Virus record (IMG/VR): IMGVR_UViG_3300032225_001105 | Coordinates: 1 to 26,466 of that record | Strand: one strand, 5' to 3' | Source: a virus | Lineage: Duplodnaviria > Caudoviricetes | DNA: 26,466 nt | In this document: positions 1-26,466 of the stretch, one piece after another | Numbering within the stretch: position 1 is the stretch's first letter | How the letters are laid out: every line of letters begins with the position of its first letter | The notes under the pieces: model-generated | Seen by the model: only the letters and a program-made list of their open reading frames with translations | Told to the model about the DNA's origin: nothing | Databases searched by the model: none | Made by a program: the position numbers and the translations under genes

Positions 1-114
1 GCGATCGACATTCCCGATGTGATGGAGTTTGCGGCGAAACACGGCAGGTGCGTCGTGTCGGTGACTAGCGAGGGATTTCACGACATCGAGATTTACGACG
101 ACTACCGAGAGTAG
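1..114 (+). CDS. 3' end of small phage hypothetical protein (partial; probable cassette gene)
   Basis: Open frame 1 reads AIDIPDVMEFAAKHGRCVVSVTSEGFHDIEIYDDYRE*; TAG at 112-114 sits immediately before the first attC-like site. Confidence 0.7.
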   Translation, partial: AIDIPDVMEFAAKHGRCVVSVTSEGFHDIEIYDDYRE

Positions 115-116
115 AA

Positions 117-172
117 GGCGAACACGCAGGATAAGCGGCGGCTTCGCCGTCCGCTTCATCCGCTGGTTATCC
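117..172 (-). repeat. attC-like site 1 (56 bp)
   Basis: + strand GGCGAAC-ACGCAG-GATAAGC-GGCGGCTTCGCCGTCC-GCTTCATC-CGCTG-GTTATCC; 7-bp and 8-bp L boxes pair with an extra C, plus an extra T further in. Confidence 0.85.
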
Positions 173-173
173 A

Positions 174-557
174 ATGAGCACACGATCACAGTTTGCGTTT
201 GCGGCTCTCGATGCTGGCATCCGCGTCGAGGAGAACCAAGCCGAATGGCTCGGAACGCCGGAGGCTTGCTGGGACGCATACGTTGCGAGCCGGGCGACGG
301 CCACTCGCGACCGGCTCGGGTGCGACGTGTATTGGATCGAGGCGACTTGTGGGAAGCAGACCTACTGGAAGATCGGCATTTCGCACGACGCCGAGAAGCG
401 GATGGAGGACTTCGCAAAGACGTTCCCGATTGCATCGTGGCGGATTCTGCGGACGTGCCGAATGGCGAGGCGGAAGGTAGCCGAGATATGCGAGGCCGAC
501 ATGCTCGTGTCGTGTCGCCACCTGCACATAGACGGGGAATGGATTCGGACTGGATAA
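174..557 (+). CDS. GIY-YIG superfamily protein (T5orf172/MUG113-like), cassette gene
   Basis: VYWI...WKIGIS....KR...GEW motif pattern; ATG just after attC1; stop TAA inside the R box of attC2. Confidence 0.7.
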   Translation: MSTRSQFAFAALDAGIRVEENQAEWLGTPEACWDAYVASRATATRDRLGCDVYWIEATCGKQTYWKIGISHDAEKRMEDFAKTFPIASWRILRTCRMARRKVAEICEADMLVSCRHLHIDGEWIRTG

Positions 558-599
558 CGATGCGATCTGCGGCTTGTCCGCAGCATCGCTTGGTTATGC
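552..599 (-). repeat. attC-like site 2 (48 bp)
   Basis: GGATAAC-GATGC-GATCTGC-GGCTTGTCC-GCAGCATC-GCTTG-GTTATGC; core nearly identical to site 4. Confidence 0.85.
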
Positions 600-625
600 C
601 GGGTTGATTCACACAGGAGAAGACG

Positions 626-850
626 ATGAAACCGGGTGACATTTTTGTTGGCAAGACATACCGCAACAAGGGCGCGGGCAGAACGACTCGCCGTGTGGTT
701 GACATGGGGACGCACTTGCCGCCGCCGCACTGGCTTTCAAACAACCCTCGCCCTGACGAGAGCGTGGTGGAGTTTGTACAGGGCAGGGAGACACACAGGC
801 TGTACCTGTCGTCATTCGCGGCGTGGGCTAATAGAGAAGTTGTGGCATAA
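626..850 (+). CDS. Small hypothetical protein (74 aa), cassette gene
   Basis: AGGAG RBS at 616-620; fills the space between attC2 and attC3; TAA lies in the attC3 R box. Confidence 0.75.
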   Translation: MKPGDIFVGKTYRNKGAGRTTRRVVDMGTHLPPPHWLSNNPRPDESVVEFVQGRETHRLYLSSFAAWANREVVA

Positions 851-934
851 CGCCAGAGATCACAAGCCGCGAACTAGGAGGGCGGCCCACATGAACGATA
901 CGAATGAGCGGTCTTGTGCATCGCGTGGTTCTCG
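845..934 (-). repeat. attC-like site 3 (90 bp), loop contains RBS and ATG
   Basis: GCATAAC-GCCAGA-GATCACA-AGCCGC...GCGGTCT-TGTGCATC-GCGTG-GTTCTCG; same extra C and T; AGGAGG at 876-881 and ATG at 891 inside the loop. Confidence 0.85.
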
Positions 935-1223
935 GCCAGTGGCGTGGGTGGTCGCTCTCGGCGGCGACGGGCTCATCATCGACGGCATCTTCCTGCGGAG
1001 GACGCAGGCGGAGGAAGCGTGTGCTTGGCGGAACGAGCACACCACTTACGGCGCAAGGATCATTCCACTCCACGAGAAGCCGCAGCCAACGCTCACCGAC
1101 GAGGAGCGGGAGGCGTTGTGGTGTGCCGTGTGCGACTACAACAGCATGACGAGAACGCTGGACATGCCGAGATGCGGGAAGATCGGCCCAGCCCTTGCGA
1201 GTCTTTTTGAGCGATTGAAGTGA
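891..1223 (+). CDS. Hypothetical protein (110 aa), cassette gene starting inside attC3
   Basis: In-frame ATG of track ORF 636..1223 with a strong RBS; MNDTNERSCASRGS...PQPTLTDEEREAL; TGA lies in the attC4 R box. Confidence 0.75.
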   Translation: MNDTNERSCASRGSRPVAWVVALGGDGLIIDGIFLRRTQAEEACAWRNEHTTYGARIIPLHEKPQPTLTDEEREALWCAVCDYNSMTRTLDMPRCGKIGPALASLFERLK

Positions 1224-1269
1224 GAACGCCAGCGATCTGCGGCTCGTCCGCAGCATCGCGTGGTTCTGC
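1221..1269 (-). repeat. attC-like site 4 (49 bp)
   Basis: TGAGAAC-GCCAGC-GATCTGC-GGCTCGTCC-GCAGCATC-GCGTG-GTTCTGC. Confidence 0.85.
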
Positions 1270-1327
1270 GGGTCGGTGGTTATAAATCTGTTGGGGTACG
1301 GCGTATTAGATGTAGGAGGACACAGCC

Positions 1328-1558
1328 ATGACCGGAAAGACAGTCACAATCGACCACGCCGAACTACTGCGTATCCGAAGCGCGCTTCACGGCGTGACGC
1401 TTCACTTTCGCGACCTGATGGAAAACGGCTTTCCGAAGCCGCCACGCAAGAACTGCAACGCCGACGCAGGGTCGGCGCATCAGGAATGGCTTGACGAGAG
1501 ATGGCAAACGCTGAACGTGGCAGGCGAAGTTCTCAAGGATACGGAGCACCTATGTTGA
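1328..1558 (+). CDS. Hypothetical protein (76 aa), cassette gene
   Basis: AGGAGGA RBS at 1314-1320 ahead of the ATG. Confidence 0.7.
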   Translation: MTGKTVTIDHAELLRIRSALHGVTLHFRDLMENGFPKPPRKNCNADAGSAHQEWLDERWQTLNVAGEVLKDTEHLC

Positions 1559-1659
1559 TTGCGTGCTGTGGCTGCGCGACTGAAGCAGGTATTTTGGCCG
1601 TCGTAGTGGGCGCGATATTCCTTTTTGCTTTCATTGTTCTTGAGTGCATAAGGATTTGA
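1552..1659 (+). CDS. Putative 35-aa single-pass membrane peptide (not in ORF track)
   Basis: MLIACCGCATEAGILAVVVGAIFLFAFIVLECIRI*; GGAG at 1543-1546; overlaps the previous stop and ends 7 nt before attC5. Confidence 0.5.
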   Translation: MLIACCGCATEAGILAVVVGAIFLFAFIVLECIRI

Positions 1660-1666
1660 GTTTCAA

Positions 1667-1755
1667 GCAGAACACGGAAGATCAACGGCGGCCACCGGAG
1701 GACTCACCATGACACATGACGCAGAAGGGCCGTCCGTTGCATCGGCTGGTTCTGT
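1667..1755 (-). repeat. attC-like site 5 (89 bp), loop contains RBS and ATG
   Basis: GCAGAAC-ACGGAA-GATCAAC-GGCGGCC...GGCCGTCC-GTTGCATC-GGCTG-GTTCTGT; GGAGG at 1697-1701 and ATG at 1709 inside the loop. Confidence 0.85.
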
Positions 1756-2326
1756 TTTGGGTTGCGCAGGAGCAAATGCCAAGGAGCGGCAAATGACCGT
1801 GAACAAGAATCCGATTGGGCGTTACGTCTATGCCTGGTTCAACGACGACAGCCCTTTTCCGTTCTATGTTGGAAAAGGCGTTGCCGACAGGGCCTGGAAG
1901 AGGCACATGCTGAAAGGGCAATCTGCCTTTTGCAACAAGATTCGCTCGGCGTCTTCTAGATTTTGGGTTCACATCGTAAAGGACGGACTTACGAACGAAG
2001 GGGCGATGCTGCTTGAGGCCGCCCTTATCGGCATGTTCTCGGCGATGGGGGGATGCGTTGCCAATCAGGTATCGCCCTTGCGTCGCCAAGAGGTTCCGCC
2101 GCTGTGGCTGCGTGACGTATTGGCTAAGCACGAGCCCGTGAGCCGATTGGTTCAGGACGAAGAATCAGAGGACGGACTTTTGTCCGAGATCATTGACGTG
2201 CTGGACGAAACGGAAGGGCGCGGGGCCTTGTGCCTCACGCCAGGCAGGATCGCAGAAAAACTTGGAGGCCGATACGGGCGCGAACGGATCGTAAACTGCA
2301 TGAAACGCCACGGCCTGAATCCGTAA
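1709..2326 (+). CDS. GIY-YIG nuclease-like protein (LEM-3/Seg-like motif) with possible C-terminal HTH; alternative start 1793
   Basis: YVYAW...PFYVGKG...RA..H...E..LI pattern; second RBS AAGGAG at 1781-1786 before ATG 1793. Confidence 0.75.
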   Translation: MTHDAEGPSVASAGSVLGCAGANAKERQMTVNKNPIGRYVYAWFNDDSPFPFYVGKGVADRAWKRHMLKGQSAFCNKIRSASSRFWVHIVKDGLTNEGAMLLEAALIGMFSAMGGCVANQVSPLRRQEVPPLWLRDVLAKHEPVSRLVQDEESEDGLLSEIIDVLDETEGRGALCLTPGRIAEKLGGRYGRERIVNCMKRHGLNP

Positions 2327-2360
2327 CAGAACCAGTGTTTATGCGGACCCGCATAAACAT
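2326..2360 (-). other. attI-like terminal recombination site or truncated attC
   Basis: ACAGAAC-CAGTG-TTTATGC gives R box, 5-nt spacer and L-like box; perfect 11-bp inverted repeat TGTTTATGCGG/CCGCATAAACA (2336-2359); no extra base and no closing GTT. Confidence 0.55.
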
Positions 2361-2461
2361 CCCCCATGCTGCATATCACGCCATAAAATCGCGCCGCACG
2401 GCCGCGAGGCGCGAAGCCGGGGCGTTATCGTGGTCCGCATAGTACGCCTGGATGATCCCCA

Positions 2462-2608
2462 GTGAGTGCCCACCTGATCGCCCTGACCGGCTGCATCTAC
2501 GCCTACGTCTGCCTTGAGCAGTTCTGGCGTGGCAACGTGCCGATGGCCGTAGCCTACGCCGGGTACGCATTTGCAAATATCGGCCTTTGGTTGCTGGCTT
2601 CTCGGTGA
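2462..2608 (+). CDS. Small hydrophobic phage protein (48 aa; not in ORF track)
   Basis: GTG start; MSAHLIALTGCIYAYVCLEQFWRGNVPMAVAYAGYAFANIGLWLLASR*; two hydrophobic segments; resembles small proteins I recall from aquatic phages. Confidence 0.65.
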   Translation: MSAHLIALTGCIYAYVCLEQFWRGNVPMAVAYAGYAFANIGLWLLASR

Positions 2609-2656
2609 TTCGGCGGCTGTCCATGCCCTCGTAAAATGGGGGTAAGGAGACACGCC

Positions 2657-2764
2657 ATGCCCGCCTACCTCGATGACGAGTTCTTTGAGGAAGTCGATGC
2701 CGAGCTAAGTTCGAGCGAAGGCATCGTGTGCATCGAGTTCCTTGACGGCCCGGCGGGCTACTGA
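2657..2764 (+). CDS. Small acidic protein (35 aa; not in ORF track)
   Basis: TAAGGAG RBS at 2643-2649; MPAYLDDEFFEEVDAELSSSEGIVCIEFLDGPAGY*. Confidence 0.55.
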   Translation: MPAYLDDEFFEEVDAELSSSEGIVCIEFLDGPAGY

Positions 2765-2779
2765 ACACTGGTACACTAG
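2761..2779 (+). promoter_or_regulatory. Putative promoter/operator ahead of head genes
   Basis: CTGAACACTGGTACACTAG contains extended -10-like TGG-TACACT; 15/19 match to 23352-23370; ACTGGTACACT matches 14097-14107 at 10/11. Confidence 0.45.
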
Positions 2780-2818
2780 TGGTAGGGATGCGGAAGCATC
2801 CCGCACCAGGAGCCTCCA

Positions 2819-3037
2819 GTGGCCGACAACTCCGACGTTCTTGACGCAGTGGCGGCGAATCTCGCCCAGCCGAAGCGTGCCCGCACGGACGCCGGCGAAG
2901 TGGAGCAGCACGACCTCGACAAGCAAATTGCGGCCGCCAAGTTCGTGATCGGCAATCGTTCGGCCAGCGGTGGCGCCTTCTCGCCGTTTGCCGCGGTGCG
3001 GCGGGCAAACATCGAACTTCCCGGGGGCTGCGGCTGA
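2819..3037 (+). CDS. Head completion protein, positional gpW analogue
   Basis: 72 aa, AGGAG RBS, stop overlaps the portal start; lambda-like position before the portal. Confidence 0.6.
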   Translation: MADNSDVLDAVAANLAQPKRARTDAGEVEQHDLDKQIAAAKFVIGNRSASGGAFSPFAAVRRANIELPGGCG

Positions 3038-4485
3038 TGGGGCTGCTCTCGTGGTTCAAGAAGCCGGCCGATCTCCGCCAGACGGTGGAATCGCAGCGTA
3101 TTGCCATCACCGAGATGATCCGTGCCCGGTACGACGCGGCACAGACCACGTCGCTGAACACCCGCCACTGGTCGATGGCAGACTTCCTTTCTGCCGACGC
3201 CGCCCTATCGCCGGAGGTTCGCCGGAAGATCCGCAGTCGCGTGCGGTACGAGGTTGGGAACAACTCGTATGCCGCCGGCATGGCAAGCACTTGGGCGCAC
3301 GACCTGATCGGCACAGGGCCGCGGCTGCAGCTCGACCTCGGCCCCGACGTGGACGCCGACCTCTGCCGCAAGGTGGAGCTTGCCGTCTACGACTGGTCTG
3401 TGGAGGTTGACCTAGCGAAGAAGCTGCGCATCGCCAAGATCGCCAAGATCAGTGACGGAGAGGTGTTCGGCATCAAGACGAACAACACACGGCTTGACGG
3501 CGTTCAGCTCGACGTGCGGCTGGTTGAGGCCGATCAATGTGCGTCCCAAAACGGATTTCCGACCGAGCAAGACATTGACGGTGTGGTTTACGACGAGAAC
3601 GGCGTTCCGTCACGCTACTGGATCCTCAAGCGTCACCCAGGCTCAAACTACGCCGGCTGGAACCAAGAAGGCCGCTGGGTGGACGCGAAGGACGTGTACC
3701 ACTGGTTTCACGCCACCCGCCCTGGTCAGCATCGCGGCGTGCCGGAACTTACGCCGGCGATCGAACTGTTTGCCCTCATGCGTCGGTTCACGCTGGCGAC
3801 CGTAACGGCCGCCGAGGTGGCGGCAGACTTCGCGGCGATCCTCAAGAGCACCATGTCGCCAGACCAAGTGGGGGCGGCCCATATCGCCGACTGGGAAACG
3901 ATGCCGGTCGTCCGCGGCATGATGACGGCGATCCCGGACGGCTACGACATCACGCAGATGCGGTCGGAGCATCCCGTTTCCACGCATGACCAGTTTGTGC
4001 GTCGGCTGCTGAATGAGTGCGCCCGTGCCGTCGATATGCCCTACATCGTGGCTGCGATGGACAGCAGCATGGCGAACTACAGTTCGATGCGCGGCGACTA
4101 CTTGGTGTATCGCAAGCGAATCAGCGTTGAGCGGAACGACGTGGAGCGGGTGTTTCTCGACCCGCTTCTCAAGGCATGGCTTGACGAAGCCGCCCTCGTC
4201 GCCGGGCTGATCCCTGACGGCCTGCCGCCGGTTGCTGAGTGGAACTGGTCGTGGTCGTGGGACGGTTTCGACCACGTAGATCCGCTCAAGGAGGCCGAGG
4301 CCGAGGCGGCCCAGATCGGCAACAACACCGCGACGCTGGCGGAGATTTGCCAGCGGCGAAACAAGGACTGGCGTCAAGTGTTGCGGCAGCGTTCTGTCGA
4401 AAAGTCGCTCGAGCGTGAACTTGGGATTGAGCCGGTCGTGAAGACGCCCAGCCCGGCCCCGGCACAGGAGAACGTACCCGCATGA
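3037..4485 (+). CDS. Phage portal protein, lambda family
   Basis: 482 aa; motifs R.R.R...NN.YA, DGEVF, RPGQ.RGVP, NYSS.R, VDPLKE are typical of lambda gpB-type portals. Confidence 0.92.
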   Translation: MGLLSWFKKPADLRQTVESQRIAITEMIRARYDAAQTTSLNTRHWSMADFLSADAALSPEVRRKIRSRVRYEVGNNSYAAGMASTWAHDLIGTGPRLQLDLGPDVDADLCRKVELAVYDWSVEVDLAKKLRIAKIAKISDGEVFGIKTNNTRLDGVQLDVRLVEADQCASQNGFPTEQDIDGVVYDENGVPSRYWILKRHPGSNYAGWNQEGRWVDAKDVYHWFHATRPGQHRGVPELTPAIELFALMRRFTLATVTAAEVAADFAAILKSTMSPDQVGAAHIADWETMPVVRGMMTAIPDGYDITQMRSEHPVSTHDQFVRRLLNECARAVDMPYIVAAMDSSMANYSSMRGDYLVYRKRISVERNDVERVFLDPLLKAWLDEAALVAGLIPDGLPPVAEWNWSWSWDGFDHVDPLKEAEAEAAQIGNNTATLAEICQRRNKDWRQVLRQRSVEKSLERELGIEPVVKTPSPAPAQENVPA

Positions 4486-6365
4486 GCCGCCTTGAACTCA
4501 ACGCCGACTTCAACCTTCTCGCCGCAGACGGCGAGGGCAGCGTCCCCACGTTTGAGATGACCGCCTACACCGGTGCCGCTATCCGGCAGGGGTGGAGTCG
4601 GACGCCGATCGTCGTTGACCTGGAGGGAATGTCGGCTGGCCAGACGACTCCGATCCTCTACGGCCACGGCAAGGAAATGCCGCTCCTTGACTCCGTGATC
4701 GGCAAGGGTTCGCCAACGAACGACGGCAAGCAGTTGATGCTGTCCGGCGACCTGATCGCCGGCGAGCCTGCGAGCGACAAGCTCATCCGGCTGGCCAAGG
4801 CCGGCGTGCCGCTTCAGGCGTCGATCGGGGCGGATGCCCTGTCGTTTGAGAACGTGCCCGCCGGCACGACCGTAACCGTCAACGGCCGCGACTTCGTCGG
4901 GCCGATCAGTGTTGCTCGCCGCACGATGCTTCGTGAAGTGAGCGTGGTTCTGTTTGGTGCGGACGCCAATACGTCCGCGGCTATCGCCGCCGAGGCGAAC
5001 GAGGTTTCACCCATGAGCGATCAGCTCAACGAGACGCCTGTCGATGCCGTCAAGGCTTCGGCGGAAGACACGGCGAGCGTCGCCGTGGAGAAGACCCCGG
5101 CCATCCAGGCCAGCCAGCCGAAGCCGCTGACGGCCGAGGAAATCGCCAGCGTCGTCCGCGAGACGATCAAGGCGGAGCGGCTGCACGAAGTTCGTGCCAG
5201 CCGGCCCGCTGCCCCGGTCCCGACGGAGGCCGACATCCAGGCCCACCGCTCAACCGAGGCGAAGGTGGCGGAGGCCACCCTGTGCATCGTCGCCGGCCTG
5301 CAAAACCTGGAGAAGCACTTCGACGAGCGGACGCTGGAGGCCGCCGACAAGCGGCGTTCCGAGGCTGGCCTGCAGTCGCTTCTCCTTGACGCTGCCCGTG
5401 CGAACGGGTGGAAGGGACACGACCGCAAGGTGACGCATGGCAACGCGAAGGAAATCTTCGCCCATGCGTTCGGGCAGATCCAGGCCACGGGTTTCGCGAC
5501 CCACAGCATCAGCAACGTGCTGGCCGCGACCTACGGCAAGTTCCTTCTGCAAGGCTTCAACGCCGTCGAGAACGTCGCCGACATGATCTCGAACGTCCGC
5601 CCTGTGGCTGACTTCAAGACCGTGACCGGCGTCCGCCTCAACGGTGGTTTTGTGTTTGAGGAGGTTGGTCCCAGCGGCGAGATCAAGTCGGCCGACGCGA
5701 CCGACGAGACTCGGACCCTCAAGGCCAAGCTCTACGGTCGTCTCTCGTCCGTGAGCATGGTGGACATCGTGAACGACGACCTTGGTGCTCTGACCCAGGT
5801 GCCGGTGCGTCTTGGTCGTGGTGCGGCGATCAAGAAGAACATCGACTTCTGGACGGAGTTCCAGGCGTCGAACAGTTCGTACTACCAGGCGGCAACGCCG
5901 GCTGGTGGCAACGCCCTGGCGTTCGCTTCTCTCTCCACGGCGGCGATCGCATACCGGAAGCTCCTGGACACGGACGGCAACCTCCTCGGCATCACGCCCA
6001 GGATCCTGCTCGTCCCGCCCGACCTGGAGCTGACGGCTGCCCAGCTGATGACGCAATCACTGCTCATGTCGTCAAGCCTCGGCTCGACCTCGAGCAAGGT
6101 TGTGGAGCCGACCGCGAACGTGCTCGCCGGCCGGTATCGGGTGGTTTCTTCGGCGTATCTCACCTCCACCTCGACGTGGTGGCTGATGGCCGATCCGAAC
6201 GACCTCCCGGCGATGGAGGTGGCCTACCTCAACGGTATGACCACCCCGGTTGTTCAGCAGGCCGATGCCGACTTCAACCAGCTCGGCATCCAGTTCCGCG
6301 GCTACTACGCCTACGGCGTGGCCAAGGCCGAGGCCCGCTCGACCTACCGCATGGCGACCTCGTGA
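4482..6365 (+). CDS. Fused prohead protease / scaffold / major capsid protein (Mu gpT-like capsid domain)
   Basis: N-terminal AYTG...VVDL.G...H...QASIG...L.EVS.V..GAD..T protease-like domain; C-terminal DFK, GEIK, YGR, IVNDDLGAL, P..LLVP..LE, EVAYLNG...P capsid motifs. Confidence 0.88.
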   Translation: MSRLELNADFNLLAADGEGSVPTFEMTAYTGAAIRQGWSRTPIVVDLEGMSAGQTTPILYGHGKEMPLLDSVIGKGSPTNDGKQLMLSGDLIAGEPASDKLIRLAKAGVPLQASIGADALSFENVPAGTTVTVNGRDFVGPISVARRTMLREVSVVLFGADANTSAAIAAEANEVSPMSDQLNETPVDAVKASAEDTASVAVEKTPAIQASQPKPLTAEEIASVVRETIKAERLHEVRASRPAAPVPTEADIQAHRSTEAKVAEATLCIVAGLQNLEKHFDERTLEAADKRRSEAGLQSLLLDAARANGWKGHDRKVTHGNAKEIFAHAFGQIQATGFATHSISNVLAATYGKFLLQGFNAVENVADMISNVRPVADFKTVTGVRLNGGFVFEEVGPSGEIKSADATDETRTLKAKLYGRLSSVSMVDIVNDDLGALTQVPVRLGRGAAIKKNIDFWTEFQASNSSYYQAATPAGGNALAFASLSTAAIAYRKLLDTDGNLLGITPRILLVPPDLELTAAQLMTQSLLMSSSLGSTSSKVVEPTANVLAGRYRVVSSAYLTSTSTWWLMADPNDLPAMEVAYLNGMTTPVVQQADADFNQLGIQFRGYYAYGVAKAEARSTYRMATS

Positions 6366-6382
6366 TCGTGACGTGATCCATT

Positions 6383-6415
6383 CCCGGCCGGCGGGGGCCA
6401 AACCCGCCGGCCGGG
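6383..6415 (+). terminator. Strong GC hairpin after capsid gene (attenuator or mRNA stabiliser)
   Basis: Perfect 13-bp stem CCCGGCCGGCGGG/CCCGCCGGCCGGG with a 7-nt loop; no U tract. Confidence 0.5.
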
Positions 6416-6455
6416 GCTCACTACCAACTCCCTCAGTTCAGAAAGGTTCCCTCAG

Positions 6456-6785
6456 ATGGCTTCGTATTACAGTGATGGCGACAAGCTCGACTACACGCCC
6501 ACGACGGGCGTGGCGGCCGGCGAAATCGTTGTACTTGGCAGCACGCTGGTAACGATGGCTGAACGGCCCATCGCCGCCAACGAACTCGGTGCGGTCCTGA
6601 TCAATGGCATCGTGACCGGCCCGGTGTTCACGACCGGCGTCACCGGTGCCCAAGGCGCGGCGATCAAGTGGTACGCGACCAGCGGCGTGTTTGATGCCAC
6701 CACTGGCGTCAATGCCGGCTACCTGGCTCGTGCCCGGCTGGCCGCCGATCGCACCGTGGCCGTGCTCCTCTGGCCGGGCTCGTGA
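6456..6785 (+). CDS. DUF2190-family capsid cement/decoration protein
   Basis: Y..DG..LDYTP...VAAGEIVVLG......IAANELGAV...G pattern, directly after the capsid gene. Confidence 0.8.
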   Translation: MASYYSDGDKLDYTPTTGVAAGEIVVLGSTLVTMAERPIAANELGAVLINGIVTGPVFTTGVTGAQGAAIKWYATSGVFDATTGVNAGYLARARLAADRTVAVLLWPGS

Positions 6786-6805
6786 TCCTGACCGACCCCA
6801 CGCAA

Positions 6806-6849
6806 GGGGGCGGGTACGGCCACGCTATCGGCCGTGCCCGCCCCTCTTT
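6806..6849 (+). terminator. Putative intrinsic terminator
   Basis: 16-bp stem GGGGGCGGGTACGGCC/GGCCGTGCCCGCCCCT (G-U pairs allowed) followed by CTTT. Confidence 0.55.
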
Positions 6850-6864
6850 GCTCCCTGGTGAACC

Positions 6865-7548
6865 ATGCAGGACATGATCGCCAACGGCGAGACGTGGTTT
6901 CGATCGCAGCGGCGTGAGCATCTGGCGACGGAGGTTTCGTACCAGCCGATCGTCGGGCTCACCCGCACCGTCCGGGCGACGGTCGTGGTGGGACAGTGGG
7001 AATCGGTCGATTCAGCCGGCCAAATCCTTCGGACGGAAACCAGGGACTTCCTGGTGGACACGACCGACCTCGCCCAAGACCCCAGGAAAGGCGATCGGCT
7101 TGTCTACGGCGGCACGACCTACGAGGTGATGGTTCCGCCCGGTGCCCAGAACCATTGGCGGTGGTCGGACAGAAACGAGACTCTCAGGCGGATTCACACA
7201 ATGGTCGTGTCCGGTGCTTCTGCCGCTGCGAACGACACACTGCTCGTGCGTGCGGTCGGTGCGTCCACGGCCGTGGCGATCACTGACGCCGAGATCGTCG
7301 CCCAGCTTACGCTCGACCTCGGCACCGGTCGGAGTATTTTGCAACAGGTGACGGCGGCTGCCGCCTACCTCTACATCGTGCTGCCGGATTCGTTCGGAAC
7401 GCCGCTGGTTTCGGTGAACGGCTTCCGTGTCACGGCCTTCTCGGCCACCTCCAGGTCGATCACGTTCAGCGGCCAGACCGCAAAGCCGTACACGATCTAC
7501 CGCTCGACCTACCCCGTGACCGGCAGCGTGCTCGTGGAGGTGGCGTGA
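6865..7548 (+). CDS. Head-closure/head-tail joining protein with extra C-terminal beta domain
   Basis: N-terminal ~115 aa with RDFLV....L...P..GDR......YEV...WRWSD; position after DUF2190. Confidence 0.6.
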   Translation: MQDMIANGETWFRSQRREHLATEVSYQPIVGLTRTVRATVVVGQWESVDSAGQILRTETRDFLVDTTDLAQDPRKGDRLVYGGTTYEVMVPPGAQNHWRWSDRNETLRRIHTMVVSGASAAANDTLLVRAVGASTAVAITDAEIVAQLTLDLGTGRSILQQVTAAAAYLYIVLPDSFGTPLVSVNGFRVTAFSATSRSITFSGQTAKPYTIYRSTYPVTGSVLVEVA

Positions 7549-8585
7549 TGGCTGGCATCCAGGGAACCAACGTCGTCGCCCCGATCGTGCCGCTGGACAC
7601 GGCGGACGTGCACCCAACGCACGCCGCGGCCTACGGGCTCGGCGGCTACCGGACGGCGGCGACGAACGCCGACCGGGACGCGATCCCGACGCCAAGGCGT
7701 GAAGAGGGGATGCTGGTGTTCGTGGCCGCCACCGGCAAGGTTTGGCGGCTGGGGTCGGACCTCACGACGTGGACGGAGCAAACGTCGGTGTCGGCGTGGT
7801 CAGACATCACCGGCAAGCCGTCGACGTTCTCGCCGTCGGCCCACGCGTCCACGCACGGCAGCGGCGGGGCCGATCCGATCACGGTGGCACAGTCGCAGGT
7901 GACAGGCCTCACGTCGGACCTTGCCGCGAAGGCACCGGCGGACACGCCGACGTTCACCGGCCTCGTGACGTTCACCGACATTTCGACTGCAACATCCAGC
8001 ACGATCAACGGCGACACGCACTACGTCACGACCATCGCATTCGCGGACGCAACATTTCAGTCGTCCGCCTTCACCTCGACGCTCAAAACCAAGCTCGCCG
8101 GAATCGCAAGCAACGCCACCGCCAACGCCACCGACGCCCAGCTTCGCGACCGCTCGACTCACACCGGGACGCAGGCCGCTGGGACTATCACGGGCCTCGC
8201 GGCATCGGCCACGACCGACACGACATCGGCGACGAACATCACGAGCGGCACGCTCCCGGCGGCTCGCCTTCCGGCGACCGCGGTCACCGCTGGGGCCTAC
8301 GGGTCGGCGTCGTCGGTCGCCACGTTCACGGTGGACGCCGAGGGCCGGCTCACGGCGGCCGGTTCAACGGCGATCTCCGTGGCCGCCTCCGCGATCGCCA
8401 GCGGCACCATCGCAACGGCGAGGCTCGCCAGCGGCACGGCCTCGAGCTCGACGTTCCTCCGCGGCGATCAGACCTGGGCCACCGCCGGCTCGACATCCGC
8501 GTCCGACCTGACCAGCGGAACGCTCCCCGAAGCCCGCCTTCCGAATCTCGTGATTCTCCATCCGTTCCTACTCGCCGGGATGTGA
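7545..8585 (+). CDS. Virion fibre protein (Thr/Ser/Ala-rich)
   Basis: WSDITGKPSTF, HASTH..GG.DPI, RSTHTGTQ and repeated SGTLP.ARLP motifs typical of phage fibres. Confidence 0.7.
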   Translation: MMAGIQGTNVVAPIVPLDTADVHPTHAAAYGLGGYRTAATNADRDAIPTPRREEGMLVFVAATGKVWRLGSDLTTWTEQTSVSAWSDITGKPSTFSPSAHASTHGSGGADPITVAQSQVTGLTSDLAAKAPADTPTFTGLVTFTDISTATSSTINGDTHYVTTIAFADATFQSSAFTSTLKTKLAGIASNATANATDAQLRDRSTHTGTQAAGTITGLAASATTDTTSATNITSGTLPAARLPATAVTAGAYGSASSVATFTVDAEGRLTAAGSTAISVAASAIASGTIATARLASGTASSSTFLRGDQTWATAGSTSASDLTSGTLPEARLPNLVILHPFLLAGM

Positions 8586-8586
8586 C

Positions 8587-8916
8587 ATGCCAGCCGCCTA
8601 CAAAGTTCTCGGGCAATCCAACCCGTCGGCGACGACGCTCACCACGCTCTACACGGTGCCGGCGTCGACATCGACGGTTGTCTCGACGCTCTCCGTCGCG
8701 AACCTGTCAACGAGCGCGATCACGTTCCGCGTCGCGATCCGCCCCGCCGGGGCCACGGTCGCGAACCAGCACTACCTCGCCTACGACGCCGCGGTAGCGG
8801 CGAACGATGCGGTCTTCCTCACGCTCGGCGTTTCGCTCGCGACGACCGATGTGGTGAGCGTGTACGCCAGTTCGGCGAACGTGGCGTTCGCGGTCTTCGG
8901 GTCGGAGCTGACATGA
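8587..8916 (+). CDS. Small beta-rich virion protein, fibre-associated
   Basis: YKVLGQSNP..TT.TTLYTVP...FGSE pattern; similar to 19414..19752. Confidence 0.65.
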   Translation: MPAAYKVLGQSNPSATTLTTLYTVPASTSTVVSTLSVANLSTSAITFRVAIRPAGATVANQHYLAYDAAVAANDAVFLTLGVSLATTDVVSVYASSANVAFAVFGSELT

Positions 8917-9707
8917 GCGTCACCAGACTGACAGGCCCGCGACGCATCTCGGCTGCGGGGATCGCATCCGCCGCGGGGACGTACACCGATGGCGTGTATT
9001 CGTCGCTGCGGTCGAACCTCACGAACTACTGGCCGCTGAACGAGGAATCCCCGTCGGGAAGCAACACGACCGCCGTCAACTGGGTCTCGGGCGGCACGAA
9101 CATGACAAGCGACAATGCCGTTCCGTCGGTCGCCGGGAAGTCAAGAAACGGACGATCGTTCACCAGGGCAAACAGCCAGCGGATGTCGGCGACGGCCACA
9201 TCCTCGATGACAATCTGCGGAACGCCGAACTACACGCTCGCGTTTTGGTTTCGTATGGACGCGGCCCCGGCAAGCGGAAACTACGGCCTGGTGTCGAACG
9301 ACTTTTTCAGCACTGAGCGCGGTGTGTCCCTCTACATCGGCGGCGACCAGATTTCCGGGGCGTGGGCCCCGCTCGTGTATTTGCGTTATTCCGACTCCAC
9401 GGAGGAGACATGGCAGCCGTTCAACGCATTTGCGGGAGTGGCCGCGTCGGCGTGGACGTTCGTCTGCCTGCGGCTGTCTGGTGGAACGGCGATTGACTAC
9501 AGGCTCAACAGCACGGATGCACCTACCAAGACGCTGACTAAGAGTTTCAACGCCAGCCGTCAGCGGCTGTTCTTCGGCACGCGATACACGGCCTCCGACT
9601 ACCTGAACGGATCGCTCGACGAGGTCGCGATGTGGTCGCGGCGTTTGAGCGATGCCGAGGTGAACACCCTCTACAACGACGGAAACGGGATCGACCTGCG
9701 GCGATGA
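8913..9707 (+). CDS. LamG/concanavalin A-like lectin domain protein
   Basis: YWPLNE, TLAFWF, W.FV, LNGSLDEVAMWSR.LS.AEV..LYN motifs. Confidence 0.85.
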   Translation: MSVTRLTGPRRISAAGIASAAGTYTDGVYSSLRSNLTNYWPLNEESPSGSNTTAVNWVSGGTNMTSDNAVPSVAGKSRNGRSFTRANSQRMSATATSSMTICGTPNYTLAFWFRMDAAPASGNYGLVSNDFFSTERGVSLYIGGDQISGAWAPLVYLRYSDSTEETWQPFNAFAGVAASAWTFVCLRLSGGTAIDYRLNSTDAPTKTLTKSFNASRQRLFFGTRYTASDYLNGSLDEVAMWSRRLSDAEVNTLYNDGNGIDLRR

Positions 9708-10108
9708 CTGCCACAACGGACCAGATCAGCGCGTCGATGTCTGCACTGTGGCCGCTTGTGCGGCAACAGCAGGACTCCTACCTGGCCGAGAACGGATGCT
9801 ACTACCAACTCCTCTGGACTCACGAGGAGCCGCCCGCGGCCCCGGCGGCCCCGGACAATCTCGACGAAACTCCGACATACGAACAGCCCGCCGAGTTTGT
9901 CGGACTGCCGCCTGTCATGCGGTCGCGGATTCGCATCGACACATACGGCAAGCCAGACGGATGGACGCTCACCATGCAGGCGATCATCGGCGGCGACCTG
10001 TGGGAGTGCTGCATCGATTGCGGCGTGGACGCCAGCCGGTCGCGACCGTGGGCCGTGGTCGTCGAGCCGCCAACCGCGCCGGTTGTGATCGCCGCGGTGA
10101 CGCCGTGA
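9704..10108 (+). CDS. Hypothetical protein (134 aa)
   Basis: ATGA overlap with the LamG gene stop; in frame with track ORF 9632..10108. Confidence 0.6.
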   Translation: MTATTDQISASMSALWPLVRQQQDSYLAENGCYYQLLWTHEEPPAAPAAPDNLDETPTYEQPAEFVGLPPVMRSRIRIDTYGKPDGWTLTMQAIIGGDLWECCIDCGVDASRSRPWAVVVEPPTAPVVIAAVTP

Positions 10109-10212
10109 CGCAACGCGTCGAACGATGGACGTCGCCTCGGATGACAGTGTTTTCAGCATGAAATCCCGGGGTTTACGCCCACGGGTATTTCGGTAGCCTA
10201 GTCGGTGAACGG

Positions 10213-11280
10213 GTGAACACCATGATTGAACACCTCCACCGAATCGCCGCCCACGCCTACTACGTTGGCGAGGAAGCCGCTGGCCGCCGGGCGTGCGAAC
10301 GCCTGCTGCGGCTTCCACTCTCTCCGGAGAAGGAAGAGAAAGTCCGCAGCAATCGGACCTGGTACACGCAGACGCTACGGGATCTCGGCGTCAACGCCGC
10401 GTTCAAGGCGATTGAAGTCAATCCCGCTGCCCCCGGCTGGTCGCTGTTCAACCCGTCGGTCGTGATGCACCACGGGAGGATGCTGGTCAACGTCCGGTCC
10501 AGCAACTACCGGATCGTGGACGGCCAGTACGTCATGCCGCCGGAAGACAGCCAGACGATCAAGACAAAGAACTGCCTATGGATTCCCGGCCGCGACCAGG
10601 CCACCTACTGGTCGGCCGACTACGAGACGACCGGCTACCCCGTTGAGGGGCTGGAAGACGTGCGGCTCAACTCCGTGGACGGCAGGCTGATCGTATCGGC
10701 TACCGTCCGCAACTGGGCCGGCCTGGACGGCACCTGCCGGATCGGCGTCGGCCGCCTGGACTTGGTCGATCGTATCGACGGGCTGCGTGTTCGCGCCACG
10801 ATCGACGAACGTCACGAAAAAAACTGGATGCCGATCACCGGCAAGAAAGAGTTCCTATACCACTGCAGCCACGAAGGCCGGACGTGCCTCGTGAGTGAAG
10901 AGGATAACGACTGGACCGTGACGGCCCACGCCGAGGCTCCGCCGGTCGCCTGCGGCTTCCGCGGCGGCTCGCAGCTTGTTGAGCACCCGTGGGCACCGGG
11001 CTTGTGGTGGGCGATCGTCCACGAAGTCGCCGTCTCCGGTGGCCGCCGGGTCTACGAGCACCGGTTCGTGACTTTCGACGAGGCGGCGGACTGGAAGATC
11101 GTCAGGGTGTCGCCTCCGTTCGCATTTCACGAATCGCGAACGATTGAGTTCTGTGCCGGCTTGTGCGTGAACGACAGCGACTCGCTGATGGCATCGTTCG
11201 GCGTCAACGACGCAGAGGCGTGGCTGGCCCGCATTCCGATTGCCGACGTGGTCAACATCATGGTGGACGCATGGGAGTGA
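10213..11280 (+). CDS. N-terminal TPR-like helix plus beta-propeller glycoside hydrolase/phosphorylase-like domain (GH130/GH43-like fold)
   Basis: FNPSV, GLEDVRL, EKNWMP, RGGSQ, YEHRF, IEFCAGL, SFGVND motifs. Confidence 0.7.
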   Translation: MNTMIEHLHRIAAHAYYVGEEAAGRRACERLLRLPLSPEKEEKVRSNRTWYTQTLRDLGVNAAFKAIEVNPAAPGWSLFNPSVVMHHGRMLVNVRSSNYRIVDGQYVMPPEDSQTIKTKNCLWIPGRDQATYWSADYETTGYPVEGLEDVRLNSVDGRLIVSATVRNWAGLDGTCRIGVGRLDLVDRIDGLRVRATIDERHEKNWMPITGKKEFLYHCSHEGRTCLVSEEDNDWTVTAHAEAPPVACGFRGGSQLVEHPWAPGLWWAIVHEVAVSGGRRVYEHRFVTFDEAADWKIVRVSPPFAFHESRTIEFCAGLCVNDSDSLMASFGVNDAEAWLARIPIADVVNIMVDAWE

Positions 11281-11831
11281 CGACCTCCGCAGCATGGACC
11301 GAGACCGTCCGCCGTGCCCTTGAGAGCAACTGGCGGGAGGATGATTGGTTCGGCTGCGACAGCCGCGTGATCTTTCACTACGCCATGAAGGGCGAAATCT
11401 TCAAGCGATACCGCCCCAGGCGCGTGATCGAGATTGGCACCCGCTGCGGCTACTCGCTGCTGACGTTCCACAAGGCGTCTCCCGGGGCGAGTTATCTGTG
11501 CATCGACGGGGCGATGGACGCCGACTCCTACGACTGCCTCGCACACTGGCGACGGCTGGTGGAGCGGCACGAGATCGACGCCGACCTGATCGTGGTGGAT
11601 TCGCACGCCATCAAGAGCCTGCCGCCGGCTGACTTCGCGCACATCGACGGGGACCATTCCTACGAAGGTGCCTTGGCCGATCTCCGGCTTGTCGCAGGCT
11701 CCCGAGTGATTCTTGCCGACGACTGCGACAACCAGGCCGTGAAGGCCGCGGTGGAGCAGTTCGCCCGGGATCAGGCGTGCACGGTGGAGTATTTCGATGA
11801 CGGGTTACGAAAGGGGGCGGTGCTGACGTGA
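11271..11831 (+). CDS. Class I SAM-dependent methyltransferase (Methyltransf_24-like); start 11271 or 11277
   Basis: VIEIGTRCGYS, HIDGDHSYEG...DL, DD motifs. Confidence 0.85.
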   Translation: MGVTTSAAWTETVRRALESNWREDDWFGCDSRVIFHYAMKGEIFKRYRPRRVIEIGTRCGYSLLTFHKASPGASYLCIDGAMDADSYDCLAHWRRLVERHEIDADLIVVDSHAIKSLPPADFAHIDGDHSYEGALADLRLVAGSRVILADDCDNQAVKAAVEQFARDQACTVEYFDDGLRKGAVLT

Positions 11832-12880
11832 AGGTTGCCATCTACGCCCTCGCCAAGAACGAAGCCGCCAACGTCAAGCGGTGGGAGGCGTCGTGCCGCG
11901 AGGCCGACTATCGGGTTGTGACGGACACCGGCAGCACGGACGGCACCCTGGAGTTGCTCGGCAACGCTGGGGTCTCGGTGGCTCACGGGGCTCCGATCCC
12001 GTGGCGGTGGGACGATGCCCACAACCTTTCGCTCATGCACGTCCCTGCCGACGTGGACGTGGCGATCCGGCTCGACCTGGACGAAGCCCTGGACCCTGGA
12101 TGGCGTGAAGCATTGGAGCGTGACTGGAAGCCCGAGACGACGAAGCTCCGCTACTGGTACTGGTGGTCGAACGACGTTCGGTTTCGCTGCGATCGGGTTC
12201 ACTCCCGGCACGGATATCGGTGGTCTGGGGCGACGCACGAGGGGCTTTCGCGGTGGTCCGGCGATGAGGTGCAGGCTTACTCCGACGGGCTGGTGATCCG
12301 CCATCACAGGCAGCCCGGGAAGCGGCACGGCACAGACCTTGAGCTGCTACGGCAGGCGGTGCGGGAGAATCCGACCGATGCCAGGATGTCCTGGTATCTG
12401 GCTCGGGAAATGGACTACGCCGGCGACAAGGATGCCGCCGCGGCGTTTGCGTCTTATCTGCGGATGCCGGGCGGGGCTCCTAATGAGCGGGCTTACGCTC
12501 GCCGGGCGTTGACGCGGCTGGATCCGCAAGGGGCCAACTTGCACATGCTGGCCGCCATGCTTGAGGCACCGCTTGAGCCGGAGCCCTACGTTCACGTCGC
12601 CAACCTCGCTTGGAAGAAGCGGGACACCGCGGCCACGTTGCACTTCGCCCGGCAGGCGTTGAACTGCCCTGGCGAAAGCCAGACGCACACAAGCGACCCG
12701 GAATGCTACGGGGATGCTCCGGCAGACCTTGCCTATTCAGCCGCCTACGAGCTGGGCCTGCTTGACGAGGCGCTCGCCTACGCCCGGATTGCGGCGGGGC
12801 GAAACCCCGGAAACCCGCGCCACGCCGCCAACGTGTCGGCACTTGAGAGAATGATTACGGAGGACGGCCCCAAGCCGTGA
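11828..12880 (+). CDS. Glycosyltransferase family 2 with C-terminal TPR repeats
   Basis: IYALAKNE, DTGSTDGT, LDLDE (DxD), THE, R..WYLARE, followed by helical repeats. Confidence 0.88.
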   Translation: MKVAIYALAKNEAANVKRWEASCREADYRVVTDTGSTDGTLELLGNAGVSVAHGAPIPWRWDDAHNLSLMHVPADVDVAIRLDLDEALDPGWREALERDWKPETTKLRYWYWWSNDVRFRCDRVHSRHGYRWSGATHEGLSRWSGDEVQAYSDGLVIRHHRQPGKRHGTDLELLRQAVRENPTDARMSWYLAREMDYAGDKDAAAAFASYLRMPGGAPNERAYARRALTRLDPQGANLHMLAAMLEAPLEPEPYVHVANLAWKKRDTAATLHFARQALNCPGESQTHTSDPECYGDAPADLAYSAAYELGLLDEALAYARIAAGRNPGNPRHAANVSALERMITEDGPKP

Positions 12881-12884
12881 AGTC

Positions 12885-13346
12885 GTGGACGCTATCGAAA
12901 TACTGATTTGCGACTCGCTCGCCGATTCGCTGTCGAAGTTTGTGTTTCCAGGGGCGATCCCGTCGATCACCGCGGTGCGGCGTATCGTTCCGGACGACGT
13001 GACCGAAAACCTCAACGAGCTTCGGGTGTCGGTGGTCCCCGGCGATGTGGACGTGAGCAATCACACGCACGGGGCGGATCTGTTTGAGCCGACCGTGCAT
13101 ATCGTGATCGCCAAGCTGTTTGACACAGACGAAGAACTTGACGCCCTCTACGACCTCCGCAGCAACATCGTGGACGCAGTCCGCTCCAAGGCGTTGTCAG
13201 CGTCCACGCCGCCGATGCCAAACGGCACCCATTGGATGAGCATTCAAAACGTTGTGACGTTCGGCCGCGACCAGGTGGCGAATATGCGGACGTTCCTTGC
13301 CGACATCGCCGTGGTTTACAGGCGTGCTCAGGAGAAGGTGCTTTGA
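12885..13346 (+). CDS. Putative tail terminator/neck protein
   Basis: 153 aa; position between head completion and tail tube genes; alpha/beta pattern. Confidence 0.5.
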   Translation: MDAIEILICDSLADSLSKFVFPGAIPSITAVRRIVPDDVTENLNELRVSVVPGDVDVSNHTHGADLFEPTVHIVIAKLFDTDEELDALYDLRSNIVDAVRSKALSASTPPMPNGTHWMSIQNVVTFGRDQVANMRTFLADIAVVYRRAQEKVL

Positions 13347-14092
13347 ACATTCCGGTCAAGATTCCCAATCTTGGGATGCGGGCGAACACGTCGGCATTTT
13401 TTGACAAAGATGCCGTGAAGGGTGCCCTGTCGGAAATGGAAAGGAAGGCGCTGTCTAAGGCGTCGCTGGTCATCAAGGACAGGGCATTCCGCATTATCAA
13501 GAAAAGGGGTCTGGCGAGGATTCCGCGGAAACTCCAAGAGAAGCATCCAGGTGCAGGCCCGACGGCATTGTTCAATAAGGGGCTCATATCCGGCAAGCAG
13601 CGAGACCTCATAATCCGCGAGGTGCAGACTCCGAAAGGATCTCCGGCCGGCTCGCCACCGTTCACGCATACGCCTTACGCTGGCCACCAGGCATCATTCC
13701 TTGGGTTTCGCAGGAATCTCTGGAACTTCTACGACGCATCCACGCACGCTGGGGTGGTTGGGCCGTCGAAGAAGGGGAGAATGATCCCCTATCTGCACGA
13801 GTTTGGCGGTGGGCTGCGGTTGCGGACCTGGGTGTGGGTTCCGCAAAAGTTCACAAAAAGCGGCCGGATGAGGAAGCCAATCGTGATGAAACTTCCGCTG
13901 GGCCAGTCGCCAAGCGATTCCACGAAGTGGCGGCCGACGGCGATGATTGACTCCGTGATTTACCCGGCCAGGCCGTTCATGCAGCCGGCCATGGATTTCT
14001 GTATTGCCAACGGCTCAATAGCTCGAGCATTCGGCGGGAGATTCCGCAGCACAAGCGGGCCAAACGCCGGCTACTCGGTCAGGCGTGGGTAG
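13343..14092 (+). CDS. Basic neck/tail completion protein (HK97 gp10-like); TTG start overlapping the previous stop
   Basis: FFD...V, PAGSPP..H, VVGP, LHEFGG, YPARPFM.PA motifs. Confidence 0.65.
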   Translation: MNIPVKIPNLGMRANTSAFFDKDAVKGALSEMERKALSKASLVIKDRAFRIIKKRGLARIPRKLQEKHPGAGPTALFNKGLISGKQRDLIIREVQTPKGSPAGSPPFTHTPYAGHQASFLGFRRNLWNFYDASTHAGVVGPSKKGRMIPYLHEFGGGLRLRTWVWVPQKFTKSGRMRKPIVMKLPLGQSPSDSTKWRPTAMIDSVIYPARPFMQPAMDFCIANGSIARAFGGRFRSTSGPNAGYSVRRG

Positions 14093-14096
14093 CCTA

Positions 14097-14107
14097 ACTG
14101 GTATACT
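14097..14107 (+). promoter_or_regulatory. Putative extended -10 promoter for tail genes
   Basis: ACTGGTATACT (TGn-TATACT) in the intergenic gap; AGGAG RBS at 14146-14150. Confidence 0.45.
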
Positions 14108-14157
14108 GACGTTCAGGTGGCCGGCTTTGCCCAGACTCGCATACCAGGAGCGTCTCG

Positions 14158-14517
14158 ATGCCCGTCGCACACAACTATCAGCTCGGCAAGGACTGCACGT
14201 TTTCGTTTGCAAGCGCAATCGCAAACAAGGATGTGAAGTCCGTGAACTTCGTTCGCGAGACTGCTGCCGAGGCCGACGTGACGACCCGCGGTTCCGACGT
14301 TATCCAGGAGTTTGTTCCGGTTCGCCAAAACACGACCGTGGAAGTTGTGTGCCTGGACCACAGTTGCGTCATGCACGGAACCGGAGTGCTGTCTGTCGCT
14401 GGCGCCACCGGAGCAGCCGTTACGGGCGTCTACTACGTCAACAACATTTCGGTTCCGCAGGAAATCGACGGTGCTGTTGAGTTCACGATCCAGCTCAAGC
14501 GATTCGTTGGAGTGTGA
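14158..14517 (+). CDS. Tail tube (major tail) protein
   Basis: LGKDC...EADVTTR...QEIDG.V...I.LK pattern; strong RBS; upstream of the chaperone and tape measure genes. Confidence 0.65.
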   Translation: MPVAHNYQLGKDCTFSFASAIANKDVKSVNFVRETAAEADVTTRGSDVIQEFVPVRQNTTVEVVCLDHSCVMHGTGVLSVAGATGAAVTGVYYVNNISVPQEIDGAVEFTIQLKRFVGV

Positions 14518-14523
14518 TAGCCC

Positions 14524-14982
14524 ATGCCAATCGACGGCGGAGGCGGGCGGTCTTACGTCCTCGGGCGTGAATGCCGGCTGACCATCGAGAGCAGGGAGAT
14601 CAAAGGCGCTTCGGACGTGGTTCTCCGAATTGTGAACTCAACGATCGACGGCACGTATTTCAATGCCAATGTGCAGGCAACTATTCCTGTGTTGCAGGAC
14701 GGAGAGATTTCGTTTTCGTGCCCAGATATGGATGACGCCCAATACGTTCGGTCAATGCGGTGGAAGCAAGTCGGAAAGTATTTCATCCCAAGAGTTGTGA
14801 CTGTTGAGATGGAAGGTGGAGTTTTCGATCAAGCGGCTTATCGAAACGATGGATGGAACGGGGGTGCTGCTGAGTACCCGTACATCATTCACGAGATTGA
14901 ATCCGACGAGCCAGTGAATGGTGCTGTCATTCCCAGGTTTACGCTTCGCAAATGGGCCGGCGAAACGAGGAATGTGCAGTGA
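14524..14982 (+). CDS. Second tail-tube-like paralog
   Basis: Y.LGREC aligns with Y.LGKDC; EPVNGAV...F.LRK aligns with QEIDGAV...I.LKR. Confidence 0.5.
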   Translation: MPIDGGGGRSYVLGRECRLTIESREIKGASDVVLRIVNSTIDGTYFNANVQATIPVLQDGEISFSCPDMDDAQYVRSMRWKQVGKYFIPRVVTVEMEGGVFDQAAYRNDGWNGGAAEYPYIIHEIESDEPVNGAVIPRFTLRKWAGETRNVQ

Positions 14983-15548
14983 ACAACCGATTCACCGACC
15001 GCAACGGCCGCGAGTGGAAGCTGGAGGCAAACTTCGCCTCCTATGGCCGCGTGCGAGACGCCACCGGCGTCAAGCTCTACGACATCGCGACCGAGAATCG
15101 GGAAAGCCTGGTGCAGCTTGCCGACGCCCTCACGCTCGGCCAAGTGTTGTGGGCCATGGTTGAGCCGCAGGCGGAAGCCAAGGGCGTGACGCCGGAGGAT
15201 TTTGCGGAGTCGTTCGACGGCGAGATCGTCGATGCCGCATATCACGCATTACTTGAGGTGATGATTTTTTTTTGCCACCCCCGCCAGAGGAAGGTGCTCG
15301 AGATCGCGGTGAGAAAGCTGCGGGAAGTGGAGCAGATGGCGGACAAGAAGGTGGACTCCGAGATGGAGGGGCTGGAGCAAGAGATCGACCGGGCAATCGG
15401 CCTGTGGACATCTGGACTCTTGGCTACGAGCTTGCCGGGATCATCGGCGTCCACCCGGGCCAATGGTCCCTGCGAGAACTCACCGATGCAGTCCGCGGGC
15501 GACAACGAGAGGACTGGAATCACACCTGTGCCGTCCTCGCCCAACTGA
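14979..15548 (+). CDS. Tail assembly chaperone (gpG-like)
   Basis: GTGA overlap; F.D..GREW...; precedes the tape measure gene; T9 run at 15265-15273. Confidence 0.7.
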   Translation: MNNRFTDRNGREWKLEANFASYGRVRDATGVKLYDIATENRESLVQLADALTLGQVLWAMVEPQAEAKGVTPEDFAESFDGEIVDAAYHALLEVMIFFCHPRQRKVLEIAVRKLREVEQMADKKVDSEMEGLEQEIDRAIGLWTSGLLATSLPGSSASTRANGPCENSPMQSAGDNERTGITPVPSSPN

Positions 15549-15670
15549 CGGAGCTGCATCGCGATCCAAAGAAGCGGTCGCGCCCGTATGACGCCAGCGA
15601 GTTTCATCCGATGCGGCAGCCTTCCCCAGTCTCGGTAACTACAGAAAAGGTGCTGAAAGAGATCGTATGA
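15272..15670 (+). CDS. Tail assembly chaperone gpT-like frame (-1 relative to gpG); true entry point uncertain
   Basis: Open -1 frame from the T9 run to the ATGA overlap with the tape measure gene; protein-like from VDIWTL (15404) onward. Confidence 0.6.
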   Translation: MPPPPEEGARDRGEKAAGSGADGGQEGGLRDGGAGARDRPGNRPVDIWTLGYELAGIIGVHPGQWSLRELTDAVRGRQREDWNHTCAVLAQLTELHRDPKKRSRPYDASEFHPMRQPSPVSVTTEKVLKEIV

Positions 15671-17700
15671 GCACCGTAGCCGCAGTCCGTGCAGGACGCA
15701 CCTTCGTCGAAGTCTTGATGGACGACACGCAGTTCCGTGCCGCCATGACGCGGGTGGAGCAGCGGATGGTGAAGTTGAGTCGGTCGCTCAAAACCATGGG
15801 CGCCGGCATGGCCGCCACCGGTGCGGTGATGGGGCTGCCGATGGTGCTGGCCGCAAAACAGGCCGCGAAGTTTGAGGATGCCCTTCTTGAGCTGAAAGCC
15901 GCCGAGAAGTCGATCACGCCAGACGCGCTCAAGCGAGTGCGTGACGAGGCGATCAGTCTCTCAAAGGCGCTTGGCGAGTCGCCGGAAACGGTGATGCAGG
16001 CTTTCACGTTGCTCATCAAGGCCGGCATGACGGTCGAGGATGCGATAAACGGCGTTGCCAAGTCGGCAGTGCAGTTTTCTAGGGTCTCGGGCGTCTCTGC
16101 CGAAGAGGCTGCGACGTTCATGAAGACGGCCATGAATATGTTCGGTGTAACCGCGGCCGAAGCGGTTGACACGCTATCCGCTGCCGCCGACTCAACTGAA
16201 GCGACGATGGCCGGGCTTGTTGAGGCGTTCGGTCTCGTGGGGGCGGTTGCGGCCGGGACCAACCAAACGCTGTTCGGCACTTCCCAGGCGATTGCGGCCT
16301 TGGCGAAGTCCGGCATTCACGGCGAGGAAGCCGGCACCGGCATCAAGGTATTTCTGTCGCGACTGATCGCCCCTTCCGGCGAGGCCACCGAGGCGCTTGT
16401 CAAGCTGGGGCTGACTGTCCAGATGTTCCGCGACAAGGCCGGCGATCTGCTGCCGCTCTCGCAAATGGTTGAAATCTTGAATAAGCAGCTTGGCCATCTC
16501 TCGCATGACACCCTTGACAAGATCATGCGAGACGATGCGATTGTGCGGGTATTCGGCGACCGCGGTATCAAGGTGATGAAGACGTTTGCCGTTCTCGGCA
16601 AGGCCGGCATGGAGGAAGTCGCGATTGCGATGGAGAGAAGCCGATCGGTTTCCGAGAAACATCAGATTGTCATGGCTGGTCTGACTGGCACGTTCTTGCG
16701 GCTGCAAAACTCTGTCAAGCTGATGGCGATTGCGTTCATGGAAGGAGGAACTCCGGCCCTCAAGGCGTTTGCCGACGCCGCAATCCCAGTGATGGATTCC
16801 ATCTCGTCGCTGCTGACGAGCGTGCCGGCAATCTCTCCGGCCCTTGCGACCATGGCCGCAGCCCTGTTTGGCGTCGGCATTGTTGCGACTGGCCTCGGTT
16901 TCGCCGTGCAGTTTGTGGCCTATGGGTTGAGTGGCCTTGCCCTCCTAAAGCCGATCATCGTGGCCGCCCTTGGGGTTATTTCGACCGCCGTGTATGGGCT
17001 TGCGGCGGCGTTCACGGTGCTGCGTGCTGTCGTGGAGCGGTTCCCGGTAGCCAGCATCCTTGGGTTCGGTGCCTTCGGCTTGGCCGCCATGGGTGCCATG
17101 GTGGCGACCAGGAAGGTCGGGGCGAAGGCTGGTGATGCTGCCGCAGGCGGCGGGGCCGCAGGCGATCCGGCCAAAATCCAACGCGATCAAAACCGAGATC
17201 CGCTGGCACAACCAGGCAAGCAAGGTGCCGGGATGGCATCTGGCGATCGAGGGAAATCGCTCGGCACGTTCGCTGCTGCCGTGGCGTCGCAGATGGGCAT
17301 TGGCCCGGCGCTTTCATCGCAGGATCAGATGGTCAACTTCGCCGCCATGACGGCCGCCAACACCGAAGAGTTGGTCAAGCAAAGCATGGTCATCCCGCAA
17401 CAAATCGCCGCCGAGATTTTCAAGTCAATCGGCAGCGTGGCCCCCACCCTGCCGTTCGGCCCGAAACCTCCGGTGCAGGGTCCGGACGGCCTATTCAACG
17501 TCCCTGGGGCAAAGATCCCAGCCGCCGCAGACCTGCAGGCCGGCATGAATGCCCCCGGCGTTCGCGGCGGCGTTGGAGCAAGAAACAACGGCGACCTTGT
17601 CAGTGCAAGCGAGCGAGCTGCGATCGCTGCCGAAGAGTCTCGCAACTACCTGCGGCAACTCGTTGAGAAGGCCGCCAACGGAGGGCTGGCGTTCGCCTAA
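15667..17700 (+). CDS. Tail tape measure protein (TP901-type core)
   Basis: 677 aa Ala-rich helical protein; L.KAG, D.L..AA, GI.GE.AGT motifs. Confidence 0.9.
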   Translation: MSTVAAVRAGRTFVEVLMDDTQFRAAMTRVEQRMVKLSRSLKTMGAGMAATGAVMGLPMVLAAKQAAKFEDALLELKAAEKSITPDALKRVRDEAISLSKALGESPETVMQAFTLLIKAGMTVEDAINGVAKSAVQFSRVSGVSAEEAATFMKTAMNMFGVTAAEAVDTLSAAADSTEATMAGLVEAFGLVGAVAAGTNQTLFGTSQAIAALAKSGIHGEEAGTGIKVFLSRLIAPSGEATEALVKLGLTVQMFRDKAGDLLPLSQMVEILNKQLGHLSHDTLDKIMRDDAIVRVFGDRGIKVMKTFAVLGKAGMEEVAIAMERSRSVSEKHQIVMAGLTGTFLRLQNSVKLMAIAFMEGGTPALKAFADAAIPVMDSISSLLTSVPAISPALATMAAALFGVGIVATGLGFAVQFVAYGLSGLALLKPIIVAALGVISTAVYGLAAAFTVLRAVVERFPVASILGFGAFGLAAMGAMVATRKVGAKAGDAAAGGGAAGDPAKIQRDQNRDPLAQPGKQGAGMASGDRGKSLGTFAAAVASQMGIGPALSSQDQMVNFAAMTAANTEELVKQSMVIPQQIAAEIFKSIGSVAPTLPFGPKPPVQGPDGLFNVPGAKIPAAADLQAGMNAPGVRGGVGARNNGDLVSASERAAIAAEESRNYLRQLVEKAANGGLAFA

Positions 17701-17703
17701 TCC

Positions 17704-18693
17704 ATGGCACTCATCGTACCCAACAAGATCGAGACGGTTGAAAGCGGCGCGGGCACGCTGTCGTCGGGCGATACCGGCCTCATCTCTCGCGAAGTTGAGC
17801 TGAAATGGATCGTGTCGGAGATGGATTCTTACGACAAGGCGGAAACGAAAGGGAAGGAGCTTGCGCCGCTCTACTATGACGGCCACCAGCGAGGGGCAAT
17901 CAACTGCACGCCACTCGGGAACGGCTGGTATCGGATCTCAGCCAACTATCGGAACGAGGGTATTTCCGACTATGAGGGGTGGGGTGTTGAAGGCGCCACT
18001 GCAACGCTTGTTCCAAACGGCGTGACGGTCGATACCACGGGTGGCAGCGAGCTTATCACGCAATCGCTTGAGACCTCAAAGTATCCATCGGAAGGCGAAA
18101 ACGTCGCACCGGATTCGTTTGGTGCAATCAACGTCTCCGGCGACCAGGTGCATGGAATCCAAAAGACGATTCCAACATTCAACTTCACCGAAACGTGGGC
18201 CGTGCCGTCTTGGTATTTGTTGGTTGGATCTCGCAAGGGCAACGTGGACAAAGACGACGAACAGAAGCCGGGTCCGTCGGATCCCTATGCGAAAACGCTG
18301 CGCAACTTGACGGGCCAGGTGAACCGATACCCGTTTCGTATTTTTGACGCCGGCGAGGTGTTATTTCTAGGTGCGAGATACGACATAACGCGGTCTTCAA
18401 CAATGGTGATGGTGACCTATTCGTTTAGCGTTCAGCCAAATCGAGACGATTTCAAGGTTGGCGACATCACGGTGAAATACAAGGACGGGTGGGATTTCTT
18501 GTGGGTGCAATACCAAGACGAGTCGAGCGAGGGGTCTGCGGTCAAGAAACCAAAATACGTCTACGTCGATCGCATCTATGAACGGGCCAACTTTGACGAT
18601 TTGCTGATTGGCAAGGATTGGAATCAGCACTTCATCTATTCCGGCGATACGTTCACGCACCCACTTGATGACAAAAAGAGAAACAAGTCGTGA
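17704..18693 (+). CDS. Tail tip / distal tail-like protein
   Basis: First gene after the tape measure gene; DTTGG, F..GEVLFLGA, K.GWD.LWV.Y motifs; beta-rich. Confidence 0.55.
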   Translation: MALIVPNKIETVESGAGTLSSGDTGLISREVELKWIVSEMDSYDKAETKGKELAPLYYDGHQRGAINCTPLGNGWYRISANYRNEGISDYEGWGVEGATATLVPNGVTVDTTGGSELITQSLETSKYPSEGENVAPDSFGAINVSGDQVHGIQKTIPTFNFTETWAVPSWYLLVGSRKGNVDKDDEQKPGPSDPYAKTLRNLTGQVNRYPFRIFDAGEVLFLGARYDITRSSTMVMVTYSFSVQPNRDDFKVGDITVKYKDGWDFLWVQYQDESSEGSAVKKPKYVYVDRIYERANFDDLLIGKDWNQHFIYSGDTFTHPLDDKKRNKS

Positions 18694-19406
18694 GCGACGC
18701 ATTCCGCAAGGTTCGGCCGGGCGAGCCAGTCCGAGTGGCGGCCTCGGCCTGGAACCGGATCATCGACCAGGTCGTCACCAAACCGCGATTTGATGGCGAG
18801 GGATCGGCGTGGCCTGAGACAAACTTCCGGGTGCGGTGCAAAAACTTTACCTCCACTGGCATTTCCCGGTGGGGAGTGCTCCAGGTCAGCAACGTGCTCG
18901 AGCAGCCGACCGGCGTCGGCAGCCAGTTTGAGCAGTGGCCGGGCGTGATCGGCGTCACGCCGTCGTCGCTTGCCGGCGGTGGTGCCGCCTACGCGGTGGC
19001 GGTTGAGCCAATCCCGGCCGGGTCCATAGGCAGGGCCGCGATCGACGGCGTCGTGCAGGCGAAGGTGCTGGTGCTCTGCACCGGGCACCAATACGCGAAG
19101 CCGAAGTCGAGCGAAATCGACTACTTGGAGACGTGCGAGGCCGGGCCGTTCCGGATCATCTGGAAGGGGACGACCGGGCCGGCAAACCCGACGGGCGTCA
19201 CTGGTCCCACGAAGCCGTGGGCGTTGCTCTCGTTCTGTCACGATCGCATTCCAGAGACGATTCCCGGCCACTCCACCGGCGCCACCCAGCTCCTCGGCCA
19301 CGGCAAGGGCTCCACCGGGGCGTCGGGGTGCGACACGGGCCTGCAGTGGTATTCCGTGACGGAGTGCTCGGGCAACCCGTCCTACGCCTCCAGCTACTTC
19401 CTCTGA
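18690..19406 (+). CDS. Tail tip-associated structural protein
   Basis: GTGA coupling; KV.PG...AWN..ID and EPI.AG.IG.A..DGV motifs; Thr-Gly-rich C-terminus. Confidence 0.55.
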   Translation: MSDAFRKVRPGEPVRVAASAWNRIIDQVVTKPRFDGEGSAWPETNFRVRCKNFTSTGISRWGVLQVSNVLEQPTGVGSQFEQWPGVIGVTPSSLAGGGAAYAVAVEPIPAGSIGRAAIDGVVQAKVLVLCTGHQYAKPKSSEIDYLETCEAGPFRIIWKGTTGPANPTGVTGPTKPWALLSFCHDRIPETIPGHSTGATQLLGHGKGSTGASGCDTGLQWYSVTECSGNPSYASSYFL

Positions 19407-19413
19407 GGTTCCG

Positions 19414-19752
19414 ATGCCCGAATCATTCGCCAGCCGCGGCTACCGGCTTTCCACCACCGGCACCACCTACGTCGCCACGGGCGTGACCGGGACAACTGGC
19501 ACCACGGGCGTGACGCTGGTGCGGTCGATCTCTGTCGCCAACGTGGACTTGTCCAACGCTGCAGCGGTGACGGTGCGGCTGCACCAGGGGGCGACCGGCT
19601 ATGCCTTGGCGGCCAACGTCAACGTGGCGACCGGCACCCGCTACGAAGTGCTGACGGCCCCGCTGGCGGTTCGGCAGGGGGATTCGGTGTCAGCCACGGC
19701 GTCGGCGGTTGACCGGCTCGAGGTTGTGGTTTCGTCGTTGGAGATCACCTGA
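19414..19752 (+). CDS. Small beta-rich virion protein (same family as 8587..8916)
   Basis: S+SVAN...LA....VA......L....D.VS..AS......S.EIT alignment by eye. Confidence 0.6.
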   Translation: MPESFASRGYRLSTTGTTYVATGVTGTTGTTGVTLVRSISVANVDLSNAAAVTVRLHQGATGYALAANVNVATGTRYEVLTAPLAVRQGDSVSATASAVDRLEVVVSSLEIT

Positions 19753-19754
19753 TC

Positions 19755-21110
19755 GTGGAGATCCGGTTTCGGAATGGTGGGCCGCTGATGCTGCCCGGAG
19801 CAGTTGTCGCCGGCAGCGAAGCGTGCTGCTGCGAGAATCCGCCGCCGGACTGCCTTTGCGGCGATCTTTGTTTGTATCGCCTAGAAGTGGTTTCGCCTGT
19901 GGCGATGGCTGTTGCGCATCGTTTTGAATGCAATGGCTCAAATGCGAGCGTCACAAAAACTCCGGGCGTCATGTCTGCGGTCATTGAGGATGTGGCTCCA
20001 TCGGAAACTTGGCCATTTCCATATATCGACGACAGTGTTTCAACGTCATGGATATTTGACACCTTTGATGTCAAAGGCAGGGCCGCAGGCGTAACTCACA
20101 GAGGAATGAGAAATCAGTATTCCTTTGGCATTCGGCCGCGAGGATTTTATTTTGACATTCAAGTTGAGCTGCGATGCGGAAGCGTTCCGCCTTCTAAAGA
20201 CAGAGTTGGAAACTACATATATATCCAACTGTATGCAGAGTCATATACGGCCGGTGAGTCAGTAGGCAACATTCGCCGGGTGTTGAAAAGAAAGGTTGTC
20301 GCGCTTGATGACTATTGCAGTTCCGATGTTCGCAAGAGATGCCCGGATTCAGTGTGGTATGGCGCTCAAACAAAGATGTTTGATGCAATCGGCGAGTTCA
20401 CTGTCTCGTTTGACACAACATCGCTTGGCGCGTTTGACGACCTTAGCCTCGGAGAAAGAGGCGACGACGATGCGGTAAGCATTATGGAGACTGCTTCTGA
20501 TGCGCTGCCGCCCACAACCTTCCGCATCACCTCGCGGCGTAACTGCGATTCGCCAGTCACATGCAATTGCGCCGCATCGCTCCGCGGGATGGTTGTTGAT
20601 CTTGGCAATCTCAAATCAGTAAGCAGCTCCGCGCCGTCGTCGTATCGAGTCAGCAGTTCGCTCGTTGATTTTGTTTACATGTATGACACGTCGGACCAAA
20701 CCGTTGCCTGGCAAGGTCCGTTCGGGTTTTACGAATACGACCAGAACGACCCGGACGGCCCGCAAAACGGCGACGGCAAGTTTACCCGCCGTTTATGGCG
20801 GCAGCGTGCAGAACTCTACTGCGACGTGATCGACGGAGTCGCTCAGTGGTTTGTGCTCTTCACGAGTTTTCGTGACATCTACAACGAAGCCGGAACCTCG
20901 ACGCATCGGTCATACGACCAGTGGGCCGGCAAGATTGACTGCTTCAAGGCGTGCGAGGACTTGGATAACTACATCGACGCAGATGACCCGGTGCCAATGG
21001 GGGAGCCGTATGACATCGAATACCTCGGGCGAACAACCGAAACCGGATACCTTGAGTGCGAACCGCCACCGAGACTCACAATCCGCTTCACGCAATTCGT
21101 CACTTGTTGA
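19755..21110 (+). CDS. Cys-rich putative receptor-binding/tail tip protein
   Basis: 451 aa, EACCC near the N-terminus, many Cys, visibly lower GC in ~19900-20500. Confidence 0.5.
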   Translation: MEIRFRNGGPLMLPGAVVAGSEACCCENPPPDCLCGDLCLYRLEVVSPVAMAVAHRFECNGSNASVTKTPGVMSAVIEDVAPSETWPFPYIDDSVSTSWIFDTFDVKGRAAGVTHRGMRNQYSFGIRPRGFYFDIQVELRCGSVPPSKDRVGNYIYIQLYAESYTAGESVGNIRRVLKRKVVALDDYCSSDVRKRCPDSVWYGAQTKMFDAIGEFTVSFDTTSLGAFDDLSLGERGDDDAVSIMETASDALPPTTFRITSRRNCDSPVTCNCAASLRGMVVDLGNLKSVSSSAPSSYRVSSSLVDFVYMYDTSDQTVAWQGPFGFYEYDQNDPDGPQNGDGKFTRRLWRQRAELYCDVIDGVAQWFVLFTSFRDIYNEAGTSTHRSYDQWAGKIDCFKACEDLDNYIDADDPVPMGEPYDIEYLGRTTETGYLECEPPPRLTIRFTQFVTC

Positions 21111-21162
21111 GCGATACCATGCCATCCGTGCGGCGAAGGCAGGCACCGAAGCCCCGCCCGCC

Positions 21163-21462
21163 ATGCCCGGCTTCCTAGAGCGTGTCGGCAACTTTGCCAC
21201 GTCCGCCGTGCGTCACGTCGCCGCCGGAGCCCCACGCTGCACCGACGAGGAGGTGGCAGCGAGGTTCGCTATCTGCCAAGGATGCGAGCACTACACCGGG
21301 TCGGCCTGCAGGAAGTGTGGGTGTGGCGTGAGCGGGCAGCGTGGGCTTGTCTCAAAACTCTCCTGGGCCGGCGAGTCGTGCCCCGTGGGGAAATGGGTGC
21401 CGATCACGCGGGAAAAAACAGCGGTTGACGGTTGTCCACCTACGGAGACACTCGCTGAATGA
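21163..21462 (+). CDS. Small Cys-rich metal-binding protein (start uncertain)
   Basis: R.AIC..C.......C..CGC.....K......CP.GKW motif. Confidence 0.6.
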   Translation: MPGFLERVGNFATSAVRHVAAGAPRCTDEEVAARFAICQGCEHYTGSACRKCGCGVSGQRGLVSKLSWAGESCPVGKWVPITREKTAVDGCPPTETLAE

Positions 21463-21488
21463 GCGGACGCAAAACCACGGAGGTTCGC

Positions 21489-21749
21489 ATGGCGAAAGGT
21501 TCGTTGCTGTCTGTCGTGTCCGACCGCTACTCAAAAATAAAACCCGCCCCGCGGGATTTCTTTGGCCGGCTGCCGCCGGAGGCTCAGGCCGAGTTGCTTG
21601 AGGTTCGCCGCCAGTTCCAGGCAGGAGCCATGGCAGGCACCGGAGCCAAGGCGCTCGCCTCCGTCGTCGTTGCCGCTTGCGAAGAACGTGGTTGGACAAC
21701 TTGCTCCCCGACGAGGATGCGCGAATGGCTGGCTCGCCGGGAAAGCTGA
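21489..21749 (+). CDS. Small hypothetical protein, possibly HTH
   Basis: GGAGGT RBS at 21479-21484 before ATG 21489; coupled to the phosphoesterase gene. Confidence 0.6.
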   Translation: MAKGSLLSVVSDRYSKIKPAPRDFFGRLPPEAQAELLEVRRQFQAGAMAGTGAKALASVVVAACEERGWTTCSPTRMREWLARRES

Positions 21750-22807
21750 CTGCCGACGTTGCGGCCCGCGTGAACGAAGCCGATCGGCTGGCAACCGACG
21801 CCGATCTGGCACGTCTGCGGTCGGAGGTGGCGTCGTACCGAAAAAGGTATACCGCGGCACTCGCCGCGCTTGACCGCGAGCGGTCGCGGGCAGACGCCGC
21901 GCTGTCGCTGCAGGGGATCAAGCCGGTGCGCGGCAAGCCTGCCGCCAAGCGGGCCGCTAAGAAACACGCGGCCACGATGGTGTTCATGCTGTCGGACGTG
22001 CACTGCGAAGAGCGCGTCGATCCGGCAACCGTCAACGGTGAGAACGACTATTCGCTCGAGGTGTGCGAGCGGCGGCTGGCAGAGCTTGAGCGGCGGCTGT
22101 TCACCATGCTTGAGCACGAGCGGACGCTGGCAGACATCCGGCGGATCGTCGTCTGGCTGGGTGGCGATTTCATCACGGGGCACATTCACCCGGATTGCGT
22201 CGAGGTAACGCAGCTGACCCCACCCAACGCAACCAGGTGGATCGGAGAGCGGATTCGTGGGCTGATCGACGCGATCGCCGAGCGGGTGGATTCGGTCGTG
22301 ATTGCCACCAACGCCGGCAACCACGGGCGGAGCACCGAGAAGCTCCGGATCGCCACGGAGCTAGACCACTCGTGGGAACAGTTGATGTACCACACGCTCG
22401 CCCGCGAAGAGCGGAACACGAACGTGGATTGGCAGATCGCCACCGGGCACCTGGGCTACGTGGACCTTGACGGGTTCGTTTTGCGGACGACGCACGGCCA
22501 TTCCATCCGTTATGCCGGTGGCGTCTACGGCTTGGCACTGCCGGCGAGCAAGGCGATTGCCGCGTGGGACGTGAGCCGCCGGGCTGACCTGACGATCTTC
22601 GGCCACTACCACAACTGGGGCTGGCTCCGCGGTGCCCGGTACGTCTGCAACGGCAGCGTGATTGGCTACTCGCCGTACGCGGTGTTCATCAAGGCGTCGA
22701 GCAACGAGCGGCCATGCCAAGGGCTGGTGGTGATCGACCACGGACGGCGGGAAGTGACGAAGGCTTACCCGCTGTTTTGCGACGGCGACTTGAGGGCAAA
22801 GCATTGA
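21725..22807 (+). CDS. Calcineurin-like metallophosphoesterase with N-terminal coiled coil
   Basis: SDVH, GGD, GNHGR, HGH, GHYH motifs in the canonical order. Confidence 0.88.
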   Translation: MAGSPGKLTADVAARVNEADRLATDADLARLRSEVASYRKRYTAALAALDRERSRADAALSLQGIKPVRGKPAAKRAAKKHAATMVFMLSDVHCEERVDPATVNGENDYSLEVCERRLAELERRLFTMLEHERTLADIRRIVVWLGGDFITGHIHPDCVEVTQLTPPNATRWIGERIRGLIDAIAERVDSVVIATNAGNHGRSTEKLRIATELDHSWEQLMYHTLAREERNTNVDWQIATGHLGYVDLDGFVLRTTHGHSIRYAGGVYGLALPASKAIAAWDVSRRADLTIFGHYHNWGWLRGARYVCNGSVIGYSPYAVFIKASSNERPCQGLVVIDHGRREVTKAYPLFCDGDLRAKH

Positions 22808-23355
22808 CCCTCCTGCCAGACGACTACATCGCACAAGCCAACCGGGACGCACGTCGCTACCAGGGGCAATGGACTGGAACGATTGGGTCGATGGCGGCCC
22901 ACGTCCGGAGACTCATCATCGAGAGAGAGGAGATCATGCTGATGCTGGAAGGGAAGCAGCGCGCCGCGCCGGAGGTGTCCGCCATCGTCGAAGAGGCGTG
23001 GGCGAAATACCGGCAGCACGGTCCTGCGGAGCGGAAGGTGTACGGGTGCGATGGCGACAAGCCGGCGAAGGCAACGCCAGCCGAAGAGTTGTGCCACCGC
23101 ACGGCGGAGGTGATCCGCGATCGGCGGCCGAAGTACGGCGGGCCAAAACAACACTTCGCCCGCACGATCGGCATGGTCAATGCGGCGTTCTCCGACGTGC
23201 TGAAACGTCCGCTCACCGAGGCGGATTGGGCCACCATCATGATCCTCGACAAGATCGCCCGGTTCCGGGGTCCAAATGCCACGGTGGATGGCCCGGTGGA
23301 CATCGCCGGTTACGCCGCGTGCTTGTTTGAGGTAATGGACAATCCGGGCACCTGA
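22804..23355 (+). CDS. DUF6378-like domain protein
   Basis: DR...YG.P..HF.R......M.L.KIAR......D..VDIAGYA; TTGA overlap start. Confidence 0.7.
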   Translation: MTLLPDDYIAQANRDARRYQGQWTGTIGSMAAHVRRLIIEREEIMLMLEGKQRAAPEVSAIVEEAWAKYRQHGPAERKVYGCDGDKPAKATPAEELCHRTAEVIRDRRPKYGGPKQHFARTIGMVNAAFSDVLKRPLTEADWATIMILDKIARFRGPNATVDGPVDIAGYAACLFEVMDNPGT

Positions 23356-23370
23356 ACAAACGTACAATAG
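23352..23370 (+). promoter_or_regulatory. Putative promoter/operator
   Basis: CTGAACAAACGTACAATAG with -10-like TACAAT; repeat of 2761-2779. Confidence 0.45.
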
Positions 23371-23387
23371 AGGGGAGAGGGCAGACA

Positions 23388-23612
23388 GTGGCCGGAGAGG
23401 CGAGAGAGTGGCTGTTTCGGACGACTCGCCGCGGGCGCGAGCCGCTCGCTGCACCGAATGAGGGCGGATCGCATCTTCACTACCAGCCCACTCGCCGGGT
23501 CGGCATCGGCTCGATTACGTCCAACAAAATGACATACCTCGAATACCTCGCCATCCGCAGCGGCATGACGCTCACAGAGGTGAAGAGGCTCCTAGATGAA
23601 GGGAAACGCTAA
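23388..23612 (+). CDS. Hypothetical protein (74 aa)
   Basis: Purine-rich RBS region; TAATG coupling to the next gene. Confidence 0.55.
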   Translation: MAGEAREWLFRTTRRGREPLAAPNEGGSHLHYQPTRRVGIGSITSNKMTYLEYLAIRSGMTLTEVKRLLDEGKR

Positions 23613-24082
23613 TGCCGACAAGTCTCACCGTAGCCGGCACCACCCGGCTCGCCTGGTCGTTGTCCGATCCGCAGTCCGTCGCCTCCTACTCCGCCACCGG
23701 AGAGGAGCGGTCAACGCGAGCAATCGACAACGGCACGGGTGTCGGCCAGGCGAACGTGGCCGCGACTAAGACGATCACCGGCACGCAGGCCGGTTTCGGT
23801 CTGTCGCTCACCGGCATTACCGGTTCGGTGCTCGGCACCACGCAGACCGCCAACGTCTCAACCGTTCGGGAGTTGCTCGTGCAGGTGAACACCGGGCCGA
23901 CCGGTGGGTTTTTGACCATGACGCACCCCGGCATCTCCGGCGTCCGGGTTGGGCTCGGCGGGCAGTTCCACCTCGCCGATTACCAATCCGGCATCACGGG
24001 CGGGACGCTGTCGTTCTCGTCAACCGTGGCCGGCACCTACAACGTGGACGTGACCGCCGTTGGCGTGGGGAGCTACACATGA
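23612..24082 (+). CDS. Thr/Gly-rich beta protein, probably virion-associated
   Basis: 156 aa; NGTG..QA and several TGxTG motifs. Confidence 0.6.
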   Translation: MPTSLTVAGTTRLAWSLSDPQSVASYSATGEERSTRAIDNGTGVGQANVAATKTITGTQAGFGLSLTGITGSVLGTTQTANVSTVRELLVQVNTGPTGGFLTMTHPGISGVRVGLGGQFHLADYQSGITGGTLSFSSTVAGTYNVDVTAVGVGSYT

Positions 24083-24456
24083 CCGGAAGTATTTCGGATG
24101 TCGTTTCGGCGGCCGACGAGCAGAAGAACGTGCTTGACAAGATCGCCGTGTTCGTGGCTGCGGCGAAGGCCGCGGCCGTGGGCGGCATTACCTGGGGCGA
24201 GTTCACCCAGCTTGCCCTCGACCTGCTGCGGCTGGTCGTGTCGTCGCTTGACACCGTCAAGAGCATGACGGGGGCGGAGAAAAAGGCTGCGGCCATCGAC
24301 GCCGTGGGGATGCTGTTCGATGCCCTCGCCGACAAGGCAATCCCGACCGTCGTCTGGCCTGTGTGGCTCATTGTCCGGTCGTCGGTTCGCACGCTCATCT
24401 TGGCGATGGCGGGCGGTGCCGTGGAATACATCCTGCCCACCGTCCGCAAGGTGTGA
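24079..24456 (+). CDS. Membrane-associated protein, possible holin
   Basis: GAEKK motif and hydrophobic C-terminal helices. Confidence 0.45.
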   Translation: MTGSISDVVSAADEQKNVLDKIAVFVAAAKAAAVGGITWGEFTQLALDLLRLVVSSLDTVKSMTGAEKKAAAIDAVGMLFDALADKAIPTVVWPVWLIVRSSVRTLILAMAGGAVEYILPTVRKV

Positions 24457-24458
24457 CC

Positions 24459-24734
24459 ATGCCGATCCCGACGCTATCCGAGTTGCGGACGCTCCATGAG
24501 TGGTCCCCGATCCTCGGCTACCTGCGTCGGCTTTCGGCAACGCTCGATGCCCGGGAACGGGCAGTGATCCTCGGCGACATGGTGGAGTGGGTTTCGGAGA
24601 AGGTGCAGCTGCCATTCCTTGAGCGGCTGGCAGTGAAGTTCGCCGCGGTCGTGAAGACGCCGGAAGGTATCGACCTGGTCCGTGAGGCGGTCGTGGTTGG
24701 CGACAAGATTGTGGATTCCATGCCCAAGGAGTAG
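24459..24734 (+). CDS. Hypothetical protein (91 aa)
   Basis: ATG two nt after the previous stop; in frame with track ORF 24363..24734. Confidence 0.6.
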   Translation: MPIPTLSELRTLHEWSPILGYLRRLSATLDARERAVILGDMVEWVSEKVQLPFLERLAVKFAAVVKTPEGIDLVREAVVVGDKIVDSMPKE

Positions 24735-24740
24735 CCGTCC

Positions 24741-24977
24741 GTGATCCAGACTTACGTTCAGACTGCCGTGGGAATCGCCGTCGTTGTCTATGCCCTGTAC
24801 CTGCTCGCCCAACGGGTGGGGTTGCGGTGGCCGCCAAAGGCCGCCGGCCTTCCGGTCGATGATGTGCGGATCGTGTCGGACCTCGCCACCAGGCTGCGGG
24901 CTGCACAGAAGACCGATGCGGTGAAGATTGCCCTTGCCCTTCACGCCGAGCTGCTCAAGCCGGAGACGAATGCGTGA
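24741..24977 (+). CDS. Small protein with N-terminal transmembrane helix
   Basis: AVGIAVVVYALYLLA segment; AAGGAG upstream. Confidence 0.6.
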   Translation: MIQTYVQTAVGIAVVVYALYLLAQRVGLRWPPKAAGLPVDDVRIVSDLATRLRAAQKTDAVKIALALHAELLKPETNA

Positions 24978-25360
24978 AGCCGCTCTTGCTACTCGCCGCC
25001 GGGCTGGTGCTGATATTCGGAATCCCTGACCTCTCCGGGATTCGCTGGCCCGTGTCCATTGTGGCGACGCCGGAGTTGCCGACGGCTGCAGTGTACGTCT
25101 ACGAGAAAGACGTGACTGCGGTTCCGACCGGCGTGGTTGTTGGGCTGAACCTGCTGAACCGCGACCGCGGCATCGTCGCCAATCTCTATGAGGCTGACAC
25201 CACGGACGGGACCGGTGACGTTCCGGATCAGTATCGGAGCGCGTTGGCGGCGGCCACAGCGTCGGGCCTGCCGGCCTTGGTTGTGCTGTCGGGTACTACG
25301 GTGCTGTCAGTGACGCCAGCCCCTAAGGATTCCGATGCGATCGTGAGGGCGGTTCCATGA
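24974..25360 (+). CDS. Exported/anchored protein, possible degenerate thioredoxin-like fold without CxxC
   Basis: Signal-like N-terminus MKPLLLLAAGLVLIFG; YVYE...LPALVV pattern. Confidence 0.5.
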   Translation: MKPLLLLAAGLVLIFGIPDLSGIRWPVSIVATPELPTAAVYVYEKDVTAVPTGVVVGLNLLNRDRGIVANLYEADTTDGTGDVPDQYRSALAAATASGLPALVVLSGTTVLSVTPAPKDSDAIVRAVP

Positions 25361-26238
25361 GCATTGACCCGAAGCTCATCGACGTTTTCCCGGCCGAGCC
25401 GGACGGTTATCCCGACCACTTGGCGGCTGAGGATACGGACGACGTTCTGCGTGACGTGTGCGGGGCTGCCAGCAGGGAGTTTCCCGATTCTCTGTGGATC
25501 GAGCCTCGGGATTGGGCGGATGCCGCCGCTGACAACGACCGCTATAAGACGTGGCCTGTCAACTTTTGTGACAGATTTACCTACCAGGGTCCGCGATCGC
25601 ACGAGTGCACCTGCCACTCCCTCGTCGCCAATATGACGATCGCACGGAACCGGGCTCGATCGGTTATCTACGAGGACGGGCCGAAGGCGGATTTCCGTTA
25701 CCCCGACTCCGCGGCATTTGATTCGGTTTTCCTCTCACCACTCAGCGTGTATGCCGAAGCCAACCCCGACCAGTGGGGCGGCGCGAACGTGCGGCGGGTG
25801 ATGGAGATTGCTGTCCGTCGTGGTGTGCTGCCGGACACGCTGCAGCCCAAGGAATACGGATTCCGCCACTCGCTCCAAGGCACGTCGGGCCGTGGAAACA
25901 GCAATCAATCCGGCGGGCGGTGGATCCCGGTCGAGCGGTTCCCGGATGGGTGGAAGGACACCGCAAAGCATTTCCGTCCGCTGGAGGTGATCTTCCCGTC
26001 CAGCTTTGAGCAGGCGGTGTGCCTGGTGCTGCATGGCTACGCGGTGAGCGTGGGCCGCAACGGGCACGCCGTGCCGTGGGCACGGTGGGTTCACGGTGAA
26101 CGGCTGATGGAATACGTCGATTCATACGACATCCTCCGCTACGACTCCGAGAGGACCGCACGTTCTGCGTGGCGAGGATCGTTCGCGATTGCCACGGTGA
26201 CGCTCCCCGACGACTGGAGCCGGCCTGGTGCCGGGTGA
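25357..26238 (+). CDS. Papain-like (C1-type) cysteine peptidase
   Basis: YQG....ECTCHS (oxyanion Q plus catalytic C), LSPLSVY, GHAV, and DSY in place of NSW. Confidence 0.7.
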   Translation: MSIDPKLIDVFPAEPDGYPDHLAAEDTDDVLRDVCGAASREFPDSLWIEPRDWADAAADNDRYKTWPVNFCDRFTYQGPRSHECTCHSLVANMTIARNRARSVIYEDGPKADFRYPDSAAFDSVFLSPLSVYAEANPDQWGGANVRRVMEIAVRRGVLPDTLQPKEYGFRHSLQGTSGRGNSNQSGGRWIPVERFPDGWKDTAKHFRPLEVIFPSSFEQAVCLVLHGYAVSVGRNGHAVPWARWVHGERLMEYVDSYDILRYDSERTARSAWRGSFAIATVTLPDDWSRPGAG

Positions 26239-26242
26239 TTCC

Positions 26243-26466
26243 ATGCGTGGCCTACTTGTTTCGCTGGTGTTCGCGGCGTCCGCCATCGCTGGGCAGTGCG
26301 GATCGTGCGAGGGGACGCGGGTCCGCGGCACGGTTCCGCTGTTCTACCCCTGCCCGGATTGCGGCGGCACGGGCGAGGTGGCCGATCCGCCGGATGAAAA
26401 GGTGCGCGGTATTTCGGAACGAAAGCCTGGGCATCCCCGGCCCGCTGTCTGCCGGGTTGTCTCCAC
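26243..26466 (+). CDS. Partial exported protein with CxxCxG zinc-finger motifs (runs off the window)
   Basis: MRGLLVSLVFAASAIAG signal peptide, CGSCEG...CPDCGGTG; open to the end of the window. Confidence 0.6.
   Translation, partial: MRGLLVSLVFAASAIAGQCGSCEGTRVRGTVPLFYPCPDCGGTGEVADPPDEKVRGISERKPGHPRPAVCRVVS

Follow-up and report, generated by a model that had tools for sequence, protein, structure and literature searches.

The window analysed here, the whole 26,466-nt stretch, is an entire virus record with a completeness of about 63%, and carries genes for a lambda-type portal, a protease–capsid fusion and tail proteins on its + strand. Small genes and hairpins alternate at its left end, before the head operon:

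1..114, + strand: small gene truncated at the contig end, 3′ part only; possibly a further cassette gene
117..172, − strand (the top strand being the − strand): attC-type site 1, with a predicted crossover AA/C at 122/123
174..557, + strand: cassette 1 gene, 127 aa, T5orf172/MUG113 GIY-YIG-like (very high atlas score); stop codon in the next core
552..599, − strand: attC-type site 2, short, with a 5-nt left spacer
626..850, + strand: cassette 2 gene, 74 aa, no family assigned; stop codon in the next core
845..934, − strand: attC-type site 3, long, containing a Shine–Dalgarno-like AGGAGG and an ATG at 891
891..1223, + strand: cassette 3 gene, 110 aa, with a predicted start within site 3
1221..1269, − strand: attC-type site 4, short
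1328..1558, + strand: cassette 4 gene, 76 aa, no family assigned
1667..1755, − strand: attC-type site 5, long, containing GGAGGA and an ATG at 1709
1709..2326, + strand: cassette 5 gene, 205 aa (176 aa from 1796), possibly GIY-YIG-like plus HTH
2326..2435, − strand: putative attI-like docking site, with AAC at 2330–2332, a 5-nt spacer CAGTG and a degenerate L box TTTATGC at 2338–2344
3037..6365, + strand: head operon (lambda-type portal, protease–capsid fusion), in the same direction as the cassette genes

The cassettes extend over 123–557, 558–850, 851–1226, 1227–1672 and 1673–2331. A contig of the source run reaches 297 nt past position 1, its far end matches a short attC, and the array may continue leftward past position 1. 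Pfam returned no match for any of the five cassette genes and PHROGs only one family among them, phrog_5356 for gene 5 (E = 1.6e-6), a family without known function; the GIY-YIG rows of the atlas for this gene scored lower than for gene 1 and are a lead only. Gene 5 also has a second plausible start, at 1796. A homologue of gene 1 (88%) occurs in a 204-kb phage (L273), where it has other neighbours and is followed by a different attC, and the cassette 3 gene had 103 tblastn matches among the fetched phage loci.

Each hairpin consists of AAC, 6 nt (5 in site 2), a 7-nt L box GATnnnn, a loop of 9 to 50 nt, an 8-nt L box nnnnCATC with a bulged C, 5 nt and GTT. All that a preliminary description of this DNA had listed (five hairpins with AAC/GTT cores, L boxes of 7 and 8 nt, spacers of 5–6 nt and an extrahelical base) is present, with seven of seven L-box pairs in each of the five sites, and the same criterion found no other site in the remaining 24.7 kb of the window. 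The L stem can be folded on both strands. The arrangement is the R″-L″-loop-L′-R′ palindrome of attC, with a single extrahelical base in L″; on the predicted bottom strand this base is C, whereas an extrahelical G is conserved in the attC sites of IntI1 and Vibrio integrases as described in PMC2727003 and PMC4889954. Among the sites from the surveys below, 300 of 306 viral ones and 183 of 201 host ones have a C bulge on the predicted bottom strand, proportions partly fixed by the search patterns. Because intI-linked host arrays carry it too, the departure from G is common to phage and host sites.

With its five sites and no intI, the array is a CALIN under the definition given in PMC4889954 (at least two attC sites, no nearby intI) and not a complete integron. 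The window contig, at 63% completeness, contains no tyrosine recombinase. Positions 1–3100 yielded no Rfam match and no sigma-70-like site, with a promoter and terminator scan at chance level, and positions 100–2400 had no DNA match in an annotated phage collection.

Arrays in related phages and in Planctomycetota

Three site-pattern scans of viral contigs gave 99, 116 and 76 stretches, and a fourth scan, for the motif at the array end, was added. A site was present in 327 of the 339 viral loci, which resolved into 193 distinct arrays, 120 of them with at least two sites and the largest with 15. Where the flanks were visible, terminase lay to the left of the array (15 of 16 arrays) and portal to the right (23 of 23), on the same strand. 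In the closest relatives, L001 and L003, the head operon is 94% identical and five other cassettes occupy the same slot between terminase and head genes. The comparison of related contigs that had been suggested at the outset speaks for the proposed platform of shuffleable accessory genes in a phage: relatives carry other genes at the same place, and the breakpoints lie at AAC. The 360 viral cassette ORFs formed 247 clusters with a median of 103 aa; among 145 cluster representatives searched against Pfam, 108 had no match, 18 matched DUF551 and 2 HNH, and 12 were DNA methyltransferases or Mom proteins (two of these below the curated cut-off).

An assembly error could also yield such a locus, either by fusing a host integron to a phage or by ordering repeats wrongly, and the source-run contigs do break at sites 4 and 5, where no single piece bridges the order. 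Against this, one piece of the probable source run covers 1715–4000 and another 1–1245, at similar depths of 13–15. Cassette 5, the terminal site and the portal are all joined within the first of these, which speaks against the chimera named in the preliminary description. Moreover, L001, L003, L005 and L007 are independent contigs with arrays at the same place, and the 193 distinct viral arrays speak in the same direction. We consider an artefact of this kind extremely improbable.

In a contig of run X2, 1729–2326 is joined back to 1668, exactly one cassette-5 length (659 nt). Circular cassette junctions had been named as something to look for, and this join is compatible with an excised circle; we do not count it as one, since it would equally result from a tandem duplication or from a further site of this subfamily standing behind cassette 5.

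A genome scan with the site pattern, covering 12 of 64 parts, returned 134 loci, 120 of them titled as Planctomycetota, and all five such Planctomycetota genomes that were checked encode an IntI above the TIGR02249 cut-off. In 12 of 12 host loci with an IntI match of more than 180 bits and at least one site, intI stood at the GTT end of the 7/8 strand and pointed away from the array; a weaker, partial match in L165 (161 bits) lay on the other strand. Together with the integron anatomy described in PMC2727003, the position of intI indicates that the 7/8 strand is the bottom strand, cut between C and A. The sedentary integrons of Planctomycetota, for which an attC model is listed in PMC8352920, resemble the phage arrays in the anatomy of their attC sites, in the L-box motif and the bulged C, in loops of about 50 nt, and in the pairing across genes and the linkage of site to gene. 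Judged by sequence, the phage sites are of the attC type that fills Planctomycetota chromosomal integrons beside intI. The host arrays differ in having intI beside attI and genes in ordinary polarity, and short loops of 9–18 nt and starts within the site are typical of phage sites, not of host sites. No cassette proteins were common to host and phage in our sample, blastp of the 360 viral against 173 host cassette ORFs giving no match.

Cross-gene pairing, linkage and orientation

The outer R-box bases had been described as matching across each gene rather than within a site, and all five matches were found as described. Beyond the triplets, four bases next to GTT face four that precede the following AAC, and at four junctions all of them pair; the third junction, GTTCTCG/TGAGAAC, does match across its gene, but with three of four bases plus a G–T. 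Across the gene, all four bases paired in 227 of 279 viral units. Within sites the count was 81 of 473, and pairing at random gave 15%; in hosts, cross-gene pairing was seen in 121 of 156 units. The inner four L-box pairs, which the search pattern does not fix, were fully complementary in 310 of 388 viral sites versus 24% with shuffled partners. Sites themselves numbered 352 in 899 kb versus 4 in 589 kb after shuffling, a contrast inflated by the loci having been picked by site pattern. The sites thus look chimeric in the manner of attC, with R′ matching the R″ of the same cassette and a predicted crossover at G/TT (AA/C). We hold with high confidence that the cassette structure of an integron-type platform is real.

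On the predicted geometry, the + strand of the window is the attC bottom strand, with the crossover AA/C at the left end of each hairpin. The G/TT crossover originally proposed would read AA/C on the + strand, and the genes are inverted with respect to attC polarity instead of running 5′ to 3′ toward their own attC as in a complete integron. Strict gene calls placed 176 viral units in forward and 8 in reverse orientation, with 73 called in both and 37 in neither, as against 2 forward, 91 reverse, 8 both and 55 neither among host units. The 8 reverse viral units are probably spurious ORFs, and none of the viral units could therefore be identified as a captured host cassette.

Among viral pairs with a common right-hand gene, 101 of 175 had site bodies of 80% identity or more; with a common left-hand gene it was 12 of 130, against a background of 7.7%. 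The host arrays gave 70 of 77 and 1 of 51, respectively. Where the same left gene was followed by a different next gene, the first mismatch fell no more than 3 bases after AAC in 105 of 116 pairs; the pairs in the linkage and breakpoint counts are not independent of one another. An earlier linkage test on 163 units had given a mixed result, its sample being too small. Each hairpin moves with the gene to its right. The linkage is incomplete in the phages, and a homologue of cassette 4 found in run X3 has a different site before it, a long one, so that hairpins are also exchanged by some other route. Ordinary polarity, with the crossover at the right-hand GTT, had been suggested by the stop codons that overlap AAC cores; it was rejected given the position of host intI, the linkage to the right-hand gene and the breakpoints at AAC.

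The same breakpoints bear on another reading, in which the phage captured part of a host integron that has since become inert, leaving a plain CALIN with units rearranged only through homologous recombination between the repeated hairpins. Hairpin subfamilies are near-identical among phages and hybrid site contexts exist, as such reshuffling would have it, and integrase loss and rearrangement are listed as origins of CALINs in PMC4889954. However, breakpoints lie at AAC and are not spread over the repeat, cross-gene pairing is maintained, the genes are inverted relative to host cassettes, the viral and host cassette proteins gave no blastp matches, and the cargo is phage-type (DUF551, DNA-modification genes). 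An inert piece is, in our assessment, improbable.

A Shine–Dalgarno-like motif with a start codon inside a long site opens at least 50 codons in 225 of 333 viral cases (218 in one frame) versus 7 of 316 in hosts, and the ATGs at 891 and 1709 are probably used as such in-site starts. This fixed frame, and the arrangement of the genes as one co-directional run, would suit hairpins that act at the RNA level, as translation leaders or processing sites, with gene exchange being incidental. We regard that as very improbable, because it leaves the R-box pairing across genes unexplained and because the same hairpins stand behind oppositely oriented genes beside intI in hosts. A secondary role of the hairpins in translation is compatible with an integron-type array as well.

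The terminal site and the candidate enzyme

The fifth pairing partner, AACAGAAC, with its core AAC at 2330–2332, is attI-like and has no hairpin. In dozens of phages the last gene is followed by bases that pair with the last hairpin, then AAC, 5 bases and a degenerate box, from which a profile of 59 ends was built. A scan by this terminal motif alone found 45 loci; of 35 loci with enough DNA on the left, 30 had an attC no more than 1 kb away on that side, 28 of them with four-of-four pairing, while to the right the count was 0 of 42. In run X3, the cassette 4 homologue joins attI-like sequence directly after the AAC at 1673. The layout fits the attI described in PMC2727003, which has a degenerate L box, and an R box followed by such a box at the end of the array is what attI of a complete integron looks like in sequence and position. 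More box-like motifs occur up to 2430. The terminal sites of two Planctomycetota integrons, L113 and L142, resemble the phage end, and the phage attI pattern occurred at chance level only, without enrichment, in five host genomes. We conclude that the array ends in a conserved, predicted attI site. The conservation of this end in many phages argues further against an inert piece of a host integron, and purely RNA-level hairpins leave it unexplained.

No integron integrase accompanies the viral arrays: none of 50 viral records contained an IntI above the TIGR02249 cut-off, tblastn with IntI had no match in 297 viral loci, and beside the array no intI with the IntI-specific insertion is found, the terminal site being followed by head genes instead. 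What many of these phages do encode is a 290-aa tyrosine recombinase (PF00589), present in 34 of 49 array-bearing records and 22 of the 27 near-complete ones; a family profile adds two, bringing the latter to 24 of 27. It forms one family, with 27–85% identity among 11 distinct sequences from the best 12 loci. The same cassette platform could be run by this recombinase, as a self-contained integron with a non-IntI integrase, and besides being common in array-bearing records the gene lies within about 1 kb of the array, or inside it, in 6 loci. Yet the IntI-specific insertion is missing from it, the sites belong to the host type of attC, and 3 near-complete array-bearing records are without it, including the 204-kb record that has terminal repeats and the cassette 1 homologue. 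In the reverse direction, attC sites were found in only 5 of 38 recombinase-bearing records and 2 of the 9 near-complete ones; these were 38 of 80 recombinase loci, picked by length, with ten known array contigs left out, five of which were query members, and adding back the other five gives 10 of 43. One member borders a prophage-like region of a Pirellulaceae chromosome, as expected of a prophage integrase, with no tRNA or attachment repeat found in the 80 kb around it, and a relaxed tRNA scan beside the phage recombinases gave noise only. The 290-aa protein is most likely a prophage integrase, and its use as the array enzyme we consider unlikely. Since it is poorly coupled to the arrays, a host IntI acting in trans remains, and is the likely enzyme on the present comparisons; CALINs are described as mobilisable in trans in PMC11389934. 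The chance-level occurrence of the phage attI pattern in the five host genomes weighs against this assignment.

In the scheme that we favour, the integrase of a host chromosomal integron would excise and insert the phage cassettes in trans. The + strand would fold as the recombining bottom strand, attC × attC recombination would excise a circle that begins at the C of one AAC and closes at the AA of the following one, and attC × attI recombination would insert at 2331/2332, where the newest cassette would adjoin the head operon. As the cassette genes point toward attI, a Pc promoter reading from the attI side could not read them; they would be read from the rightward phage transcript, from terminase to portal, with the long hairpins providing a ribosome-binding site and start codon. 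Taken as a whole, an array of five single-gene cassettes with Planctomycetota-type attC sites, a predicted attI end, inverted genes and a host IntI working in trans is in our judgement the probable explanation of the locus.

Relation to known integrons and meaning for the phages

Integrons had been portrayed at the outset as normally described on chromosomes, plasmids and transposons. The phage platform stands, but phages were already known to carry parts of integrons: a survey of 10,705 phage genomes in PMC9892861 yielded 17 CALINs and 3 complete integrons, and IntI1 recombined five of the six phage attC sites assayed in that work. Those CALINs, like the array described here, consist of attC-bounded small genes without IntI, some with DNA methyltransferases. 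The only attI that this account places beside a CALIN belongs to a cryptic prophage in which intI is present as well, and the TJE1 cluster has ordinary polarity, each gene followed by the attC top strand, whereas the phage genes here are inverted. The arrays described here differ from what is given there of phage CALINs also in the starts within attC and the conserved attI-like end, and in number, with at least 193 arrays in one host group against 17 scattered cases. Unlike the IntI1-type systems described in PMC2727003 and PMC4889954, the orientation of the phage cassettes does not serve Pc. Translation-initiation signals supplied by a recombination site have a parallel in ORF-11 and ORF-17 of attI1 as described in PMC8876359; there, attI holds the signals and coupling brings them to bear on the first cassette, whereas in the phages they belong to the attC of the cassette itself and share the reading frame of its gene. 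A search of mostly open-access literature found no published attI-anchored, inverted, lineage-wide phage array, and subscription-only or unpublished accounts could exist. What appears to be new is the attI-like end, the reversed polarity and the in-site starts.

We put at about even odds a broader reading, in which a group of planctomycete phages has an integrase-less integron of its own, with attI in the late operon and a private pool of hundreds of phage-gene cassettes, each gene fused to an attC that carries its start codon. The reversed polarity would let these phages use the host IntI while host cassettes lie antisense and silent in the phage, and phage cassettes lie silent in the host integron. 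Anti-phage defence is reportedly a frequent function of host cassettes (10.1101/2024.07.02.601686, 10.1101/2024.07.02.601719), and inversion would presumably silence those that enter a phage. The DNA methyltransferases and Mom proteins among the cargo are plausible counter-defence genes.

The terminal site offers a well-sampled natural attI family, and the C-bulge sites a test of strand choice by IntI. The origin of cassettes is called unknown in PMC4889954, and the phage arrays, where hundreds of unrelated genes are joined in frame to a small number of near-identical hairpin subfamilies, make a tractable case of cassette creation. If the reading is true, it would provide a site-specific mechanism for phage mosaicism, in which the phage exploits the host integron as a gene-shuffling service.

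The left end of the array and the genes to its right

The array probably contains at least one further cassette to the left of window position 1, because a contig from the probable source sequencing run reaches 297 nt beyond that position and a short attC was matched at its far end.

Within the array, the 76-aa gene of cassette 4 (1328..1558, plus strand) is followed by a candidate second open reading frame at 1552-1659, which would encode a hydrophobic 35-aa product; a GGAG motif precedes its ATG, and this ATG overlaps the stop codon of the longer gene. Further to the right, the structural operon includes glycosyltransferase-like and methyltransferase-like genes at 10213-12880, as judged by eye from their translations, and Pfam returned no match for the two genes tested from this region.

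Arrays in other viral loci and integrases of host genomes

Two related phage contigs with arrays at the same place (L001 8150-8730; L005 2030-3010) each have, between sites of the array, a unit of several genes that is preceded or accompanied by a promoter-like sequence of its own and includes a small gene of ribbon-helix-helix-like type. At another viral locus (L025, oriented, 2816-3715), two attC sites of one array enclose the gene for the 290-aa phage tyrosine recombinase. A provirus record (L055) carries eight host-type sites at 756-6083 with genes in ordinary polarity, and this stretch is probably either host integron DNA that flanks the provirus or a fragment that was captured.

Two Planctomycetota genomes gave six (G004) and three (G002) IntI matches over the TIGR02249 cut-off; each genome thus has several integrons.

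A shared coding module

A short module encoding LTDEEREA, found at 1085-1115 in the window, also occurs in many unrelated cassette genes of related loci. It is a common point of divergence of other contigs, and may constitute a second exchange hotspot.

Follow-up and report, generated by a model that had tools for sequence, protein, structure and literature searches.

The window analysed here, a whole viral record of 26,466 bases whose start falls inside a gene, contains an array of five integron cassettes in which each attC site stands before its gene and the gene lies on the attC bottom strand. The array ends in an attI-like site and is probably recombined by the integron integrase (IntI) of a Planctomycetota host. 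In ordinary cassettes the ORF points toward its own attC, and now and then a single cassette has its gene reversed and supplied with a promoter of its own. No description of inverted phage cassettes was found in the literature searched, which lay mostly outside subscription journals; phage clusters of attC sites lacking an integrase (CALINs) are themselves known.

Anatomy of the array

The array and the genes on either side of it consist of the following features.

1..114, plus strand: upstream gene, 3' end only, truncated where the contig begins; its stop codon lies 3 bases ahead of site 1; no family match
117..172, minus strand: attC site 1, 56 nt, found by the scanner and scoring 39.8 bits; this body also lies 5' of the same gene in loci L336 and L337
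174..557, plus strand: gene of cassette 1 (cassette about 123-557), 127 aa; language-model features class it as T5orf172/MUG113 (GIY-YIG-like, score 0.94); without match in Pfam or PHROG
552..599, minus strand: attC site 2, 48 nt, scanner and 35.5 bits
626..850, plus strand: gene of cassette 2 (about 558-850), 74 aa, with its own ribosome site; stop codon within the next left box
845..934, minus strand: attC site 3, 90 nt, scanner and 52.8 bits; loop with AGGAGG at 876-881 and ATG at 891 on the plus strand
891..1223, plus strand: gene of cassette 3 (about 851-1226), 110 aa; predicted start inside attC site 3, reading through the right arm
1221..1269, minus strand: attC site 4, 49 nt, scanner and 39.2 bits
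1328..1659, plus strand: cassette 4 (about 1227-1672), with a 76-aa ORF (1328-1558), followed by a short hydrophobic ORF that stops at 1659
1667..1755, minus strand: attC site 5, 89 nt, scanner and 51.9 bits; loop with ribosome site and ATG at 1709 on the plus strand
1709..2326, plus strand: gene of cassette 5 (about 1673-2331), 205 aa if started at the attC ATG, 177 aa if started at 1793, where another ATG follows a second ribosome site
2326..2385, minus strand: attI-like site with R box, 5-nt spacer, inverted L box and two further repeats
2462..6365, plus strand: fixed phage genes 3' of the attI-like site (48-aa ORF, 72-aa ORF, lambda-type portal, protease-capsid), without integrase

All 26,466 bases were scanned with the pattern xxxxAAC-5-L''(8, extra 4th base)-loop-L'(7)-5/6-GTTxxxx. 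The scanner found five perfect attC sites with the minus strand as top strand and none with the plus strand as top strand; among 500 dinucleotide shuffles of positions 1-2400, 493 gave no site and 7 gave one. Each of the five has the inverted repeats R''/R' and L''/L' with the AAC/GTT core at canonical spacing on the minus strand, and the sites fold as single-strand hairpins with an extrahelical base in L'' and an unpaired central spacer. This bears out the preliminary description, which had placed the 8-bp L box with the extra base and the 5-nt spacer in the right arm on the plus strand at every site, with the canonical order readable on the minus strand and all genes on the plus strand. The sequence it quoted for site 4 reads identically, and the ORFs of the window agree with it on the gene strand. 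It had further described an extrahelical C and T on the coding strand. The C is present in all five sites (plus strand, positions 157, 584, 919, 1254 and 1740); the T, a second unpaired base, forms a bulge in sites 1, 3 and 5, whereas sites 2 and 4 have it in the terminal loop.

Scoring of each strand with an attC covariance model, a check proposed in the same description, gave 35.5-52.8 bits for the five sites on the minus strand and 9.1 bits at best on the plus strand, with a model of 46 host attC sites; as the host loci had been located by a pattern derived from phage sites, the model is in part circular. The host attC family shows covariation in 16 of 18 pairs. The strand call of the scanner agrees with the strands used experimentally for phage TJE1 (Qi et al. 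2023, PMC9892861). An Rfam search of the window gave no match. CALINs have been defined as two or more attC sites within 4 kb, on one strand, without a neighbouring integron integrase (Cury 2016, PMC4889954). Counted directly against this definition, the array is a CALIN, with five sites in 1.6 kb on one strand and no intI in the record. The intI gene expected beside attI is absent: Pfam and PHROG profiles detected no integrase among the 40 ORFs of the window that were scanned.

The attI-like site is the sixth site of the array, a half site at its gene-downstream end, beyond the part that the preliminary description covered. Its R heptamer is complementary to the right heptamer of site 5, and the site is conserved in 21 aligned loci. 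The layout (R box, L box, accessory repeats, one array end only) is that of an attI site when compared with attI1, for which L and R boxes and two direct repeats have been described (PMC4792948). The pattern, which was fitted to the downstream end, occurred at 43 of 101 gene-downstream array ends and at 0 of 94 upstream ends, and its likeness to host attI is loose. Positions 2326-2385 are a candidate attI that would close the array. The polarities of attC and attI agree, so that only the genes are reversed.

The ORFs at 174-557, 626-850, 891-1223 and 1709-2326 terminate in or on the next left box. Pfam, PHROG and NCBIfam provided no firm name for any of the five cassette genes. A lead for the cassette 5 product is a GIY-YIG/LEM-3-like protein (phrog_5356, E 1.6e-6; language-model score 0.87), and the protein had no relative among the viral contigs searched. 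GIY-YIG-type proteins may be encoded by two of the five cassettes of the window (174-557 and 1709-2326). Small cassette proteins from L001-L187 and the window (1085-1115) have common C-terminal motifs (two motifs, in 35 and 34 of 252 proteins) and varied middles; this suggests that cassette proteins are diversified families assembled between a common attC-encoded start and a common end.

Outside the array, the plus strand of the window has genes for a lambda-type portal, a protease-capsid fusion and a tape measure protein. Positions 2329-2657 are common to L001-L003 at 86% identity, and GenBank phages contained nothing that matched the array region. Among the virion genes are one with a methyltransferase domain and one for a glycosyltransferase (11163-12880).

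Related phages, Planctomycetota integrons and the integrase

Relatives were collected by a portal search and with three attC patterns, which yielded 187 viral loci on about 150 contigs, some of them near-identical. Together with the window these hold 376 unique attC sites in 183 of the 188 sequences, with mixed orientation in none. The well-supported anatomy of the window is general across many of these phage contigs and is absent in the likely hosts. An ORF filled only the bottom strand in 183 of the 254 segments between sites, both strands in 34, neither in 37 and only the top strand in 0. When the 150 longest ORFs of each strand were compared with PHROG (out of 221 on the bottom and 175 on the top strand), 34 from the bottom strand and 1 from the top strand had a match. 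Among the matches are seven DNA methyltransferases and three HNH nucleases, as well as a Mom-like protein and many phrog_924 members. Calling the strand by the longest ORF was rejected as noisy in GC-rich DNA (host 65 top and 29 bottom; phage 223 bottom and 29 top) and family matches were used; a raw count of flanking genes suffers from the same noise.

The extra base was G on the top strand in 370 of the 376 sites, the presence of an extra base being required by the scan definition. On the called bottom strand the base after AAC was G in 263 of 376, as reported for bottom strands by Bouvier et al. 2009 (PMC2727003), and folding energy favoured the bottom strand weakly (252 of 376). The arrays occupy several unrelated genome positions, for example after the beta clamp or between terminase and portal.

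The long-site pattern, applied to a genome collection, gave 135 stretches in 24 of 64 parts, and 72 of the 78 loci listed were titled Planctomycetota, many of them from one genome. Six loci of the collection (L233, L258, L260, L290, L296 and L314) hold short phage-type cassettes or phage-type cargo; these may be phage contigs binned into genomes, or prophages. With these six dropped, Pfam matches were found for 22 of 73 top-strand host ORFs and 0 of 57 bottom-strand ORFs, as against the 34 bottom and 1 top matches of the phages. This contrast in gene direction within one attC family supports the phage-adapted cassette class that the preliminary description had suggested. No phage cassettes were found in true host arrays in a limited sample; the DNA matches (12 of 254) and protein matches (36 of 252) all fell in the six phage-like loci.

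The Planctomycetota chromosomal integrons, for whose attC sites a model exists (Ghaly 2021, PMC8352920), share with the phages the attC family, the L boxes, the extra base and a long form of 88-93 nt. They differ from the phages in having the ordinary gene direction, cellular cargo and intI, and their attI repeats differ in detail; the phages, unlike them, also use a short form of 48-58 nt.

IntI was found over the cut-off in 4 of 5 genomes with this attC family. Three of 7 intI loci showed a family attC, in each case reading away from intI; two of these three have an attI heptamer complementary to the first R''. Five host integron integrases (L320, L321, L322, L325 and L330) have long open frames of 483-627 aa against a model of 315 positions, which hints at an N-terminal extension. 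Of 100 related viral records, 93 were searched, 30 of these at least 90% complete, and none contained an IntI over the TIGR02249 cut-off; weak matches occurred in 3, and most near-complete records had no candidate. Because the phage group encodes none, the host IntI likely acts on the array, and the attC family points to Planctomycetota as the host.

The same cassette anatomy could also be served by a recombinase encoded by the phage or a helper. The window record is a fragment whose own genome could encode such an enzyme outside it, and tyrosine recombinase genes flank the arrays in L011, L113, L145 and L160 (4 of 131 flanking proteins), the one in L145 (6838-7968) stopping 9 bases before the first attC. 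By the cut-off these are not IntI, however, and the attC family is the host's own and adjoins host intI. Together with the scarcity of even weak IntI matches in the viral records, this makes a phage or helper enzyme unlikely, and the host IntI is the enzyme that we favour.

Cassette borders and mobility

Cassette 1 recurs in two other phages with its own upstream attC and with other downstream neighbours, and identity ends at the left AAC box. The match to L336, where the cassette adjoins attI, covers 120-558; the match to L337 starts at 120 and is followed by a different attC. Cassette 4 matches contigs of runs X2 and X3 up to exactly 1673, after which the sequence is unlike, and a variant contig of cassette 2 with 19 differences is present in run X3. 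Runs X1-X4 belong to one study, and X1, from which the window may itself derive, was counted as not independent of it. A joint from 2326 to 1668 in run X2 was considered as an excised circle, but it also fits a neighbouring cassette with a site-5-like body and was not counted. In a 204-kb phage (L338, 2900-3480) the cassette 1 gene is found without an intact upstream attC and the downstream attC is degenerate, so that the locus is either a decayed cassette or a pre-cassette state.

Across all arrays we compared 36 homologous segment pairs, which are not independent of each other, and dropped 2 that stood in unchanged context. The upstream body was the more similar one in 24 of 34 pairs, in 21 of 28 at a core identity of at least 85% (p 0.013) and in 11 of 14 at a core identity of at least 95% (p 0.057); the downstream body was the more similar in 7 of 28 and 3 of 14, respectively. 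All seven pairs of at least 98% core identity in different contexts had the upstream body in common (0.83-1.0) and not the downstream body (0.51-0.68), and identity began and ended at the left AAC box, even between unlike bodies. The preliminary description had inferred a crossover at the left box and cassettes composed of attC followed by gene, and had proposed to look in homologous arrays whether a gene travels with its upstream or its downstream body. Genes travel with the upstream body, those of the window included, and the break is placed within the common AAC box; the attC-then-gene unit of this array thereby moves from inference to observation. In integrons, crossover takes place at the exact A/C bond of this box.

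The heptamers that flank a gene were complementary over 7/7 bases in 205 of 254 segments, and those within a site in 39 of 254. The unit is thus an integron cassette, mobile and with complementary end heptamers at R' crossover points, but not of the typical form, with a gene on the top strand facing its own attC. Heptamer complementarity alone cannot separate the two polarities and was not used for that. Cassettes also move between phages and change places. L070 and L075 have the same three cassettes in a different order between unrelated flanks, a reshuffling that does not tell which end receives cassettes. L001, with a portal 98% identical to that of the window, has no cassette gene in common with it at the same place in the genome.

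Homologous recombination between phages, with attC serving mainly as a short repeat and no integrase taking part in present-day shuffling, might be put forward for these exchanges. The bodies are highly similar across phages, and the seven of 28 pairs mentioned above break the upstream rule. Chimeric bodies exist as well: in a contig of run X3 a site-5-like left half is joined to a site-4 right half, and a 95% identical copy of the site-5 body stands before a different gene in L001. Because of the chimeric contig and the use of bodies by unrelated genes, attC bodies must also be exchanged by other means, and this reuse accounts for some of the exceptions to the upstream rule. However, homologous recombination would not predict that identity ends at the AAC box between unlike bodies, that gene-flanking heptamers are complementary, that the extra base is G on the top strand in nearly all sites, or that an attI-like site is found at one array end only. 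We consider it quite improbable that this process is the main one and retain recombination by an integrase.

An unusual integrase of mirror specificity, which would use the minus strand and recognise cassettes composed of gene followed by attC, with the hairpin asymmetry alone reversed, is largely refuted by the co-segregation of genes with upstream bodies. It would account for the G of the extra base on the minus strand, which is the usual bottom-strand letter, and for the stop codons in the left box, which resemble those of ordinary cassettes. The host arrays, however, share the G on the top strand together with the ordinary gene direction and intI position, and the position of the first extra base, not its identity, selects the strand, a change from G to C costing 2.7-fold (PMC2727003). 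In addition, a gene whose start lies in the upstream loop would be deprived of it. Such an enzyme is very improbable. Equally hard to credit is a relic, a block taken up a single time from a host integron and no longer active: an integrase is absent nearby and sites have decayed in some relatives (L338), but the relative of 98% identity carries an entirely different set of cassettes at this position, the cargo is of phage type (DNA methyltransferases, HNH, the phrog_924 family) and absent from sampled host arrays, and the arrays lie at unrelated positions.

Expression, mechanism and relation to known integrons

A ribosome site and start codon were found in long attC sites of phages on the bottom strand in 188 and on the top strand in 8 of 232, and in those of hosts on the bottom strand in 16 and on the top strand in 75 of 252. 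In 112 of 172 long sites a loop ATG begins a reading frame that is always the same one and stays open up to the next site. Long attC loops are thus predicted to start translation of the following gene. Since the loops supply ribosome site and ATG, the first 14 or so residues of the protein would be encoded by attC. Gene 3 seems to rely on the attC-loop start; gene 5 has the second in-frame start at 1793.

A Pc near attI could not transcribe the cassettes because the genes point towards attI. The preliminary description had proposed transcription from a phage promoter at the far end. Flanking genes with a Pfam match are co-directional with the array in 39 of 40 cases, and transcription of the array probably comes from the surrounding phage operon; a far-end promoter, for which this co-direction argues, is the weakest step of the model. 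No sigma-70 promoter match was found in 1-3100, where 0.8 would be expected by chance. The attI-proximal cassette of L001 (8087-8738) has an AT-rich leader, promoter-like sequence and two small ORFs, and some cassettes may bring their own promoter.

The proposed recombination rules are ordinary ones, since the polarities of attC and attI also agree with those of host integrons, and the reversed part is the gene inside the cassette. The host IntI would act on the folded coding strand with a cut in the left AAC box, so that an excised cassette would have the hairpin ahead of its gene. These attC-plus-gene units would insert at the phage attI, and a new cassette would accordingly be added at the downstream end of the phage transcript. 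If the genes run with replication, the bottom strand might, speculatively, be the lagging-strand template, which favours excision (PMC5371416); GC skew gave no usable replication direction.

That the coding strand is the recombinogenic one, as the preliminary description had it, is indicated by the published strand rule and by the breakpoints, and by an assay of the similarly built array of phage PH101, whose bottom strands were more active with IntI1 (PMC9892861). In our own scan, annotated genes of PH101 (L340, 25919-27987) and of MW202573 (L342, 2069-2703) lie on the attC bottom strand, and those of TJE1 (L335) have the ordinary direction. PH101 supports the mechanism and is an unremarked precedent: in the part of the text consulted, its layout is called typical and the inverted genes are passed over, and an attI is not reported in those virulent CALIN phages (PMC9892861). 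Like the phage CALINs of that study, which often carry DNA methyltransferases, the present arrays are attC clusters without an integrase. They differ from these in their conserved attI-like site, the evidence for shuffling, the loop-encoded starts and a spread over about 150 contigs of one family.

With class 1 and sedentary chromosomal integrons (PMC2727003; Nivina 2016, PMC5027507) the array shares the R''-L''-L'-R' hairpin with the extra base in L''. Further features in common with ordinary integrons are one polarity per array, a probable bottom-strand recombination point in the R' AAC box, attI at the top-strand 5' end and, as a rule, one gene per cassette. Unlike in ordinary integrons, the bottom-strand genes of the phage array face attI and are preceded by attC, the first extra base is C on the bottom strand, the long loops hold a ribosome site and start codon, and neither intI nor an evident Pc is found by attI. 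Recombination sites that carry translation signals for a neighbouring gene are known from short ORFs of the ORF-11 type in attC and attI (reviewed in PMC8876359). Those are separate top-strand leader peptides, whereas in the phage cassettes the start lies in the frame of the bottom-strand gene that it belongs to and moves along with that gene.

In integron theory the choice of the attC strand is tied to expression from a Pc beside attI. The phage arrays combine the same polarity with the opposite gene layout, and the use of one attC family by phages and their likely hosts provides a natural paired control. Some models of cassette genesis add attC at the 3' end of a transcript. They are hard to reconcile with an attC that holds a start codon and stands 5' of its gene, and the phage cassettes therefore bear on cassette genesis. 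That process is largely unknown (PMC5371416). Tools that pair a gene with its downstream attC would mis-cut phage cassettes.

On balance, we lean towards the wider view that planctomycete phages run an integron system of their own on the integrase of the host. They would have kept only attI and would use mirror-image cassettes of phage genes, in which attC doubles as translation start and which are traded among unrelated phages in a pool apart from that of the host. The inversion would suit phage operons and would leave cassettes silent if they landed in a host integron. The layout offers a testable route by which phages may swap methyltransferases and other accessory genes.

Follow-up and report, generated by a model that had tools for sequence, protein, structure and literature searches.

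Ribosome-binding sites and start codons in the attC-type hairpins of an integrase-less phage cassette array

Sites of the attC type are treated as the non-coding 3′ ends of gene cassettes, and as a hindrance to translation of the next gene. The DNA analyzed here (the window; the whole of a 26,466-base virus record that is 63% complete) raises the question of what such a site does when its loop holds a ribosome-binding (SD) sequence and an ATG, and of which gene that start belongs to. The explanation we favor, at a probability of roughly 0.72, is that the window carries five integron-type cassettes and an attI-like end, with no integrase gene, that each gene stands behind its own hairpin, that the SD and ATG in the loop likely start the protein, and that hairpin and gene are predicted to have been moved together by a host IntI.

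Five hairpin sites upstream of the head genes

Upstream of lambda-type portal and capsid genes (3037–6365, plus strand; Pfam PF05136 and PF25209), which share their strand with the cassette genes, we located five plus-strand hairpin sites, A to E, at 117–172, 552–599, 845–934, 1221–1269 and 1667–1755, and a sixth element at 2326. Site A (56 nt; DNA fold z = −3.5) is a short attC-type site with no start in its loop, and forms the 5′ end of cassette A, whose gene (174–557) encodes a predicted T5orf172/MUG113-like GIY-YIG protein (Atlas score 0.94; no Pfam match at E 0.01). The short attC-type site B (48 nt, with a left spacer of 5 nt; z = −4.6) precedes a 74-aa gene (626–850) that has its own SD, AGGAG at 615–619, and no family match. 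The long leader-type site C (90 bp) carries AGGAGG at 876–881, followed after 9 nt by ATG at 891, with T912 and C919 unpaired on the 3′ arm and a GGT codon at 927–929; the 110-aa protein of cassette C (891–1223) consists of a hairpin-coded leader, then a PVAW module and a TLTDEERE module. Site D, again short (49 nt; z = −3.3), heads a cassette with two genes, 1328–1558 (76 aa, own AGGAGG) and 1552–1659 (35 aa, hydrophobic), the stop of which lies 8 nt before its box. In the long leader-type site E (89 bp), GGAGG at 1697–1701 is followed after 7 nt by ATG at 1709, with T1733 and C1740 unpaired and GGT at 1748–1750, and the protein of cassette E (1709–2326) is 205 aa long if it starts at 1709 and 177 aa long if it starts at 1793. 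A preliminary description had pointed out the SD and ATG in the variable loops of the two long sites, in frame with the downstream gene, and these can be read directly in the window, as can the similar N-termini into which it had translated the right arms, MNDTNERSCASRGS at site C and MTHDAEGPSVASAGS at site E, both open through the arm. The stop codons said to coincide with the next box do lie inside AAC at 555–557, 848–850 and 1221–1223, whereas the stop at 2324–2326 overlaps the next element by one base only.

The cassette proteins matched no family in Pfam or NCBIfam; PHROGs placed the cassette E protein in one family of unknown function, and an Atlas score of 0.87 for LEM-3 GIY-YIG clusters provides a lead to a GIY-YIG-like protein. 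GIY-YIG-like proteins are accordingly predicted from two of the five cassettes (174–557 and 1793–2326), and an HNH-like one from the phage L001, whose portal is 98% identical; arrays of this kind may frequently carry nuclease-like cargo. At the same place (L001:6000–8770), L001 carries entirely different genes with related hairpins and the same end element. One near-identical E-type hairpin there heads the unrelated HNH-like frame, whose first 18 or so codons include no ATG of its own, and a frame upstream of the L001 array resembles a large terminase, judged by eye. Past the attI-like site and before the head genes, the two phages have in common a short conserved frame (window 2460–2608), beyond which their DNA differs. 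Rfam gave no match to positions 1–3000 at E up to 1, blastn with 100–2400 gave none among GenBank phages, and the search with the cassette E protein found no viral locus. A promoter scan of 1–3100 returned no sigma-70 consensus sites, and shuffles likewise returned none.

Read along the coding strand, the sites share one layout: AAC, 6 nt (5 in site B), 3 pairs, 6 pairs, the loop, an unpaired T and an unpaired C on the 3′ arm, six pairs apart, then 5 nt and GTT. All five thus have the AAC and GTT boxes, the 5–6-nt spacers and the intervening inverted repeat by which attC is recognized, and our structural site detector gave no hits in 414,664 shuffled bases. We assembled 352 distinct sites for covariation analysis, using collection patterns that fixed outer parts only, and found all six inner pairs to be Watson-Crick in 277 of them, against 65 (maximum 81) with shuffled partners. 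T occupied the second unpaired place in 322 of the 352, and in 285–292 of 306 long sites pairing resumed only when that base was skipped on the 3′ arm. Site lengths in viral loci fell into sharp classes of 48–51, 55–58 and 87–91 nt, with none in between. The accessible text of PMC5027507 describes, on the attC bottom strand, a conserved T, a 6-bp spacing and a first unpaired base that is usually G; this base is C in all five window sites and in host sites, though C was built into our search patterns. Because G is described there as “usually” present, we do not consider C disqualifying, and the aadA7 bottom strand (Table S3 of PMC9892861, as far as that source was available) has the same layout, with G where the window sites have C.

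We folded the minus strand as DNA and the plus strand as RNA only. Site C folded no better than shuffles (z = +0.5 for the DNA minus strand, +0.4 for the RNA plus strand), and its identification is based on layout and family covariation. Site E gave z = −3.1 as RNA, with its SD mostly unpaired in the centroid; when C and E were folded as RNA, each SD was placed in the loop, with little or no pairing in the centroid structure. Judged from sequence, the coding strand has the bottom-strand geometry of attC, and the sites appear reversed relative to the genes. It follows from this layout that each hairpin would stand at the 5′ end of its own cassette, and that an integrase should be expected to act on the coding strand, cutting between the AA and the C. 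The canonical cassette arrangement, with attC 3′ of a gene on the top strand, is absent from the array.

Linkage, exchange and the attI-like end

The GTT box of one site fully complements the AAC box of the next (4/4 variable bases) in 121 of 156 cassettes, compared with a null mean of 23 and 20 for boxes of the same site; cassette by cassette, the values in the window are 7/7 (site A GTT box with site B AAC box), 7/7, 6/7, 7/7 and 7/7. Such complementarity is compatible with either polarity; gene ownership is decided by linkage. Among 642 sites with flanks, grouped by common downstream or upstream DNA, the hairpin was kept in 45 of 102 groups with common downstream DNA and in 5 of 68 groups with common upstream DNA, against 5.9% at random; group counts were used because the pair count (42/68) was dominated by one cassette. 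The cassette A gene follows the same hairpin in loci L350, L269 and L374 with different upstream DNA, and in L350 and L269 the cassette and its upstream hairpin recur between different neighbors on both sides. Contigs from two other runs (the four runs compared belong to one study, and one of them, X1, may be the origin of the window DNA) track cassette D exactly to 1673, the C of the next AAC. At the level of sequence, the moving unit begins with the C of an AAC box and closes with the AA of the following box. In run X2, one contig has 2326 followed directly by 1668; an excised cassette E circle and a differently ordered array fit this junction equally, and we did not count it as a circle.

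Unlike hairpins nevertheless occurred in 36 of the 102 same-gene groups, and in 16 of 94 pairs even at 98% flank identity, so the linkage of gene and hairpin is far from absolute. We compared the hairpins in 29 groups in which the same gene has unlike hairpins, and found 14 exchanges of leader for leader, 11 between leaderless hairpins and 4 mixed (p ~5e-5 against an even split). In 12 of the 29, identity is lost within three bases of GTT, the sequences differing already at the third base before it, which fits exchange at that box; in 7, the two hairpins have 17 bases of the right arm in common, a feature seen in 4% of unlike pairs taken at random and compatible with homologous exchange within the arm. 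The portable start module proposed earlier is thus borne out as to exchange, which appears as a slower second process, but the module normally belongs to its own cassette: with the sites reversed relative to the genes, it would be the property of the cassette that it starts, and not lent downstream. Two further kinds of rearrangement were seen. Of 266 leader proteins, 45 include a TLTDEERE-coding stretch (1084–1115 in the window, and in many loci), which is combined with 40 different fronts and 40 different backs and represents a second, hairpin-free shuffling point. In locus L417 and proteins P0013, P0015 and P0017, a right-arm peptide (e.g., EPSGASAGS) lies inside longer proteins with the left arm lost, and reads as a decayed hairpin turned linker between fused cassettes.

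Most arrays have a conserved motif after the last cassette. We built a profile from 55 of 86 phage array ends, which matches 2330–2358 in the window (E = 6e-6) and, in 10 of 21 host loci (8 at E < 0.05; none in L159), single sites 110–300 bp from the intI stop. The element at 2326–2358 (minus strand; predicted crossover between 2331 and 2332) is in all probability a homologue of planctomycete attI and a putative entry site, which would give the array an attI at one end, as in a complete integron; a reading of it as another attC was rejected. The array genes point toward this site, so that a Pc promoter reading from attI would be antisense.

At the NCBIfam cut-off, IntI was found in none of 46 array-bearing virus records, of which 19 are at least 90% complete. 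The present 63%-complete contig likewise has no IntI, and thus no intI beside the array as a complete integron has; five attC-type sites with no integrase nearby correspond to a CALIN, for which at least two are needed. Among 151 planctomycete genomes related to that of L159, 41 have an IntI above the same cut-off, and from the homology of the sites we infer that the host of the phage is a planctomycete. Most of our 79 genome hits look like chance, 15 passed the structural detector, and some of the contigs may be misbinned phage DNA. Across 25 host loci, 47 of 60 cassette genes have the canonical orientation, and none of 66 chromosomal hairpins has an SD and ATG on this strand; since these sites of the same family lack a loop start, the start appears to be a phage-side feature of a host-type site. 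L159, a chromosomal integron in a Planctomycetaceae MAG, holds two reversed phage-type cassettes beside intI, likely by phage-to-host transfer. These (L159:113–830; G001:C92) adjoin attI and intI, and one of them matches PHROGs families. In L592 (7593 and 10956), L166 (1937) and L189 (6002), a host attC is followed by the same 2.3–2.4 kb insert or by a tyrosine-recombinase motif, which suggests a mobile element targeting these sites, and in L596 (G089:C51), in a genome with two integrons, intI is opposite in direction to that of the other host loci.

Two further accounts of the shuffling were weighed. In the first, the borrowed integrase serves as a gene factory, in which leader hairpins are joined at the GTT side to start-less DNA in a fixed GGT frame, giving new expressed cassettes in one step, while a second internal module is shuffled and varies the C-terminal half; we put this forward tentatively and hold it to be rather doubtful. 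In the second, which we consider unlikely, shuffling proceeds mainly by homologous recombination through a phage recombinase, with hairpins as repeats and with attC and attI as relics of a captured host integron. Homologous recombination would agree with the lack of IntI in the virus records, with the right arms shared in 7 of 29 exchanges and with the shuffling of a module that has no hairpin, but it sits poorly with the retention of both unpaired bases and covarying stems, with the complementarity of cassette ends across unlike hairpins, with the conservation of the attI-like site and with the phage-type cassettes in the host integron L159.

Reading frame and use of the loop start

For the analysis of the loop start we drew on 447 loci from viruses and metagenomes, 1.6 Mb in all and excluding genome hits; for many of them the flanks covered were no longer than 300 bases. 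The set comprises 532 units in 430 gene clusters; the hairpin families are related, and counts therefore overstate the number of independent events. The loop SD and ATG stand in the GGT frame of the right arm in 213 of 223 non-redundant cassette clusters, which is the in-frame preference that the preliminary description had expected of homologous arrays. The frame from the loop start covers at least 60% of the cassette in 185 of the 223 clusters, the shorter span in the remaining 38 being due partly to missed boundaries. When a pattern that left the loop unconstrained was used and no SD was required, ATGs fell in the GGT frame in 104 of 143 distinct long sites and in the other frames in 13 and 72; the 72 in a second frame indicate that bare ATG counts are noisy. 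At leader sites the three frames were open over 60% of the cassette in 178, 52 and 55 of 223 cases, compared with 40, 28 and 23 of 114 at short sites. Among leader cassettes, 55 of 223 have an SD-led start of their own; the corresponding figures are 79 of 114 for cassettes with short sites and 34 of 93 for those whose site is long but leaderless.

The same association was seen family by family. Fifteen of the 25 hairpin families with at least three members have SD and ATG in the GGT frame, among them family 6, to which site C belongs (16/16 units). In three families that have the ATG in another frame, the cassettes are open in that frame (8/9, 4/5 and 3/4; 15/18 together), and in the largest family, which is nearly leaderless (SD and ATG in 2/63), the frame bias is absent (20, 19 and 24 of 63). 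Within families the distance from AAC to ATG slips by single bases, while that from ATG to GGT is fixed or changes by multiples of 3. Leader variants include 37 of 64 possible synonymous and 84 of 278 non-synonymous changes, the synonymous class being about twice as saturated. Frame bias, length and substitution patterns thus bear the signs of selection on the reading frame. By a crude measure, the longest frame lies on the opposite strand in 109 of 430 clusters. We rejected the absence of in-frame stops as proof of coding; it proved unspecific, with stops in 0 of 242 leaders and in just 1 of 98 leaderless hairpins. Coupling through short out-of-frame leaders had looked good in 13 cases and was also rejected (12/23 vs. 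43/100 in controls). The suggestion that the leader could serve as a protein-level marker was well founded, SxASxGS being present in 180 of 247 leaders and [AP]SxG[SY] in 242 of 247. We regard the SD and ATG inside long hairpins as a real feature, widespread in this phage group, and the long hairpins of the window likely supply the first 13–14 residues of the gene travelling with them.

The two window leaders differ in how far their genes would depend on them. Seven close homologues of the cassette C protein (P0004 and P0007–P0012) are joined to leaders from other hairpins at this same G-S junction, and cassette C lacks an SD-led start beyond its hairpin; the leader is very probably essential at 891. 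Of 35 database hits to the cassette E protein, among them the database prediction for this very gene, none has the leader, although these starts are the choices of gene callers. As the ATG at 1793 has an SD of its own (AAGGAG, 1781–1786), the leader at 1709 may be optional. In-frame continuity with a cassette that has its own start was found in 42 of 65 cases behind leaders, compared with 45 of 145 elsewhere, which makes an optional extension at 1709 plausible, although the latter figure puts the baseline at 31%. In the comparison of these two starts, which the preliminary description had suggested, 1709 is open in frame, but 1793 has its own SD and the database calls on its side, and we lean slightly against 1709 as the main start of the cassette E protein.

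It is quite unlikely, in our estimation, that the loop ATGs are by-products, with the true starts downstream or with the leader merely a short ORF that recruits ribosomes. Site E fits such a case, its homologues being called from the equivalent of 1793; the part of the review PMC8876359 available to us reports that reinitiation is helped by short ORFs within attC, and ATGs stood in a second frame in 72 of 143 sites. On the other hand, 168 of 223 leader cassettes lack their own SD-led start, the frame follows the ATG even in odd-frame families, conserved motifs start 1–6 residues past the junction (PxAW in 44/266), and short-ORF coupling is no commoner than in controls. That the sites are attC in normal orientation, with a loop start lent to whichever cassette inserts downstream, as first proposed, is highly unlikely: family 1 hairpins do precede many unrelated genes (53 units, 46 gene clusters) and hairpins do change in 29 groups, 12 with breaks near GTT, but the coding strand has bottom-strand geometry, hairpins follow the downstream gene, the attI-like site is at the downstream end, and only 4 of 29 exchanges are mixed.

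On the explanation we favor, then, the array would be transcribed as part of the phage packaging and head transcript, and a planctomycete IntI would cut between AA and C and add cassettes at the attI-like site, the downstream end of the array. Because every gene begins behind a hairpin, we propose that a start site in the unpaired loop offers ribosomes an open landing place. The 3′ arm would become a leader of 13–19 residues ending in S-x-G-S, genes behind short or leaderless hairpins would mostly have their own SD, and hairpins would occasionally be exchanged at or just before the GTT box, leader-dependent genes usually receiving another leader.

Relation to known systems and significance

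Clusters of attC without an integrase are known from phages as CALINs, and IntI1, acting in trans, recombined 5 of the 6 sites that were tested (Qi et al., 2023; PMC9892861); the window array resembles them in this respect, and a Shewanella prophage CALIN in the same paper has its own attI. In contrast, the accessible text of that paper has no planctomycete phage, reversed gene-to-site polarity or start codon in attC. Short ORFs located within attC facilitate translation of the cassette that follows (Jacquier et al., 2009, as cited in the available text of the review PMC8876359), and in these too an initiation codon in the hairpin helps a downstream gene; as described there, however, they are short, act by termination and reinitiation, and lie in the canonical 3′ attC of the preceding cassette, whereas here the loop has its own SD and encodes an in-frame N-terminus of the same cassette. 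The same text describes ORF-11, ORF-17 and ORF-18 of attI1, in which a recombination site likewise gives an SD and an ATG to cassettes that have none and the frame crosses the GTT core, but from one fixed site and for the first cassette only, whereas here at least 15 hairpin families have in-frame starts, each start serving one cassette at any position of the array. Unlike a short ORF of the ORF-11 type, which stops near a downstream start, the two leaders of the window remain open in frame. In the gcuF1-blaOXA-28 fusion, a single case in the accessible text of PMC3375312, the frame also runs through attC into the next gene, but it begins in the gene of the upstream cassette and not in a hairpin. 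Comparable too are the chromosomal integrons of freshwater Planctomycetota, with an inverted-integrase arrangement (the term is from the available part of PMC4889954), which have the same hairpin geometry, closely related sequences and a homologous attI; they differ in their mostly canonical genes, in the lack of loop starts and in the presence of intI. Our literature search, for which subscription journals were mostly out of reach, brought up no publication in which phage arrays are reversed or starts are encoded in the loop.

The array is a variant of the integron cassette system, which works like an integron without an integrase and departs from both the canonical cassette and the complete integron. 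As far as the literature covered here shows, the reversed polarity with an attI and the loop-encoded in-frame leaders are new; phage CALINs, short attC ORFs and ORF-11 in attI1 were already known. The choice of start by gene callers is inconsistent in these arrays, which can be found from protein sequences alone by their S-x-G-S leader. The attC-type sites of these phages appear to have been turned into coding 5′ ends, under the double constraint of recognition as folded DNA and translation into a peptide. Should the shuffling be the work of a host IntI, these phages would be using an enzyme of bacterial adaptation to diversify their accessory genes, and would be exchanging cassettes with host integrons such as L159. 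Through leader exchange, the origin of cassettes becomes a question that can be tested, and the gene-factory reading, if true, would offer an observable route of gene cassette birth, with a peptide tag marking its products across protein databases.
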